A stretch of 64,000 nt of DNA. It comes from Ardenticatenia bacterium. Its GTDB lineage: Bacteria > Chloroflexota > Anaerolineae > 4572-78 > NAK82. Shown piece after piece: positions 1 through 64,000 of this stretch. Positions within the stretch are counted from its first letter, which is position 1. Each line of letters opens with the position of its first letter. The notes under the pieces are model-generated. The model was not told where the DNA came from. It was given only the letters and a program-made list of their open reading frames with translations, and did no database searches. Both the position numbers and the translations under genes were made by a program. The stretch is taken from assembly GCA_003130875.1 (NCBI GenBank), contig QEXY01000108.1:3806-67805 (forward strand). The letters are read 5' to 3'.

Positions 1-1215
1 GAACGTCAGCATCAGATTGTCGCTGATGACGGCGTCATCAGGACGTGTCACCTGTTGCAACAATGCGATTGCTTCCGCTTCACGGCCAAAGCGCGCCCGT
101 AGCACCTCATCATTTGCCCGCACCATACTCGGCAGGCTCAGCACCAAGACGATCGCAGATGCTGCACCTAAGCTACCCCACATCCAACTTCGTTCACGCA
201 GCAACTGCCATGTCGCGGCAGCGGCGCCACCGCACAACAACGCCAGCGGCGGCAAAAGGATGACCGTGTGCTGATAGAACAAGGGCGAATGGATGATCAA
301 CGGCAGGATGCCACCACCTATCAGCCACAATCCCAGCGGGATGAGCGTCTGCCAGCGTGCGCGACGGACTGATAACACCACCCCGCAGACGGCCAGCACC
401 ACAATGCCCCAGTGCTGGCGCCAGAAATCCATCAACCAGGCCAAATTGCGTTCGATCTCCAGTGGATAGACCGCACGCAGTTGAAACCGGAAGGCGATCA
501 CCTGATCGTAGAAGGCGGCAGGTTCATAGAACACGAAACACAACGTCAATGGCAGCAGCGCAGCAACGCCCCAAGCAGCCAAGCGTGTGACGCGACTGCG
601 CCAGCTAACTTGCCCTGGTGTCGTTATTACCAGCCACAGGATCGGCAGTGCGATCAATGGATTCACTGCCTTGACCAGCAAGCTCGTGCTATAGAGCAGG
701 CCAGAAAGCAGCAACCAGATCCACGTCCCACGACGGGCGTATATCTGCGCCAGCACCACGGCGAGCACGGCCAGCGCCAGCGCCGGCACCTCGCCCATCG
801 CCATGCGCGACAGGCGAAACGCGATGGGCGCCAGCACAAAGACCATGACGGCCACCATGGCAGCGAGCCAGCCAGCCTGCTCACCCTCCTGCACGTAGAG
901 CATGCGCGCCGACCATGCCAGCGCCGCGCACGCCAACACCCAAAACGCCAGCACCAGTGCACGTCCGCTCACCACACCGACGCCGGCCAGATCATACACC
1001 CAATCCAGCAACACGAACAGCAGCGGCGTCCAGACCAAAACGGTCTCACTATAGAGTGGATGACCCTCATGGAGCAGCCAAGCCCATGTCAAGTGCGCGC
1101 CTTCGTCGTTGGAGAGGCTGAACGCGTCCAAATTGGGCACGCGCCACGCGAGCGCGGCGGCAATGAGCAAGACGAGCAGGACGAGCCATCCCCAGCAGCC
1201 ACGTACCATCGGCAT
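1..1215 (-). CDS. ArnT/PMT-like GT-C family polytopic membrane glycosyltransferase (3' end runs off the window)
   Basis: Minus frame is open from ATG at 1213-1215 to the window edge, so it is absent from the ORF track (no in-window stop). Hand translation MPMVRGCWGWLVLLVLLIAAALAWRVPNLDAFSLSNDEGAHLTW... is polytopic with an early-loop DE motif. ATGA overlap with the stop of the upstream gene. The + ORF 412..1242 is its Q/H/R-rich antisense shadow. Confidence 0.7.
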   Translation of the reverse strand, partial: MPMVRGCWGWLVLLVLLIAAALAWRVPNLDAFSLSNDEGAHLTWAWLLHEGHPLYSETVLVWTPLLFVLLDWVYDLAGVGVVSGRALVLAFWVLACAALAWSARMLYVQEGEQAGWLAAMVAVMVFVLAPIAFRLSRMAMGEVPALALAVLAVVLAQIYARRGTWIWLLLSGLLYSTSLLVKAVNPLIALPILWLVITTPGQVSWRSRVTRLAAWGVAALLPLTLCFVFYEPAAFYDQVIAFRFQLRAVYPLEIERNLAWLMDFWRQHWGIVVLAVCGVVLSVRRARWQTLIPLGLWLIGGGILPLIIHSPLFYQHTVILLPPLALLCGGAAAATWQLLRERSWMWGSLGAASAIVLVLSLPSMVRANDEVLRARFGREAEAIALLQQVTRPDDAVISDNLMLTF

Positions 1216-2072
1216 CACACTCGGCCCACGGCCACGATGTAGAGCGCTGCCTCATTATGACCATCCAGCTCCAGCAGCGCGTTCAGGTCGTCGTCGAAAA
1301 AGGCGCCTACCGGACAGGCGCCCAACCCCAACGCGGTGGCGGCCAGACACAGGTTTTGAGCAATGTGTCCTGCTTCGAGCAGTACATAGCGATATGTGCG
1401 TTCGCGATACTTCCAGCGCGTGCGTTGGAAGATGGCCGACAAGATAAAGCTCACATTGGCCTCGCCGATGAAACCCTGACCCAGCGCTGCCGCACTGACG
1501 GCGTCCCGCAGGTCGCCGGCGCGTATGCGTTCCAGTGTGTGGGTTTGCACGGCATAGTGATAGGCGCCTCGCTCCAAATCGGTGACACGGTGTGCCAGCA
1601 CATAGAGCTCGATGGGATAGAGCGCGCCGGCAGAAGGCGCTGCGCGCAACTCGCCCGGCGGATAGGTGATGCCCTGAGCGGCGAAGAGCAGCTGCCCCAG
1701 CTCCACCAGCGAGATGGGTTCGTCGCGGTAATTGCGCTGCGAACGGCGCGCGCGCATCACCGCCATCAAGTGACCACCTTCCTCTTCCAAAGGCGTGGGA
1801 AGCGTGATACGCGGCACGTCAGGGTAGGTTTTGTAACGTGGCGGCTGCGTGCCCCAATCAGGTGGTGGCCCCTCGTAGCGCGCATGGCCCGGCTTGCTCC
1901 ACTCATGATACCGCAACCCCAGGTCCGCTTCCTGTGGCTCCGGCGGCACAGTACGCGGCCAGGGCAGCTCGCGCATGGCGGCACAACCGCCCATCAGACT
2001 CAGCAACCCTCCCAGGAACCAACGGCGGGCTGGATTCACCGATTGCCCTCCTTTCTCCCATATCACGGCCAT
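1215..2072 (-). CDS. SagB/ThcOx-type nitroreductase-fold dehydrogenase with twin-arginine/lipobox-like N-terminus
   Basis: 285-aa ORF. The block RRSQRNY...APSAGALYPIELYV...YRERTYRYVLLEAGHIAQNLCLAATALGLGACPVGAFFD matches the SagB-type dehydrogenase domain. N-terminus is RRWFLGGLLSLMGGC. Start lies 3 nt after the upstream stop, and its own stop overlaps the next ATG. Confidence 0.8.
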   Translation of the reverse strand: MAVIWEKGGQSVNPARRWFLGGLLSLMGGCAAMRELPWPRTVPPEPQEADLGLRYHEWSKPGHARYEGPPPDWGTQPPRYKTYPDVPRITLPTPLEEEGGHLMAVMRARRSQRNYRDEPISLVELGQLLFAAQGITYPPGELRAAPSAGALYPIELYVLAHRVTDLERGAYHYAVQTHTLERIRAGDLRDAVSAAALGQGFIGEANVSFILSAIFQRTRWKYRERTYRYVLLEAGHIAQNLCLAATALGLGACPVGAFFDDDLNALLELDGHNEAALYIVAVGRV

Positions 2073-2075
2073 CTC

Positions 2076-4619
2076 TCAGCGCCGCAATTCCGACACCTGG
2101 AGTGCCGCACGCAGCACCACCTTATCATCCAGCACCTCACCTGTGGCACTCACCACGGGCAGCCGCTCCCGAGTGACCGGGTCATACATTCCTACGAATA
2201 GGTCGAACGCGCCTGCCGGCATCTCGCGTGGCAGGGGAACGCGCACCGGATCTACCACCACCTCACCTGCCTGCCAGTTGTGAGTCGGGTAGGCGCCATC
2301 ATCCGGCATCGTGTCGCGCTGAGTCAGGAGACGCTCCTCGCCTGCCTCCATCCTGTCTATCACGTGGACGAAGACGGTATAATCTTGCGGCATATCCTGC
2401 TGTGCCTGCCAATATAGAACCATGCCAAACCAGCAGGCCGTTGTCACGGTTATGCTAGTTTCGTCTCCGCACGTCGGCAGCTGCAGATCGTAACCCACTA
2501 AACGTATCAAATTACCCAGTGAAGCATTCACCTGATATTGAGGACGCGGCACCTGCCACAGGCGTTCCACTGGCCCTCCCTCCGGCATGCCGAACACCTG
2601 GGAGAAACGTGCCAGCTCCAACAACGTTCCCTCGCTGGGCAGGCGCAACGCATAGCGCGCGTCCGCGACGGGGTGTGGCGTCAGCCGTATGCCGGGTTGC
2701 CATGGATCACGCCCGCGCATCACTCCCAATGCCAGGCGAAATGCGGACATATCTCGCGTGTACCATGGCAAGGTGTTGAACACAATGCGCACCCGTTCAC
2801 CCACCTGCCAGCGGCTCGTCGGATGCCAGACGAGTGCAGGCTGATCCACTGTTGTGGCACCGCGTGGAACACCCCACTCATCTAACAGGTACAGGGCAAT
2901 GAATAAATCCTCGTCCAGCGGGCGCAACGGTTCCATCCAAAGCACGACTTGCACCTCTTCGGCGCGATTGAAGCGCAGGTCGAAGCCCGCCAGGCGCAGC
3001 GCATCACCGAAGCTGGCCATAATGGGATGCTGCGGCAGAGCATCCTCCGCACGGGCGAAGTCAGTGAACGCCGGTGGCAGCTGATCGGGTTCGAGCGGCG
3101 GTGCCGAGGGCGTCGCGCGCAACAACAGGAAACCGTCCTCGGCAACCAATGGCTCCCATCCTCCTTGTTTGAGCAGCGCTATGATCACCTGGCGTTGGAA
3201 GTCATCCTGGTTGACCAGCGTGGAGACGTCGAACAGAAGATAATCGGGGGGTGGCAGCGTGCCGTCATAACAGCACGGGCCACCCTGCAGGAGCGCGGTG
3301 AGCAGCTGCGGATCGTAATACAGGACGCGCCTTCCGCTGACATGCGGGTTCAGATTGCTTTGGGCGAAAAGTGCCGCTTCGGGCGGTATTTGGGCGAAGA
3401 CCTCCTGAGCGCGGTGCGCGTGGGCGGTCACCGACGGCAGGCGGAACGGCCGTGCTAGGGGCGAGAAGCCCCGCGCATAGTGATAACCCAACGCACCGAT
3501 GAACAGCCAGGCACATGTGCCGAGCAAGACGTAGCGGGTGGCGGTGCGCCAACAGCGGGCGATGCGCATTCCCACCGCACGGATGCCCCACAGCGCCGAG
3601 ATGAGCACAAACGGCGTCAGCGGTGCCGCATAATGGAACTCTTCCAGCCGCCAGGTAAAGGGATTATCGCTGAGCAAGTTAATCGCCAGCGTGGGCAGCG
3701 TGGGCAACCAGGTCAGCGGGCTGAGTGCCGCCAGCAGGCCGGTGGGCAGCAACAGACCGCCCAAGTAGGCGGGCAGGTTGGCACGCTGCCATATGTGCTG
3801 CCACACCACTTCGGGGCGCTGCAGCAGAGTTCCCACCATCTCGGGCAGGTCGCGGCCCAACCAGGCATAGCGCACTGCCTGAATGTTGCCGCCGGTGGGG
3901 CTGAAAATGGGCTGCACTACGCTCAGCGCCACGACAAACCAGACGATGCCGCCCAGCAAGGCGGGCAACCCGAAACGCCAGCGGCGCGTCACCAGCGCAT
4001 ACAAGCCGAGCGATGCCACCGTCAGCGCCATGTCTTCTTTGCACGCCATCGCCAGCACCGCTGCCAGGGCAAAACGGCCAGGACGACGCGTTTCCAGGTA
4101 GTAGAAGGCGAACAGCAGGAAGGTGGGCGCCAGCGTGACGGCGTGGAAATCATACAATATAGCAGCTTCCAGCGCCGGCATGAGCAGGTAGGCGAGCGGG
4201 AAGACCAGTGCCAACCATGCCCCGACGCGACTGCCCACCGCTCCCCCTACGGATTCGTCTTGCCACAGTGCCCGTTGTGCCAGCCGGAACAGCGGCCATG
4301 CGCCCAGCCCCACCACGGCCGCCTGCACGAGCAGCAGCGCCACCGGGCCGCCCAGCCCCAGCCAATAGAATGGCACGAAGAGCAGCAGGATCGGCTCGAC
4401 GTGCAGCGCCAGCCGGTTGCGCAGCGGCGCCATATTGGTGAAGGCCATGAAGTCGCCATGGGCGGTGTTCCAAAGCGCCTGGTCGACGTTGCCCAGGTCC
4501 ATTCCGTTGCTCTCCAAGGCGAAATGGCGCTGGACGGCCAGGAAAGCGAACGTTACCACGAAGGTGACGCTCAGCAAGCCCAGCACAATGTGGGGCGCGT
4601 TTCTCCTGATTGCCCTCAT
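2076..4619 (-). CDS. DUF2079-like polytopic membrane protein with two C-terminal copies of the recurrent YWQA/YTVFVH domain
   Basis: Start moved to ATG 4617-4619 (MRAIRRNAPHIVLG...), which forms an ATGA overlap with the upstream stop. The first 150 codons of track ORF 2076..5069 are Arg/Gly-rich read-through of the neighbouring gene. NGMDLGNVDQALWNT and multiple TM segments recall DUF2079. Confidence 0.7.
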   Translation of the reverse strand: MRAIRRNAPHIVLGLLSVTFVVTFAFLAVQRHFALESNGMDLGNVDQALWNTAHGDFMAFTNMAPLRNRLALHVEPILLLFVPFYWLGLGGPVALLLVQAAVVGLGAWPLFRLAQRALWQDESVGGAVGSRVGAWLALVFPLAYLLMPALEAAILYDFHAVTLAPTFLLFAFYYLETRRPGRFALAAVLAMACKEDMALTVASLGLYALVTRRWRFGLPALLGGIVWFVVALSVVQPIFSPTGGNIQAVRYAWLGRDLPEMVGTLLQRPEVVWQHIWQRANLPAYLGGLLLPTGLLAALSPLTWLPTLPTLAINLLSDNPFTWRLEEFHYAAPLTPFVLISALWGIRAVGMRIARCWRTATRYVLLGTCAWLFIGALGYHYARGFSPLARPFRLPSVTAHAHRAQEVFAQIPPEAALFAQSNLNPHVSGRRVLYYDPQLLTALLQGGPCCYDGTLPPPDYLLFDVSTLVNQDDFQRQVIIALLKQGGWEPLVAEDGFLLLRATPSAPPLEPDQLPPAFTDFARAEDALPQHPIMASFGDALRLAGFDLRFNRAEEVQVVLWMEPLRPLDEDLFIALYLLDEWGVPRGATTVDQPALVWHPTSRWQVGERVRIVFNTLPWYTRDMSAFRLALGVMRGRDPWQPGIRLTPHPVADARYALRLPSEGTLLELARFSQVFGMPEGGPVERLWQVPRPQYQVNASLGNLIRLVGYDLQLPTCGDETSITVTTACWFGMVLYWQAQQDMPQDYTVFVHVIDRMEAGEERLLTQRDTMPDDGAYPTHNWQAGEVVVDPVRVPLPREMPAGAFDLFVGMYDPVTRERLPVVSATGEVLDDKVVLRAALQVSELRR

Positions 4620-6679
4620 GGCAAAGCCACCTCCTCCAGGATGAGACCGCCACCACCGCCACGCGCTCCTTGCGTTGGTGGCAACACCGCCCAGCTCTGG
4701 GGATCGTACATGCCCACCTCCAATTGATAGCGACCAGGTGGCGTTTCCGCGGGCCGTATCAAACGCTGCACATCCTCGATCAACTGCCCTGCCTTCCAGC
4801 GGTAGGTGGGCAGGAAGCCCATTACCGGCGGCGCGTCGGCACGCGCATAAATCGTGCCGGCGCCGTCCACCGCCCGCACGTAGACGAAGTATTCGGGCAG
4901 GTTGCTGCGCAGCGCGCGCCAATAGAGCGCCACGTCCAACCCATGCGGATGGTCGGCCGCCGGGCGCACTGCATATCCCTCCAAGACGACCACGTCGCCC
5001 ATGCGCACCCCCAGCGGGATGGCGCCCTCGGGCAAACCGCCACGCACGATCACCGCTGGATAGATCCACGCATATGCGACGCCGTTAATGTGGACGACGT
5101 GTTCGGGAATGCGCCTCTGAAAATATGCAATCAGGTTGGGATCAGGGATGTTACGTTGCACCTGGTTGACGTAGAAGACGGCATAATCCGCCTGGAGCAC
5201 ATTTTCGGTGGTGAAGAGGAGAGTCCTGCCTTTGAAGTAGGGCGCGAACGTCCATTCATACCAGGCTGCGACGCGCAATTGATCTGCATCCAGCTTAGTA
5301 TTGAGATATTCCGCGGCGCGGTCCATGCCCTCACCCCAGGCAATGTGCATGACGCGCGGCACCCACAGCCAACCCAGGAGCAGTGGATTGTAGTAGCTCA
5401 GGTAGTAGGGGGCATAGGGCAGCGTCCCAGCAAGCAAGAGGATGCCCCCCAACAGCGCCAGCCGCGGACGTGTCAGCACGGCGATTCGGTCTGTCAGCCC
5501 GTCCATAGCACGCAGCAGCCCCCAGGCGGCCAACGGTGCCAGCGCCACCAGTGGCATCAACGCATAGCGCACGCTTTTCTTCTCGGCGAAGGTCATCACC
5601 ACCAGATAGAACACGACATATACCCAGAGCGACCATTCCAATCGCCGGTGCGTCGCGCGGCGCAGGGTGAACAGGCCGACCAGCACGCCGATGAGCATCA
5701 GCGGCGAGATGCGCACCAGCAGCGCCAGCGGGTAGAACCCCGGTCCGGGGTCGAACACCGTCTGACCCATCCAGTACATGCCTAGATTGCCGGAGCCAGG
5801 TGGCATATTCTTCCACAGCCAGTCGAAGGCCCACACCACCGCGCCGAGAGGATCCACCCACATCGCTGGCCAGATGAGCGCAAAGGTGACAGCTGCCACC
5901 AGCACGCTGACCAGCCACTGCCCGGCAGCCGGCACGATCCAACGGTGAAGGGCAGGCGCATGCGGCCGCTCCGTCCACCAAAAGAGCAGCGCGAGGAGCG
6001 CCAGCGCCGGCAGCAATACCAGCGCTATCGTGACGGTCGAGATGGAAAGCCCGCAAAAGACGCCGCTCAACACAAGCCAGAGGCGGCGGCGTTGCACCAG
6101 CCACAGCAACCAGAGGGTCACCGTCAGGAACATCAGCAGCGCCAGCGGCACCGCCATGTGCACCAGGCGCCCGTAGCCCAACAGCGTAGCGTCGAAGGCC
6201 AGAAGCAACGTGGCAATCAGCGCCACCCGGTCGCCATAAACCCGACGGCCGAACAGATAGATGAATTCCAGTAACACGGTCACCAACACAATGGTGGCAA
6301 TGCGCGCGGCGACGTAGTAGGGGCGGGGCTGGATGTGCCATCCCGCCAGGAACTGATCCAGCGACAGACCCGGCGGAAAGCTGGGCACCCAACCTTGCCG
6401 TGCCAGGACGAACTCCAGCGCCAGGGCTGCGCCGTGTGCCCAGGCGAGCGGCATGTCCGGATAGCCCATTCCCAACGTCAAGCGCAGGTCACCGCTCGTC
6501 AGCCCTTCGAGGAACTGCATCGCGCTGTTCAGGATGGGGCGCTCATCCGCGGCGATGAAACGGTCGATGTCCCACAGGCGCGGCAACAGGATGAGCACGG
6601 CCAGCACTAAGCAGACCAGCCATATGGGTGCCAGAGGACGGTCGTCCGGCCACTTCGGGGCGCTGAGATGTGTTACCAT
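4616..6679 (-). CDS. GT-C-like (ArnT/PMT_2-like) polytopic membrane protein with the recurrent C-terminal domain
   Basis: Start placed at ATG 6677-6679 (MVTHLSAPKWPDD...), overlapping the upstream stop region. More than 10 hydrophobic segments. C-terminal tail LEGYAV..LYWRAL..YFVYVRAVD..ADAPP..LPTYRW..VGMYDP. Confidence 0.7.
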   Translation of the reverse strand: MVTHLSAPKWPDDRPLAPIWLVCLVLAVLILLPRLWDIDRFIAADERPILNSAMQFLEGLTSGDLRLTLGMGYPDMPLAWAHGAALALEFVLARQGWVPSFPPGLSLDQFLAGWHIQPRPYYVAARIATIVLVTVLLEFIYLFGRRVYGDRVALIATLLLAFDATLLGYGRLVHMAVPLALLMFLTVTLWLLWLVQRRRLWLVLSGVFCGLSISTVTIALVLLPALALLALLFWWTERPHAPALHRWIVPAAGQWLVSVLVAAVTFALIWPAMWVDPLGAVVWAFDWLWKNMPPGSGNLGMYWMGQTVFDPGPGFYPLALLVRISPLMLIGVLVGLFTLRRATHRRLEWSLWVYVVFYLVVMTFAEKKSVRYALMPLVALAPLAAWGLLRAMDGLTDRIAVLTRPRLALLGGILLLAGTLPYAPYYLSYYNPLLLGWLWVPRVMHIAWGEGMDRAAEYLNTKLDADQLRVAAWYEWTFAPYFKGRTLLFTTENVLQADYAVFYVNQVQRNIPDPNLIAYFQRRIPEHVVHINGVAYAWIYPAVIVRGGLPEGAIPLGVRMGDVVVLEGYAVRPAADHPHGLDVALYWRALRSNLPEYFVYVRAVDGAGTIYARADAPPVMGFLPTYRWKAGQLIEDVQRLIRPAETPPGRYQLEVGMYDPQSWAVLPPTQGARGGGGGLILEEVALP

Positions 6680-8730
6680 ATCCCCTCCAGACGCAGTGGC
6701 ACAGCGTTCTCGCCGCTCGTATCGCCCACCACGGGCAGCCGTTCCAGCGTGTCCAGTCGATAGAGACCCACCCATAGCGTAAAACTGTCCAGCGGCGTGC
6801 CCCGTGGCAGCTGGAGCACGCTGCGCTCGCGGATGGTGCGTCCGGGTGGCCACAGGGTGGGGGGATAGACCGGCGCCAGAGGCACGTGATCCGCCTGTGC
6901 CACGGTGCGCCCCAGGTCATCCCGCAGGTGTACGAACACCGTGTAGTCATACTCCAACGGGCGCTGTGCCTGCCAGTAGAGCACCAATTCCAGACTGCGT
7001 ACCGGATTGCCGACGAGCAGCGCGACATCATAGCCCTGCAGGGTGATCCGGTCGCTGAACTGGACAGCGAGTGGCCGCGTGGGATGCTCCGGGATGAGAC
7101 GGGCGCCCGGCCGTGAGCGCAGGATGATGATGCCGTTCTCCTCACGTACAAAGTCGGTCATCGCCAGCAGACGCTGCATGGTGAGGGGGGTGAAATACTC
7201 GAGCGTCAGCCCCCAGCGCTCCAGCACCAGCCAGACACGCCGCGGTCCGCTCAGCACGGCGTGCAGTTGTGCATCGCTGCCCAGCCACGGCGATCCCACC
7301 CAACGATCCACGATCTGCCCAGCCCGCTCCATCAGGCGATAGGCATAGCCGGTGCCCTGCATAGCGTAGTAATCGTTGCGCCCCAGGTAGAACGCCGCCG
7401 CTGCTGGTGTGCCCGTGAGGACGGCGTCGCCCGCCTGCCAATTGGCACGCACATAAGCAAAGGCGGCGTCGTAATCGCTGCCGCGGCGTGCCACGAGTGC
7501 GGCAGCTGCCGGACCATAACCCCCTGCGATGACGGCACAGGCTGCCAATGCCATCGGCATCCCCACACGACGCAGTTGTCCCTCACGCTGCAACACGCGA
7601 GCCAGAAAGCCCGCCAGACGTACCAATCCCTCTGCTGCCAGCAGGGCTAGCATGGGCAAGAGCATGAAGTAATAGCGCTCATCGCGCCGTTGTGGCGCCA
7701 CCCCCAGCCCCATCTCCAGCACGCTGACGCCGACCAGCCACGCCAGGAAGAGGACGGCGCGGTCGCGTGTATCCGTTGTGCTGCCACGTCGATGGCGCAA
7801 TGCCGTGCCTATGCTTCCCACCGCCAAGATGGACAGCCAGAGATGTTCTGGCGCGCCGAAGAAAGCCGCGGCGGCCGGCCAGCCCGCCGCCACATCTTCC
7901 GGCCAGGCAGCGTAAATGCTCAGTACCTGGAGGAGGCCGCTGAAGATGCTGGACGGCGTGCCTTCCAGAGGAGCGATGCTGTTCGGTTGCCCCAGCCGCT
8001 TGACCAGCACTGCCACTATGGCCACACCCGCCCAGACGGGCAGCTCCACCAAAAAGGTACGCAGCCCCTTATGGCGCGCATGCCGCCCCAGGAGCATCCC
8101 CATGCCGCTCACCAGCGGCACGAGCAGGGCCAGCGCGACGAAGTGGGTCAGCGCGGCAGATAACAGTGCCGCCGCGGCCAGCAGACGCCAGCGGCGGCTG
8201 TCCTGCACCGCGCCGCGCAGGGCAGCGTCGCTCGCCAGCAGCACCCACACCAGCAGCAAGCTGTACATACGCGCGCGGCCACCCCACAGGACGGCATCCG
8301 GAGCAAATGCCAGCACGGCTGCGGTGAGCAACCCGGTCAGCGTGCTGAAATGGCGCCGCCCCCAATGCCAGGCCAACAAGATGCTGCCCAGGCTGGCCAG
8401 CAAGCTGGCGGCGCGCACTGCCTCGCGACTGAAACCGGCAAGGGCGCTCGCAGCCGCGCCCAGGTAGGAGAAGAAGAGACCGTGCTCGTAGAACAGGCCA
8501 GAAGGGAGAATGGGCAATCCTCGCTCCAGAATGGCGCGCACCGCCAGCAGGGTGACGAACTCGTCGGGATAGGGTTGCACGTGCACCAGGTAGCGCCAAC
8601 GCCACCATGCCGCCAGCCCTACCACTGCCACCATCGCGGCGGCCAAGGCGAAATATCCTCTTTCGTGAGTGTTGTTGCGCAGGCGAGTCGCGTCCTCTGT
8701 CACTGGAAAAGCAGCGGGGCGCAGGCACAA
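6673..8730 (-). CDS. GT-C-like (ArnT/PMT-like) polytopic membrane protein with the recurrent C-terminal domain
   Basis: 685-aa ORF with polytopic N-terminal two-thirds. Tail LQGYDV..LYWQAQ..DYTVFVHLRD..QADHVP..YPPTLW..VGLYRL. The start is uncertain: the track start is TTG at 8728-8730, with an alternative GTG at 8701-8703. Confidence 0.7.
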   Translation of the reverse strand: MCLRPAAFPVTEDATRLRNNTHERGYFALAAAMVAVVGLAAWWRWRYLVHVQPYPDEFVTLLAVRAILERGLPILPSGLFYEHGLFFSYLGAAASALAGFSREAVRAASLLASLGSILLAWHWGRRHFSTLTGLLTAAVLAFAPDAVLWGGRARMYSLLLVWVLLASDAALRGAVQDSRRWRLLAAAALLSAALTHFVALALLVPLVSGMGMLLGRHARHKGLRTFLVELPVWAGVAIVAVLVKRLGQPNSIAPLEGTPSSIFSGLLQVLSIYAAWPEDVAAGWPAAAAFFGAPEHLWLSILAVGSIGTALRHRRGSTTDTRDRAVLFLAWLVGVSVLEMGLGVAPQRRDERYYFMLLPMLALLAAEGLVRLAGFLARVLQREGQLRRVGMPMALAACAVIAGGYGPAAAALVARRGSDYDAAFAYVRANWQAGDAVLTGTPAAAAFYLGRNDYYAMQGTGYAYRLMERAGQIVDRWVGSPWLGSDAQLHAVLSGPRRVWLVLERWGLTLEYFTPLTMQRLLAMTDFVREENGIIILRSRPGARLIPEHPTRPLAVQFSDRITLQGYDVALLVGNPVRSLELVLYWQAQRPLEYDYTVFVHLRDDLGRTVAQADHVPLAPVYPPTLWPPGRTIRERSVLQLPRGTPLDSFTLWVGLYRLDTLERLPVVGDTSGENAVPLRLEGIW

Positions 8731-9002
8731 GGCATCGCGATGCCAAGCACCTCGCCCCGTCTCCTTCCAAGAATGAGGTTATTATAGCAAGGGGGATAGC
8801 AGGGGGCAAAACGGAACAGCGGCCTCCGCATTTCATTCTTGGGGAGGCGTGAGGTCAGGCCATCGTTCCAGTCCGTCCCCAAATTTGAAATACACTCTCT
8901 GGAGCAGTGCGACATGCGAAAAGAGCGGCACTGTGTTATGATGCGGCGACTGTCCCATCGAGGACGGTTGGTAAGCGCTATCTTATCGGAGCTGTCAACC
9001 CT

Positions 9003-9893
9003 ATGGACACAACAGCTGCCAATCGCACGTTCGCCTATGTGGCGTCGCTGCGGGCGCGTCGGGATGCTGCGCGTCCGCTCATCCTAATCACCAACGACGA
9101 TGGCATCGCCTCACCGGGGCTCTACGCCGCGGTGCGCGCCGTCAGCGACCTGGGCGAGGTGGTGGTCGTGGCGCCGCGGCAACAGTTCTCCAACGCCAGC
9201 CGTTGCCATCCCCCCTCGGCGTGGGGACACGAACCCGGTCCGACGGAGCGCATCGCCCTGCCCGCCGATTGCCCGGCCACCCTGGCCTACGCTGTGGATG
9301 GCTCGCCGGCGCAGGCGGTGGCGCGCGCGTGGATCGAGCTCTTGAACCGCCTGCCCGACCTAGTGATCAGTGGCATCAATTACGGCGAGAACCTCGGGTC
9401 GGGCACGACAGTTTCGGGCACCGTGGGCGCGGCCATCGAAGCCGCTTGTGTCGGCATCCCCGCACTGGCGGTCTCGTTGCAAACCCACCCCGATTTCTAC
9501 TACCACCCGTCCGAACAGGTAGACTTCCGCGCCGCCGCGCATTTCACCCGCATGTTTGCCCAGGCGATGCTGGCTGGTGCACTCCCTGCCGACGTGGACA
9601 TTCTCAAGGTCGATGTGCCTGCGGATGCGACTCCGGAGACCCCTTGGCGCGTCACCCGCGTCTCGCGCCAGCCTTATTACGTGCCGGTGATTCCGCGCGA
9701 GCGCGGCATCCCAGATTATCGCATCGAGATCGACCTGGAGACACTGGAGCCCGACTCGGACATTTATGCGCTGGTGGTCGCGCGCGCGGTCTCGGTCTGC
9801 CCGCTGAGCATCGACCTCTCCTCACGGGTGGATCGCCAGCAGCTGTGCCAGCTGCTGGCGGAGCGCACGGTTGCCCGCCGAGTGGAACGTTAA
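9003..9893 (+). CDS. surE: 5'/3'-nucleotidase SurE
   Basis: LILITNDDGIASPGL ... ISGINYGENLGSGTTVSGTVGAAIEA are SurE hallmark motifs. Start placed at ATG 9003 (MDTTAAN...) inside the longer track ORF. Confidence 0.85.
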   Translation: MDTTAANRTFAYVASLRARRDAARPLILITNDDGIASPGLYAAVRAVSDLGEVVVVAPRQQFSNASRCHPPSAWGHEPGPTERIALPADCPATLAYAVDGSPAQAVARAWIELLNRLPDLVISGINYGENLGSGTTVSGTVGAAIEAACVGIPALAVSLQTHPDFYYHPSEQVDFRAAAHFTRMFAQAMLAGALPADVDILKVDVPADATPETPWRVTRVSRQPYYVPVIPRERGIPDYRIEIDLETLEPDSDIYALVVARAVSVCPLSIDLSSRVDRQQLCQLLAERTVARRVER

Positions 9894-11473
9894 CGCGCCG
9901 ACCAGGGGCGCCAACGGTACAGTACACCCCCTAACACCAGCAACATTACCAGCAGCGCCGTGATCACTGTGCGCTGGGTATCCCCCAGCGTCAACAACGT
10001 GTCGCCGGTGACCGGCACGGCCGGTGTCGGCAGCGCGGCTGCGGCCGGCGGTGTGGCTGTAGGGGCCGGTAACTCGGCGATTGCCAGCTCCGTGATTTCA
10101 GGCACCGGTGTCGGCGGGGTCACCGGAGTAGGGGGTGGCAACGTGACGCTGGGCAGCAGCGGTGATGGGGTGACCGCGATGAACGGCGTGGCCCCAGGCA
10201 GTGATGTCGGAGGTGGTGGCGTGACGCTGGGCAGCAGTGTCGGAGTGACCGCAGCGAGCGGCGTTACCCCAGGCGGCAAGGTCGGCAGCATGATGGCTGT
10301 GGGCGTCTGCAATGCGACGGCCACCACAGGACCGACCAAGCTGACGCGCGTGATGTCGTACATCCCTTCGCCCGCATCCGCCCACTTCTTCCACGCACGG
10401 ATGAAGACGGTCAGCTGGGGCTGGCGTGCGGTGATGGTGGTGGTGAAGACCTCCATGCGGTAAGACGGCTGGTCGCGAGACTGCTCATCCCACGGCAGTT
10501 CGATCCAGGACTCGACTGCCTGCCAGTTGTTCCCGCCTTGTGGATCGAAACCGATCTGCATCCGATAGCCGTAACCGGTCTGCTGTACATCACCTTGCGG
10601 GGTGCGCACCAAGCCGGCGATGGTGAAAGTATAGACCCCGCCCGGCACCACGTTGACGGTCTGGTGGATGCCCAGGTAGCGGTCGGGAAGGTCAGCGCCG
10701 CGGATGTGCAGCGTCTGGGAGCGCAGTACCTCTCCCGTCATCGTGCGCAACGTGTCGGGATAGCACCAGAAAGTGGCAGCGCCGTTGTGAAAGACTTCCC
10801 ATGCGTCGGCCACCCCACCACGCAAGAATTCGCCGCTGAAGTCGCCGTTGCGCATCACCTCGGCGATGGTGACGCGAGGCAACGGTGCGGCGGGAGAAGG
10901 CAGCGGTGTCGGGGATAGGCGAGCTGTGGGAGTGGCCGTCGGCGATACCTCCTCGGCCACGACGCCCACCTCAACGCTGATCGGCGAAGGGGATGGTGCG
11001 ACGGTGGTGCGCAGAGGTGTCGCCGTGGCGGTGGGCATGGCGGTGGCCGGCCGAGGAGTCGGCGTCGGGACGATGGTCAGCGGGATCAAGGTGGGCGTGG
11101 CCGTGCTGGGCCGCGTTGGGCTGGGCACCACGACGATCGCGGTCGGCGTTGCTGTAGGCGTGACAGTCACCAGAACAGTAACCGTAACTGAGGATGTAGG
11201 CGTCGCGGTGTCTTCAGCCGGCGCGGTGCCCAGGATGACCACCGGCGTGGACGTCGGACTCGGTGAGATGGTCACCGTCGGTGTGCCTGGTGCAGAGACA
11301 ATGGGTGTCGTCGCCGGCGTTGTCACACCCAGCAGCTGGCGCAACGCTTCGGGTGGCACGCTGCGCAGCGCAGCATAGGCAACCAGCAAGAGCAAGAGGA
11401 CAAGCAGCAACAAGAGCAGGAGGACGCGGACGAACAAAGGGGCGCCTCTCAGGCCAGTAGGTCGTGTGCTCAT
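9890..11473 (-). CDS. Pro/Thr-rich surface protein with a central CBM-like beta-sandwich domain and TM segments at both ends
   Basis: Start at ATG 11471-11473 (MSTRPTGLRGAPLFVRVLLLLLLLV...). Long P/T/S/V low-complexity linkers flank a globular block NGDFSGEF..WEVFHNGAATFW..YRMQIGFDPQGG... C-terminus is LLVMLLVLGGVLYRWRPWSAR. Confidence 0.7.
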   Translation of the reverse strand: MSTRPTGLRGAPLFVRVLLLLLLLVLLLLLVAYAALRSVPPEALRQLLGVTTPATTPIVSAPGTPTVTISPSPTSTPVVILGTAPAEDTATPTSSVTVTVLVTVTPTATPTAIVVVPSPTRPSTATPTLIPLTIVPTPTPRPATAMPTATATPLRTTVAPSPSPISVEVGVVAEEVSPTATPTARLSPTPLPSPAAPLPRVTIAEVMRNGDFSGEFLRGGVADAWEVFHNGAATFWCYPDTLRTMTGEVLRSQTLHIRGADLPDRYLGIHQTVNVVPGGVYTFTIAGLVRTPQGDVQQTGYGYRMQIGFDPQGGNNWQAVESWIELPWDEQSRDQPSYRMEVFTTTITARQPQLTVFIRAWKKWADAGEGMYDITRVSLVGPVVAVALQTPTAIMLPTLPPGVTPLAAVTPTLLPSVTPPPPTSLPGATPFIAVTPSPLLPSVTLPPPTPVTPPTPVPEITELAIAELPAPTATPPAAAALPTPAVPVTGDTLLTLGDTQRTVITALLVMLLVLGGVLYRWRPWSAR

Positions 11474-11629
11474 CGTCGTTTCTCCCAATCCTCGTGATGA
11501 ACCGCTGTCCAAGTGAAAAGATCCCGCCCAGGTTGCGGACTCCTGGCAGGCGCGTGGGAATAACAAGAGACAAGAGCGCGATTTTCCTTATGGAACAGTA
11601 TAACACACTGTTGGGCTTATGTCAACAGA

Positions 11630-11719
11630 GAGGGTGTTGAAAAACTCTTTAGTTACCCGCTTTATTGACCCATTTTCCTATGAAAATCTGAGCGGTCAAG
11701 GGACTTTTTCAACACCCTC
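11630..11719 (+). mobile_element. 90-bp MITE-like element, copy 1
   Basis: Terminal inverted repeats GAGGGTGTTGAAAAA ... TTTTTCAACACCCTC. Near-identical to 60626..60715 (same orientation) and 25306..25395 (inverted). No flanking direct repeat at this copy. Confidence 0.85.
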
Positions 11720-11732
11720 ATGCTGATCCCTC

Positions 11733-11761
11733 TTGCATATGATGTTGAAATATGGTATCAT
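11733..11761 (+). promoter_or_regulatory. Putative sigma-70-type promoter of the CHAT cassette
   Basis: TTGCAT (11733-11738), 17-nt spacer, TATCAT (11756-11761), about 140 nt upstream of the CHAT start. Confidence 0.4.
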
Positions 11762-11900
11762 GTTATGGAAAGTCCGCGCGGACGAGGGTGTGCCGAAGCG
11801 GTCTCGCAGATTAATAAGCCCATACAACAACCGCCTGCTCCCAAAAACCATGGGGCAGGCGACTTTGTTGTATGGCTGTCACCATGCAAGGGGGAAGCTT

Positions 11901-13322
11901 ATGCGTTACGTGGACTTTACGATCCGTGCCCGCGACTGGCAGGATGGCCATTTCAAGGTGGAGGTCACCCAGTCGCCGCTGGACCGCATGCGGGAACCGG
12001 AACAGGTCAGCCAGCTGCCCAACCTGGTGCGCCATCTGCGCAATTTGGAGCGCAAACGGATTTCCACACCAGATTTGCGCGCGCTGGGCAAACAGCTGGC
12101 CGAGATGTTGTTGCCCCCCACGGTGCGCGAGATGTTCTTCGCCAGCATGGCCGCGCTCGACCCGGAAAGCGGGCTGCGCCTGCGGCTGGTGCTGGACGAC
12201 CTGCGCGTGGCCAACCTGCCATGGGAGTATCTCTACCTGTCACCGCTCAAGGAGGAACACACGCCTTATGGCTTTCTGGCACTGGACGCGCGCATTTCGA
12301 TCGTGCGTCACGAGGCGATCCCCATCGCCCCCGGTTCCGTGGGCGCCCGTCTTCCTCTCAAGCTGGTGGTGGGCTTTGCCTCGCCGGCGCAGTGCCCCCG
12401 CCTGGATCTCGCCACCGAACGCGAATATATTGCGAAAGCCCTGGACGGTGTCGCCAGCGTCCAGGTCACCTTCGTGGAGCATCTGACGGCCGAGCGCCTG
12501 GAGGTGGCCTGCCAAGGCGCCCACATGTTCCACTTCGCCGGCCACGCCGGCTTTATGTGGCAGGACAACGGGCGCACGGCTGGATACGGCGCCATTTTCC
12601 TCGAAGACGCACAAGGTGACCTCAGCCCGATGCCGGTCGAACAGTTAGCCCAGACATTGCGCCGCTGCGGCGTGCGCGTCGTCTTCCTAGGCGGTTGCGA
12701 GACAGGCCGGCGCGACGGAGTCAATGCATGGAGCGGCGTGGCGCCTGCACTGATGCGCGTCGGCATTCCCGCTGCCGTCGCCATGCAATACGCCATCTAC
12801 GATGAGGCGGCCATCGCCTTTGCCCACCGTTTCTATGCGGCGCTGTCCGCCGGATTGTCTCTGGACGAGGCCGTGACAGCCGGCCGGCTCGCCATTTTGG
12901 GCCGTGGCAAGGAGGCAGGCACCGAATGGGGAGTGCCGGTGCTCTACATGCGCTCCAGCGATGGGGTGATCTTCCCCGAGATGGCTGCCGACCCATCCCT
13001 GGAAGCGTTCCGCCACGCCCAGCGCGTGCACGTCTCCCAACAGGTGCGGCAACTACGCGACCGTCTGACCGGCATCGAAGTCGGCCAGGCACCCCACACC
13101 ACGCTGGAGGTGACCCAGGAGATCGGCCGGGTCGCTCCCGGCGGTGAAGCGCTCGGCGCGCGCATCGAAAGCATCGCCGCCGGGGTCATCCACGCCATCC
13201 AAAAAGTGGAACACATCGGTCCAGGCGGCAAGCTCACCGGCATCAGCCTGCGCCGAACGGGAGACCGGTCCGCCCAGGCCCTACAGCCCGATGAAGCGCG
13301 AGTGTTGAGGAGAGAACGATGA
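11901..13322 (+). CDS. CHAT-domain (caspase-like) protease
   Basis: Start at ATG 11901 behind GGGGGAAG. The N-terminal FTIRARDWQDGHFKVEVTQSP opening is typical of CHAT proteins. Catalytic-dyad contexts HMFHFAGHAG and VVFLGGCETG. The stop overlaps the next ATG (ATGA at 13319-13322). Confidence 0.85.
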   Translation: MRYVDFTIRARDWQDGHFKVEVTQSPLDRMREPEQVSQLPNLVRHLRNLERKRISTPDLRALGKQLAEMLLPPTVREMFFASMAALDPESGLRLRLVLDDLRVANLPWEYLYLSPLKEEHTPYGFLALDARISIVRHEAIPIAPGSVGARLPLKLVVGFASPAQCPRLDLATEREYIAKALDGVASVQVTFVEHLTAERLEVACQGAHMFHFAGHAGFMWQDNGRTAGYGAIFLEDAQGDLSPMPVEQLAQTLRRCGVRVVFLGGCETGRRDGVNAWSGVAPALMRVGIPAAVAMQYAIYDEAAIAFAHRFYAALSAGLSLDEAVTAGRLAILGRGKEAGTEWGVPVLYMRSSDGVIFPEMAADPSLEAFRHAQRVHVSQQVRQLRDRLTGIEVGQAPHTTLEVTQEIGRVAPGGEALGARIESIAAGVIHAIQKVEHIGPGGKLTGISLRRTGDRSAQALQPDEARVLRRER

Positions 13323-15043
13323 CCGAGCCGGGAATGCGTCTGCGCCAATTGCAACAAATCCCCCTCTTCGCTTTGCGTCAGGCAATGGATCAGCTGCTGG
13401 CGGACGAGAAGACCGAGGCAATCTTACAGCGGCGGTTCGGCCACATCTTCAATCGTCGGCTCCACCACATGCGCCAGGCGATCGCGCGGATGAGCCGCGA
13501 GCAGCTCACCGCCCTGGTGGACGCCTGCCCTGAAATCAGCGATGAGCAGATCGCACAGTTGTTCGAACAATATCGTTTCGGCAGCAATCCCGTGCTCCAG
13601 GTGTACCTCTTCGACAAGACCGTCCTGCGCCGCGATGCTCTCCAGGATCTACATGGCCGCCTGGAGCAAGAGCTGGCTGCCTTCAATCAACCACGCCACG
13701 AGGGTCTTCCGGCGCTGCGCCAGTTGGCCGTCTTTGCACTGATCTCCTTGCCAGAGCAACCGGGCGTTGTAGAGGGGGTCTATCGCTTCCAGACTCGCCT
13801 CGATTACATCGATGCCAACGAGCACGCCGCCTGTACCTATCAGACGCTCTACGGCCTGTTCTGGCTGAGCCCGACGGAGGGCTACCTCACCGTCCAAGTG
13901 CGCAACACCGAGGTGCTGAAGGTACTTAAGGGTGCATTGGAGCGCGCCATGGGCATCTCGTTAGCCCCTTTGGTGATCTCCAAACAGCTTAAGAATGCGC
14001 TGCCGTTCCTGCTGCGCGAGTCCTTCCGCTTCGGCCGGTTGCACGACCCCGACCCAGGTCCGGGACGCTTCCGCTGGCTGACCATCGCCGACGACAACGC
14101 CTATGCCCGGGGGTATCAGGATCTGGAAGAGCGCTATCCGGAAGTGCACAGCGTCCGCTACCGCGAGACGTTGGGCGAGGACCGCGAGACAACGCTCACC
14201 ATTCGCTGTGACCGTGGCGCCTTGAGCCTGAGCGGCATCCTCAGCGCCGCGCAGCTGCGCGCCTGGACACTGGACCGCCTTGGGCAGCTGATCAGCCTGC
14301 TGAATGAATTTCGCCCCAACGCTCCGGCATACGCGACAGGGACGTCCGACCTGGAACAGCTGCCCCCACTGAGTCCCTTCAGCATCATCCAGCGCCATCA
14401 CGTCCGCCGGATCATCTCCGCGTTGTTGACGGTGAAACAATCCCCGCTTTTAGGTTATCACCCACTCGACGTGGATCCTTTGCAGCTGGCCCACGACATG
14501 GGCACCTGGATGCGTCTGCAAATCCCTGTGGAGCACCCGGCGATGTCCGAGGAGAGCGAAGGCTACCTGGCCTGTCCGACGTGCGGTGGCACCACCACCT
14601 TTGCCCTGCAGCGGCGCAACGGCGGCTGGGAGTTGGGGTGTCGCGAACACCGCCAGCAGCGCTGGGCAGCCCCCTTGCCCCTCATCATAGGTGAGACGGA
14701 GACGCAAGAGACTTTCACCCTCGACGCCGAAGAGCTTGCCACTACGATGGAACTGCTCCCTTCAGAAGCGTTGCGGCAGATCATCGCTGAGGTGATCAAC
14801 CGCCACCTGCCCGGCCATACCTTTGACTTGAAGCGCGAGAGCTTCATCATCCGTGGCCCTCACCTGCGCTACTACCCAGATAAATCACAGGTGTACGACA
14901 GCGCACAATCCGGCGCCCGGACGGTCATCTATGTGAGCCAGCACATCGCCCACCTCGAAGGAGGTGAGGTCGTGGGCGTCAAACCAGAAGGCAGCGAGAT
15001 CGAAGTGCGCACCAGCTGCGCCTCCGCGACGCCATCGGACTGA
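13319..15043 (+). CDS. Hypothetical 574-aa protein, translationally coupled partner of the CHAT protease
   Basis: Long ORF with composition typical of this genome's coding regions. Contains a zinc-ribbon-like CPTCGG(x18)GCREH. I recognise no family. Confidence 0.75.
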   Translation: MTEPGMRLRQLQQIPLFALRQAMDQLLADEKTEAILQRRFGHIFNRRLHHMRQAIARMSREQLTALVDACPEISDEQIAQLFEQYRFGSNPVLQVYLFDKTVLRRDALQDLHGRLEQELAAFNQPRHEGLPALRQLAVFALISLPEQPGVVEGVYRFQTRLDYIDANEHAACTYQTLYGLFWLSPTEGYLTVQVRNTEVLKVLKGALERAMGISLAPLVISKQLKNALPFLLRESFRFGRLHDPDPGPGRFRWLTIADDNAYARGYQDLEERYPEVHSVRYRETLGEDRETTLTIRCDRGALSLSGILSAAQLRAWTLDRLGQLISLLNEFRPNAPAYATGTSDLEQLPPLSPFSIIQRHHVRRIISALLTVKQSPLLGYHPLDVDPLQLAHDMGTWMRLQIPVEHPAMSEESEGYLACPTCGGTTTFALQRRNGGWELGCREHRQQRWAAPLPLIIGETETQETFTLDAEELATTMELLPSEALRQIIAEVINRHLPGHTFDLKRESFIIRGPHLRYYPDKSQVYDSAQSGARTVIYVSQHIAHLEGGEVVGVKPEGSEIEVRTSCASATPSD

Positions 15044-15058
15044 GGGAACTGTTCTCGC

Positions 15059-15092
15059 GAAAGACGCGGAGGCTATGACCTCCGCGTCTTTC
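15059..15092. terminator. Bidirectional stem-loop between convergent genes
   Basis: Perfect 14-bp inverted repeat GAAAGACGCGGAGG / CCTCCGCGTCTTTC with a 6-nt loop. It lies between the stop at 15043 (+) and the stop at 15149 (-). Confidence 0.7.
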
Positions 15093-15148
15093 GTGTTGGA
15101 GCGCACGTTTCGTGTCCAAAATGTGCGCCGCGGCGCGACGGGCTGCCC

Positions 15149-16357
15149 TCAGCTGCGCCCGACGCTCCAGATACCATCCGGCCGGCGCAAGCTGAGCAGC
15201 AGCTCCTCCAGGTTGCGTGAGAGCGGCTCCGCACCGTGCTCGCGGATGACGTAGCCAGCTTCTAAACGCGCCCCGTGGAAGACCGGATGGCCGAACATGC
15301 TGACGTCGATGCACACTGTCAGATTCGGCTGCAACACTTCCTCGCTGTTCGGCCCGAAGAAGGGGCGCTCGAACTCGTTCAAACCCACCGTGTGCACGAA
15401 ACCCATCGTCAGGTAAGGACCATATCCCAGGCGGCTCAGAAACTCACGCGGCACGGCGTCGATCTCCTTGCCCTTCTTGCCCGGCTTCAGCGCATCGCGC
15501 GTGACCTCTAGGGCATCGGCCAGGTGGCCCAGGAAGGTCGCCTGCTCCGAGGTGGGCGGATGGTTGACCGCAAATGTGCACGCGACGCCGGCAGCGTAGC
15601 CGCGATACTTCGGGCTGAAGCCGACCAACACCAGCTCGCCCGCCTGCATCTGCTTGAAGGAAGCCGGCGGCACCACCCCGTTGAGGCGCACACCCGAGGC
15701 GACCATGCCGCGGAAGTTCCATCCATCGATGCCCAATGCGCGCATCCGTCCTTCGGCGGCGCCGATGACCGTGAACTCGGTGGTGCCCGGCCGGATGTGT
15801 GGAATGGCGGCCTTGAGCCCTTCCGCCCCCGCCTCGAAGGCGTAGCGCATCACGGCGATCTCCGCCTCGCTCTTGATGGCGCGCATCACTTCGTATTCAC
15901 GCGTCATATCGACGAATTCAACGCCCGGCAACGCCTCGTGCATCGCCACCGCCAGGCCGTGCGGCATCACGCCATAGCCCACCACGCCCAGCCGGCGCAG
16001 CGGCCTATCTCCCAATGCCTCGGCGAGAACCTCCGGCAAGGTCTGGATGACCGCGCCGGGATATTCCTCCTCCGGCACCAGGAAGACGTCGACCGCGCGC
16101 AAATTCTGGATGGCCGAGACTTCGCGCGCATACGGCGCTGCCTCCGGGCCGCCCAACAGCAGCGGCTCACCCTCCAGCGGCAGCAGCACACCTCCCGATT
16201 CGATGATGGGCCAGTAACCGGTCAGGTAACAACCGTTCGCCATGTTGAGGTCGTCGTGGTAGACGAACAAGGCGTCCACCTGCGCCGCGCGCATCAGCCG
16301 GCGCACTTTCTCGATACGTTCTGTGTATTCACTGCGTGGGATCTCGGGCGGAATCAT
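15149..16357 (-). CDS. M24-family Xaa-Pro peptidase/creatinase-like hydrolase
   Basis: Creatinase-like N-domain followed by a pita-bread C-domain (..AEIAVMRYAFE..GTTEFTV..VGFSPKYRGYAAGVACTF..). Start at ATG 16355-16357 behind GAGGAGG. Confidence 0.8.
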   Translation of the reverse strand: MIPPEIPRSEYTERIEKVRRLMRAAQVDALFVYHDDLNMANGCYLTGYWPIIESGGVLLPLEGEPLLLGGPEAAPYAREVSAIQNLRAVDVFLVPEEEYPGAVIQTLPEVLAEALGDRPLRRLGVVGYGVMPHGLAVAMHEALPGVEFVDMTREYEVMRAIKSEAEIAVMRYAFEAGAEGLKAAIPHIRPGTTEFTVIGAAEGRMRALGIDGWNFRGMVASGVRLNGVVPPASFKQMQAGELVLVGFSPKYRGYAAGVACTFAVNHPPTSEQATFLGHLADALEVTRDALKPGKKGKEIDAVPREFLSRLGYGPYLTMGFVHTVGLNEFERPFFGPNSEEVLQPNLTVCIDVSMFGHPVFHGARLEAGYVIREHGAEPLSRNLEELLLSLRRPDGIWSVGRS

Positions 16358-16423
16358 CGGGAATACCTCCTCGTTGAGCAATTGAGTGGATGGATAGGCA
16401 GAAAGGGGGTCTCCCCCCTGCGT

Positions 16424-17332
16424 CTACGGTTCGTAATGGCGCTTCCACTCCTCGCAGAAGTCGCGCAAAGTGTGGAAGCGGGCGCCGAGGCGCTTCATCT
16501 CGGTGATGAAGATGTCCAGCTCATCCAGCGCACGCTGCCCACAATTCTGCACCAGCCACGGCTTGAACTCAATGCGCGCCTCATCCGTGTCCAGCACTGT
16601 GGGCATCGGCACGAACTCCCATGGGTGGAGATACAGGCAGACCATCATCGGCTTGCCCGCCGCCCACATCCTCTCGGCATTGCGACGCACCATATCGGCC
16701 AGATGGCGGCCGCCGTGGGTACGCAATTTGGGCCAACCGTCGCGGTCGCGATGGTCGGGCAGCTCGCCCGGCACCGTCAGGTCGGCGAACAGAGGCACCT
16801 CCAGGATGCGCAGGTCACCCGGTTTGCGCCAGTCTTGGGCAGACGGATGGTAGGGCAACAGGTGCTCGCCGTGGAAATAGGCCATATAGGAAGAATCGAC
16901 CCAGTAGCCCAGCTGGTCGAGCGCCTGGATCATCTCATTGCCACCCCAGCCACGTGGCGCCCGAAACGACACCGGCCGCACGCCGGCGCGCTCCTCGATC
17001 AGCGCGGTGGCCTTCCTGAGACGGTTGAAGACCTCCTCCGGCAGCACCGGCGGGATGCCCGGCGCTTCAAAAATAGGGGTGCCAACGCTCTCGTGTTGCA
17101 ACGTGTGGCAGCCGATCTCGTGACCGGCAGCCTTCACCATCGCGAGCGACTCAGGGCCGGCCAGCGCGGCATTGCCAGTGTACAAAAACGTGGCCGGCAC
17201 CTGATGATGTGCCAGCACCTGCAAAATCGGGGCAGTGCCTTCGATCACCCCTTGGTACGTGTTGCCCCAACTGCCGATGTCGCTTTCCATGTCAAAAGAG
17301 ATGAGCACGTAGAGCGCGTGATCGGTGTTCAT
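16424..17332 (-). CDS. Polysaccharide deacetylase (CE4)-family protein
   Basis: Start at ATG 17330-17332 behind GAGGTGA (MNTDHALYVLISFDMESD...). Motifs FDME(S)D, HEIGCHTLQHE and SFRAPRGW are typical of CE4-like deacetylases. Confidence 0.75.
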   Translation of the reverse strand: MNTDHALYVLISFDMESDIGSWGNTYQGVIEGTAPILQVLAHHQVPATFLYTGNAALAGPESLAMVKAAGHEIGCHTLQHESVGTPIFEAPGIPPVLPEEVFNRLRKATALIEERAGVRPVSFRAPRGWGGNEMIQALDQLGYWVDSSYMAYFHGEHLLPYHPSAQDWRKPGDLRILEVPLFADLTVPGELPDHRDRDGWPKLRTHGGRHLADMVRRNAERMWAAGKPMMVCLYLHPWEFVPMPTVLDTDEARIEFKPWLVQNCGQRALDELDIFITEMKRLGARFHTLRDFCEEWKRHYEP

Positions 17333-17662
17333 CGTTGTCACCTCATATGCCTCCGTGGCTGAGATAAAGAGTGTCTCCATCATAGTCCGGAGCGACGAAC
17401 AGGGCAACTGAAGAGGCAAGGTGGGTGTATGGCACCACAGAGCCCGTAAAGATTTGGTCATTTTCGGCCTTACCTCCCGGAGATGTGAGGCAACCCTTGT
17501 GGTTGTTTCCCGCCGCCGAGCACGCAGAGGTCGCAGAGAACAGCAAGCAATCAAGGGAAAAAATCTGTCGGTGGTCTCGGCACTCTCTGTGGCGAGAGAA
17601 ACCCACCGTCGGCCAATGCTCTCATTCGCCCTCAAACAGCAATACCCCAGTGCATGATAGTG

Positions 17663-17691
17663 TTGACGCTCCCGAGAGAACCTGCTAAGAT
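17663..17691 (+). promoter_or_regulatory. Putative promoter of pcm
   Basis: TTGACG, 17-nt spacer, TAAGAT, about 50 nt upstream of ATG 17741. Confidence 0.4.
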
Positions 17692-17740
17692 ATCAGTGAA
17701 TAAACGGGGAATCATCTATAGAGTTTCAGGAGGCCTTTCT

Positions 17741-18496
17741 ATGCGCAAGCCTGTGCCCTGGGTGATCGCAGGGGTGCTGGTGATCGTGACGGTCATGATC
17801 TTCGTCATGCGCACGTTCCCTGCGCCGCGCTCGATCGCCCGTGAGACACCCACCATGCCGCCGGACGACCGCCGCGAAGAACGCCTGCGCATGGTGGAGC
17901 TGCAGATCCGCGCGCGCGGCATCACCGACCCGCGCGTGCTCGCCGCCATGGAAAAGGTGCCGCGCCATGCATTCGTGCCCGCCGATGTGCTCGATCAAGC
18001 TTACAACGACTATCCGCTGCCCATCGGCTACGGGCAGACCATCTCACAGCCATACATCGTGGCGGTGATGACCGAGCTGCTCAAGCTCAAGCCGGGCGAA
18101 AAGGCGCTTGAGATCGGCACCGGCTCCGGTTACCAAGCTGCCATCCTGGCCGAAATCACCGACCAGGTGTACTCTATCGAGATCATTCCCCAGCTGGCCG
18201 AGCGTGCCCGCGCCACACTTGATCGCATGGGCTACCACTACGTGGTGACCCGCCAAGGGGATGGCTACTGGGGCTGGCCGGAACATGCCCCCTTCGACGC
18301 CATCATCGTCACTGCGGCGCCCGACCACGTGCCCCAGCCCTTGTTGCAGCAGCTGGCCGACGGCGGGCGCATGGTGATCCCCGTCGGGCCACCAGGAGGG
18401 TATCAAAGCTTGTGGCTCATCACTCGCGAGGGCGACGAGTACCACAACTTCAACTGGGGCGGTGTGTCCTTCGTCCCTCTGACACGGCTGGAATAG
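17741..18496 (+). CDS. pcm: Protein-L-isoaspartate O-methyltransferase with an N-terminal TM anchor
   Basis: PRHAFVP..YNDYPLPIGYGQTISQPYIVAVMTELL..LEIGTGSGYQAAILA are PCMT hallmarks. Start at ATG 17741 behind CAGGAGG. Confidence 0.9.
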   Translation: MRKPVPWVIAGVLVIVTVMIFVMRTFPAPRSIARETPTMPPDDRREERLRMVELQIRARGITDPRVLAAMEKVPRHAFVPADVLDQAYNDYPLPIGYGQTISQPYIVAVMTELLKLKPGEKALEIGTGSGYQAAILAEITDQVYSIEIIPQLAERARATLDRMGYHYVVTRQGDGYWGWPEHAPFDAIIVTAAPDHVPQPLLQQLADGGRMVIPVGPPGGYQSLWLITREGDEYHNFNWGGVSFVPLTRLE

Positions 18497-20966
18497 GGAA
18501 TCGCGCCCAAGGTGCCCAGAGCACCAGCCAGGCGACTCCATAGGCCGCCGCGCCGGCGAACATCACCATTCGAAAGCCACCGTCGATCGCCAACATCGGC
18601 GCCAACACGGCGCTGACGACCGAGACACTGCCGTTGACCGCCCAGACCCAGGGCAACAGTGCACGCATTTTGGTGCGCACATCCGCCAGACCCTGGGGAA
18701 AGGGCAGCCCCATCAACATCCCCAGCGGCATCAGCATCAGCCCTCCCAAAACCGCCCGCGCGACGAGCGGCAGGGCGATCGCGGCATCGAAAGCGGATGA
18801 CAACAACGCCGGATAGGCCAGACCCAGCCCCACCAGGACGATCATGCCAAGCTGCGGAGGAATGCGCAGGCTGAGATAGCGGCTGCCCAATCCGGAGGCC
18901 AGAAGTAGCGCACTGACAGCCGTGGCAAAGGCATACGCCGGCTGACCGACGTACAGGATAAAACGCTGCAACAGCGGCATCTCGACGCACATGAACCCCA
19001 GCCCCAGCAGCGCAAAATAGACTAGGTAGCGCAACGTGCCACCGCGCTTCTCACCAGCTACATCTCTGGCATCCGTGCGCAACCTGCGGCGCAGAGCACC
19101 CAGCGGCAGCAGGATGAGCGCAGCTGCCAGAATCACCACCAGTCCTAACAACAACACGAACACCAGGTAACCGCTCCCGCCGAACGGCTGCCAGGTCTTG
19201 CCCAGGGCTGCTATGATAGCGGGCGTCTGTTCCCATTTGAAGAAATGAAAGAAGAACGGACGGTCGTCCGTCGGCGGATGCACTGCATAGGGATAAGCGC
19301 GGTAGAAGGCGGCCTCGTCCGACGCGAACAACAGGCGCACGAACGCCTTGAAGTGAGGCGCATCGGGGATGACGTTGAAACGGTTGATGCCCGCCTCGGC
19401 CAGCTGTGCATCCGAAAGGGCGAGCAAGGTATCCGGCACAGTGGTCCTGGCCGCTAGATCGGGCGTCCAGAGCAGGTCGTATTGCCGTTGCACGGCGAAT
19501 GTCTTGGCCGTTGCCTGCTCGGCAGCGCGCAGCGGAGATCTGGACACCAGGATCAGCGAGGTCTGCAAACTGCGCAAGGCAAGGAGATGGTCCGGCGGAT
19601 GAGCGACGCCGCTGCGGCGCAAGGCGTCCACGGCCAGCGCCCACAAGCGCAAGCTCTCCGAAGGGGGCAATTGCAGCCAACGCTCCGCCACCAACAGGCC
19701 ATCCACCGATAAATGCGCCCACATCTCCTGGAACGCCTCGACGGTGTAACGATATTCCTCGTTCAGCGCGTATGCCCCAGCCGTCACCGGTCGGAAGCTG
19801 TCCACCAGAGGCAGGACAACCAGGTCGTAGGTGTGTGAGTCACGGCGCAGAAAGCTGCGCACATCCTCGAGCACCAGCTGGACGCGCGGATCGTACCCAT
19901 AGCTGTCGCCCCATGTGCGCACTACCTCGGCAACGGCCGGGTTGCTCTGCACCACGGTGACGCGCCGGACAGCGTGGTGCAAAGCGGTCAAAACGGGCAG
20001 CCAACCGCCCGGTTCCACGATGAGCACTTCTGCCTGCGGGCGCAGCTGATAGGCCAACGCGGCGGGGAGATAGGCGGTGAAGGTAGCAGCTTCGGCAGAG
20101 GTGCGGTAGATGGGCATCAGGTTCTGGCCATCCACCACCACCGCGACGCGCGGCGGCAAAGGCTCGCGAAAGGCCATGCTCAGACCCGGCGCCGAATGGA
20201 TCGAGTCCCCGCCGACCACATCCACGCGCGAGAAGGCATTCCACGTCTGCGCCATCACCCGTGTGTCCGGGAAGAGGAGCACCTGGCTCAAAGCTTGATA
20301 GGGGTTCAGGCGGACGTCGATAAGGGGCAGCGGCAATGCCAACAGCGCGCCACAGAGCACGATCAGCAACGCCGTCGGGATATGCCGCCAGCGCCAGGCT
20401 TCCTCAGGACGACACGCTCCCTGGAACAGCCAGAAGGCGACGCAACCGGCCAAGGCGAGCACCAGCGCGGCGCGCGGCCCACCCAACAACGCCAATGCCG
20501 CCAGCGCCAACGGCGAGCCAACCGCCGAACCGAGTAGATTGGCCGCGTACAGGCGATGGGCATGTTCGGGCCAGGCCACCAGCGCACTGCCGACCGCCAG
20601 CCCGCTGAAGAAAAAGGGCACGGTGAGCACCACGTACTGGAGCGCCAGCCAGCCGATTTGCACCGGTTCCCGCACGATGCGATACATGTCGAAGGGAATG
20701 GCGTTCACCAACAGATAGCTGGCCGGCACCGCCAGAGCGAACAGGCAAGCGGAAGCTGTCAGATAACGCGTGGCATCCCCGCGCGGAGGTCTCAAGGAGA
20801 GAAACGTACCGCTGGCGCCGCCGCCCAACAGCGCCAAGCTGATCGCCATAAACGCAAAATGATGCCCCTGCGCCAGGGCGAACAGTCGCGTCAGAACCAC
20901 CTGGAAGGCCAGCGGTGCCGCCGACAGGACGAACAAGCCGGCATAGAGGTGGAGAGGGCATCTCAT
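18450..20966 (-). CDS. Spermidine-synthase-like (class I MTase fold) domain flanked by polytopic membrane domains
   Basis: About 8 N-terminal and about 5 C-terminal TM segments surround VLIVEPGGW..VTVVQSNP..VLEDVRSFL..YDLVVLP. Start at ATG 20964-20966. Convergent 47-nt overlap with pcm. Confidence 0.7.
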   Translation of the reverse strand: MRCPLHLYAGLFVLSAAPLAFQVVLTRLFALAQGHHFAFMAISLALLGGGASGTFLSLRPPRGDATRYLTASACLFALAVPASYLLVNAIPFDMYRIVREPVQIGWLALQYVVLTVPFFFSGLAVGSALVAWPEHAHRLYAANLLGSAVGSPLALAALALLGGPRAALVLALAGCVAFWLFQGACRPEEAWRWRHIPTALLIVLCGALLALPLPLIDVRLNPYQALSQVLLFPDTRVMAQTWNAFSRVDVVGGDSIHSAPGLSMAFREPLPPRVAVVVDGQNLMPIYRTSAEAATFTAYLPAALAYQLRPQAEVLIVEPGGWLPVLTALHHAVRRVTVVQSNPAVAEVVRTWGDSYGYDPRVQLVLEDVRSFLRRDSHTYDLVVLPLVDSFRPVTAGAYALNEEYRYTVEAFQEMWAHLSVDGLLVAERWLQLPPSESLRLWALAVDALRRSGVAHPPDHLLALRSLQTSLILVSRSPLRAAEQATAKTFAVQRQYDLLWTPDLAARTTVPDTLLALSDAQLAEAGINRFNVIPDAPHFKAFVRLLFASDEAAFYRAYPYAVHPPTDDRPFFFHFFKWEQTPAIIAALGKTWQPFGGSGYLVFVLLLGLVVILAAALILLPLGALRRRLRTDARDVAGEKRGGTLRYLVYFALLGLGFMCVEMPLLQRFILYVGQPAYAFATAVSALLLASGLGSRYLSLRIPPQLGMIVLVGLGLAYPALLSSAFDAAIALPLVARAVLGGLMLMPLGMLMGLPFPQGLADVRTKMRALLPWVWAVNGSVSVVSAVLAPMLAIDGGFRMVMFAGAAAYGVAWLVLWAPWARFPIPAVSEGRRTHRPS

Positions 20967-21283
20967 CGCTGTGCGCTCACCCATCTGCCTTGCGCAGCCT
21001 TGCAAAGCTGGACGGATATGGCGGGTGTCGCCCGTCCAGCAAAATACCCGATGCTATCATACACTTCCCGAGCAGGCGGTGCAACCGGGGTGTATTTCAA
21101 ATTTGGGGGCGGGTTGAGCGGTAACCCAGAGTCACGAGGGTTGTCCGGGCCGCGACCGTCGGGCAGCGCTGCAGGGGCGATCGGATGATTGTCCCCACAA
21201 CCCTCCTCAAAAGTGAAAGGCACGCGTGCAACCAGCCGCGTGCGTTTTACACCTGCACGGTCTCCGCTATAATCGTTCTCGAT

Positions 21284-22411
21284 ATGCGCCCTCGAGAACG
21301 GAAAGCGCTGCATCGCACCTACACCGATCCTGGAGAGCACTCTGAGAAGGATGTTCGCGTGTCCATCATCACCGAGCGCGCTGTGTGGCAAGAGTTCGTC
21401 GCGCGCCATCCCGCCGGGCATCTGCTGCAAACCTGGGATTGGGGCGAGCTCAAGGCACGCTTCGGCTGGCACGCCATCCGCATCGCATTGACGGATGAGA
21501 CGGGCAGTCCATCCGCCGGCGCCCAGGTGTTGCTGCATCCATTACCGGTACCGGGCGGACGTGCTCTTGCGTACGTCCCCAAAGGCCCGCTGGTGGACTG
21601 GCACGATCCGATCCAAGCCGGACGCCTGCTCGACGCGATTCATCCGCTGTGTCGCGCCCAACGGTGCATCTTCCTCAAGATCGAGCCACCAGCGGAAGAC
21701 GACGCGGCCCTGTGTGCGGCCATCGCGCAGTATGGCTTCCGGCCCTATGCGCCGACCGTACAGCCACCGCGCACCATCCTCATCGACCTGAGCTTCTCCG
21801 AGGAAGCCATCCTGGCAAGGATGAAACAAAAGACACGCTATAACATCCGCCTGGCAGCGCGCAAAGGGGTGCGAGTATACGAGGGGCATGCCGACCATGT
21901 GGCAGTGTTCTATCAGCTGCTGGAGGACACCAGTCGGCGCGACCATTTCGCCATTCACCATTTTGACTACTACCGCACCGCGTACGAGCTCTTCGCGCCG
22001 CACCATGCGGCGCTCCTGTTGGCCGAGGTGGCAGGTGAGGTGGTCGCCGGCCTGATGGTGTTCACCTATGGGCGGACGGCCTACTACCTCTTCGGCGCCT
22101 CAAACGATCGGCATCGCGAGCACATGCCCACCTACCTGCTCCAGTGGGAGGCGATGCGCTGGGCACGCGCACGCGGCTGCACCGCGTACGATCTGTGGGG
22201 CATACCGGATGCAGAAGAAGAGACGCTGGAAAGTCATCTCGCCCACGCGGATCGCCGCACTGGGGAACTATGGGGGGTCTATCGCTTCAAACGCGGTTTT
22301 GGTGGCCAGGTGGTGCGCAGTGTGGGCGCTTTTGATTACGTCTATAATCCCTTGCTCTATCGCCTCTATCGCTGGTGGCAAGTGTTGCGGCGCCGCGCGT
22401 ATACAGGATGA
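21284..22411 (+). CDS. FemAB-family peptidoglycan bridge-forming aminoacyltransferase, paralogue 1
   Basis: HLLQTWDWGELK..AYVPKGP..MKQKTRYNIRLA..YYLFGASND..MPTYLLQWEAMRWA..YDLWG. The start is uncertain: ATG 21284 was chosen, and a later GTG is possible. Confidence 0.75.
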   Translation: MRPRERKALHRTYTDPGEHSEKDVRVSIITERAVWQEFVARHPAGHLLQTWDWGELKARFGWHAIRIALTDETGSPSAGAQVLLHPLPVPGGRALAYVPKGPLVDWHDPIQAGRLLDAIHPLCRAQRCIFLKIEPPAEDDAALCAAIAQYGFRPYAPTVQPPRTILIDLSFSEEAILARMKQKTRYNIRLAARKGVRVYEGHADHVAVFYQLLEDTSRRDHFAIHHFDYYRTAYELFAPHHAALLLAEVAGEVVAGLMVFTYGRTAYYLFGASNDRHREHMPTYLLQWEAMRWARARGCTAYDLWGIPDAEEETLESHLAHADRRTGELWGVYRFKRGFGGQVVRSVGAFDYVYNPLLYRLYRWWQVLRRRAYTG

Positions 22412-23511
22412 ACCCGATGGCAAACGGTCAGACCAGCTGTCAAGTCATACCGGTCGCGGACCGGGAGGCATGGGATTCTGCCCTGTTGCAACTCCCCCGC
22501 CCACATGTGCTCCAGACATGGGATTGGGGGGCGTTCAAAGAGCGTTGGGGATGGCAAGCCACGCGCTGGCTCTGGCTACAGGCGGGCCGGCCGGTGGCGG
22601 CAGCCCAGCTGTTAAGGCGTCGCCTGGGGCGCATGCCCCTCTCGATCGTCTATGTGCCCAAGGGTCCTTTGTTCGACATCGCCGAATTGGCCTTGTGGCA
22701 GGCCGTGCTCGCCGCGCTGGAGGCCGAGGCACGTCGCGGCGTGCTTTTCGTCAAGATCGACCCCGACGTGCCGCTCAACGCCGCAGATGAGGGTATGGCA
22801 ACGCCGCCGGACATCACTGCCATCCGCGACCTGCTCCGACGGCGCGGCTGGCGTCTTTCCGCCGAGCAGATCCAGTTCAAGAACACGGTGCTGCTCGACC
22901 TCACCGCCGACGAGGAGACCCTGCTGGCGCGCATGAAACCCAAGACACGCTACAACATCCGCCTCGCCGCGCGGCGCGGTGTCGCGGTACGCCCAGGAGG
23001 ATCGGAAGACCTGGCCGCCTTCTATCATCTCTATCGTATCACGGCACAGCGTGATGGATTCATCATCCGGCCGTTCGCCTATTATCGCGACGTGTGGTCG
23101 CAGTTCCTCGCCGCCGGGCGCGCCCACCTGTTGCTGGCCGAGCTGGAAGGACAGCCCATCGCCGGACTGCTTATGTTCGTCTTCGGTCACACGGCATGGT
23201 ACATGTACGGCGCTTCGGACAACGCCCATCGCGAGCGGATGCCCAGCCATCTGCTGCAATGGGAGGCGATCCGGCTGGCCAGACGACTGGGATGCACCCG
23301 CTACGACATGTGGGGGGCACCGGACCGGCTGGACGAAAGCGACCCGATGTGGGGCGTTTATCGTTTCAAAGCGGGATTTGGCGGCCAGACGGTACTCGGT
23401 CTGGGCGCCTGCGACTTCACGACCTTCCCAGTCGGGTATTATCTCTACACCGTGGTGATGCCGCGTCTGCTGGCGGTCATGCGCATGACCGCCAGAGCGG
23501 CTGCCGTTTGA
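22408..23511 (+). CDS. FemAB-family peptidoglycan bridge-forming aminoacyltransferase, paralogue 2
   Basis: Same motif set as paralogue 1 (VLQTWDWGAFK..VYVPKGP..MKPKTRYNIRLA..WYMYGASDN..LLQWEAIRLA). ATG 22408 forms an ATGA overlap with the paralogue 1 stop. Confidence 0.8.
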   Translation: MNPMANGQTSCQVIPVADREAWDSALLQLPRPHVLQTWDWGAFKERWGWQATRWLWLQAGRPVAAAQLLRRRLGRMPLSIVYVPKGPLFDIAELALWQAVLAALEAEARRGVLFVKIDPDVPLNAADEGMATPPDITAIRDLLRRRGWRLSAEQIQFKNTVLLDLTADEETLLARMKPKTRYNIRLAARRGVAVRPGGSEDLAAFYHLYRITAQRDGFIIRPFAYYRDVWSQFLAAGRAHLLLAELEGQPIAGLLMFVFGHTAWYMYGASDNAHRERMPSHLLQWEAIRLARRLGCTRYDMWGAPDRLDESDPMWGVYRFKAGFGGQTVLGLGACDFTTFPVGYYLYTVVMPRLLAVMRMTARAAAV

Positions 23512-23555
23512 ACCTCTTTGCACTCACCAACATGACATTGCCTCTCCGAAGCACG

Positions 23556-23931
23556 CTATAGTTTGCTCAGTCGGTCGAGAACCTGCTGTGCCATCTCTAT
23601 ATCGAGCGCGACCATCTTATCCAGTCCGGACATCTCATCATCGTAATCCGCCCTGTTGCGATCGATGCGCAGTCGGTTCAAATAATGACCAATCTGCTGG
23701 CGCGTGACATCGGCGCTTTCGCGGAAGCGATCCCGCACACAGGTATGCACCTGTGCTTGGGGCAGAGGTTCGTTTCCCCGATCACAGGTGATTGCGTGCC
23801 TGACAGAAGGCGGCGTAATAGGCGCGGCTCAGCGCCGAACGCAACCGCGCTTCCTTTCATGCTACGATCATTCCAGTTTGACCACTCAGCTCTTGAGCCA
23901 GCGCAAAATATTCTCCCCAGTCGAAGATCAT
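23556..23931 (-). pseudogene. HEPN-like small protein gene, disrupted by an in-frame TGA and one frameshift
   Basis: Hand translation gives MIFDWGEYFALAQELSGQTGMIVA, then TGA (23857-23859), then KEAARLRSALSRAYYAAFCQARNHL. The frame breaks at about 23782-23786. It then continues as DRGNEPLPQAQVHTCVRDRFRESADVTRQQIGHYLNRLRIDRNRADYDDE...SKL, which is track ORF 23556..23750. Its ATG overlaps the upstream stop (ATGA). Confidence 0.7.
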
Positions 23932-24401
23932 CGATACTCCAGATGGATGCACAGTTTTCCCTGGCTGGAGTGTGCCGCCTGAAACCACCAAGCCCGATCA
24001 AACTGCTCCAGCCGGGCAAGTGCCTCATGTGGTTCGAGATTGGTGCGGATGAAGGCAACCAGCTGCCGCTCGTCGGTCTCTTCCGGGTCATACACCACTT
24101 CCAACACCACTTCGGATGGTCCAAAAAATCGGACGATATAGGAATATGCCTCCTCCAGCAGCGGTAGTAGAAAGGGATACGCTTCCAGAAAGCGGATGAT
24201 TTCCTCTTCGCCTCTCCAGAGATAGTGTTGTCTGAGATGCGCAGCCAGAAGATCGCGTGTGCGTACAATGGAAGGTTCCCACTGGAGCCGCGGCCACAGG
24301 ATTTTTTTGAGCTCGGATGAAACGGCGGGGCCATAGGAAAAGGCAACCTGCGCTGTTCCCAATGCTGCCGGCATTGCCCAGGCAATGGTGCAATCTGTCA
24401 T
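23928..24401 (-). CDS. Hypothetical 157-aa protein, the only intact middle gene of the decayed three-gene operon
   Basis: Start at ATG 24399-24401 (MTDCTIAW...), overlapping the TGA of the reconstructed upstream pseudogene. Its stop overlaps the ATG of the HEPN-like pseudogene. C-terminal half is EEIIRFLEAYPFLLPLLEEA..LEVVYDPEE..FDRAWW. No family recognised. Confidence 0.6.
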   Translation of the reverse strand: MTDCTIAWAMPAALGTAQVAFSYGPAVSSELKKILWPRLQWEPSIVRTRDLLAAHLRQHYLWRGEEEIIRFLEAYPFLLPLLEEAYSYIVRFFGPSEVVLEVVYDPEETDERQLVAFIRTNLEPHEALARLEQFDRAWWFQAAHSSQGKLCIHLEYR

Positions 24402-25149
24402 ACCCCTTCCACCTCCCCAAACCTCTCGCGCAGTCGCTCGGTGATACACGCTTCAAAAGCGGCCTCGATGTGGGCGTGGGGCAATCTGCACCCACTCGAA
24501 GGCGGAATCCAGAGAGACTTGACCGGGTTTTGCCAGAGAACAGTCGAGATCCAGGATAGCAGTGAAGACAGCAGGCCTCTCAGCTGCAGCGCGCGTCAAC
24601 TCCAGTTGGAGCATGTCACGTCCGTGCTCAAAGGGGACCTGAATGCCCAAGATAAACGGGCCATCGTTCTGAAGCAAAGCAGCGCCAACGTGGGGTCGAA
24701 AGGTGAGGTATTCGTCTAACACGACAGGCTCGCCGGGGATCTCAATGCAATTGACATAGCGCAACCCGATACGCTGGATATTCTTCGGGTGTGCCACCGA
24801 GCAGTACGCGTCAAAACCTTTGCGGATCAAGGGCAGGAATTCCTGCCAAGTTGGATAGGGTTTCAGATGGTTGACGGCCAACAGATGGGGCCCCACTTGA
24901 ACAAGCGCGCTCATCCTCGCGGAGGAAGTGCATCAGCTCCCCTGCCGTCACCGTTTGTTCCACTCCGACAGGACTGCCCGTGACGTGCGTGCGGAAGACT
25001 TTCGTCATCCGTTTTTGAGGAAAGGTGTCTCGCAGCTGCTCGTATACCAAGCCAGGGACGGTCAAGTCCCAGGAAGAGGTGGGGTCGAACTGAAACTCGC
25101 ACAGCGCCTCAATCACAGGGGGATTGCGATATTTCCTGCTCACGGGCAA
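24398..25149 (-). pseudogene. TIGR04255-like family gene, disrupted by at least two frameshifts
   Basis: The N-terminal part (M)PVSRKYRNPPVIEALCEFQFDP... lies in the frame of track ORF 24811..25293. The middle part ALVQVGPHLLAVNHLKPYPTW..IGLRYVNCIE.. is track ORF 24453..24914. The C-terminal part ..HAHIEAAFEACITERLRERFGEVEGV lies in a third frame and ends at TGA 24398-24400. Start is TTG 25147-25149 behind AAAGGAGAAG. Confidence 0.65.
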
Positions 25150-25305
25150 ATCTTCTCCTTTTCCTGGATTGACCCCGGTTTCACAACGGAATAACACCAC
25201 AATCAGCGCCCCGTATAGTGCCGCGGACACCGCTGCACCAGCGCTATGTCCACCTAACACACGAGGATATCCTACCACACCCGTACGAAGCAAGGCAAGA
25301 TACCT

Positions 25306-25395
25306 GAGGGTGTTGAAAAAGTCCCTTGACCGCTCAGATTTTCATAGGAAAATGGGCCAATAAAGCGGGTAACTAAAGAGTTTTTCAACACCCTC
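25306..25395 (-). mobile_element. 90-bp MITE-like element, copy 2 (inverted relative to copies 1 and 3)
   Basis: Same 15-bp terminal inverted repeats. The interior is the reverse complement of copy 1 with one mismatch. It is flanked by the perfect 7-bp direct repeat GATACCT (25299-25305 and 25396-25402). Confidence 0.9.
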
Positions 25396-25510
25396 GATAC
25401 CTGATCTCGGAGGCACATTTCGAATCGGGGGCGAACTGAAAACAGCAACCGTCAGGAAGAGCATTCCACAGTTTGCGCACGCAGGACAGTCCGACTTCAC
25501 CCCCCCACAC

Positions 25511-25544
25511 ACAAAAAATCCCGTGGACTGCCATAGTCCACGGG
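25511..25544 (-). terminator. Rho-independent terminator (minus strand)
   Basis: Perfect 10-bp stem CCCGTGGACT / AGTCCACGGG (25520-25544) with a 5-nt loop, followed on the minus strand by ATTTTTTGTGTG. Confidence 0.75.
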
Positions 25545-25606
25545 AGGCACACTTAAAGAGGAGCACGATGGGCGCGGGTTCGTCCCATCACGCTCATCTC
25601 TACGGG
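25512..25606 (-). ncRNA. Candidate ~95-nt small RNA (promoter, two hairpins, U-tract)
   Basis: On the minus strand there is an extended -10 TGcTATAAT (TATAAT at 25613-25618). The first hairpin (25561-25595) has a 12-bp stem with 10 Watson-Crick and 2 G-U pairs on the minus strand only; the same positions are A-C mismatches on the plus strand. A CU-rich linker follows, then the terminator hairpin. The ends are estimates. Confidence 0.45.
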
Positions 25607-25638
25607 ATTCCCATTATAGCACAAAATTGCGACCTTTT

Positions 25639-25682
25639 GGTTTGAATCCGGTTAGAATTTGGTTAGGATTTGGTTTGAATCA
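25639..25682. repeat. Four tandem 11-nt phased direct repeats
   Basis: GGTTTGAATCC / GGTTAGAATTT / GGTTAGGATTT / GGTTTGAATCA, contiguous. They lie between the divergent sRNA-candidate promoter and the promoter of the 25751 gene. Confidence 0.8.
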
Positions 25683-25712
25683 GGGATGCCACACTACGGA
25701 CGCGTGCAACGG

Positions 25713-25740
25713 TTGACTCCGCTCCGGCAACGCTTAGAAT
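25713..25740 (+). promoter_or_regulatory. Putative promoter giving a near-leaderless mRNA for the 25751 gene
   Basis: TTGACT, 16-nt spacer, TAGAAT ending 10 nt before ATG 25751. No Shine-Dalgarno sequence lies in between. Confidence 0.4.
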
Positions 25741-25750
25741 CCTACAGGCA

Positions 25751-28714
25751 ATGGTATCTGCGACGGACAACCAACCGCCTTCCCCGATGAGGGCTGCGAG
25801 GGCATCGGATGCCGCATCAGCTGCAGCCTCTTCAGCGCGCCGCGTCGACGCAGGTCTGCTGGTTGCTCTGCTCCTGACACTGTTTGCCATCTGGCCGCTG
25901 CTGGCCCACCGCGGCCTGCCCAACACGGCGGACGGGGCGGTGCACCTGATGCGTCAGGCGGAGCTCAACCAAGCCTGGAAGGATGGCATCCTGTATCCGC
26001 GCTGGGCGCCGGACCTGGCATATGGATACGGTATGCCCCTCTTTCACTACGCGCCGCCGCTGCTCTATCAGGTGACGCAGGGGTTGCATATGGCGGGACT
26101 ACCCCTGGATGAGGCGATGAAAAGCACTCTGATCATGATGGTGCTGCTCTACAGCACGGGCAGCTATCTCTTCGTGCGGGATGTTTTCAGCCCACGTGCG
26201 GGAGTGCTGGCGGCTGCCACGTACTTATATGCCCCCTACCGTCTGCGTGAGCTCTACATCCAGGGCAATTACGGTCAGTTCTGCGGGCTTGCCTTCTACC
26301 CGCTTATCCTGTGGGCGTTCTACCGCAGCGCCACCGACCGGTCACCACGCTATCTGCCGCTGGCAGGGCTGGCGTTGGCGGGGTTGTTGCTGAGCCACAA
26401 CATCAGCTTCATGCTGTTCGTCCCCCTGTGGATGGGTTATCTCGCCTACCTGCTCCTGTTTGGCGCGCCGGAGATGCTGGGACGGAGGACGGTGGTGAAG
26501 CGTTTCGTCCTGGCCGGCGTCTTGGGACTGGGGCTCGCTGCCTTCTTCTGGCTGCCCGCCTTCGCCGAACGCGATGCGATCCGCCTCGCCGGCATCACCA
26601 CTGGTTTCTTCGATTTTCGGCGCAACTTCATCGGCCTGGACGAATTGCTCGCCCTGCCGCGCCCGCTTGACCAGGCAGCTGTCAATCCCTACTTCCCGCT
26701 GAGCCTGGGCGCCTCACAACTGGCGTGGGCCGGACTGGCGCTGGTGAGCTGCCTTGTGTGTCTATCGATCGGGCTGGGCCACTTCCTGGTCCGTGGAACC
26801 GTCCCGGACAGGAAACCCCTTGAATGTCCTGCGGACCGACACCTGAGCGGACACGTCCTCTACTTCGGCGCTGCCTTGCTGGTGTATGGCTTTCTGATGC
26901 TTCCCGAATCGCAGCCCTTATGGGAGGCAGCGCCTCTGCTTGAACTGGCCGAGTTTCCCTGGCGTATGTTAGGGCCGGCGGGGTTATGCGCCGCGGTGCT
27001 GGCCGGCGGATGGGTCCATCTGTGGGAAAGGTGGTTTGCTTCCGCTGCCTTGTCCCAGCGCGCCGGCCGCGTCGTCCTGGTCATCGGGCTGGCGCTGACC
27101 CTGGCCGCCCATCTGTTTTACTTCTTTCCCACCCAATTCATCGCCTGGGGTACGCCCACCCCCGACGACGTGATGGCCTATGAGCGGCGTTCTCGCGCCA
27201 TCGGCACCACCAGTACCGGCGAATTCCTGCCGCGCTGGGCAGAGCGGCACCCTTCGCCCGACGTGCTGGCGCCCCCACAAGCGAGCGACGAGCTCGCCCC
27301 GCGGGTCGAACCGCTCTCCCTGCCAGAAGGCGCCCGCACCAGGACGCTGCAGGTCACCGCGCACCAGATCCTGTTGTACGTCAACAGCCCAAGGGATTTC
27401 ACCGCCACCTTCCGGTTGTTGTACTGGCCTGGCTGGCAGGTGTGGATCCGGCAGCTGCCCGATGGAGCATGGCAACCGGTGACAGAGGTCGAGGTCACCC
27501 GGCCGGATGGACTGATGCGCGCACCGCTGCCCGCCGGCGAGATCGAGGTCTTACTCCGTTTAGAAGAATCCCCCCTGCGCCGTTTCAGTGCGTGGGTTTC
27601 TCTACTGGCTGCCATCGCGTGCGCCGGGATCGTGCTCTGGACACGGCTGCACCCCACCACAAAATCGCAGCGCGCGGTTGCTACATCCCCGGACGCGCAT
27701 CCCCGACCGACCCTCCGCACGTATCCGCGGCGTGAGGCGTTGATCCTTGCGTCCGGCCTTCTGGCCGCCGTGCTGGCAATTCGCCCCCTCGAAAGCTGGC
27801 TGCGCGTTCAATCCCCACCCGGCAGTGTGGTGGGCGTGGAACACCCGCGCCGGGCGACCTTCGCCGACCAGGTGCACCTGTTGGGATACGACCTGCCGTC
27901 CTGCAGCCAATGGTGGACGCCAATCCGCTGCACCATGCCCGCAGACGAAGCGCTTCCGGAGATCCTCGCCCAGCCGGGCGAAACGCTGCGCGTCGTGCTC
28001 TACTGGCAGGCGCTGCGCCCCTTGGAACGCGACTACAGCGTGTTCCTGCATCTGAACGGGCTGGATCAGCGCACCTATGCCGGCGACGATGAGGTGCATC
28101 CGGACGACATCCCCACTTCCTCCTGGCCGCCGACAATGTACGTGCGCAATCCGATGCGCCTGGTGTTGCCGGCAGACGCCCCGCCGGTGCGTTACACCCT
28201 CCAGACAGGCCTTTATCTCCGAGCCAATGGAAAACGGCTGCATGCCGCGGAGTGCGCCTGCAGCGAATTTCCGCTCGCTTACGTCTGGCTGCTGCCGGCG
28301 GCTCCGCTCACCGAGCAGGATATCCCGAATCGGCTGGGGTATCGGCTGGGCAACACGATTCAGCTGCTCGGCTACCAGCTCGAGCGGTCGCCCGACCGGC
28401 TGACCCTCTATTGGCGCACCGATCAGCGCCAGGTCACCCGTTACACTGTCTTCATCCATGTGTACGACGCGCACGACCACATGATCGCCCAGGCGGATTC
28501 GCCGCCGTTCGGTGGTCTGTACCCCACCGATGCGTGGCTGCCGGGACAGATCATCGCCGATCTCCATACCCTTGCGCTGCCGGCGCAGGCTCACATCCTG
28601 CGCGTGGGTCTCTATGACCTATCCAGCATGCAACGCCTGAGCGCCACCGGTCCGGACGGACAGCCGGCCGCGGAGGACGCCATTGTGATCCCGATCGCCA
28701 ATGCCGAGCTCTAG
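25751..28714 (+). CDS. Giant polytopic membrane protein (PTPS-related/COG5617-like, GT-C-like) with two C-terminal copies of the recurrent domain
   Basis: 987-aa ORF. N-terminal block ADGAVHLMRQAEL..GILYPRWAPDLAYGYGMPLFHYAPPLLY recalls the '6-pyruvoyl-tetrahydropterin synthase-related' membrane family. Domain copies lie at about 27858-28290 and 28343-28711. The start could instead be Met13. Confidence 0.7.
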   Translation: MVSATDNQPPSPMRAARASDAASAAASSARRVDAGLLVALLLTLFAIWPLLAHRGLPNTADGAVHLMRQAELNQAWKDGILYPRWAPDLAYGYGMPLFHYAPPLLYQVTQGLHMAGLPLDEAMKSTLIMMVLLYSTGSYLFVRDVFSPRAGVLAAATYLYAPYRLRELYIQGNYGQFCGLAFYPLILWAFYRSATDRSPRYLPLAGLALAGLLLSHNISFMLFVPLWMGYLAYLLLFGAPEMLGRRTVVKRFVLAGVLGLGLAAFFWLPAFAERDAIRLAGITTGFFDFRRNFIGLDELLALPRPLDQAAVNPYFPLSLGASQLAWAGLALVSCLVCLSIGLGHFLVRGTVPDRKPLECPADRHLSGHVLYFGAALLVYGFLMLPESQPLWEAAPLLELAEFPWRMLGPAGLCAAVLAGGWVHLWERWFASAALSQRAGRVVLVIGLALTLAAHLFYFFPTQFIAWGTPTPDDVMAYERRSRAIGTTSTGEFLPRWAERHPSPDVLAPPQASDELAPRVEPLSLPEGARTRTLQVTAHQILLYVNSPRDFTATFRLLYWPGWQVWIRQLPDGAWQPVTEVEVTRPDGLMRAPLPAGEIEVLLRLEESPLRRFSAWVSLLAAIACAGIVLWTRLHPTTKSQRAVATSPDAHPRPTLRTYPRREALILASGLLAAVLAIRPLESWLRVQSPPGSVVGVEHPRRATFADQVHLLGYDLPSCSQWWTPIRCTMPADEALPEILAQPGETLRVVLYWQALRPLERDYSVFLHLNGLDQRTYAGDDEVHPDDIPTSSWPPTMYVRNPMRLVLPADAPPVRYTLQTGLYLRANGKRLHAAECACSEFPLAYVWLLPAAPLTEQDIPNRLGYRLGNTIQLLGYQLERSPDRLTLYWRTDQRQVTRYTVFIHVYDAHDHMIAQADSPPFGGLYPTDAWLPGQIIADLHTLALPAQAHILRVGLYDLSSMQRLSATGPDGQPAAEDAIVIPIANAEL

Positions 28715-30974
28715 AAGCATACCAACCGTCGCGGTTTTGATATCCTTCCTGGTGCTCGCTCTTGGCAACACCGCTCCCCTGTGGTTCCATCTTGACATAG
28801 CGGTGCCCGGCGACATCGGCGATCCCTTGCTCAACGCCTGGATCCTGGCCTGGGATGCCCATGCGCTGCTGCACCAGCCCAACCGTCTCTTCGACGCCAA
28901 CATCTTCTTCCCGCTGCCCAATACGCTGGCATATTCGGAGCACCTGCTCGCCACGGCGCTTTTGGCTATGCCGCTGCAGGTGGCCAGCGGTCAGCCGCTG
29001 CTGACATACAACGTCACCCTGCTGGTGAGCTTCGCCCTGTCTGGCCTGGGCATGTACCTGCTCTGTCTGCAGTGGACGGGCCGGCGCATCGCCGCTCTGG
29101 TCGCCGGCCTGGCCTATGCCTTCGCGCCCTACCGGCTGGCTTCCATCTCGCACCTGCAGCTGCTGACGGTGCAATGGCTGCCCCTCAGCCTGCTCGCACT
29201 TGACCACATGCTCGCGCGCATCGGGCAAGGTGGAGGGGAAGACGAACGTGCCAAGACAGAGAACAGGGACATCTGGAAGGCACTGGTCTTGTTCGGGGTG
29301 TTCACCCTGTTGCAGGTGCTCTCCAGCTGGTATCTGGCCGTCTTCAGCGCTGCGGTGCTGGTTCTGTACTTGTTGACGTGGACCGGGCGCTATGGATGGC
29401 GCAGGATGCGCCGGGCGTTGGCGTGGCTCTTGTGCGCCGGGGGCGTGGTGACGCTGGTGGTGACGCCGGTCGCGCTGCCCTATTTCGAGGTGTTACCCCA
29501 TCTGGAAGCGACTCGGCCAGCCGAGGTAGTGAGATTGCTCGGCGCCCGCCCCAGCGATTTTCTGGCCGCGGCGCCGTGGATGCGTCTGGCCGGGCCGCTG
29601 AGCACAGCTTACCGCGAACGCCCCGGCTTCACCGAGGAGCACATGCTCTATCCCGGACTGCTCATCGCGCTTTTGACCCTGAGCGCCATCGGGCTGTTTG
29701 CCTATCGTGTCGCCACTCGGAAAGAAGGCTTCACCGCCCATTGGCGTGCTGGGGTGCTCATCCTGATACTGCTCATCGCGTGGGGACTCACTATAGATGG
29801 TCCTTATCGCGAGCTGGCGCACTGGCTGCCCTCTCTGCGCGTGATCCGGGCGCCGGCACGCTGGATGGTCGTGGTGACATGCGCCATGGCCGGCCTGGTG
29901 GGTTACGCGCTTGCCTGGCTGGAAGGGCATCGCGCCACCTGGCCATCACCATCCTGCACACGAGCTCGTTCCCGCGCCCGCCGTGTACTCAGCTATATGG
30001 CGCCGGCGCTCCTCGCGATCGGCATCTACGCCGAGTCGTTTGCCGTACCGCTGCCGCTGGCGCACGTCGGGAACGTGGAAGAAATGCATCCCGTCTATCG
30101 GGCGCTCAGGCGTCTCACGCTCAGCGAGGAAGAGGGGCGCGGTGCGGTGCTCGAATTGCCCATGTATGTCGCGCCTGCGCCGGAATACCCCGAGGCCAGG
30201 CGTATGCTGGCCAGCTGTCTGGGATGGTGGCAGCTGGTCAACGGCTACAGCGGCTTCACCCCGGCACGGCAGCTGGAATGGGGCAGCCGCTTGGCCAGAT
30301 TCCCGTCTGCGGAGGCGCTGGCGACCCTGCGCGACCTGGGCCGGCTGGGAGTGCGCTATCTCATCGTACACACCGCCGAAGCCCCCTTCGACCCGGCGCG
30401 CTGGCAGGCGACCGAACGCCATATCGTCGAACGGACCACCACGCTCCTGCCGCTGGGCGACTTCGGCCCGGACAGCCTCTACCTGATCAACCCGCATGGT
30501 GACGCGCTGATCCGCGACCCGCAGGCCATCTCCGAGCCTTTCTGGGCGAAAGGCGCGCCGCTGCCGCTGTCTGTCACCTTCGAGGCGGAAGGGGCTGCGC
30601 TCCAGCTGCTGGCCTACCGGCTGGATCCTGTGCTCCCGGAGGCAACCCTACAGGTGCCGTGGGCGCGCGCACTCCGTCTGACCCTTTACTGGCAGGCATC
30701 CCGGGCTTCCACCCGGTCCTACACCGTGTTTGTGCACGCCTTCGACCGGAGCGGTGCATTGGTCGGGCAGGCAGATGCACCGCCCGTCGCCAATCAGTAT
30801 CCGACCCACCTATGGCGCCCGGGCGAGATCGTGCAGGATAGCCGCCTGGTGCCGCAGGCCACTGCCCTGCGCATCGGGCTGTACGACGCCGCCACCGGCC
30901 AGCGCCTGTCCGCCTTCGGGCCGGATGGCCGCCGATTGGAGCAGGACGCGGTGCTCATCCGGGTTGAGGAGTGA
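28701..30974 (+). CDS. Polytopic membrane protein, GT-C-like (family unassigned), with the recurrent C-terminal domain
   Basis: 757-aa ORF with a 14-nt overlap on the upstream gene. N-terminus GDIGDPLLNAWILAWDAHAL..LFDANIFFPLPNTLAYSEHLL followed by many TM segments. Tail LLAYRL..LYWQAS..SYTVFVHAFD..QADAPP..YPTHLW..IGLYDA (30579-30971). Confidence 0.7.
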   Translation: MPSSRSIPTVAVLISFLVLALGNTAPLWFHLDIAVPGDIGDPLLNAWILAWDAHALLHQPNRLFDANIFFPLPNTLAYSEHLLATALLAMPLQVASGQPLLTYNVTLLVSFALSGLGMYLLCLQWTGRRIAALVAGLAYAFAPYRLASISHLQLLTVQWLPLSLLALDHMLARIGQGGGEDERAKTENRDIWKALVLFGVFTLLQVLSSWYLAVFSAAVLVLYLLTWTGRYGWRRMRRALAWLLCAGGVVTLVVTPVALPYFEVLPHLEATRPAEVVRLLGARPSDFLAAAPWMRLAGPLSTAYRERPGFTEEHMLYPGLLIALLTLSAIGLFAYRVATRKEGFTAHWRAGVLILILLIAWGLTIDGPYRELAHWLPSLRVIRAPARWMVVVTCAMAGLVGYALAWLEGHRATWPSPSCTRARSRARRVLSYMAPALLAIGIYAESFAVPLPLAHVGNVEEMHPVYRALRRLTLSEEEGRGAVLELPMYVAPAPEYPEARRMLASCLGWWQLVNGYSGFTPARQLEWGSRLARFPSAEALATLRDLGRLGVRYLIVHTAEAPFDPARWQATERHIVERTTTLLPLGDFGPDSLYLINPHGDALIRDPQAISEPFWAKGAPLPLSVTFEAEGAALQLLAYRLDPVLPEATLQVPWARALRLTLYWQASRASTRSYTVFVHAFDRSGALVGQADAPPVANQYPTHLWRPGEIVQDSRLVPQATALRIGLYDAATGQRLSAFGPDGRRLEQDAVLIRVEE

Positions 30975-31051
30975 CAGGCTTTTATGCCCCTTAACCCTTT
31001 CTTTCACCAGGGACGAGGGAGGGGCGCCTCGGGTTAAATCCCACATCACCG

Positions 31052-33859
31052 CTACCTCGAACACCTAACCCACATGAAAGGGCGCAGCGCTACGGCCAGC
31101 AGCCCCACCCAGACGACCCAAGCTGCGGCGCTGATCCAGGCACCGATGCGCAGCGTGGCGGGGTGATAGCGCAACTCCACGCGATGCTCGCCCGGCGTTA
31201 TGGGCACGGCGCGGAACATCAGATTGGCGCGCAGGATGGGCGTCGGCTGTCCGTCCACAAAGGCTTCCCAACCCGGATAGAACGTGTCGAACACCACCAA
31301 GTAGCCGGGCGCGTCGCTGGTGACGACGAGGGAGATCGCCTCTGGCTCATAGCGTGTCAGAGTCGCCTCGCTCCTGCCTGAGACGTCGATCGCCTCCCCT
31401 GCGCTCAGCAAAACCAGCCGGGCCGGGTCAAAAGATGGGTCGCGCATGCGGGCGAGCACCGCTTCGTCGTCGGAAACCACCTCGGCCTGATGCACAACTA
31501 GCGCGCGCGGCAGGACATCCAGGTTTTCATAGATTTTCACGTCGCCGGAGTGCACCAGGTGATAGCGCCCTTCGGTGGACAACGTCAGCTGCTGCCCCGT
31601 GCGGGTGCGCGTGTCTACCAGACTCAACCCGCGCAGCACAAACTCCCCCTCCGGCAACACCGCTTCAACCACGAGGTCCTCCAGATAATGAGGATCCTGC
31701 AAGGGGAGCAGCGCGATGTAGTCGCTGCCGGTGGGGTCATCGCGCCACGTGTGCCCGATGCGCGCCTGGCGGTGCGCTACGCCGGCATGGTAGTGCCCTT
31801 CGCTGGTGTCACGCCCCGCCACCAGTTCCAACGTTTGCCGCCAGCCGGTCTCGTCACGCACGTGGAGGCGCGCCACCGGGGTGCCGTCGGAGAGACCCGC
31901 CGCGCCTTCCAGATGGGAGACGACCCCCAAAGCAGTGGCCGGAAAGCGCGGCAAGGCGGTCGGTCGCACCGCCGTAACCCCGTGCGGACTGAGGCGGGCG
32001 CTGAATTGCAGGTCGTAATAGATGCCGTCGATCCAGACGTCATAGACCTTGTCGGTGATCACATACTTGACGCCCAACAGGGACAACAGCCGCCCAGGGG
32101 GCACATCGCGCAGCTGCTCGCGCAACCGTCCGTCCACGGCGAGCCGGTCCTCCGGCAACAATAGTCGCTGCAGGGTCAGGAAATCACGCAAGGGCAGCAA
32201 GCCACCATCATAGCCATCCACGCTATACAGCCCATACAAGAGGGGCAGATTGTAAAAGAGCACCTCTTTTTGCTTCGCTGCGACGATGTAATCATACACC
32301 GCCCGTTCCGGCAGCTGACCGCCCAGTATAGCACGCATCTCGGCCAGGTCTCCCGGGTCGTACACGATGCCCGACAAGCTGAGGAAGCGATACACGCCAG
32401 GATCTGTCTTCAAATGCGCGATGGAGGGACGCAACAAGGTGTAGGCCTCTGGCGCCGTGGGATGGTTGTGGCGCAGCGATTGGCCAGCGAGCCACAGCTC
32501 TACGACCAGGATGGCAGCCAGCAGCGGTGGCAACCAGGCGAGGAATGTCTGCTGCTCCCCCTTCACACTCTGTACGCGGACGACCACCCATTCCAAACCG
32601 AGGCCGATCAGCACCGCCACCCCCCAGGCATAAAATGCCATCCACCGTGCCGGCGCACGAAAGGCGTCGAACCCCGGCGCCAGGTGATAGAGCACATAAT
32701 AGAACGGGTTGGCCCGCCCCAGCGCCAGGAACAGGCCTGCGATGGCAAGGAGGGTGAAAACCCGCGCTGCCACTGCCCAATGGAGGGAACCGGAGCGCCC
32801 CTCGCCTCCCGACCCAGACTGTCCCCCAGAAACCCTCGACCGGTGACGCCATCCCTGCCATCCGGCAACCACTGCCAGTCCCAGCCCCACAAGGCCGACG
32901 TAGGCAACATATTCGCTATACGCTTCGCCGAATATCTGGGCCAGGTCCGTGCCATATGGCGGCAGCAACGTGGCGTGTAACAGCCAGGGATTCAAGCTGA
33001 ACGCGGTAGCCTCCCGATAGCTGAGCCCCTCGCTGCGCACTGACAGGCGCGCCAGCTCCCAGGTAGGCAGCAGCTGGACTGCGGTCAGGAGCACGGCCAG
33101 CGCCACGGCCAGCGCCAAGCTCAACAGGCCGTCCAGCCGATACCCGCGCATCCAGGCGCGCAGCCTCTGGGCGCGGGCGCCCTGGATCAACGCACATGCA
33201 GGGCGCACCAATGCGTAGAGGCCCAGCCCCGTCAGCGCGATGAAGGTGGCCTGGGCATGGCCGGCCAGGATCATCAGCGCGATGACGAGCGCCAGCAGCA
33301 ACGTCCGCCCCGCGCGGCGCCACATGCGCATCCCCAGCCCGCTTCCCTCCGCGCCCGCCATGATCCCCTCCAGCAGCCAGAAGGCCCAGGGCAGCCAGGC
33401 GAGGCAATTGAGCTGATTGATGTGTTCACTCTGTGCCGCCAGAAACCCACCCAAAGCGAATGAGACCGCGGCGGCGACGCTGGCCAACCAGCCGAGGTGC
33501 CATCCATTCCGAGCGTACAGGAGCGTACCTACCGCCGCCAACATTGTGTGCAGCACGATGGAGACGGCCACCTGTTTGGGCACTGGCAACCACAGCAACG
33601 GCCAGTGCAACGGATAGAGCACCGCCGCCTGCATGTTCGCCAGCAGGGGCACCCCCATGAACAGATAGGGATTCCAAAGGGGCAAGCGGCCTTGCAGCAG
33701 CTGCTGGGTCACAAACGCGCGGTAGGGATAGAAATACAGAAACGAATCGACGCCCACCAGGATGAGATTAGTGCAGACAATCTTATGAAAGAACATCAAT
33801 GGCAGGATAAGCACGGCCGCGACCGCCCCTGCGCTCCGCCACCATGATGTGCGCCTCAT
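31052..33859 (-). CDS. YfhO-family polytopic membrane protein (GT-C-like)
   Basis: Start at ATG 33857-33859 (MRRTSWWRSAG...) in an ATGA overlap with the upstream stop. GVDSFLYFYPYRAFV..GRLPLWNPYLFMGVPLLANMQAAVLYP and the C-terminal ..FYPGWEAFVDGQP..ANLMFRAV.. are YfhO hallmarks. The first 81 codons of the track ORF are rejected. Confidence 0.8.
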   Translation of the reverse strand: MRRTSWWRSAGAVAAVLILPLMFFHKIVCTNLILVGVDSFLYFYPYRAFVTQQLLQGRLPLWNPYLFMGVPLLANMQAAVLYPLHWPLLWLPVPKQVAVSIVLHTMLAAVGTLLYARNGWHLGWLASVAAAVSFALGGFLAAQSEHINQLNCLAWLPWAFWLLEGIMAGAEGSGLGMRMWRRAGRTLLLALVIALMILAGHAQATFIALTGLGLYALVRPACALIQGARAQRLRAWMRGYRLDGLLSLALAVALAVLLTAVQLLPTWELARLSVRSEGLSYREATAFSLNPWLLHATLLPPYGTDLAQIFGEAYSEYVAYVGLVGLGLAVVAGWQGWRHRSRVSGGQSGSGGEGRSGSLHWAVAARVFTLLAIAGLFLALGRANPFYYVLYHLAPGFDAFRAPARWMAFYAWGVAVLIGLGLEWVVVRVQSVKGEQQTFLAWLPPLLAAILVVELWLAGQSLRHNHPTAPEAYTLLRPSIAHLKTDPGVYRFLSLSGIVYDPGDLAEMRAILGGQLPERAVYDYIVAAKQKEVLFYNLPLLYGLYSVDGYDGGLLPLRDFLTLQRLLLPEDRLAVDGRLREQLRDVPPGRLLSLLGVKYVITDKVYDVWIDGIYYDLQFSARLSPHGVTAVRPTALPRFPATALGVVSHLEGAAGLSDGTPVARLHVRDETGWRQTLELVAGRDTSEGHYHAGVAHRQARIGHTWRDDPTGSDYIALLPLQDPHYLEDLVVEAVLPEGEFVLRGLSLVDTRTRTGQQLTLSTEGRYHLVHSGDVKIYENLDVLPRALVVHQAEVVSDDEAVLARMRDPSFDPARLVLLSAGEAIDVSGRSEATLTRYEPEAISLVVTSDAPGYLVVFDTFYPGWEAFVDGQPTPILRANLMFRAVPITPGEHRVELRYHPATLRIGAWISAAAWVVWVGLLAVALRPFMWVRCSR

Positions 33860-35523
33860 CTGGTCTCCTCGATGCGATAGACGATGAACGAGACGGAACC
33901 GTCGCGTCGGAAGGTGCGGAACACCTCGCGCAGCACCAATCCACGTTGTCGCAGCGCCAGCCGGGCCTCGGTCGCAGAGCGCCAGCTGGGAAAGACGATG
34001 TAACGCCGCGCCCCAGGACGCGCGCTCGCCTGGGCAGCTAAATCCTCCGGTGAGCGCCACATGCGAAAGTCGTACGGGCTGCCCCACAGGTAGAAGCGCC
34101 AATGCGGCCCCAGCCAGCGATGGTAGAACGTGGTGTTTTCCGGCACCGTCTTGAAGTAGGCAGCCAACTGGTCAATGCCGTCATAAGCGCCATGGTCGCC
34201 GCCAACGGGAAAGCGACTGGCCGCCGCATCCCGGACGGCGGGCAACGTGCCGGATAACAGCACCAGCACGAGGACCGTGTAGACGACCGCCAACGCGGTG
34301 ATCCCAGCACGCCAAGCTGGAGGCGCCGCAGGCACAATCACCTCCTCAGACTCGGATATCCGCGCACAACACCCGGCGCGCAGAGCACGCCACGGCAACA
34401 CGAGGACACGGGCCAACAGCAGGAGCAGCAACGCCACCGCGCCCAGCATATACCGATCCCAGATCTGAAACCCTATGAAGGCATGTTCCACCAGGAACAG
34501 GAGGAGGAAACCGCCGAGGACCATATCATAGCGAACCGCATCGCCCATCGTTCGCGCGGCACGCCTCGCCACCATTCCCGGCTCCGCGGCGACACTGCCA
34601 GGACATCCTGCGCGCAGCGGCCGCGCCCACATCCCACCCGAACCGCGTCGACGCAGGAACCAGACCACCCCATCCCCCAGCAGCAACCCCGCCACGCCGA
34701 CGAGACACACACGGTTCAGCAACGCTGATCCGGTGGCATATTGCAGCCACGTGGCGAAGCCGACCAGCCGCGGCCAGACCGCTTCCAGCGGCACATGCAT
34801 CGAACCGTAGCTGAGCATGCTCTGTTCCAGAAAGCCAGGACGACGGCCGCGCGCCACGTCCCAGATCAAAGCCAGGCACACCATCCATGCCAGTCCCAGG
34901 ACGAAGCGCTTCCAGGCACCCTTTGAGTGGTACCATCCCAGCCCGGCGATCAGGGGTAGAAACAGGATGCCCTGCTGCTTGGTCATCATCGCCAGTCCTA
35001 GCGCAACCCCTGCCCAACTGGCGCGCTGTTCGACCGCAGCGAGACATGCCGCCAACACCCACATGACCATCAGCGAATCGGTGAGGGCGGTGGCAGCGAA
35101 GAGGATGGCAAACGGAGAGGCCGCCCAGAGAAAGGCGGCCAACAACCCGGCGCCGCGCCCGTAGAGGCGCAGTCCCAGGCGGTACATCAGCAGGGCACTG
35201 ACCACATGCGCGGTCAGGGAGGGTAGACGGGCGGCCGTCTCCGTGGCGCCGAACAGCAGAAAACTGAGCGCCTGAAGGTACATGAAAAGCGGCGGCTTAT
35301 CCACCGGCGAACCGCTCACCATGATGTCGCGTCCGCTCGCGATGTCCAGCGCCCAGGTGCTGTAAACCGCTTCATCGTGATGGAAACGATTGCCCGCCAT
35401 GGGAGGTAGCGGCGCCAAGACCGCCAGCCCCACGACGAACAGCAGCCCGGCACGCAACCCCCAGCAGCGGAGGCGATCGCCTGGCATCAGCCATGCGAGG
35501 CGAGCCCACATCTCTATGAACAT
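33856..35523 (-). CDS. ArnT/PMT-family (GT39/GT83-like) membrane glycosyltransferase
   Basis: 555-aa ORF. HHDEAVYSTWA..SPVDKPPLFMYL.. is the canonical first-loop region of ArnT-like GT-C enzymes. Many TM segments and a soluble C-terminal domain without the recurrent motif. Confidence 0.8.
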   Translation of the reverse strand: MFIEMWARLAWLMPGDRLRCWGLRAGLLFVVGLAVLAPLPPMAGNRFHHDEAVYSTWALDIASGRDIMVSGSPVDKPPLFMYLQALSFLLFGATETAARLPSLTAHVVSALLMYRLGLRLYGRGAGLLAAFLWAASPFAILFAATALTDSLMVMWVLAACLAAVEQRASWAGVALGLAMMTKQQGILFLPLIAGLGWYHSKGAWKRFVLGLAWMVCLALIWDVARGRRPGFLEQSMLSYGSMHVPLEAVWPRLVGFATWLQYATGSALLNRVCLVGVAGLLLGDGVVWFLRRRGSGGMWARPLRAGCPGSVAAEPGMVARRAARTMGDAVRYDMVLGGFLLLFLVEHAFIGFQIWDRYMLGAVALLLLLLARVLVLPWRALRAGCCARISESEEVIVPAAPPAWRAGITALAVVYTVLVLVLLSGTLPAVRDAAASRFPVGGDHGAYDGIDQLAAYFKTVPENTTFYHRWLGPHWRFYLWGSPYDFRMWRSPEDLAAQASARPGARRYIVFPSWRSATEARLALRQRGLVLREVFRTFRRDGSVSFIVYRIEETR

Positions 35524-35574
35524 CCGAAAGCCTCTACCCTGCCGGCAGGACGAGCCGGTAAGGGTCGCGCTCCT

Positions 35575-36060
35575 TCACAAGCGCGGATGATAGCAATCGA
35601 TGAAGGCACGGTTCACCATGATCAGGCGCGCCGTGTCTCCCGATATCTCGCGCGTCGGCACCAGCGCATGCAGCTGCGCATGGGTGACCGGAACGAACGT
35701 GCCCCCCGTCACGTTGAGGAGATTGCTAAGTGGCATGTCCCCACTCGGGTGCAGATAGCCCTGAATGACATAGCGCGGCGTGTAGAGCACCGCCAGCTCG
35801 GCACGGGAGGGCAACGTCAGCAGCGCATCGCCCTCCGGCGTGCTGATCCCGATGGCGACAATCTGCCCCTTCGGCACGGTGACCATCGGTTGGGCGACAC
35901 GTTCGATTTTCGCCTGCGGATCCAGCGCCAGAATGTGTGCCTCTGCCAGATCCAACGTCTGCTTGTTGGGATTGTTGAGCCAGGTCAGGAAGGCATCGTT
36001 CGATGCGAACCGACCGCTGATCAGATACGCTAGCGTGTACACGCGGATGGGAAAGCGCAT
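35575..36060 (-). CDS. Hypothetical 161-aa protein
   Basis: Start at ATG 36058-36060 behind GGAG (MRFPIRVYTLAYLISGRF...). No family recognised. Lies downstream of, and co-oriented with, the DUF1786-like gene. Confidence 0.6.
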   Translation of the reverse strand: MRFPIRVYTLAYLISGRFASNDAFLTWLNNPNKQTLDLAEAHILALDPQAKIERVAQPMVTVPKGQIVAIGISTPEGDALLTLPSRAELAVLYTPRYVIQGYLHPSGDMPLSNLLNVTGGTFVPVTHAQLHALVPTREISGDTARLIMVNRAFIDCYHPRL

Positions 36061-36127
36061 TGCCTCATCTCCACTGCGTAAAGGAATATGCGAAACGCTC
36101 TGAAATCGCCTGCCCGGTACAGCTGGA

Positions 36128-37255
36128 TCACCACAGCGCCCGGCCGTCGCCCCTTTGCATGGCGTCTGCGATGAGCGGGCCATACTCGGGCATCACGTCG
36201 CCACAAGCACGGATCAGGCCATAACAGCCGGCCAGCATCATATCCCCAAACGGAGCAGCGAACAGCTTGGGCCGCTGGGACGAACGCAACCGATTGCGCC
36301 GCGGGCCAGTCACCACCCAGAGGCGCTCCTCGGGCGGCAAGGCGCGTTTGAGGAACATGATCGCCCCGTGGCCCTGCGTACCGAAGACCTCTTCGTGAGT
36401 GAGCGTGCCCTCGGCCAGGCGGTCGAGGAATTCTTCCAGCTGCGCCGTGGTGATTTCGCCGGTGTGATGCTCAAAGATGCCCTCGATGCCCTCTTCACCC
36501 AGCCGAAAAGCCAGGCAGTGGAAGTTGCCCACGTTCACCACAATGATGGAACGTCTCTGCCCGACGGCGGCATCCTGCAACGCTCCCAACACGGCGGCGG
36601 GTGCGGTGTCCATCAGCACCACCGGCAGGTCGTCACGCGGGACGCTGGCAGCCACGGCGCGCATGCGGGTCATGATCGGCGGCACATCCTCAGCACAAAA
36701 GGCAAAAGCGGAAAGGCGGTTCTCAGCCCGCACGCGCTCGGCCAGGTACTGAAACCGGAACAACCGGTCGCTGACCCCCGGCGGCGCCTGGCCGTGGTCG
36801 AAGACCGCGATCGCCAGAGCATCCAAATCCCGGTCCAAGTTAACGCCAAAGTGGCCAAAAGCCTGAGCCAGGGCGTGATAGTCAAAATCGCCGGTGCGTA
36901 GATGGACCGCCGAGTGGCGGATGGCTGCCGCCTCGTCCTCGCTGACCAGAATCACCCCCATGCCGGCCACCCAATCGAGATCGTCGTCGAACGTACGCGC
37001 CGCGTCGGGTGTCGCATAGACCCGATAGCCGGCATTCAGGTGATCGCGCACCGCCCAGGCACACGGCCCGCCGCCCATCAGCACGCCCGTGAGCACCACG
37101 TCCTCGCCGCGGCGCGTCGCCTCCCGCACCGCCTGGGCCAGCTGAACCGTCGGCGAGGGCAGCACCATCTTGAAACAGTTCTCCACTTCCCGCGCGCTGT
37201 CGAAGAGCAGGATATCTTGCGTGCCCGTGCCGATGTCCACTGCCAAGATCAACAT
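36128..37255 (-). CDS. DUF1786-like ASKHA (actin-like ATPase fold) protein
   Basis: Start at ATG 37253-37255 (MLILAVDIGTGTQDILLF...), a phosphate-1-like DxGxGT motif. VVNVGNFHCLAF comes later. The first 87 codons of the track ORF are rejected. Confidence 0.65.
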   Translation of the reverse strand: MLILAVDIGTGTQDILLFDSAREVENCFKMVLPSPTVQLAQAVREATRRGEDVVLTGVLMGGGPCAWAVRDHLNAGYRVYATPDAARTFDDDLDWVAGMGVILVSEDEAAAIRHSAVHLRTGDFDYHALAQAFGHFGVNLDRDLDALAIAVFDHGQAPPGVSDRLFRFQYLAERVRAENRLSAFAFCAEDVPPIMTRMRAVAASVPRDDLPVVLMDTAPAAVLGALQDAAVGQRRSIIVVNVGNFHCLAFRLGEEGIEGIFEHHTGEITTAQLEEFLDRLAEGTLTHEEVFGTQGHGAIMFLKRALPPEERLWVVTGPRRNRLRSSQRPKLFAAPFGDMMLAGCYGLIRACGDVMPEYGPLIADAMQRGDGRALW

Positions 37256-37478
37256 GCTATCCTTCACCCGCATACCAGATGTGGGCCGCATTGTACCATA
37301 AAGCGGGCCTATGGGGGTATTTCGATTGGGGAGCGAATTGGAACGGTGGCCCACAGAAAGTTCTTTGTTCTCCCGGCACGCTCTGCGATCTCGGCGCTGC
37401 AAGGCGGATGTCGCACCCTGGCGGTCACGCTGTAGATGACCGTCAGGGTACGAGAGTGGAGCAACTTCGGATACCCGT

Positions 37479-37506
37479 TTGACATCCCTTAAGAGGATGG
37501 TATAAT
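37479..37506 (+). promoter_or_regulatory. Near-consensus sigma-70 promoter about 300 nt upstream of the liv-type operon
   Basis: TTGACA (37479-37484), 16-nt spacer, TATAAT (37501-37506), in an AT-richer 560-bp intergenic region. Confidence 0.55.
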
Positions 37507-37815
37507 TTTGCTTCAATTAGATGGAGACGATAGAGTGCGGTAGAATCCTTGCCGAATCCGTGTCTTTGCAAGCAGGTTACCTCAATCTCTTGGAGCAGGG
37601 ATTGTTTTTAATGCCGCCGGTGAGGCAGAGGTGCAAATCGGGGACGAACCATCCAAGGTTTGCCAAATGGCTCACCGGGTGTGCAGAGGTAGATCCAGTC
37701 CACCAAGCTTATCGAGAAAGGAGGGATGACCATCGAGACCATACACACCTTACTAATGTTGCTTGAGCGAGAGAAGAGCGTTTCATACTGAGCCCATTTT
37801 AAGGAGGAGGACGCC

Positions 37816-39279
37816 ATGAAGAAGTGGTTCGTTACCCTGTTGGTCAGCGCGTTGGTGCTGGCGCTCTTGCCGGTGTGGGCATTTGCGGCACCGCCAGCAC
37901 AGATCCCGGAAGACAAGATTGAGGGCAAGATCTACACGCTGGAACCGCGTGAGACGCTCTCCCTGGTCGCGGCACGCGAGTTCGGCAATGTATTGGCCTT
38001 TCCAGCAATCGTGTATTTCAACAACTTTGCTGCGCGCAAGAACCCGCAGCTGACGCTGATCACCGATCCCAACGCCGTGAAACAGGGGGATGTCATTCTC
38101 ATCCCCACCGCGGATTTGGTGAAGGCGTATCTTGCGGGTGAGCGCATCGGACCGGCCAAGGGTGACGCGCCGCCCGACGATCCGTGGGGAGTGGTCACCG
38201 TCGGACCGGGCGAGCCGGTGCGCATCGGCTTTGCTGCCGCGCTGAGCGGCGCGGGCGTGGACGTGCTGGGCATTGACGAGAAGCGGGGCGCCGAGCTGGC
38301 CGTGGTCGACCGCCCCACATTGGCCGGCCATCCAGTGGAGCTGGTGGTGGAGGATGACCTGTGCTCCGGCGAAGGCGGCACCGCCGTGGCCAACAAGTTC
38401 GTAGCCGACCCCACTATCGTCGCGGTCGTCGGCAACATGTGCTCCAGCTCTTCCATCCCGGCTTCGGACATCTACGAGCGCGCCGGCTACACCATGGTTT
38501 CTCCGAGCTCGACCGCGGTGGCCTTCACTGCGCGCGGCCTGCGCTCGGCCAACCGGGTGTGCTGGAGCGATGCTATTCAGGGGCCTGCGGCAGCCAAGTT
38601 CGTATATGAGAAACTGGGCTTGCGCAAAGTGGCCACGATCCACGACGGCAGCCCCTACGGCGAAGGCTTGGTGAATGCCTTTGCGGAAGCGTTCAAGGCG
38701 ATGGGCGGTGAGGTAGTGGCTCAAGAGGCGGTCTCGGTGGGTGACACCGATATGCGCCCGGTGTTGACCAAGATCGGCGTGAACAAGCCGGAGCTGATTT
38801 ACTTCGGCGGCTTCGTGGCCGAGGGCGCCTTCCTGGCCAGTCAGCGCGCGGATGTCGGCATGGAGAACGTCATCTTCATGGGCGCCGACGGCATCAAGGC
38901 CGAAGACTTCATCAAGTCCGCCGGCGCAGCGGCGGAAGGTGTCTACGCCAGCGCAGCGGACCTGGCCACCGCTGGACCGGGTGTCAACGCCTTCCTGGCC
39001 AAGTACGAAGCCACTTACGGCGAGAAGCCACCGGCGCCCTTCCACCTGCATGCCTATGACGCGGTCAACGTGATCATGGACGCCATTTATCACTCGGCGG
39101 TGCAGGGACCGGATGGCACGCTGTGGATCGGGCGTGAGGCGCTCAACCGTGCCGTTCGTGCCACGACCGGTTATCAGGGTCTATCCGGCGTGATCACCTG
39201 CCAGCCCAACGGTGACTGCGGCACCGGCACGGTGGCTATGTCTAAAGTGGTCAACGGTCAGTGGGTGCCTGCCGAGTAG
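37816..39279 (+). CDS. Branched-chain amino-acid-type (LivJ/K family) solute-binding protein with signal peptide and N-terminal LysM-like domain
   Basis: Signal peptide MKKWFVTLLVSALVLALLPVWAFA. LysM-like YTLEPRETLSLVAAREFGN..AVKQGDVILIP. Then a type-1 periplasmic-binding fold (VRIGFAAALSGAG..VAVVGNMCSSS..VATIHDGSPYGEGL). AAGGAGGAGG lies upstream. Confidence 0.85.
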   Translation: MKKWFVTLLVSALVLALLPVWAFAAPPAQIPEDKIEGKIYTLEPRETLSLVAAREFGNVLAFPAIVYFNNFAARKNPQLTLITDPNAVKQGDVILIPTADLVKAYLAGERIGPAKGDAPPDDPWGVVTVGPGEPVRIGFAAALSGAGVDVLGIDEKRGAELAVVDRPTLAGHPVELVVEDDLCSGEGGTAVANKFVADPTIVAVVGNMCSSSSIPASDIYERAGYTMVSPSSTAVAFTARGLRSANRVCWSDAIQGPAAAKFVYEKLGLRKVATIHDGSPYGEGLVNAFAEAFKAMGGEVVAQEAVSVGDTDMRPVLTKIGVNKPELIYFGGFVAEGAFLASQRADVGMENVIFMGADGIKAEDFIKSAGAAAEGVYASAADLATAGPGVNAFLAKYEATYGEKPPAPFHLHAYDAVNVIMDAIYHSAVQGPDGTLWIGREALNRAVRATTGYQGLSGVITCQPNGDCGTGTVAMSKVVNGQWVPAE

Positions 39280-39345
39280 CTGGCTGTGTCCGCCCAGCGG
39301 GAGCATGGGAATTTCTCAATCGCTGTGACAGCACCTCAGACCAAG

Positions 39346-39374
39346 ATAGGGGCGGTCCATTTGGCCGCCCCTAT
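39346..39374 (+). promoter_or_regulatory. Intercistronic stem-loop after the SBP gene
   Basis: ATAGGGGCGG / CCGCCCCTAT, a perfect 10-bp stem with a 9-nt loop, between the SBP stop and the permease start. Confidence 0.55.
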
Positions 39375-39424
39375 CGGAATGTATTCGTGATAAGTTTCCT
39401 TAGGGATGTTGGGAGCGTGTGCGC

Positions 39425-40507
39425 ATGGCAGTTGTCTCTCGGGAGGCACGGGTTAGTCGAGCACCGGCGGTGAAGCTCTCGCTCAACCGCATCATGCTTT
39501 GGGTGGTGGGTCTGGGCGTGACCGCGCTGGTGGTGTGGCGCATCGCGGGCACCGCCGCACTGGGATTGTACGGGCCCGATGTATGGCTTATGCAGACCCT
39601 CAACGGCCTGGTGCAAGGCTCGATGTATGCCCTGGTTGCTCTGGGATACACCATGGTGTACGGCATCCTGCTGATGATCAACTTCGCCCATGGGGAGATC
39701 TTCATGATCGGGGCGATGTCGGGTTACTTCGTCCTGAACGGCTTCCACCAGTCCGGCTTCCTGGCCTCCAACCCGGTGCCTGCTTTGTTGATCACCTTTA
39801 TCGTGGGTATGGGGGTTCCTCCCATCGTGGGCGTTTTGCTGGAACGCATCGCTTACCGGCCGTTGCGTCGTGCGCCGCGCCTGGTGCCATTGATCTGCGC
39901 CATCGGGGCATCCTTCTTCCTCCAGCAAGCGGTGCGGTTGCTGTTTGGCATCCGCACGAAGGTCTACCCCACCGTCGCGGTGCTCTCCGGCTCATGGACG
40001 ATCACCGTGGGCGAGCGGGAAATGCGCATCCAACATATGAGCGTTCTCATTATCGTCATCACCATTGTCCTGATGGTGGCCCTCTATCTACTGGTGCGCA
40101 AGACCAAGATCGGCAAGGCAATGCGCGCGGTGGCGGAGGATAAGGAAGCTGCGGCGCTGATGGGCATCGATGTCGACCAGGTGATTATGGTCACCTTCGC
40201 CATCGGCGCCATCCTCGCCGGCGCGGCGGGTGTTATGTGGGGATTGTGGTACAAACAGGTGATCCATACAGTGGGCTTTATCCCAGGCATCAAAGCGTTT
40301 ACGGCGGCCGTGTTGGGTGGCATCGGCAACATCCCCGGCGCGATGCTGGGTGGATTGTTCCTAGGGTTTGTGGAGGCCATCGCCCCGACCGCCCTGGACA
40401 TCAGCACGCAGCTCAAAGATGTCATTTCCTTCGGTCTGCTGGTGATCGTGTTGATCTTCCGACCGTCTGGCATTCTGGGCGAGGTTCTGACAGGCAAGAA
40501 GGCCTAG
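39425..40507 (+). CDS. livH: Branched-chain amino acid ABC permease (LivH family)
   Basis: LNGLVQGSMYALVALGYTMVYGILLMINFAHGEIFMIGA is the LivH N-terminal signature. Start is ATG 39425 behind GGGAG; the track start at 39419 is GTG. Confidence 0.85.
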   Translation: MAVVSREARVSRAPAVKLSLNRIMLWVVGLGVTALVVWRIAGTAALGLYGPDVWLMQTLNGLVQGSMYALVALGYTMVYGILLMINFAHGEIFMIGAMSGYFVLNGFHQSGFLASNPVPALLITFIVGMGVPPIVGVLLERIAYRPLRRAPRLVPLICAIGASFFLQQAVRLLFGIRTKVYPTVAVLSGSWTITVGEREMRIQHMSVLIIVITIVLMVALYLLVRKTKIGKAMRAVAEDKEAAALMGIDVDQVIMVTFAIGAILAGAAGVMWGLWYKQVIHTVGFIPGIKAFTAAVLGGIGNIPGAMLGGLFLGFVEAIAPTALDISTQLKDVISFGLLVIVLIFRPSGILGEVLTGKKA

Positions 40508-40520
40508 GAGGAACGCGCGC

Positions 40521-42188
40521 GTGAACCTGTTATCCGTCGTTCGTGCTGGTATACGCAGTGGTCTCATTGTGGGTGTGATTGCCATTTTCATCGTGCTGAT
40601 CGGCATGGTGCAGACTTTCGCGAAACGTTATCTCACCGGCGAAATCACACTCGGGATGGTGATTTTGCTGGCTTTTGGATTGGTCGCCGGCGTCCTGGCA
40701 GCGCGCCAGGTGGCCAAGAGCTCTCCCCGACTGGGGCATAAGGTGCTGGCGGCAGCGATCTCCGGTCTGATCACCGGTGTGATGCTCGCGGCATTATTGC
40801 TCGTGGTCAGCCAGGTGTCCTTGCGCGATGTGCTGGTCAACGCCACGCCCGAGATGGTGGCCGCGCTGTCCTTCGGGCTGCCCCTTTCCGGCGCCGCCGT
40901 GATGTTGATGGGCATGTCGGTGGCAACGGCGGTGATTGCCGTCCTCTACGGGCTGGTGCCACCCCGATTACGCCGTGCGCTGCTCGAGGGCATCATGGCG
41001 GTCATCTTGATCGGTCTCTTCTGGGAGGCAATCATCGGCCTGGACGTTTCGCGCCTGGTGATGAACTTCCTGGGTGTGAAGGCAGGCAAAGTGCTTCCGC
41101 TGCCAGGCGGTATCGGTCTGTTGGGCGTGGTCAGCCTGGTGACCTATCTGCTGAGGATGCGTCCACGCCCAGAGACGGCGGTCGTGCGCCAGAGGCACCG
41201 TACTGCCTGGCGCTATGTCTCCCTGGTGCTCATCGCCGGCGCTATGGCCGCGCTGCCCTTTGCTGTGGGGTTGTTCTGGTCGCAGACGTTGACCACCATC
41301 GGGCTGTTCACGCTGATGGGCCTGGGCTTGAACATCGTGGTGGGCATGGCCGGCCTGCTGGATTTGGGCTACGTCGCTTTCTACGCCATCGGTGCCTATG
41401 CAATGGCACTCTTCAGCTCACCAGCTTCTTCACTCGGTTTGGGATTGCCATTCTGGGTGGCATTGCCGATCGCGTTGGTGTTCGCCGCTATCTCCGGCAT
41501 CTTGCTCGGCATCCCCGTCCTGCGGCTGCGCGGGGACTACCTGGCCATCGTCACATTGGGATTCGGGGAGATCATCCGCGTCCTGGCACTTTCGGATGTG
41601 TTGAAGCCTTACATCGGCGGTCCACAAGGCATTATGGAGACTCCACCCCCCTATTTCTTCGGCACCCAGTTGAGCGACCCGCGCTATCTCTACTATCTCA
41701 TCCTGGCCGCGTGCCTGGTGGTAGTTTTCATCTCGCTGCGCCTCAACGATTCGCGCATCGGACGGGCATGGATCGCCGTGCGCGAAGATGAGGACGTGGC
41801 CCAGGCGATGGGCATCAATCTGGTAGCCGCCAAGTTGATGGCCTTCGCCATCGGCGCGTCCTTTGCCGGGGTGGGAGGTGCGATCTTCGCCGCACGCCAA
41901 GGCGCCATCTTCCCGATGGATTTCACCCTGTTCGTCTCTATCAACGTATTATGCCTCATCATCATCGGCGGTATGGGCAGCATCCCAGGCGTGATCACCG
42001 GCGCTTTCTTCCTGATCGGCCTGCCCGAGGTGCTGCGCGAGGTGGACGAGTATCGTATCCTGGCCTACGGCGCCGGATTGGTGATCATGATGTTGGTCCG
42101 GCCCGAAGGATTGATCCCTTCGGCACGGCGGCGTCTCGAACTGCGTGAGGAAGAAGCGGAGGAGGGAGTAGCTGATGTCGCCCGCTGA
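40521..42188 (+). CDS. livM: Branched-chain amino acid ABC permease (LivM family) with a ~240-aa polytopic N-terminal extension
   Basis: C-terminal two-thirds GLNIVVGMAGLLDLGYVAFYAIGAY..GDYLAIVTLGFGEI matches LivM. GTG start. Confidence 0.85.
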   Translation: MNLLSVVRAGIRSGLIVGVIAIFIVLIGMVQTFAKRYLTGEITLGMVILLAFGLVAGVLAARQVAKSSPRLGHKVLAAAISGLITGVMLAALLLVVSQVSLRDVLVNATPEMVAALSFGLPLSGAAVMLMGMSVATAVIAVLYGLVPPRLRRALLEGIMAVILIGLFWEAIIGLDVSRLVMNFLGVKAGKVLPLPGGIGLLGVVSLVTYLLRMRPRPETAVVRQRHRTAWRYVSLVLIAGAMAALPFAVGLFWSQTLTTIGLFTLMGLGLNIVVGMAGLLDLGYVAFYAIGAYAMALFSSPASSLGLGLPFWVALPIALVFAAISGILLGIPVLRLRGDYLAIVTLGFGEIIRVLALSDVLKPYIGGPQGIMETPPPYFFGTQLSDPRYLYYLILAACLVVVFISLRLNDSRIGRAWIAVREDEDVAQAMGINLVAAKLMAFAIGASFAGVGGAIFAARQGAIFPMDFTLFVSINVLCLIIIGGMGSIPGVITGAFFLIGLPEVLREVDEYRILAYGAGLVIMMLVRPEGLIPSARRRLELREEEAEEGVADVAR

Positions 42189-42213
42189 GGACGGTGGTGG
42201 AGCAGGAAGGACA

Positions 42214-42996
42214 ATGGCACTTTTAGAAGCCAAAAGGGTCACCAAACGCTTCGGTGGCCTGGTAGCAGTCAATAAAGTCGACTTTGTCCTGGAAAAGGGG
42301 ATGATCGCCAGCATCATCGGACCCAACGGCGCCGGCAAGACCACTTTCTTCAACTGTATCACCGGCTTCTACAAGCCCGAGGAAGGGCAGATCCTGTTTG
42401 ACGGGGAGGATTTGGTCGGATTGCGCCCCGACCGGATCACCGCACGGGGCATTGCACGCACCTATCAGAACATCCGCCTCTTCAAGGAGATGACCGCGCT
42501 GGAGAACATTTTAGTGGGCATGCACGCCCGACTGCGCTCAGGGTTGTTCGGCGCCATCGTGCGCGACCCCGCCACGGCGCAAGAGGAACGAAACGCAGTC
42601 GAGCGCGGCAAAGAGCTGTTGCGCTTCGTGGGCCTGCGCGGCAAAGGGGATGTCCTGGCCAAGAACCTGCCCTATGGCGACCAGCGACGGTTGGAGGTCG
42701 CCCGTGCCCTGGCCAGCGAACCCAAGCTGTTGCTTCTCGACGAGCCGACGGCCGGGATGAACCCGGCGGAGACCGAGGAGATGATGGCGTTTATCAGCCG
42801 GCTGCGCGATGAGCTCGGATTGACCGTCCTGCTGATCGAGCATGACATGCGCGTGGTGATGGGTATCTCGGACCGCGTCACAGTGTTGGATTACGGCGAA
42901 AAGATCGCCGAGGGCACGCCGGCCGAGATCCAGCGCAATCCGGCCGTGATCGAGGCCTACCTGGGCCGCGGGGGAGACGGCTATGGCACTGCTTGA
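42214..42996 (+). CDS. livG: Branched-chain amino acid ABC ATPase (LivG family)
   Basis: GPNGAGKTTFFN (Walker A), LPYGDQRRLEVARAL, LLLLDEPTAGMN. ATG 42214 behind GGAAGGA. Confidence 0.9.
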   Translation: MALLEAKRVTKRFGGLVAVNKVDFVLEKGMIASIIGPNGAGKTTFFNCITGFYKPEEGQILFDGEDLVGLRPDRITARGIARTYQNIRLFKEMTALENILVGMHARLRSGLFGAIVRDPATAQEERNAVERGKELLRFVGLRGKGDVLAKNLPYGDQRRLEVARALASEPKLLLLDEPTAGMNPAETEEMMAFISRLRDELGLTVLLIEHDMRVVMGISDRVTVLDYGEKIAEGTPAEIQRNPAVIEAYLGRGGDGYGTA

Positions 42997-43702
42997 GATC
43001 GATAACATCCACACGTACTACGGCAACATCCATGCGCTGAAGGGCGTCACCATCTCGGTGGACAAAGGCGAAATTGTCACCCTGGTGGGCGCTAACGGCG
43101 CCGGCAAGAGCACAACCCTCAACACCATCTGTGGCATTCTCAAGCCGCGTCACGGGGAAATCCGGCTGAACGGCGAATCGCTGAACACCCTCAAACCTCA
43201 CGAAATCGTGGCCAAGGGCATTTCGCAGGCGCCGGAGGGACGGAGGATTTTCTCTCGGTTGACCGTGATGGAAAACCTGGAGATGGGCGCTTATACGCGT
43301 TCGGACCGCAACGGGATCGCGCAGGATTTGGAGCGCGTCTTCAGCATATTCCCACGCCTGAAAGAACGCGCGCGCCAGGTGGGTGGCACGCTCTCCGGTG
43401 GCGAACAGCAAATGTTGGCCATCGCCCGCGCCCTCATGGCTCGCCCACGGGTGTTGTTGCTCGACGAACCCTCGATGGGGCTGGCGCCGATCCTGGTGCA
43501 GGAAATCTTCTCGATCATCCGCGAGATCAACCAGCAAGGCACCACCATCCTGTTGGTCGAGCAAAATGTCAATATGGCCCTGCAGATTGCCCAGCGCGGC
43601 TATGTCCTGGAGACAGGGCGCGTGGTGCTCCAAGGCTCCGCGAAGGAATTGCGCGAGAACCCCGAGGTGCGGGCGGTTTATCTCGGCGAAACACGCCATT
43701 GA
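42983..43702 (+). CDS. livF: Branched-chain amino acid ABC ATPase (LivF family)
   Basis: GANGAGKSTTLN, LSGGEQQMLAIARAL, LLLLDEPSMGLAP. 14-nt overlap with livG. Confidence 0.9.
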   Translation: MALLEIDNIHTYYGNIHALKGVTISVDKGEIVTLVGANGAGKSTTLNTICGILKPRHGEIRLNGESLNTLKPHEIVAKGISQAPEGRRIFSRLTVMENLEMGAYTRSDRNGIAQDLERVFSIFPRLKERARQVGGTLSGGEQQMLAIARALMARPRVLLLDEPSMGLAPILVQEIFSIIREINQQGTTILLVEQNVNMALQIAQRGYVLETGRVVLQGSAKELRENPEVRAVYLGETRH

Positions 43703-43836
43703 TCACGATGATCTGGCGTCAATCGATGGGGAAGGGAGGTGAGGCATTGCATCCAAACGAAAGCATGTGGCGGCACACAGCAGGTATGTGGCATGTCAGT
43801 CTCTGACAACCCGAACCGTTTTCAAGGAGGAGGCTT

Positions 43837-46602
43837 ATGAAGAAAGTCAATCTCGTGTTCCTTCTAGCATTGCTGCTGGCCGTCAGCCTGGTAGCAGTGC
43901 AGTGTCGGCAGCCGGAGTCTTTCACCATCACACCGGTCGCACCCAAGGCGACCGAGACTGAGGCCGCCAAGCCAACCGAGGCACCTACAGAGGCTGCCAA
44001 ACCGACCGAGGCAGCCACCGAGGCCGCCAAGCCGACCGAGGCAGCCACCGAGGCAGCCAAGCCGACCGAGGCAGCCACCGAGGCGCCGGTAGCACTGGAC
44101 GGCGCCACCCTCTTGCAAGAGCGCTGCACCAAGTGCCACGACCTCAAGCGTGTCGAGGCGGCGAAGAAAACGGCGGACCAGTGGAAGAGCACCGTCGAGC
44201 GCATGGTGTCTAAAGGGGCTCAGCTGAATGCGGAAGAGCAGAAGGTGCTCATCGAGTACCTGGCAGCGACCTACAAGGCAGCTGCTGCGCCCGAGGCAGC
44301 CACCGAGGCCGCCAAGCCGACCGAAGCAGCCACCGAGGCGCCGGCCAAGGTCACCAAGATCAAGGTGGGCACCAATGCCGAATATCCCCCCTTTGAATTC
44401 GTGGACGAAAGCGGCAAGATCGTCGGCTTCGACCCGGATCTGATGGCGGCAATCGCCAAGGCAGCCGGCTTCGAGGTGGAATGGGTCAACACGCGCTGGG
44501 ATGGTATCTTCGTCGCCCTGGCCAGCGGTGAGTTCGACGCGGTGATGTCGGCCGCGACGATCACCGAAGAGCGCAAGAAGACGGTGGACTTCAGCGATCC
44601 CTACTTCAACGCCGGCCAGGTGCTCTCGGTGAAAATCGGCAGCCCGTACAAGACCCCGGCCGACCTCGCCGGCAAGAAGATCGGCGTGCAGCTGGGCACC
44701 ACCGGGGACATCTGGGCCACCGAAAACACCAAAGCGGAGATCGTGCGCTATGACGAGGTCACCCTGGCCTTCCAGGCGCTCGCCAACGGCGATGTGGATG
44801 CCGTCATCGCCGATGGGCCCACATCGTTGGACATCATCAAGGCGAACCCGGAGATGAAGGTCCAGGTGGTGGGTGAACCCTTCACCGAGGAATATTATGG
44901 CATCGCCGTGAACAAGAAGAAACCCGAAGTCCTGGCTGCCATCAACGCCGGGTTGAAGGCGGTCAAGGAGTCGGGCGAGTATGACAAGATTTACGAGAAG
45001 TGGTTCGGCAAGGAGGAAGCCAAAGCGACCGCGACCGAAGCAGCCAAGGCAGCGGAAGAGGATCCATGCGCCTATGGCGGCGAGTTCAAATCCATCGAGG
45101 CGGTGGACGACCTGACGGTCAAGTTCACGCTGTGCTATCCGGACGTTGCCTTCCCTGCCAAGATCGCGTTCAGCGCCTTCAGCATCCATCCCTCGGAGCA
45201 GATGGAAGCGGAGAAGGGCGGTGGTAAGATGCTGGAGAAACCCATCGGCACCGGGCCCTATCAAATCGTCGAATGGAAACGCGGTGAGAGCATTACCTTC
45301 AAGCGCTTCGACGACTACTGGGGCGAGAAGGCCAAGACCCCCAACCTGATCTTCCGCTGGAGCACCGAGTCGGCACAGCGCACGCTGGAGCTCCAGGCTG
45401 GCACGGTGGACGGCATTGACAACCCTGGGCCAGAGGATTTCAAGACCATCGAGGCCGACCCCAACCTGAAGCTCTACCCGCGCGAGGGCTTCAACATCTT
45501 CTACATCGGCTTCAACACGGCATACCCGCCCTTCGACAACGAGAAGGTGCGCCAGGCGATCGCTATGGGCATCGACCGCAAGCGCATCGTCGAAAACTTC
45601 TATCCGGCGGTCGGCTCCGAGGTGGCGGACTACTTCATGCCGTGTTCCATGCCGGGTGGCTGCGTAGGTCCGAAGTGGTACGAGTTCAACCCCACTGAGG
45701 CAAAGAAGCTGTTGGCTGAGGCGGGCTATCCCAACGGCTTTGAGACCGAGATCGCGCTGCGCGACGTGGTGCGCTCCTACCTGCCGGAGCCCAAAGTCGT
45801 CGCCCAGGACATCCAGGCGCAGCTGAAGGAGAACCTGAACATCACCGCCAAGATCGTGGTGATGGAGTCGGGCGCCTTCCTGGATGCCGCGGACAGCGGG
45901 CAGCTCAAGGGATTGCATCTGCTCGGCTGGAACGGTGACTATCCGGATCCCACCAACTTCCTGGACTATCATTTCGGCGCCGGCGCTTCCAAGCAGTTCG
46001 GGCCCGGCTTCCCCGACATCCACGAAGTCCTGAAGCAGGCCGCTCAGATCAGCGATATGAACGAGCGCATCCAGCTCTATGCCAAGGCCAACGAGCTGCT
46101 GCGGCTGCATGTACCAATGATCCCGGTGGCGCACGGGGGTTCCGCCACAGCGTTCAAGGCCTCCGTCAAGGGCGCCCACGCCAGCCCGCTGGGCAACGAG
46201 TACTTTGCCGTGATGGAAATCCCCGGCAAGGACACCCTGGTGTGGATGCAGAACGCCGAGCCGATCAGCCTCTACTGCAACGATGAGACCGACGGCGAGT
46301 CGCTGCGCGCCTGCGAGCAAGTGCTTGAGTCGCTGTTGTCCTACGAGGTGGGCGGTATGGCAGTCCAGCCCGGCCTGGCCGAGTCGTATGAGGCGAACAA
46401 GGACCTGACCGAGTGGACGTTCAAGCTGCGCAAGGGGGTCAAGTTCCACGACGGTTCGACCCTGGATGCCAAGGACGTGATCACCTCGTTCACCGCATGG
46501 TGGGATGCAGCCAGCCCGCTGCACACCGGCAACACCGGTGCATTCACGTACTTCCAGGCACTCTTCGGTGCGTTCAAGAACGCGCCTCCAGCGACCGAGT
46601 AA
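43837..46602 (+). CDS. Secreted triple-fusion protein: CXXCH (heme-c-type) domain + family-3 (polar amino acid) SBP + family-5 (peptide/Ni) SBP
   Basis: Signal peptide, then EAAKPTEAAT linker repeats, then ERCTKCHDLKRVEAAKKTADQWKSTVERMVSKGAQLNAEEQKVLIEYL (about 44098-44277). A second linker follows, then KVGTNAEYPPFEFVDESGKIVGFDPDL..DAVMSAATITEER (about 44350-45015). Last comes a DppA/OppA-like part ..GTGPYQIVEWKRGESITFKRFDDYWG.. (about 45064-46602). This is one uninterrupted 921-codon ORF. Confidence 0.85.
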   Translation: MKKVNLVFLLALLLAVSLVAVQCRQPESFTITPVAPKATETEAAKPTEAPTEAAKPTEAATEAAKPTEAATEAAKPTEAATEAPVALDGATLLQERCTKCHDLKRVEAAKKTADQWKSTVERMVSKGAQLNAEEQKVLIEYLAATYKAAAAPEAATEAAKPTEAATEAPAKVTKIKVGTNAEYPPFEFVDESGKIVGFDPDLMAAIAKAAGFEVEWVNTRWDGIFVALASGEFDAVMSAATITEERKKTVDFSDPYFNAGQVLSVKIGSPYKTPADLAGKKIGVQLGTTGDIWATENTKAEIVRYDEVTLAFQALANGDVDAVIADGPTSLDIIKANPEMKVQVVGEPFTEEYYGIAVNKKKPEVLAAINAGLKAVKESGEYDKIYEKWFGKEEAKATATEAAKAAEEDPCAYGGEFKSIEAVDDLTVKFTLCYPDVAFPAKIAFSAFSIHPSEQMEAEKGGGKMLEKPIGTGPYQIVEWKRGESITFKRFDDYWGEKAKTPNLIFRWSTESAQRTLELQAGTVDGIDNPGPEDFKTIEADPNLKLYPREGFNIFYIGFNTAYPPFDNEKVRQAIAMGIDRKRIVENFYPAVGSEVADYFMPCSMPGGCVGPKWYEFNPTEAKKLLAEAGYPNGFETEIALRDVVRSYLPEPKVVAQDIQAQLKENLNITAKIVVMESGAFLDAADSGQLKGLHLLGWNGDYPDPTNFLDYHFGAGASKQFGPGFPDIHEVLKQAAQISDMNERIQLYAKANELLRLHVPMIPVAHGGSATAFKASVKGAHASPLGNEYFAVMEIPGKDTLVWMQNAEPISLYCNDETDGESLRACEQVLESLLSYEVGGMAVQPGLAESYEANKDLTEWTFKLRKGVKFHDGSTLDAKDVITSFTAWWDAASPLHTGNTGAFTYFQALFGAFKNAPPATE
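43951..44086 (+). repeat. In-frame 30-nt tandem repeats encoding (TEAAKPTEAA)n linkers
   Basis: gccaagccgaccgaggcagccaccgag-type units are repeated about 4 times. A shorter second block lies at about 44284-44340. Confidence 0.85.
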
Positions 46603-46616
46603 CCATGTTTCCCTTT

Positions 46617-46659
46617 GGTTCGCTCCCGTTGAGGATGCTACCCTCGGCGGGAGCGAACC
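46617..46659 (+). promoter_or_regulatory. Intercistronic stem-loop 1 after the fusion SBP gene
   Basis: Perfect 12-bp inverted repeat GGTTCGCTCCCG / CGGGAGCGAACC with a 19-nt loop, starting 15 nt after the stop. Confidence 0.6.
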
Positions 46660-46699
46660 GCATAGCTTTTCATTGCGGCGCAACCTGTGCCCGTGGCAG

Positions 46700-46758
46700 C
46701 TTGCTCCCCTTCGCGATGCACCCCGCAAGAACACTATAGAAGGGGAGCAAGGTTTTGT
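46700..46758 (+). promoter_or_regulatory. Intercistronic stem-loop 2 with a trailing T-run (possible partial terminator)
   Basis: Perfect 12-bp inverted repeat CTTGCTCCCCTT / AAGGGGAGCAAG with a 28-nt loop, followed by GTTTTGT. Confidence 0.55.
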
Positions 46759-46807
46759 AATGTCCGTAGCGATTGGTAGCGATGTACTCAGGAGCTGCTG
46801 ACCACCT

Positions 46808-47881
46808 GTGACGCGATACGTTATCAGCCGCTTGCTTATGGCGGTGCCGGTCATCTTCGGCGTGTTGTTCATCACGTTTGCACTGGCACGGGTGATCCCA
46901 GGCGATCCGTGTCGTGCCATCCTGGGTGAGAAAGCCACCGATGCTGTATGCGAAAAGTTTATCCAAGATAAAGGACTCGACCAGCCCATCCCGGTGCAGT
47001 TTGCGATCTATCTCAAGGAAATCGCCCAGGGCGACTTCGGCATCTCCTTCCGCACCAAGCAGGCGGTCACCGAGATGATCATCGAACGCCTGCCACAGAC
47101 CATCGAGCTGACCATCGCCGCGATGATCTTCGCCAGCTTGCTGGGCATTCTCCTCGGCATGATCGCGGCCTATTGGGCCAACAGCAAGGTGGACGTGGCG
47201 GTGATGATCGGCGCCAACATCGGGGTTTCCATGCCTGTCTTCTGGCTGGGACTGATGCTAGCCTATGTTTTTGCCCTGTTGCTCAAGGACACCCCCCTCT
47301 GGCTGCCCCCCTCCGGACGATTGAGCTCCGGGATCAACGTCGCAAATCTCACCCAGTTGTGGGGGCTTGAGCCAGGACACGCGCTACATGGCTTCGTGTC
47401 GTTCATCTCCAATCTGGTGATCCTAAATGCCCTCATCACAGGCAACTGGACGGCACTGGGCGATGCGATCAAACATCTCATCCTGCCAGCGGTCGCGCTG
47501 GGCACCATCCCTATGTCCATCATCGCGCGCATGACACGCTCCAGCTTGCTCGAGGTGCTCGGCCTGGATTATATCCGCACGGCACGCGCCAAAGGCCTGC
47601 GCGAGATCTGGGTGATCTTCCGCCACGCAATGTCCAACGCGATGCTACCCGTGGTCACCGTGATCGGTCTATCGCTGGGCTCATTGCTCAGCGGAGCAGT
47701 GCTGACCGAGACGATCTTCGGCCTCTCGGGCGTGGGGCGCATTATGTACGACTCGATCACCGCGCGCGATTACGGGGTCGTCCAGGGATTTGTGGTGGTG
47801 ATCGCGCTGATTTACGTATTGGCCAACCTCGCCGTGGACCTTTCCTATGCCGTGCTGGATCCGCGCATTCGTCTGGACTAG
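46808..47881 (+). CDS. Peptide/nickel-type ABC permease (DppB/OppB family)
   Basis: MTRYVISRLLMAVPVIFGVLFITFALARVIPGDP, ..YIRTARAKGL.. and ..DLSYAVLDPRIR are family signatures. GTG start. Confidence 0.85.
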   Translation: MTRYVISRLLMAVPVIFGVLFITFALARVIPGDPCRAILGEKATDAVCEKFIQDKGLDQPIPVQFAIYLKEIAQGDFGISFRTKQAVTEMIIERLPQTIELTIAAMIFASLLGILLGMIAAYWANSKVDVAVMIGANIGVSMPVFWLGLMLAYVFALLLKDTPLWLPPSGRLSSGINVANLTQLWGLEPGHALHGFVSFISNLVILNALITGNWTALGDAIKHLILPAVALGTIPMSIIARMTRSSLLEVLGLDYIRTARAKGLREIWVIFRHAMSNAMLPVVTVIGLSLGSLLSGAVLTETIFGLSGVGRIMYDSITARDYGVVQGFVVVIALIYVLANLAVDLSYAVLDPRIRLD

Positions 47882-47900
47882 AGGTTTCAGGTAGCACACG

Positions 47901-48842
47901 ATGCCACCATCTGATTTACTGACGAAAAAGCTGGATGAGATGTTGCCACGCGGCTCGAGCCTCTGGGTGGACGCTTTGCGCAATATCGTGCACCGGCGTT
48001 CGGCTATCGTGGGCGCCGCAATGCTCTTCTTCCTGATCGTCACCGCGACCTTCGCTCCCTTGATCGCCACGCACGATCCAGAGATGGTCCTGCTCGGCAT
48101 CGAAAACGTGAAACGGCGCAGCCCGCCGTGCATTCACCTGCTGGGGTGTCCACCCGATCAGCCGCAGCACCTGATGGGCGTGGACGGAAACGTGCGCGAT
48201 TTCTTCAGCCGCATGGTCTATGGCGCACGTTTGTCGTTGCAGATCGGCTTTTCAACGGTGTCCTTCGCCATCGTGGTGGGGGGCTTGCTGATCGGCGCCG
48301 TGTCCGGCTATGTGGGCGGCTGGGTGGACAACCTGCTGATGCGCATCATGGACGTCATCCTGGCCTTTCCCTACCTGTTGCTGGCGATCGCCATTGTCAC
48401 CGTGCTCGGTCCGGGATTGATCAACGCCCTTTTGGCCATCGGCATCGTCTCGATCCCGATCTATGCGCGGGTGATGCGTTCCAGCGTGCTTTCGATTAAG
48501 CAGATGGACTTTGTACTGGCGGACCGGGCGATCGGGGTGCCGCCGGCGCGTATCCTGTTCCGCCGCATCATGCCCAACGCGCTGACGCCGCTGATCGTGC
48601 AGGGGACATTGGGCATCGCCACCGCGATCCTGGATGCGGCAGCGCTCTCCTTCCTGGGACTGGGCGCCCAGCCACCGACGCCGGAATGGGGATTGATGCT
48701 GAGCGAGGAGCGCAATCAGGTGTTCACCGCGCCACACCTGGTGTTCTTTCCCGGTTTTGCCATTATGCTCACTGTGTTATCCTTCAACCTGTTAGGCGAT
48801 GGATTGCGCGATGCGCTCGACCCGCGTTTGCGCCACCGATAG
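47901..48842 (+). CDS. Peptide/nickel-type ABC permease (DppC/OppC family)
   Basis: ..LMGVDGNVRDFFSRMVYGAR.., ..MDVILAFPYLLLAIAIV.. and ..GDGLRDALDPR. Confidence 0.85.
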   Translation: MPPSDLLTKKLDEMLPRGSSLWVDALRNIVHRRSAIVGAAMLFFLIVTATFAPLIATHDPEMVLLGIENVKRRSPPCIHLLGCPPDQPQHLMGVDGNVRDFFSRMVYGARLSLQIGFSTVSFAIVVGGLLIGAVSGYVGGWVDNLLMRIMDVILAFPYLLLAIAIVTVLGPGLINALLAIGIVSIPIYARVMRSSVLSIKQMDFVLADRAIGVPPARILFRRIMPNALTPLIVQGTLGIATAILDAAALSFLGLGAQPPTPEWGLMLSEERNQVFTAPHLVFFPGFAIMLTVLSFNLLGDGLRDALDPRLRHR

Positions 48843-48960
48843 TCATCGATATGGAGGGCGCGTTTCGGTTGCGTTAGAGTGCGCTCGGCGTGCCGGTATC
48901 GGATGACGGACGATGTGCTATACTTCTGCAGGGAATGAGGAGGACAAGGGGACTGGGTCT

Positions 48961-50292
48961 ATGGAATCTGGGGAAACATCCGAATCGCTTTCCAAAGCGT
49001 TACAACCTGATTGGGCAGCGCGCCGGCGCGGGCGTATCGGACTGGCCATCCCCTGGGAACACATCCCATGGTGGGGCATCATCGTGCTCATCGTGGGTGT
49101 CATCGCCGGATTCTCCGCTCTGACGAACACGCGGTATATCGACGCGCTCTATTTCATCTTCGACTTGCCGTGGAACAAGACCGTCGTCGGACGTGGCACC
49201 GTGGATGCAAATGGGCGCTGGCAGGTGACGGTGCAACCCGGCCTGGAGCCCGGCCACTACACACTCTACGCCCAATTCAACGACCCGGAAGGCAACTTTG
49301 TAGGACGCAGCGAAGCGTATCGCATCGTGGTGCCGGAGGGAGCGTCCGCAAAGGAGACACCGCCCATCACCGCGCCAGCGCCGCAACCGCTCGAGATCGA
49401 TACTTCCACACCCACCCTGGCGGGCGAGGCCGTGGCAGGATACGAAGTGATCGTCTATGACGATTTCAGCCATAACCTGTGGCGGGTGCTGGTGCGCATC
49501 GCCACAGCGAACGGAGTGTTGTTGACCATTCGCACGACGTTGCTAGCCTACGGGGGTGCCCTGATACTAGGCCTGATCTTCGGCGTGATGCGCGTCTCCA
49601 GCCGCTCGCCCAATCTGATCGATCACGCTGGCAGACGGGTGGCCATCGGGCTGGCCCTGGCACTCGTTGTGCTGGCCCTGGTGCCTGCCGCGCGGGTACT
49701 CCCGTTAGCCGGCATAGTGGTGCTGGGAGGACCGATTTTGTTGTTTCTGCTGCCGGCGCTGCCCTATACTATCTCCACACTCTACGTCGAGGTGGTGCGC
49801 GGCGTGCCCATGCTGGTCATCATCCTGTATATGGGCTTCGCGGTGACCCCGGCATTGCGCGAGAGCACCGACAACCTGGTGGATTTGCGCGGCTGGCCCT
49901 CCGCGCTGATCGGCCTGGCCTTCGGCTATGGTGCTTACCTGGCGGAGGTGTTCCGCGCCGGCATCCAATCTATCCCACGCGGACAGATGGAAGCGGCGCG
50001 CTCCCTGGGAATGAGCTATATGCAGGCCATGCGCTACATCATCCTGCCGCAGGCGGTGCGCGTGGTACTCCCGCCGCTGGGCAATGACTTCATCTCGATG
50101 CTCAAGGACTCGTCGCTGATCTCCGTCATCGCATTGCCCGAGGTGTTACAACAGGGCCGCTTGTGGATCTCGCGCAACTTTCGCGCTTTTGAGGGCTTCA
50201 ATTCGGTGGTGATGGTCTATCTGGTGATGACTCTGCTGCTTTCGCTGATGGTGCGCACCGTGGAGCGCAAGACCAGCCTGCCAGGCCGATGA
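48961..50292 (+). CDS. Polar amino acid ABC permease (HisM/GlnP family) with N-terminal TM segment and extracytoplasmic Ig-like domain
   Basis: C-terminal half ..[48 protein letters not shown].. N-terminal region [31 protein letters not shown] is Ig-like. The start is uncertain (ATG 48961 or 48913). Confidence 0.75.
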
Positions 50293-50371
50293 ATCGCTCT
50301 TCAAGCGATGGGAGATGAACAGAGGACGTGTTAAGGAAGCGTTTGAGGAAGGAGGAGGAAAGAACGGGGCG

Positions 50372-51112
50372 ATGACTTCACGTCAGCCGGTGATCATCCT
50401 GGAGAATGTGCACAAGCGTTTCGGCAAGGTGCACGCGCTACGCGGGGTGAGCCTGGAAGTGGCATTGGGCGAAGTGGTGGTTGTGATCGGACCCAGCGGT
50501 TCCGGCAAGTCCACCATGCTGCGCTGCATCAACCATCTGGAGACGATCGACAGCGGGCGCATCATTGTGGACGGCATCCCGCTCGACAAAGCCCAAAACA
50601 TCAATAAGGTACGGGCCGAGGTAGGGATGGTCTTCCAACTCTTCAACCTCTTTCCCCATCTCACCGCATTGGAGAACATCACTCTGGCCCAACGCGTGGT
50701 ACGCAAGCGCAGCGAGGAACAAGCTGTGGCCATTGCGCTCGAACTGCTCAAGAAGGTGGGGATTCCCGACAAAGCGGACAGCTACCCGCACCAGCTCTCC
50801 GGTGGCCAACAACAGCGCGTGGCAATCGCACGTGCGTTGGCCATGCAGCCTAAGATTATGTTGTTCGACGAACCGACCTCGGCGTTAGACCCGGAGATGA
50901 TCAAAGAGGTGCTGGATGTAATGCTCGACCTGGCGCGCGAAGGAATGACGATGGTTGTGGTCTCGCACGAAATGGGCTTCGCCCGCGCGGCTGCGACCCG
51001 GATGATCTTCATGGACGAGGGGCAGATCATCGAGCAGGGCACTCCCGATGAGATTTATTACAACCCCCAGCACGAACGGACCAAGCTGTTCCTGAGCAAG
51101 GTGCTGCACTAG
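50372..51112 (+). CDS. Polar amino acid ABC ATPase (GlnQ/HisP family)
   Basis: [48 protein letters not shown] 50372 behind GGAGGAGG. Confidence 0.9.
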
Positions 51113-51122
51113 TAGAAACCCT

Positions 51123-51938
51123 ATGGCACTTATCTACTGCGTCGCCAACCAGAAAGGGGGTGTCGGCAAGACGACCACGGTCGTCAATGTGGGCGACTAT
51201 CTGACCATGCGCGGGCACAACGTGCTGGTGGTCGATGTCGACCCCCAGGCAAACGCGACTTCCAGCTTAGGGATGCGCGAGAAAGAAAGAAGCGCATCCG
51301 CCCATCCCGCGCCCACCATCTACGAGGTGCTCGTCAGCGAGCAGCCTATCGGACAGGCCATCCGGACGACACGGCGACCGCGCCTGCACGTTGTGCCGTC
51401 CACCCCGGCACTGGCCGGCGCCGAGGTGGAGCTGGTGGGACTGACAGGGCGGGAGACACGCCTGCGCAGGGCACTCACCTCTATCCTGCAATACTATGAC
51501 TATGTGTTGATCGACACACCTCCCAGCTTGGGTCTGTTGACCATCAACGCCTTGACAGCCAGCCGTGACGGGGTGATCATCCCGGTGCAATGCGAATACC
51601 TGGCGCTGGAAGGGCTGAGCCATCTCTTGCACACCATCGACCTGGTGCGCCAGCGGCTCAATCCGCAGCTCAAGATCGCCGGTGTCGTGCTGACGATGTA
51701 TGATGGACGCACCCGTCTGTCTCAGGAGGTGGTCCAGGAGGTGAAAAAGTTCTTCCGGGCAGGAGAGGTGTTCCAGACGATTGTGCCGCGCAATGTGCGC
51801 CTGAGCGAAGCGCCCAGCTTTGGCGAAACGATCTTCACCTATTCGCCCGAATCAACCGGCGCCATGGCATATGCCGCCCTGGCCGAGGAATTGCTGGCAC
51901 GCGCCAAACAACCGGTTCGCGAGCGAGGAGTACGATAG
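51123..51938 (+). CDS. parA: Chromosome partitioning ATPase ParA/Soj
   Basis: VANQKGGVGKTTTVVNVG deviant Walker A, DPQANATS, and the position directly upstream of parB. Confidence 0.9.
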   Translation: MALIYCVANQKGGVGKTTTVVNVGDYLTMRGHNVLVVDVDPQANATSSLGMREKERSASAHPAPTIYEVLVSEQPIGQAIRTTRRPRLHVVPSTPALAGAEVELVGLTGRETRLRRALTSILQYYDYVLIDTPPSLGLLTINALTASRDGVIIPVQCEYLALEGLSHLLHTIDLVRQRLNPQLKIAGVVLTMYDGRTRLSQEVVQEVKKFFRAGEVFQTIVPRNVRLSEAPSFGETIFTYSPESTGAMAYAALAEELLARAKQPVRERGVR

Positions 51939-51944
51939 GGGAGC

Positions 51945-52817
51945 ATGAGCAAGCCACGCAGTGTGTTAGGACGTGGATTGGAAGCGCTCATCGCCAGCAG
52001 TGAGCCCTCCTCCGCAGCACGCAGCGCCGCGGTCGTCGACATCCCGCTGGACCAGTTGCAGCCCAACCCGATGCAGCCGCGCCACGACATGCGCCCAGAG
52101 GAGCTGGAAGAGCTGGCGGCTTCCATCCGCGCCCACGGGGTGATCCAGCCGCTGGTTGTGACCAGAACCGATCAAGGGTATCAGATCATCACCGGCGAAC
52201 GCCGCTGGCGTGCGGCACAGCTGGCTGGGTTGGAGAGCGTCCCGGCCATCATCAAGGAGACCACACCGCGCGAAATGCTTGAGCTGGCGCTGGTGGAGAA
52301 CATCCAGCGCGCTGACCTGAACCCGCTGGAGGAAGCCAGCGCCTATCAGCAATTGATGGACGAATTTGGGCTGACGCAAGAGGAAGTGGCGGTCCAGGTG
52401 GGCAAGAGCCGGGTGGCGGTGGCCAACACCGTGCGTCTGCTCAAACTGCCGGACGAGGTCAAAGAGGCGCTGACGGCCGGCGCGATCAGCGCAGGGCACG
52501 CGCGTGCCCTGCTGGCCCTGCCCACAGTGGAACAGCAACTCCGCGCGCTGGAGGCCATCCGTCGCGGCGGTCTGACGGTGCGCCAGACCGAAGCGCTGGT
52601 GCGCGCCCTACAGGCACAGCCGGATGAGGAGGCGACTGCATCCGGCGAACGGCACCTTTCTCCGCAGGACCGTTACGTGGTAGAACGTTTCGAAGGACGC
52701 CTAGGCACCCGGGTGGAGCTGGTGCGCAGCAAGCGAGGCGGACGCCTGGTGATCCACTTCTACTCCGATGAGGAGCTTCAGGCGATCTACCAGGCCGTGG
52801 TGGGAGAGACGATGTGA
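51945..52817 (+). CDS. parB: Chromosome partitioning protein ParB/Spo0J
   Basis: LGRGLEALI, LQPNPMQPR, GVIQPLVV, GERRWRAAQLAGL. Confidence 0.9.
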   Translation: MSKPRSVLGRGLEALIASSEPSSAARSAAVVDIPLDQLQPNPMQPRHDMRPEELEELAASIRAHGVIQPLVVTRTDQGYQIITGERRWRAAQLAGLESVPAIIKETTPREMLELALVENIQRADLNPLEEASAYQQLMDEFGLTQEEVAVQVGKSRVAVANTVRLLKLPDEVKEALTAGAISAGHARALLALPTVEQQLRALEAIRRGGLTVRQTEALVRALQAQPDEEATASGERHLSPQDRYVVERFEGRLGTRVELVRSKRGGRLVIHFYSDEELQAIYQAVVGETM

Positions 52818-52969
52818 GTGGCTGCGGTGTATGCTGGCCGTCCGGAGCATCCTCGGTTATCCGAGCTGCGACCGTCAGCGAACGGCTAGAGCGACTGGCT
52901 TACGCACGCGGTCTGGCTCGAGCCCCTAACTCTCCCCAAAATGAAATGCACCCTTTGTAGAAAACAGAC

Positions 52970-52998
52970 TTGCAAAATTCGCGGGAGCAGGCTATAAT
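52970..52998 (+). promoter_or_regulatory. Promoter of tRNA-Val
   Basis: TTGCAA, 17-nt spacer, TATAAT ending 18 nt before the tRNA 5' end. Confidence 0.55.
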
Positions 52999-53016
52999 AG
53001 AAGGTGAAATACGAAA

Positions 53017-53090
53017 GGGCGCGTAGCTCAGCCGGTCAGAGCGCACGGTTCACATCCGTGAGGTCAGAGGTTCGAACCCTCTCGCGCCCA
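53017..53090 (+). tRNA. tRNA-Val (anticodon CAC)
   Basis: Acceptor stem GGGCGCG/CGCGCCC, D-arm TAGCTCAGCCGGTCAGAGC, anticodon stem-loop CACGG-TTCACAT-CCGTG, T-arm AGAGGTTCGAACCCTCT, discriminator A. CCA is not encoded. A T-rich tail follows. Confidence 0.9.
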
Positions 53091-53640
53091 TTTTGTTTTG
53101 CCCACATGTCCATCCCCACATAACCCGGTCGATCTCATTCTGGCCTCTCAGCCATAGGAAAAATTTGCCCCTGAAAGAGGTCTTTCCAACGCGGATGCCT
53201 CTCATCTTCGGAGAGAAGGGGCGTCGAACCCAGCCGTGCATGGCACAAATGGCGCGTGTTCACCGCGATGGCGGTGTCTACCCAAAGTTCTGGGGGTTCG
53301 CGTGGGATACGCTGTGGATAAACCCGCCCTTGACTGGGGAATGACCACCGACTCCAGTGAGATGAATTTGGCATCAACTCGCTCCTATCGCAGCGTTCCT
53401 CATCCTATCCACACCGCAGTACCCTGCTTTTCCACACCCTTCTATGGCTGCCACCACAACCGTTGGCTTGGACGGATGACCAGCAGTCCATATTTCGTGG
53501 TGGGCGTTTCTTTATCCACATATCCCCGATCCCTATAGCTACAACTATTCAGATTTAATCCTGAGATGGAGTGAATCAGTGAATCATAGATACCAGGGTT
53601 ATCCGAAGAAATTGAAATATTCCCTGGCGCAGCGCCGAGT

Positions 53641-53670
53641 GTGACAAAGATGGGATCTCTACGCTATAAT
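53641..53670 (+). promoter_or_regulatory. Putative promoter of the suf genes
   Basis: GTGACA, 18-nt spacer, TATAAT, about 60 nt upstream of ATG 53732. Confidence 0.35.
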
Positions 53671-53731
53671 GGGCATGTGAAAAAAGTAGAGGGGTATTGC
53701 AAGATTGAAACAAAGGGATTCGGAGGCGTCT

Positions 53732-54517
53732 ATGAGCTCTGCTACGGGTAACATTCTGGAGATTCACGACCTCCACGTGGAGGTCGGGGGCAAAGAGCTG
53801 TTGCATGGGATCAACCTGGCCATCCCCGAAGGCCAGGTGCATGCCTTGATGGGTCCAAACGGGAGTGGCAAGACCTCGCTTATGATGACCATCATGGGCT
53901 TTTCGGCCTATAAAGTGACGCGCGGGCAGATCCTCTTTGATGGTCAGGATATCACCGGCCTGAGCGTCACCGAGCGCGCGCGGTTGGGCATCGCGATTGC
54001 GCAGCAACGGCCACCCACGATCGCCGGGGTCAAGCTACGCGCCGTACTGGATTACATTGTCGCGCATGACTCGGTCAGCGCCGAGGAGATCGCCGACCTG
54101 GTGCGCCAGGCGCGCGTCGAGGAGTTCCTAGACCGTGATATCAATGCCGGCTTGTCGGGCGGTGAGATCAAGCGTGCCGAGCTGGTTCAGCTATTAGCTA
54201 CCTGTCCTCGTTTCAGCATGATGGATGAACCCGAGTCCGGCGTCGACCTCGATTCGTTGGCATTGGTGGGCAGCTTGGTCAATCGCCTGTTTATCCGCGA
54301 CTCGTGCCGACCGGTGCGGCGTCGCTCCGGGCTGATCGTCACCCACACCGGGCACATTCTCAAATACATTGAAGCGGACCGTGCGCATATTATGCTCGAC
54401 GGTCGCATTGCATGCTCGGGGAATCCTCACTTGATGTTGCAGACGATTGCCGAAAGTGGTTACGCGGCGTGTGTATGTTGTGTGGTTGAGGGAGATGGAT
54501 ATGACAAAGTCAGTTAG
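53732..54517 (+). CDS. sufC: Fe-S cluster assembly ATPase SufC-like
   Basis: GPNGSGKTSL, LSGGEIKRAELVQLL, MMDEPESGVDLD. ATG 53732 behind GGAGG. Confidence 0.8.
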   Translation: MSSATGNILEIHDLHVEVGGKELLHGINLAIPEGQVHALMGPNGSGKTSLMMTIMGFSAYKVTRGQILFDGQDITGLSVTERARLGIAIAQQRPPTIAGVKLRAVLDYIVAHDSVSAEEIADLVRQARVEEFLDRDINAGLSGGEIKRAELVQLLATCPRFSMMDEPESGVDLDSLALVGSLVNRLFIRDSCRPVRRRSGLIVTHTGHILKYIEADRAHIMLDGRIACSGNPHLMLQTIAESGYAACVCCVVEGDGYDKVS

Positions 54518-55640
54518 CACTGTGGATGTCATCGCGCAGGATGAGGCAGAAACGCTCGCCGATGTCGGGGTGCAGATCCGCCATGATGAGCCCGAGGTGC
54601 GTTCGGCCACCTATGTGTTGCGCGATCACCTGCCTTTGTGCGTGCAGACCTATCGTGAAGGGTTGGAGATGTTGCCCATCGCCGAAGCGCTGCGCCGCTA
54701 CGATTGGCTGCGCGAGCGCTATTTCTGGAAGTTGATCTCGCCCGATCAGGACGAGGTCACCCGTCAGGTGGCAGCCGAGTCCGAGCCACAGGGCTATTTC
54801 ATCTGGGTGCGCCAGGGGACGCGCATCACCCGGCCGGCGCAGGCAGGGTTGTTCATCTCGCACGAAGGTTTGGCGCAGAAGCTGCATAATGTGATCGTGC
54901 TGGAGGATAACACCGAACTGCACCTGATCACCGGCTGTACCACCGGCCGTGCGGTGCGCAGCGGTCATCATCTGGCGGTCAACGAAGCGTATGTCGGCGC
55001 CAATGCCACTCTGACCATGACGATGGTGCACAGCTGGGGGCCGGAGGTGATCGTGCGGCCGCGCGCAGCTGTCGCCGTTGGCGACCACAGCCATTATATC
55101 AACAATTATGTCTCGCTGCGGCCGGCGCTGGACATCCAGAGCAATCCGCGCACTTACCTCAACGGCGTCGGTGCCACTGCCAAATATATGACGGTCATCC
55201 TCGGCTCGCGCGGGTCGATCATCGACACCGGCGGTGAGGTGTGGCTGAACGGCGAGGACAGCGGCGCCGAGCTGGTGCACCGCGGCGTCTGCACCGGTGG
55301 CAAGATGTACCAGCGCGGCTTCCTGGTGGGCAATGCGCGCTGCCGCGCCCATGTGGACTGCGCCGGCATGTTGCTCGATCCGGGCGAGGATGGCTTCATC
55401 GAATCGGTGCCCGGCCTGCGCTCCTTCCACCCGGAAGCGCGCATGAGCCACGAAGCCAGCGTCGGAAAGGTGGCGCCCGAACAGGTGGAGTATCTGATGT
55501 CGCGCGGCATGGAGGAACATGAGGCGATCTCGATGATCATCCGCGGCTTTCTGGACGCCGACATCGAGGGGCTGAGCGCCGAGCTGGACGCGCGTATCGG
55601 CGAGATCGCTGCCATGGCAGGGCACGGCGAGCACAAGTAG
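54501..55640 (+). CDS. SufB/SufD-family Fe-S assembly scaffold protein
   Basis: Beta-helix-type C-terminal part ..AELVHRGV..GFIESVPGL..HEASVGKVAPEQVEYLMSRGMEEHEAISMIIRGF. ATG 54501 behind GAGGGAG. 17-nt overlap with sufC. Confidence 0.75.
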   Translation: MTKSVSTVDVIAQDEAETLADVGVQIRHDEPEVRSATYVLRDHLPLCVQTYREGLEMLPIAEALRRYDWLRERYFWKLISPDQDEVTRQVAAESEPQGYFIWVRQGTRITRPAQAGLFISHEGLAQKLHNVIVLEDNTELHLITGCTTGRAVRSGHHLAVNEAYVGANATLTMTMVHSWGPEVIVRPRAAVAVGDHSHYINNYVSLRPALDIQSNPRTYLNGVGATAKYMTVILGSRGSIIDTGGEVWLNGEDSGAELVHRGVCTGGKMYQRGFLVGNARCRAHVDCAGMLLDPGEDGFIESVPGLRSFHPEARMSHEASVGKVAPEQVEYLMSRGMEEHEAISMIIRGFLDADIEGLSAELDARIGEIAAMAGHGEHK

Positions 55641-55672
55641 CTTGCGAGCGACATCACGATATAGGGCATAAT

Positions 55673-57907
55673 ATGCGACATCCCACCCATCGCGCGATGG
55701 AACGCACGTTTCACGTCACCGGTTTGGATTGCGCCAGCTGCGCGCAGACGCTGGAGCAGGGCGTGGCACGCTTGCCCGGCGTGCAGGCGTGCCAGGTGCA
55801 GTTTGCTTCCGGCACGTTGCGCGTCGTGGGTGATGTCTCGCTTGCACAGCTTCAGGCGCGCGTGCGCGAGCTGGGCTATGACCTCGCCGCGCCGGCGGAA
55901 GGGTTGGCGACTGCGTCCGCTGCGCCGACGGGATGGCCGCGCTTCATGTGGCAGCACCGCGACACGCGCCTGGCGCTGCTCGGCTTGGTGCTCATCATCC
56001 CCGGCGTGATTCTGGAGGAACTGCTGAGGATCGACCATCCGATCATCACCACCCTGGCGCTGGGTGCCTGGCTGACGGCCGGATTTCCCATCGTGCGCAG
56101 CGCCTGGCGTGCCCTGCGCATCAACCGCGAGGTCAACATCAACGTGCTGATGACAATCGCCAGCGCAGGGGCGATCGTCATTGGGGCCTTTACCGAGGCT
56201 GGTATGGTCATGGTGCTCTTCGCCATCGGCGAGGCGCTGGAGCGTTACACGGGTGAGCGGGCGCGTCAGGCCATCCGCAGCCTCGCCAAGCTGGCGCCGG
56301 AACACGCACGGTTGCTCCGCCCCCACCCGGGCAGCGCATTGGCGCCTGGAGAGGTGGCGGTGACGGCACTCCGCCCCGGCGACGTGATCCTGGTCAGGCC
56401 CGGTGAGCGCATCCCGGTGGATGGTCAGGTCCTCTCCGGCATGTCCGCTGTCAATCAGGCGCCGATCACCGGCGAGAGCCGGCCGATCGATAAGACGCCG
56501 GGCAGTGAGGTGTTCGCTGGCAGCATCAACGGTGAGGGTGCCCTGGAGGTTGAGGTGACGCGCCTCGCCTCGGACACCGTGCTCAGCCGGCTGATCCAGC
56601 TGGTGCAGGAAGCGCAGGAGCGACGTGCGGCCGCGCAGCGCTTCATCGACCGTTTTGCGCGCGTTTACACACCGGCGGTCGTTGCCCTGGCTGGCCTGGT
56701 GGCCGTGGTGCCTCCACTCCTCTTTGGGCAGCCCTTCGTGGATCCGGTCACCCCCAGCGCCGGATGGCTGTACCGCGGGTTAGCCTTGCTTGTGGTCGCC
56801 TGTCCATGTGCCTTGGTCATCAGCACACCGGTAAGCATCATCAGCGCCCTCAGCAATGCCGCGCGACACGGCGTGTTGATCAAAGGCGGAGCTTACTTGG
56901 AGGCGCTGAACCGCATCCGGGCGGTCGCCTTCGATAAGACCGGCACCCTGACCTACGGCCGGCCGGCTGTCATCGCGCTGCGTCCGGCCAATCACATTGA
57001 CGGGGACGGGACAGCGCAGCATTGCACCGACTGTGCTGATCTGTTGGCCCTGGCCAGCGCGGTGGAGCAACAGAGTGAGCATCCGCTGGCGCGCGCGGTG
57101 GTGGACGAAGCGACGCGCCATGGCCTGCACATGCGTTATCCGCCGGCCACGGCGGTCACAGCCTTGCCCGGCCGCGGCGTCACCGGCCGGGTGGAGGACC
57201 GTGAAGTGACCATCGGCAGCCACGCCTACTTCAGCGAGCACGTGCCGCATCCGGAGGAACATTGCGCCGCTGCCGAGCGCGACACCCAGTCGGGTTACAC
57301 TCCGCTGATGGTGGCAGCCGAGGGTCAATACGTCGGGACGATCACCGTGGCGGACACCGTGCGTGCCACTGGCCAGGAGGCGCTGCAGATGCTCAAAGCG
57401 ATGGGCATCTCGACGTTGGTGATGCTCAGCGGGGATGACGCCGCTGTCGGCGCCCGGGTGGGCCAGCAGCTGGGGGTCACCGATGTGCACGCGGAACTGC
57501 TGCCGGCCGACAAGGTGGCCATGATCCAATCCCTGCGCGCCCAGCACGGCGACGTCGTCATGGTCGGGGATGGCATCAACGATGCGCCGGCCCTGGCCAC
57601 GGCGGATGTGGGCATCGCGGTCGGCGCCGCGCTGGGCGGCACCGCCCAGGCTATGGAGACCGCTGATATCACCCTTATGAGCGACGACCTGCGCCGCTTG
57701 CCCTTCCTCTTCGCCCTGGCACGTGCCACGATGCGCACCATCCAGGTGAACCTGGCGCTGAGCATCGGTCTCAAACTGTTGTTCGTCGCCCTGGTGCTCT
57801 CCGGACTGGGCACGATGTGGATGGCGGTGGCGGCAGATATGGGCACCTCCTTGCTGGTGACGCTGAACGGCATGCGCCTCTTAACCACTCCGCGGCCACC
57901 TACCTGA
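55673..57907 (+). CDS. P1B-type heavy-metal-translocating ATPase, Zn/Cd/Co-like
   Basis: N-terminal HMA GLDCASCA, TM6 CPC (VVACPCALVIS), DKTGTLT, GDGINDAP. C-terminal GLKLLF and AADMGTSLLVTLNGMRLL resemble ZntA/CadA rather than CopA. Confidence 0.85.
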   Translation: MRHPTHRAMERTFHVTGLDCASCAQTLEQGVARLPGVQACQVQFASGTLRVVGDVSLAQLQARVRELGYDLAAPAEGLATASAAPTGWPRFMWQHRDTRLALLGLVLIIPGVILEELLRIDHPIITTLALGAWLTAGFPIVRSAWRALRINREVNINVLMTIASAGAIVIGAFTEAGMVMVLFAIGEALERYTGERARQAIRSLAKLAPEHARLLRPHPGSALAPGEVAVTALRPGDVILVRPGERIPVDGQVLSGMSAVNQAPITGESRPIDKTPGSEVFAGSINGEGALEVEVTRLASDTVLSRLIQLVQEAQERRAAAQRFIDRFARVYTPAVVALAGLVAVVPPLLFGQPFVDPVTPSAGWLYRGLALLVVACPCALVISTPVSIISALSNAARHGVLIKGGAYLEALNRIRAVAFDKTGTLTYGRPAVIALRPANHIDGDGTAQHCTDCADLLALASAVEQQSEHPLARAVVDEATRHGLHMRYPPATAVTALPGRGVTGRVEDREVTIGSHAYFSEHVPHPEEHCAAAERDTQSGYTPLMVAAEGQYVGTITVADTVRATGQEALQMLKAMGISTLVMLSGDDAAVGARVGQQLGVTDVHAELLPADKVAMIQSLRAQHGDVVMVGDGINDAPALATADVGIAVGAALGGTAQAMETADITLMSDDLRRLPFLFALARATMRTIQVNLALSIGLKLLFVALVLSGLGTMWMAVAADMGTSLLVTLNGMRLLTTPRPPT

Positions 57908-57973
57908 TGGGGGCAGGATGGGCCAAACGCGCTGCGCGTAAGCAAGGGGCATTGGGAAGTGAGGAGATCATCG

Positions 57974-59203
57974 ATGCATGCAGAGATTGTCGTGACAGGC
58001 ACCGAGCTGTTGCTCGGTGAACTTGTGGATACCAATTCGGCCATGTTGGCGCGCATGCTGCGCGAGATCGGGCTCGATCTGTACTATAAGACGGTGGTGG
58101 GCGACAACCGTGAACGCATCGCCGCCGTGCTGCGCCTGGCCCTGGAGCGCTCGGACATCGTGCTAACCTCCGGCGGGCTGGGCCCCACCGTGGACGATGT
58201 GACGCGCGAGGCGGTGGCGGATGTCACGGGCCGTCCGCTCGTTTTTCATCAACATCTCTTGGATCAGATCGCCGCCCGCTTCGCCCGCTTTGGGCGCCCG
58301 ATGAGCGAGAACAACCGTCGTCAGGCCTATGTACCCGAGGGCGCCATCATCCTGGAGAACCGCGAAGGGACGGCGCCCGGCTTCATCGTCGAGGATCCGC
58401 GCGGCACCATTATCTGCCTGCCAGGGGTGCCGCGTGAGCTGGAACATCTGATGCGCACCTATGTGCTGCCCTACTTGAAGCGGCGCCTGGGACAGGAGAT
58501 GGTCATCCTGCCGCGCGTGTTGCGCACGTGCAGCATCGGCGAGAGCCAGATCGATGCTCAGATCGGTGACCTGATGCGCGGCAGCAATCCCACAGTGGGG
58601 CTGGCGGCGCATGCCGGCCAGGTGGACATCCGCATCACTGCCAAAGCGTCCACGCACGCCGAGGCGGAGCAATTGATCGCACCGGTGGAAGCAGAGGTGC
58701 GCCGCCGCCTGGGCGACGTGATCTTCGGCAGCGACGGAGAGACATTGGAGGGCGTGGTGAGCGAGCTGTTGGTGCAGCGCGACGCTACCCTCGCGCTGGT
58801 GGACAGCCTCACCGGTGGTCAAGTGGCCGATATGCTGCGCGACGTCGGGACGCCGACGTTGCTCCTCGCCGATCAGCGCTATGTCGATGCGCCTGCCGCG
58901 CTGGCCGGGTTGCGCCTGGAGGCGGTGTATCGAGATGCCGGCGCCCGGCGCACGGCGGAGGAAGCGGCCGAGCGTGTCCGTGTGGAAAGCGGCAGCTCCC
59001 TGGGGTTGGCGCTGCTGGGCATGCTGCCGGAAGAGAGCCGTGCGATACCGATGGCTTACGTCGCCCTCTCCGACGGTGCCGCGCGCATGGTGCGCGCGTA
59101 TCGCTTCGGAAGTGAGAACGAGCTGACGCGGCGCTGGATCACCGTGCGTGCGCTGGACATGCTGCGCCGTCATCTGTTGGGCCTGGCTCCCTTTGACCGT
59201 TAG
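57974..59203 (+). CDS. cinA: CinA-family competence/damage-inducible protein (MoCF-type N-domain, divergent C-terminal PncC-like domain)
   Basis: MHAEIVVTGTELLLGELVDTNS..LTSGGLGPTVDDVTRE. The C-terminal domain has DSLTGG where the canonical motif is ESCTGG. ATG 57974 behind GAGGAG. Confidence 0.8.
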   Translation: MHAEIVVTGTELLLGELVDTNSAMLARMLREIGLDLYYKTVVGDNRERIAAVLRLALERSDIVLTSGGLGPTVDDVTREAVADVTGRPLVFHQHLLDQIAARFARFGRPMSENNRRQAYVPEGAIILENREGTAPGFIVEDPRGTIICLPGVPRELEHLMRTYVLPYLKRRLGQEMVILPRVLRTCSIGESQIDAQIGDLMRGSNPTVGLAAHAGQVDIRITAKASTHAEAEQLIAPVEAEVRRRLGDVIFGSDGETLEGVVSELLVQRDATLALVDSLTGGQVADMLRDVGTPTLLLADQRYVDAPAALAGLRLEAVYRDAGARRTAEEAAERVRVESGSSLGLALLGMLPEESRAIPMAYVALSDGAARMVRAYRFGSENELTRRWITVRALDMLRRHLLGLAPFDR

Positions 59204-59239
59204 GCATCCATCCCCAGTGGCGCTGGAGGAAAGCGGCAT

Positions 59240-59722
59240 ATGGACACGTTTCAACTCGCGGCAGCGGTAGGAGAACAGTTGCGCGCCCGCGGCTGGCGCC
59301 TGGCAGTGGCCGAGTCCTGCACCGGTGGGTTAGTGGGGCATTGGATCACCGAGATAGCGGGCAGCTCGGACTACTTTCTGGGAGGTGTGATTGCCTACTC
59401 GAATCAGGCGAAGGAGCAACTGTTGGGGGTACATTCCCATACACTGCTCCAGCACGGCGCTGTGAGCGAGGCGACGGCGCGCGAGATGGCGGCGGGTGTG
59501 CGCAGGCTGCTGGGCGCCGATGTGGCCCTGGCGGTGACGGGCATCGCCGGCCCCGGCGGAGGCACGACGGAGAAGCCGGTGGGGTTGGTCTACATCGCGC
59601 TGGACGCACCCGATCGCCAGATCTGTCGCCGCCACGTCTGGGATGGTGACCGCGCGACGAACAAAGCCCACTCGGCACACGCCGCATTGGCGTTGTTGCG
59701 CGATTACCTCGCCCACCTGTGA
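59240..59722 (+). CDS. pncC: Stand-alone nicotinamide-nucleotide amidohydrolase PncC (CinA C-terminal domain family)
   Basis: [44 protein letters not shown], with the canonical ESCTGG motif. Confidence 0.85.
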
Positions 59723-59728
59723 TGTGCC

Positions 59729-60622
59729 ATGATCATCAGTGCCAGCCGACGCACGGATATCCCGGCGCTCTATGCCGAATGGTTCATCCGGCGCATCCAC
59801 GCTGGTTTCTGTCACGTGCCCAATCCGTTCAACCCCCGTCAGGTCAGCACCGTGTCGTTGCGGCCGGAGGATGTGGAGGTGATCGTCTTCTGGACGCGTC
59901 ATCCGCGTCCTCTCTTGTCTCATCTCGATGTGCTAGACCGCCTCGGTTATCGGTACTATTTTCATTACACCGTATTGGGTTATCCCCGTGTGCTGGATGC
60001 GGGTTCGCCCCCTTTGGAAGTGGCCATCTCCACGTTCCAGCAGCTCTCCCGGCGGGTCGGCGCTACGCGGGTGATCTGGCGCTACGATCCCATCCTCTTC
60101 AGCCCGGTGTGCGATGCCGATTTCCACCGGCGCAACTTCGTGCGCATCGCTGCGGCGCTCCAGAGCTACACCGGCCGCTGCGTGATCAGCCGCTGCACCG
60201 GCTATCGCAAGACGACGCGGCGCATCCACACTCTGGACGCGCGTGGCGTTTCGATCGAGATTCCCGAAGCCGCTGACCCGCGTTTTCTGGCGCTGGTGGT
60301 GGATCTGGCAGACATCGCCCGCGCGCATGGAATGGAGCTGGTGAGCTGTGCGGAGGAGGCAGACCTGCGTGCCTACGGCGTCCGTCCGGGCAAGTGCGTG
60401 GATGATGCGCTCATCCACCAGGTCTTCGGCGTCCAGGTGACCGCGCAGAAAGATCCGGGGCAGCGCCCGGCATGTCGGTGTGTCGTGAGCAAGGACATCG
60501 GCATGTACGACACCTGCACCATAGGGTGTGTTTATTGTTATGCTACGTCCAGTGTAGCCCGTGCGCGCCGCAATCGCATGCGCCACGATCCACGTGCGCC
60601 CTCGCTTCTGCCCCTTTCATAG
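59729..60622 (+). CDS. DUF1848-family protein
   Basis: MIISASRRTDIPALYAEWF... N-terminus and C-terminal cysteine cluster ..CRCVVSKDIGMYDTCTIGCVYCYA.. as I recall for DUF1848. Confidence 0.7.
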   Translation: MIISASRRTDIPALYAEWFIRRIHAGFCHVPNPFNPRQVSTVSLRPEDVEVIVFWTRHPRPLLSHLDVLDRLGYRYYFHYTVLGYPRVLDAGSPPLEVAISTFQQLSRRVGATRVIWRYDPILFSPVCDADFHRRNFVRIAAALQSYTGRCVISRCTGYRKTTRRIHTLDARGVSIEIPEAADPRFLALVVDLADIARAHGMELVSCAEEADLRAYGVRPGKCVDDALIHQVFGVQVTAQKDPGQRPACRCVVSKDIGMYDTCTIGCVYCYATSSVARARRNRMRHDPRAPSLLPLS

Positions 60623-60625
60623 ATT

Positions 60626-60715
60626 GAGAGTGTTGAAAAACTCTTTAGTTACCCACTTTATTGGCCCATTTTCCTATGAAAATCTGAGCGGTCAAGGGAC
60701 TTTTTCAACACCCTC
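60626..60715 (+). mobile_element. 90-bp MITE-like element, copy 3
   Basis: Same orientation as copy 1. The left TIR has one mismatch (GAGAGTG...). It is flanked by the perfect 7-bp direct repeat ATAGATT (60619-60625 and 60716-60722). The left repeat contains the DUF1848 TAG stop, and the right repeat abuts the nusA -35 box. Confidence 0.9.
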
Positions 60716-60721
60716 ATAGAT

Positions 60722-60750
60722 TTGCAATTGCCACCACAGAGTGATATAAT
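60722..60750 (+). promoter_or_regulatory. nusA operon promoter
   Basis: TTGCAA (60722-60727), 17-nt spacer, TATAAT (60745-60750). Confidence 0.6.
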
Positions 60751-60778
60751 GAGAATGATTTAATCGAGTGTCATCACA

Positions 60779-60809
60779 GAAAAGTGGGTCTTTTTCCCAC
60801 TTTTCTTTG
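60779..60809 (+). terminator. Leader stem-loop/terminator-like attenuator upstream of nusA
   Basis: GAAAAGTGGG / CCCACTTTTC, a perfect 10-bp stem with a 7-nt loop, running into TTTG. It lies about 25 nt downstream of the predicted start site and 70 nt before the nusA start. Confidence 0.5.
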
Positions 60810-60879
60810 TAAGAAGGTATGATTGGGGAGGCATGACCTTCGCAACGAGTAGCAGGGGCAGGAGGTCAAAAGAAGAATT

Positions 60880-62634
60880 GTGAATAAAGAGTTCATCGCG
60901 GCCATCAATCAGGTGTGCCACGAACGCCAGCTCCCCAAGGAAGTGGTGCTGGAGGCCATCCATGCAGCATTGGTTTCGGCGTATCGGCGCAGATTTGGTC
61001 CCGCGCCGGGTATTACAGCGCGCCTGGATCTGGAGACGTGCACGGCGCATATCTACTGCGAAAAGACAGTGGTCGAGCGCGTTACCGACGCAGCACGCGA
61101 GATTGCGCTGGAGGAGGCGCGCCGTATCAAGCCGGACGCCAACCTGGGCGAAGTGGTGTTGGTGGACATCACACCACGGGATTTTGGGCGCATTGCTGCT
61201 CAGACAGCGCGCCAGGTGATTCTGCAGCGCATCCGCGAAGCGGAACGGGATTCGCTCTACCATGTTTATGCAGATCGCGAGGGCGAGATCGTCAACGGCA
61301 CGGTGCAGAGCATCGACTCCCAGCAGGTCACACTCAGCCTGGGCAAGGTGGAGGCGATTCTGCCACGCAGTGAGCAGATACCCACCGAGCGTTACAGCAT
61401 CGGTCAACGCTTGCGCGCGTATGTCTCGGAAGTGCAGAAGACGCCTCGCGGACCCTTGATCATCGTATCGCGTACGCATCGCAATATGTTGCGTCGCCTG
61501 CTCGAGCTAGAGGTGCCGGAAATTTACAACGGCATTGTGGAAATCAAGGCGATCGCACGCGAGGCAGGTTATCGCTCCAAGGTGGCTGTAGCAGCGCTGC
61601 AGGAGGGTGTCGATCCGGTGGGCTCGTGCGTTGGCATGCGCGGCGTGCGCATCCAGAGTATTGTGAACGAGCTGAATGGTGAGAAAATCGACGTGGTGGC
61701 CTGGAGCTCTGACCCGGCGACCTTGATTGCAAACAGCTTAAGCCCGGCCAAAGTGCTGAACGTCATGCTGGAGGATGAGAGCGATGACAAGACTGCCGTT
61801 GTGGTGGTGCCGGACCGACAGCTGTCGCTCGCCATCGGCAAGGAAGGTCAGAACGCCCGCCTCGCCGCCAAGCTGACCAGCTGGCGCATCGATATCAAGA
61901 GCATCTCCGAAGCAGCCGCTGAAGCGCTGGCCAAAGTGGCGGAGGATAAAGAGCTGCGAGCCGCTGTCGCGCGCGAACAGCATCTGATCACCATGGCTCG
62001 TGAAATCTTGCAAGAAAAAGAGGGCACAGCCCTTTCCGATGGCGAGATGCAGGCGCTCAGCCAAGTGGTGCGCATTGTATATGAAGCCGAGAAGGCCCTC
62101 GAAAAGGAGCGTGCGGCGTTGCGTCTGCGCGAGGCGGTTCTCCGCGCCTTGGAGGAGACAGAGCCATCCGAATCATCACCTCGCATCGAGCATACGGAGG
62201 ATCTGCTCGCCCGCGCCGAGGCGATCCTGGCAGCAAAGTCCGCCGAGGCCGATGAGGAGCAACCCCAGGAAGCGGCGGCGAGCCTGGGTGAAGGTGCTGA
62301 GGCAGCTGAATCTCCTGAACCTGAGGCCATCCCCTTCCCCTTGTGGGAGGAAGAAGTGGCTGTGGTGATGGAGGAGACCGCCGAGACCTCTTCCCAGGCT
62401 GAGAACGCGCCGCAGGAGATCTCGCTCGAAGAGGAGCTGAACCGCCTGCAAACACCTGAAGAGATCTATGCTTGGGAGGATGAGGAAGAGGAAGATCTGC
62501 CCGGAGGTGCGCGCAAAAAGAAACAACGTGGCAAACGGCATGAGCTCATCTACGACGAAGAATTGGGTGCCTATATCTCGCACCGCCGGCGCAAGCCTGG
62601 GCGTCAACGGGGCGATTGGGAAGACTATCTGTAA
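60880..62634 (+). CDS. nusA: Transcription termination/antitermination factor NusA with an acidic/basic C-terminal extension
   Basis: N-terminal domain, S1 (GEIVNGTVQSID..), KH1/KH2 (..VDPVGSCVGMRGVRIQSIVNEL..LSLAIGKEGQNARLAAKLT). GTG start. Confidence 0.9.
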   Translation: MNKEFIAAINQVCHERQLPKEVVLEAIHAALVSAYRRRFGPAPGITARLDLETCTAHIYCEKTVVERVTDAAREIALEEARRIKPDANLGEVVLVDITPRDFGRIAAQTARQVILQRIREAERDSLYHVYADREGEIVNGTVQSIDSQQVTLSLGKVEAILPRSEQIPTERYSIGQRLRAYVSEVQKTPRGPLIIVSRTHRNMLRRLLELEVPEIYNGIVEIKAIAREAGYRSKVAVAALQEGVDPVGSCVGMRGVRIQSIVNELNGEKIDVVAWSSDPATLIANSLSPAKVLNVMLEDESDDKTAVVVVPDRQLSLAIGKEGQNARLAAKLTSWRIDIKSISEAAAEALAKVAEDKELRAAVAREQHLITMAREILQEKEGTALSDGEMQALSQVVRIVYEAEKALEKERAALRLREAVLRALEETEPSESSPRIEHTEDLLARAEAILAAKSAEADEEQPQEAAASLGEGAEAAESPEPEAIPFPLWEEEVAVVMEETAETSSQAENAPQEISLEEELNRLQTPEEIYAWEDEEEEDLPGGARKKKQRGKRHELIYDEELGAYISHRRRKPGRQRGDWEDYL

Positions 62635-62648
62635 GCTGGAGTGCTGGG

Positions 62649-62984
62649 ATGAAGCACATACCGTTGCGCACGTGTGTCGCCTGCCGTGCGGTGCGCGCAA
62701 AACGTGAGCTCATCCGGATTGTGCGCACACCAGAGGGGCGCATTTGTGTTGACAGCACAGGCAAAATGAACGGTCGAGGTGCCTATCTCTGTCGCAAGCG
62801 ACGTTGCTGGCAAAGTGCGATCGGCGACTCGCCTCGTCAGTTCGCCCGCAGCCGCTTGATAGCAGCGCTGCACGCTGTGCCGGATGAGGAGGCGTGGTCT
62901 ACGCTGCATGCATATGCCCAGCAGCTGTCGGATGAGGTCGAGACAAATCTCGAACCACACTATACAGGGGTCAAAGGCGCATGA
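62649..62984 (+). CDS. ylxR: YlxR/RnpM (DUF448) family RNA-binding protein
   Basis: MKHIPLRTCVACR..KRELIRIV..GRGAYLC, plus the conserved nusA-ylxR-infB position. Confidence 0.85.
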   Translation: MKHIPLRTCVACRAVRAKRELIRIVRTPEGRICVDSTGKMNGRGAYLCRKRRCWQSAIGDSPRQFARSRLIAALHAVPDEEAWSTLHAYAQQLSDEVETNLEPHYTGVKGA

Positions 62985-63379
62985 GAGCTTCCAGGGGGCA
63001 GCGGAAAGGGTTGATCCACCGCTCTGCTCCCCGAAGCGGACGGCATTGATCGAGTGTGACAGACCGGAAGAGCAACACCAAAGTGCATAGCGTGATGATT
63101 TTGGCGGGATCGGGAGGACGGCAATGATGGCCGAGGAAGCTTGAAGATTTAAGCACGAGAACTTCCCCCACGCAAAAACTGCCTGCCCTCCCTTCCCCCC
63201 GCGACAGCTGAGTGACAATATCCGATCTGTCGGTTTTCTGTGCTGAGATCTGCGATGACCTGCTCGACCTGGCGGCAGGGATCTCCGGTCGAGATGTGGA
63301 CGGAGCCTGCACCTACGCAGGTTCAAAGGTACAGGTATGTGGCGGTGCACAATATCACCGCTAGAATGAGGAGGTTGGT

Positions 63380-64000
63380 ATGGGTAGAAACCAGGCGAAA
63401 GTGGCACAAGCGCGAGTGTCACAAGTGCAAGCACCACAAGCACCATCTGCCGAAGTACGCGCGGCTGAATCCCGCACGATTCGCGTGCCTTCCAGCTTGA
63501 CGGTGCGGGAGCTGGCCAACTTGATGCGCGTGAGCCCCATCGACGTGATCAAGCAGCTGATGAACAACGGCATCATGGCCACCATCAACCAGCAGATCGA
63601 CTTCGACACGGCAGCGATTGTGGCCAGCGACATGGGCTTTGAGGTGTTGCCCGAAGCACCCAGCGAGCCGACATCGACGCCGACCACGACAACCGACGTA
63701 CCAGCACGCGATCGTTTCATCGCGGATGAGGATCCCAGCAAACTGAAGCCCCGGCCGCCCGTCGTGGCTGTGCTGGGCCATGTGGACCACGGTAAGACAA
63801 CCTTGTTGGACCGCATTCGCGCTACGAATGTCACTGCAGAGGAAGCGGGTGGAATCACCCAACACATCGGCGCCTATCAGGTGACGGTTGGGGGACGCAA
63901 AATCACCTTTCTGGACACCCCTGGACACGAAGCTTTCACGGCAATGCGTGCGCGGGGTGCTCAGGTCACCGACCTGGTCATCTTAGTCGTTGCTGCCGAT
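63380..64000 (+). CDS. infB: Translation initiation factor IF-2 (5' part; runs off the window)
   Basis: ATG 63380 behind GGAGG. Hand translation gives ..[23 protein letters not shown].. then the G-domain [25 protein letters not shown]. It is absent from the ORF track because it has no in-window stop. Confidence 0.9.

Follow-up and report, generated by a model that had tools for sequence, protein, structure and literature searches.

A circularly permuted family-5 binding domain at the end of a proposed multi-module Chloroflexota receptor with a putative c-type haem module

The window, which here means the whole 64,000-nt stretch of Chloroflexota DNA that was analysed, contains a gene whose product appears to combine a haem-binding motif with two classes of substrate-binding protein. 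This locus raises the question of what the parts of such a protein are and whether they serve one function. The initial annotation had described one uninterrupted ORF in which a signal peptide, TEAAKP linkers, a CXXCH module, a family-3 binding domain (SBP3) and a family-5 binding domain (SBP5) follow one another. The ORF translation and the Pfam matches bore out this layout. The 921-aa frame runs without a break from 43837 to 46602 on the plus strand, and the junctions predicted at 44280-44350 and 45015-45065 correspond to the two linkers at aa 148-170 (linker 2) and aa 392-409 (linker 3) (Table 1). The Sec-type signal peptide would export the haem module to the extracytoplasmic side. Compared with the lipobox pattern [LVI][ASTVI][GAS]C at the signal-peptide end, the context of Cys23 (A-V-Q-C) is non-canonical, with Gln at position -1. 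In relatives, Cys also stands right behind the hydrophobic region, with the variants AAQC, LVSC and VTAC, and the genome encodes Lgt. Judged from these sequences, Cys23 probably carries a lipid anchor. Within linker 1, TRF detected a 30-nt tandem repeat of 4.2 copies (43960-44084) encoding (TEAAKPTEAA)n.

Table 1. Positions in the window of the receptor gene, its modules and linkers, and the downstream transporter genes.
Feature	Position	Strand	Basis or remark
Ribosome-binding site, AAGGAGGAGG	43824..43833	+	Strong; 3 nt 5' of ATG; read directly in sequence
Sec signal peptide to Cys23 (LVAVQ/C); probable non-canonical lipobox	43837..43905	+	Translation
Linker 1, Thr/Glu/Ala/Pro/Lys-rich, (TEAAKPTEAA)n	43906..44094	+	Translation, TRF
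57-nt direct repeat, left copy, flanking haem module	44033..44089	+	95% identical to right copy
Predicted monohaem c-type cytochrome module, aa 87-147	44095..44277	+	PF09098 and QHNDH alpha match
C97-T-K-C100-H101	44125-44139	+	Single CTKCH, aa 97-101
57-nt direct repeat, right copy, within linker 2 (aa 148-170)	44288..44344	+	95% identical to left copy
Family-3 polar-amino-acid-binding domain, aa 171-391	44347..45009	+	PF00497, solved chains
Linker 3, aa 392-409, KEEAKATATEAAKAAEED	45010..45063	+	pLDDT <50 over model residues 1-17
cpSBP5 part A, aa 410-799 = canonical DppA ~120-507	45064..46233	+	Alignments to 1dpe, 1dpp, 3m8u, 8z1y
cpSBP5 part B, aa 800-921 and stop = canonical DppA N-terminal ~120 residues	46234..46602	+	DppA alignment
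dppB-like permease gene	46808-47881	+	Pfam BPD_transp_1 and BPD_transp_1_N/OppC_N for the dppB-dppC pair
dppC-like permease gene	47901-48842	+	Pfam BPD_transp_1 and BPD_transp_1_N/OppC_N for the dppB-dppC pair
GlnP-type permease with N-terminal Ig-like ectodomain	48913-50292	+	Pfam
GlnQ-type ATPase	50315-51112	+	Pfam

SBP_bac_3 (PF00497) matched aa 175-392 with 156 bits and covered the whole profile of 132 positions. The closest solved chains were AncQR (4zv1, E 7.5e-63), the binding domain of Lactococcus GlnPQ (6h30) and ArtJ (2pvu). The SBP3 module therefore shares a full-length family match with the family-3 binders ArtJ (2PVU), GlnH (1GGG/1WDN), AncQR (4ZV1) and the GlnP-fused domains (6H30). 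As in Lactococcus lactis GlnPQ, the binder is covalently tethered and not free. However, the L. lactis binder is joined to its own permease, whereas the SBP3 of the window is joined to a binder of another class and to an N-terminus of the lipid-anchor type.

In the family-5 domain no segment is missing, but the chain is circularly permuted, and its canonical N-terminal ~120 residues come last. SBP_bac_5 (PF00496) matched from aa 400 in two stretches with 301 bits (cut-off 32.4). Residues 419-793 align to residues 126-504 of mature E. coli DppA, and aa 800-909 align to residues 30-146 of the DppA precursor. Part B is joined directly to the canonical C-terminus (…FAVMEIPGKD/TLVWMQNAEP…). Given this reversed segment order, the domain (cpSBP5) is a variant of family 5 (cluster C) and no standard member. 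The complete DppA/OppA-like fold claimed for this segment was thus complete indeed, but its chain order is not canonical; the permutation had been missed. None of the solved structures in the PDB copy searched had the permuted order.

The AF2 model of cpSBP5 reached a pLDDT of 88.2 and a pTM of 0.86, with part B mostly at pLDDT 91-98. Its best Foldseek matches were DppA and GbpA, with a probability of 1.00 to 5f1q, 3m8u and 1dpp and an identity of 29-35%. Only ~395 of 530 columns aligned, as expected for a permuted chain when the aligner works sequentially. The domain also matched the solved chains 3m8u (E 5e-71) and 1dpe (E 5e-67). DppA residues R355, Y357 and D408, which from published structures we take to anchor the free carboxylate and amine of the ligand, align to R646, Y648 and D701, and these are invariant in 46 family members. 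The family alignment also revealed conserved cysteine pairs, C411/C433 being invariant, C826 invariant and C814 nearly so. The fold, all its segments and the ligand-anchor residues are thus common to cpSBP5, DppA of E. coli and Yersinia and Haemophilus GbpA/HbpA (1DPP, 1DPE, 5F1Q, 3M8U, 8Z1Y), and, as for DppA, the gene lies directly 5' of dppB-dppC. Unlike these proteins, cpSBP5 has a permuted chain, N-terminal fusions, conserved cysteine pairs and an operon without dppDF. The name "heme-binding protein A" of the closest PDB entries prompted a haem-scavenging reading of the protein. We rejected it, since the PDB lists 3m8u as glutathione-binding protein A and covalent CXXCH haem is no transport ligand.

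To what extent is this permuted form peculiar to the window? Of the 401 species genomes of Chloroflexota, about 57, from more than 10 families, gave an unbroken match to a junction-spanning probe, and at least 594 cpSBP5 loci were found among the species genomes. The cultured Bellilinea caldifistulae GOMI-1 encodes cpSBP5. The permuted order is common to stand-alone (P0104), tandem (P0006), PBP6-fused, SBP8-SBP3-fused and PBP6-SBP3-fused forms. As a crude gauge of N-terminal fusion we took stop-to-stop length, by which the open frame exceeded ~680 aa in about 7 of the 57 permuted matches and in about 9 of the ~146 matches with canonical order. Furthermore, SBP3-cpSBP5 fusions are frequent in Chloroflexota protein databases, and dozens of assemblies have them without the haem module. 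Whatever the haem module does, cpSBP5 is the common C-terminal unit of undescribed Chloroflexota strings with up to three binding-protein classes. In the literature searched, which included few subscription journals, no paper turned up that deals with family-5 binders permuted in nature, with proteins of Chloroflexota that join one binding-protein class to another, or with a binding protein that carries a cytochrome c module. The initial annotation knew of no description of such an architecture. This holds for the literature searched, but SBP3-SBP5 fusions abound in Chloroflexota protein databases: the two-binder string is common yet undescribed in this phylum, and the added cytochrome was seen in one genus only. 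The binding proteins of ABC importers serve as models of ligand capture and docking. With a natural permutant of the DppA/OppA fold, standard across hundreds of species in this phylum, there is a ready-made experiment on chain connectivity versus hinge motion and docking.

The gene neighbourhoods suggested transport partners for both binders. The fused receptor gene is followed by dppB, dppC and the genes of the GlnP-type permease and the GlnQ-type ATPase, in that order. Orthologs of dppB-dppC (52-80% identity) lie 3' of cpSBP5 in 22 of 23 loci of relatives. The exception is L001: its cpSBP5 stands alone, dppBC do not adjoin it, and a separate SBP3-glnP-glnQ operon lies nearby. In more distant families, dppD-dppF are joined to cpSBP5-dppBC, and several have complete dppBCDF operons. 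The window operon is missing dppDF; the four dppDF pairs of the genome all lie elsewhere and stand against nine dppBC pairs. Given an operon without DppDF, we assumed that DppBC depends on ATPases encoded elsewhere. The SBP3 fusion and glnP(-glnQ) after dppBC occurred together in all four fused loci of relatives, whereas glnP-glnQ was absent after dppBC from all 18 loci in which cpSBP5 either stands alone or is fused to PBP6 only. The GlnP-type permease of the window is the only match in the genome at E<=1e-15. The presence of glnPQ after dppBC in every SBP3-cpSBP5 case examined supports a tethered receptor for two permeases, as had been proposed. From this arrangement we infer that DppBC are the partners of cpSBP5 and that GlnP/GlnQ are the likely partners of SBP3.

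The CXXCH module had been likened to the small haem domains of quinohemoprotein amine dehydrogenase (QHNDH), and this held up. Dehyd-heme_bind (PF09098) matched aa 89-149 with 28.6 bits (cut-off 25.2), although the match spans only profile positions 3-70 of 167. It is also homologous to the dihaem domain of QHNDH alpha, where residues 3-66 of 1jju match at E 1.8e-8. In addition to the CTKCH motif, it carries W116 and a putative distal Met123. Among 326 module instances the signature is kept (C 98%, C 98%, H 99%, M 98%), and C/C/H/W/M are each conserved in 96-99% of them. At E<=1e-3, 3209 cluster representatives matched the module. Genes for cytochrome c maturation are present in the genome, with ResB and a CcsA-like protein encoded on contig C94 and CcmF/CcmC-like proteins on contig C112. 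On these residues and genes, the module would bind haem covalently, with probable His/Met ligation. The AF2 model of the haem module was built from four sequences only (best pLDDT 82.7, other models 56-68); Foldseek with this apo model found no match at E<=0.001 and was uninformative.

The protein itself is not a QHNDH, because the dehydrogenase domains and partner subunits are absent; just one half of the haem domain is matched, and binding-protein domains make up the rest. CXXCH, the conserved Trp and an Arg-Met motif are common to the module and the QHNDH alpha dihaem domain (PF09098; 1JJU, 1PBY, 1JMX). However, the dihaem domain comprises 167 aa, whereas the module is a single unit of ~60 aa. 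The QHNDH alpha subunit joins the dihaem and beta-barrel domains and works with beta and gamma subunits and a CTQ cofactor. By layout only, the protein can be likened to Geobacter sulfurreducens PgcA, which has been termed a "haem-tethered redox string" (PMC10570954). There, small monohaem domains of a lipobox protein hang on low-complexity Pro/Thr-type linkers (PMC10570954). The window protein has comparable linkers and a probable non-canonical lipobox, but its single predicted haem bead precedes two nutrient-binding domains, a layout without a described counterpart in PgcA.

The family to which the module belongs consists of widespread monohaem cytochromes of ~60 aa, mostly free-standing lipoproteins of ~100 aa. 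Tandem arrays of 2-8 copies occur in other proteins, and the module is also found on a Ser/Thr kinase ectodomain. A fusion to a binding protein was seen only in this genus, in all six of its species genomes. A word-based search, which has limited reach, returned only orthologs as other large proteins that join the module to a binding protein. Between species, dN/dS of the module is 0.01-0.13, indicating strong purifying selection. The window protein carries the only copy of the module in its genome, which encodes multihaem cytochromes and lacks a haem-copper oxidase.

Taken together, we consider it reasonably probable that the protein is a lipid-anchored haem-SBP3-cpSBP5 string whose binders serve GlnPQ and DppBC and whose haem module is an independent tethered electron carrier. 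The protein would be exported by Sec, probably lipid-anchored, and composed of three independently folding modules arranged as "beads-on-a-string" on low-complexity linkers of the TEAAKP type. The SBP3 module would pass a polar amino acid on to a transporter of the GlnP/GlnQ type, encoded three genes further along. The cpSBP5 domain would hand a dipeptide-like ligand to the adjoining DppBC, with DppDF-type ATPases supplied from other loci of the genome. The haem module, a monohaem cytochrome of ~60 aa from a normally free-standing family, would act in electron transfer and share the anchor, independently of transport. One anchor could then hold up to three binder classes, each matched by a nearby-encoded transporter, and such receptor strings show how organisms without a confined periplasm may arrange their receptors.

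Other readings of the locus were weighed against this one. The genome is a metagenome-assembled genome of 195 contigs, a 57-nt repeat lies on either side of the haem module in copies of 95% identity, and a 30-nt unit is repeated in tandem in linker 1. The ORF might therefore have been misjoined through the EAAKPT-coding repeats, so that the haem module or a binder belongs elsewhere. However, the flanking repeats are shorter than ordinary reads, and SBP3-cpSBP5 without the haem module recurs in dozens of assemblies. The full haem-SBP3-cpSBP5 order is also present in assemblies of independent origin (JGI, NCBI and Logan) and in the genomes of the five other species of the genus, at dS up to ~1.9. 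Since independent assemblies have the same architecture, we regard a chimera as extremely improbable. A second possibility is that the binders are sensors that signal to a kinase or chemoreceptor, or a scaffold for adhesion or scavenging that holds nutrients at the surface, while the adjoining permeases use other binders. Binding-protein domains do serve as sensors in some other systems, and the lack of DppDF in the operon and the stand-alone cpSBP5 of L001 without dppBC would fit such a role. Yet cpSBP5-dppB-dppC is kept in all but that one of the relatives' loci, and complete dppBCDF operons exist in several families. Moreover, no second family-5 gene was found near the dppBC of the window, and the genome has just one other SBP3 match, on the small contig C142. 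The operon contains no kinase or chemoreceptor gene. A sensor or scaffold role is thus very doubtful, and we favor transport receptors.

For the haem module, the initial annotation had suggested possible redox sensing or gating, for which we found nothing: the module is normally a free-standing cytochrome, and a syntenic ortholog with 90% identity has no module. A haem that reports the extracytoplasmic redox state and alters binding, docking or uptake, possibly through the conserved cysteine pairs of cpSBP5, would account for the retention of the module on this protein in six of six species under strong purifying selection. The apparently sensory setting of the same module on the kinase ectodomain points the same way. 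On the other hand, flexible low-complexity linkers separate the module from the binders, hundreds of SBP3-cpSBP5 proteins have no haem module, and the family consists mostly of small free-standing cytochromes or tandem haem arrays. The conserved signature is of the His/Met type, which is typical of electron carriers (class I cytochromes c) and not of gas or redox sensors. We therefore judge redox gating to be unlikely. Slightly less likely still is its fuller form, in which the redox state of the haem, perhaps via the cysteine pairs, tunes ligand binding or docking so that uptake tracks an extracytoplasmic electron-transfer chain. If true, a coupling of redox state to uptake would be a new regulatory principle, and the retention of the module in every species of the genus may signal a functional link to transport. 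An independent tethered electron carrier remains our preferred reading.

Finally, the distribution of the parts suggests an order in which the string may have been assembled. The permutation is family-wide and would be old; most simply, dppA was duplicated in tandem and the two ends were then lost. Receptor genes lying side by side would later have been joined, in particular lineages, to give the SBP3 fusion. A cytochrome gene beside cpSBP5 in relatives would have explained the haem fusion, but no haem module was found near cpSBP5 in 23 sampled loci of relatives. The candidate for such a neighbouring small cytochrome gene, a 118-aa ORF upstream in L001, encodes a membrane protein and was rejected. 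The haem module would be the latest addition, a small cytochrome moved into the linker via repeated linker-coding DNA, fixed in one genus and then retained by selection. Another relative has two copies of the module.

The 921-aa protein is encoded by a single unbroken reading frame on the forward strand and begins with a Sec-type signal that ends at LVAVQ-C23. The domain layout proposed in the initial annotation (reading frame, linker repeat, three domains and CTKCH motif) was correct.

Positions of the 921-aa gene, its protein features and the neighbouring genes (nt in the window unless marked aa)
Feature	Position	Detail
921-aa ORF	43837-46602 (+)	
Ribosome-binding site	3 nt upstream of ATG	AAGGAGGAGG
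Linker (TEAAKPTEAA)n	43960-44084	30-nt repeat, 4.2 copies
Direct repeats flanking the haem module	44033-44089 and 44288-44344	57 nt, linker-coding, 95% identical
PF09098 (Dehyd-heme_bind)	aa 89-149	Pfam, 28.6 bits (cut-off 25.2)
CTKCH	aa 97-101 (44125-44139)	only copy in the protein
SBP_bac_3	aa 175-392	Pfam
SBP_bac_5	from aa 400	Pfam, two stretches
LivK-type binder (Peripla_BP_6)	37816-39279	~130-aa N-terminal extension; Pfam match from aa 134
LivM-type permease	40521-42188	555 aa; Pfam match only from aa 255
Operon with dppB-dppC	46808-51112	no dppD or dppF
GlnP-type permease	48913-50292	~200-aa N-terminal extension; weak Ig-like matches (Big_13, Big_6), below cut-off
parA, parB	51123-52817	directly behind the ABC ATPase

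The family-5 binding domain named in the initial annotation was present, but its circular permutation had been overlooked. In NCBIfam, positions 153-533 of the DppA profile matched aa 418-794, and aa 828-887 matched the N-terminal part of a different family-5 model. Solved-structure alignments were made with the fragment starting at aa 392. Its residues 28-402 aligned with mature E. coli DppA 126-504, and its residues 409-518 aligned with the DppA precursor 30-146. The canonical C-terminus (...FAVMEIPGKD) is joined straight to the canonical N-terminus (TLVWMQNAEP...). The AlphaFold2 model of aa 392-921 was confident, including the relocated segment (pLDDT 88.2, pTM 0.86). Foldseek matched this model to DppA (5f1q, 1dpp) and GbpA (3m8u) at a probability of 1.00; the alignment covered just ~395 of 530 columns, which is what a sequential aligner should give for a permuted chain. 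Residues R646, Y648 and D701, the aligned equivalents of DppA Arg355, Tyr357 and Asp408, occupy positions invariant in 46 relatives. We take these three DppA residues to be the ligand anchors of the published DppA structures.

The permuted family-5 domain (cpSBP5) is a family rather than an accident. Among relatives' proteins, the same permuted order was found in a stand-alone domain (P0104, 585 aa), a tandem of two permuted domains (P0006), and the fusions PBP6-cpSBP5 (P0096), SBP8-SBP3-cpSBP5 (P0119, 1264 aa) and PBP6-SBP3-cpSBP5 (P0012, 1183 aa), where SBP3 denotes the family-3 amino-acid binder. A 190-aa probe across the junction, which canonical paralogs match in the second half only, gave an unbroken match in about 57 of 401 Chloroflexota species genomes, representing more than 10 families. 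The species-genome scan yielded at least 594 cpSBP5 loci, including those of Bellilinea caldifistulae GOMI-1, a Caldilinea aerophila MAG, Brevefilum fermentans and one Acidimicrobiia MAG. The window's genome carries one permuted and seven canonical family-5 genes. Both domains of P0006 (ENA contig, 1098 aa) are complete and lie on one polypeptide. Such a tandem is the kind of duplicated intermediate able to give rise to a permutation.

In the quinohemoprotein amine dehydrogenase alpha-subunit, it is the first half of the dihaem domain that shows homology to the haem module (1jju residues 3-66, E 1.8e-8). An exhaustive profile search (E<=1e-3) gave a family of 3209 cluster representatives. Most are 95-150-aa proteins in which a signal or lipobox and a Pro/Ala linker precede a single module, or have 2-8 modules in tandem; other carriers are cytochrome P460, an ethylbenzene-dehydrogenase-like domain and a Ser/Thr kinase ectodomain. 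The signature conserved across 326 module instances (C 98%, C 98%, H 99%, W 96%, M 98%) fits a putative covalent haem with His/Met ligation. P0167 (98 aa), a close free-standing homolog of the module (70% identical), has CGTHH at the CXXCH site, so it may hold its haem by a single thioether bond or have none attached.

Fusion of the haem module to a binding protein was found in close orthologs only. Within the genus, the module was present in each of the six species genomes, inside a 925-980-aa frame, and one of these genomes has two copies; in other genera of the family it occurs in 122-172-aa frames or is absent. This haem bead is the window-specific part of the protein, a genus-level oddity. 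Its dN/dS was 0.01-0.13 between species, with dS up to ~1.9. The fully syntenic ortholog P0002 (90% identical) has the linker alone where the module would be, and the relative's protein P0001 has two modules. Together with the flanking direct repeats, this is consistent with the module having been gained, lost and duplicated through recombination inside the linker repeats.

The window's genome has a single copy of the module and encodes ResB/CcsA-type and CcmF/CcmC-type maturation genes, Lgt, several multihaem cytochromes and a cytochrome b/c fusion. On contigs C19, C172, C109, C8 and C71 we observed 10-haem and 8-haem cytochromes, an NrfH-like tetrahaem/trihaem pair and a cytochrome b/dihaem-c fusion. 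A search of this genome for a haem-copper oxidase (PF00115) gave no hit; taken with the multihaem set, this points to anaerobic respiration or to extracellular electron transfer.

The gene order in the window was livK-like, livH, livM, livG, livF, the 921-aa gene, dppB-like, dppC-like, GlnP-type permease, GlnQ-type ATPase, parA and parB. Orthologs of dppB-dppC (52-80% identity) followed cpSBP5 in 22 of the 23 relatives' loci compared. Across these 23 loci, dppD-dppF came next in more distant families and in none of the window's class. The window's genome has nine dppBC pairs versus only four dppDF pairs, which makes shared ATPases plausible and suggests that its peptide permeases share them. 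The contigs involved, besides the window's operon, were C18, C59, C123 and C168; on C18, a dppDF pair lies between two family-5 binder genes. The SBP3 fusion coincided with glnP(-glnQ) behind dppBC in the window and in the relatives' loci L005, L023 and L004. Among the relatives' loci compared, those in which cpSBP5 stands alone or is fused to PBP6 only had no downstream glnP, and L001 has a separate SBP3-glnP-glnQ operon close by. The closest matches to the SBP3 module were AncQR, the Lactococcus GlnPQ binding domain and ArtJ. Both P0012 and P0119 have additional N-terminal binders that correspond to the transporter genes immediately upstream (liv-type, or two sugar-type permeases); fused modules thus mirror neighbouring transporters.

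Chiefly because of this mirroring, we read the protein as one tether with several receptors, and the best-supported interpretation is a tethered string whose three modules are independent. The two binders would serve the two importers encoded downstream, and the cytochrome would be a captured member of the small tethered electron-carrier family. Its likeness to Geobacter PgcA, described as "haem-tethered redox strings" (PMC10570954), is one of layout. Redox gating of uptake, which the initial annotation had raised, is a conceivable but unlikely reading that found no positive support. That the reading frame is an assembly chimera is very unlikely, since independent assemblies agree and show synonymous divergence among them. 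The architecture had also been put forward as unseen. SBP3-SBP5 fusions proved abundant in databases under generic names, whereas the cytochrome-binder fusion, like the permuted fold and multi-class receptor strings, had no description in the literature searched. The tethered string is a new variation on known kinds and no new kind of system.

The liv/SBP/dpp/gln/parAB order was common to the window and the relatives' loci L005, L038 and L039. P0012 carries, ahead of SBP3-cpSBP5, a domain 75% identical to the window's LivK. The late start of the Pfam match in the LivM-type permease indicates a long hydrophobic N-terminal extension. In L004 (16165-18447), a WD40 beta-propeller instead stands in an open frame with a GlnP-like segment; the ectodomain ahead of the GlnP-type permease thus varies among relatives.
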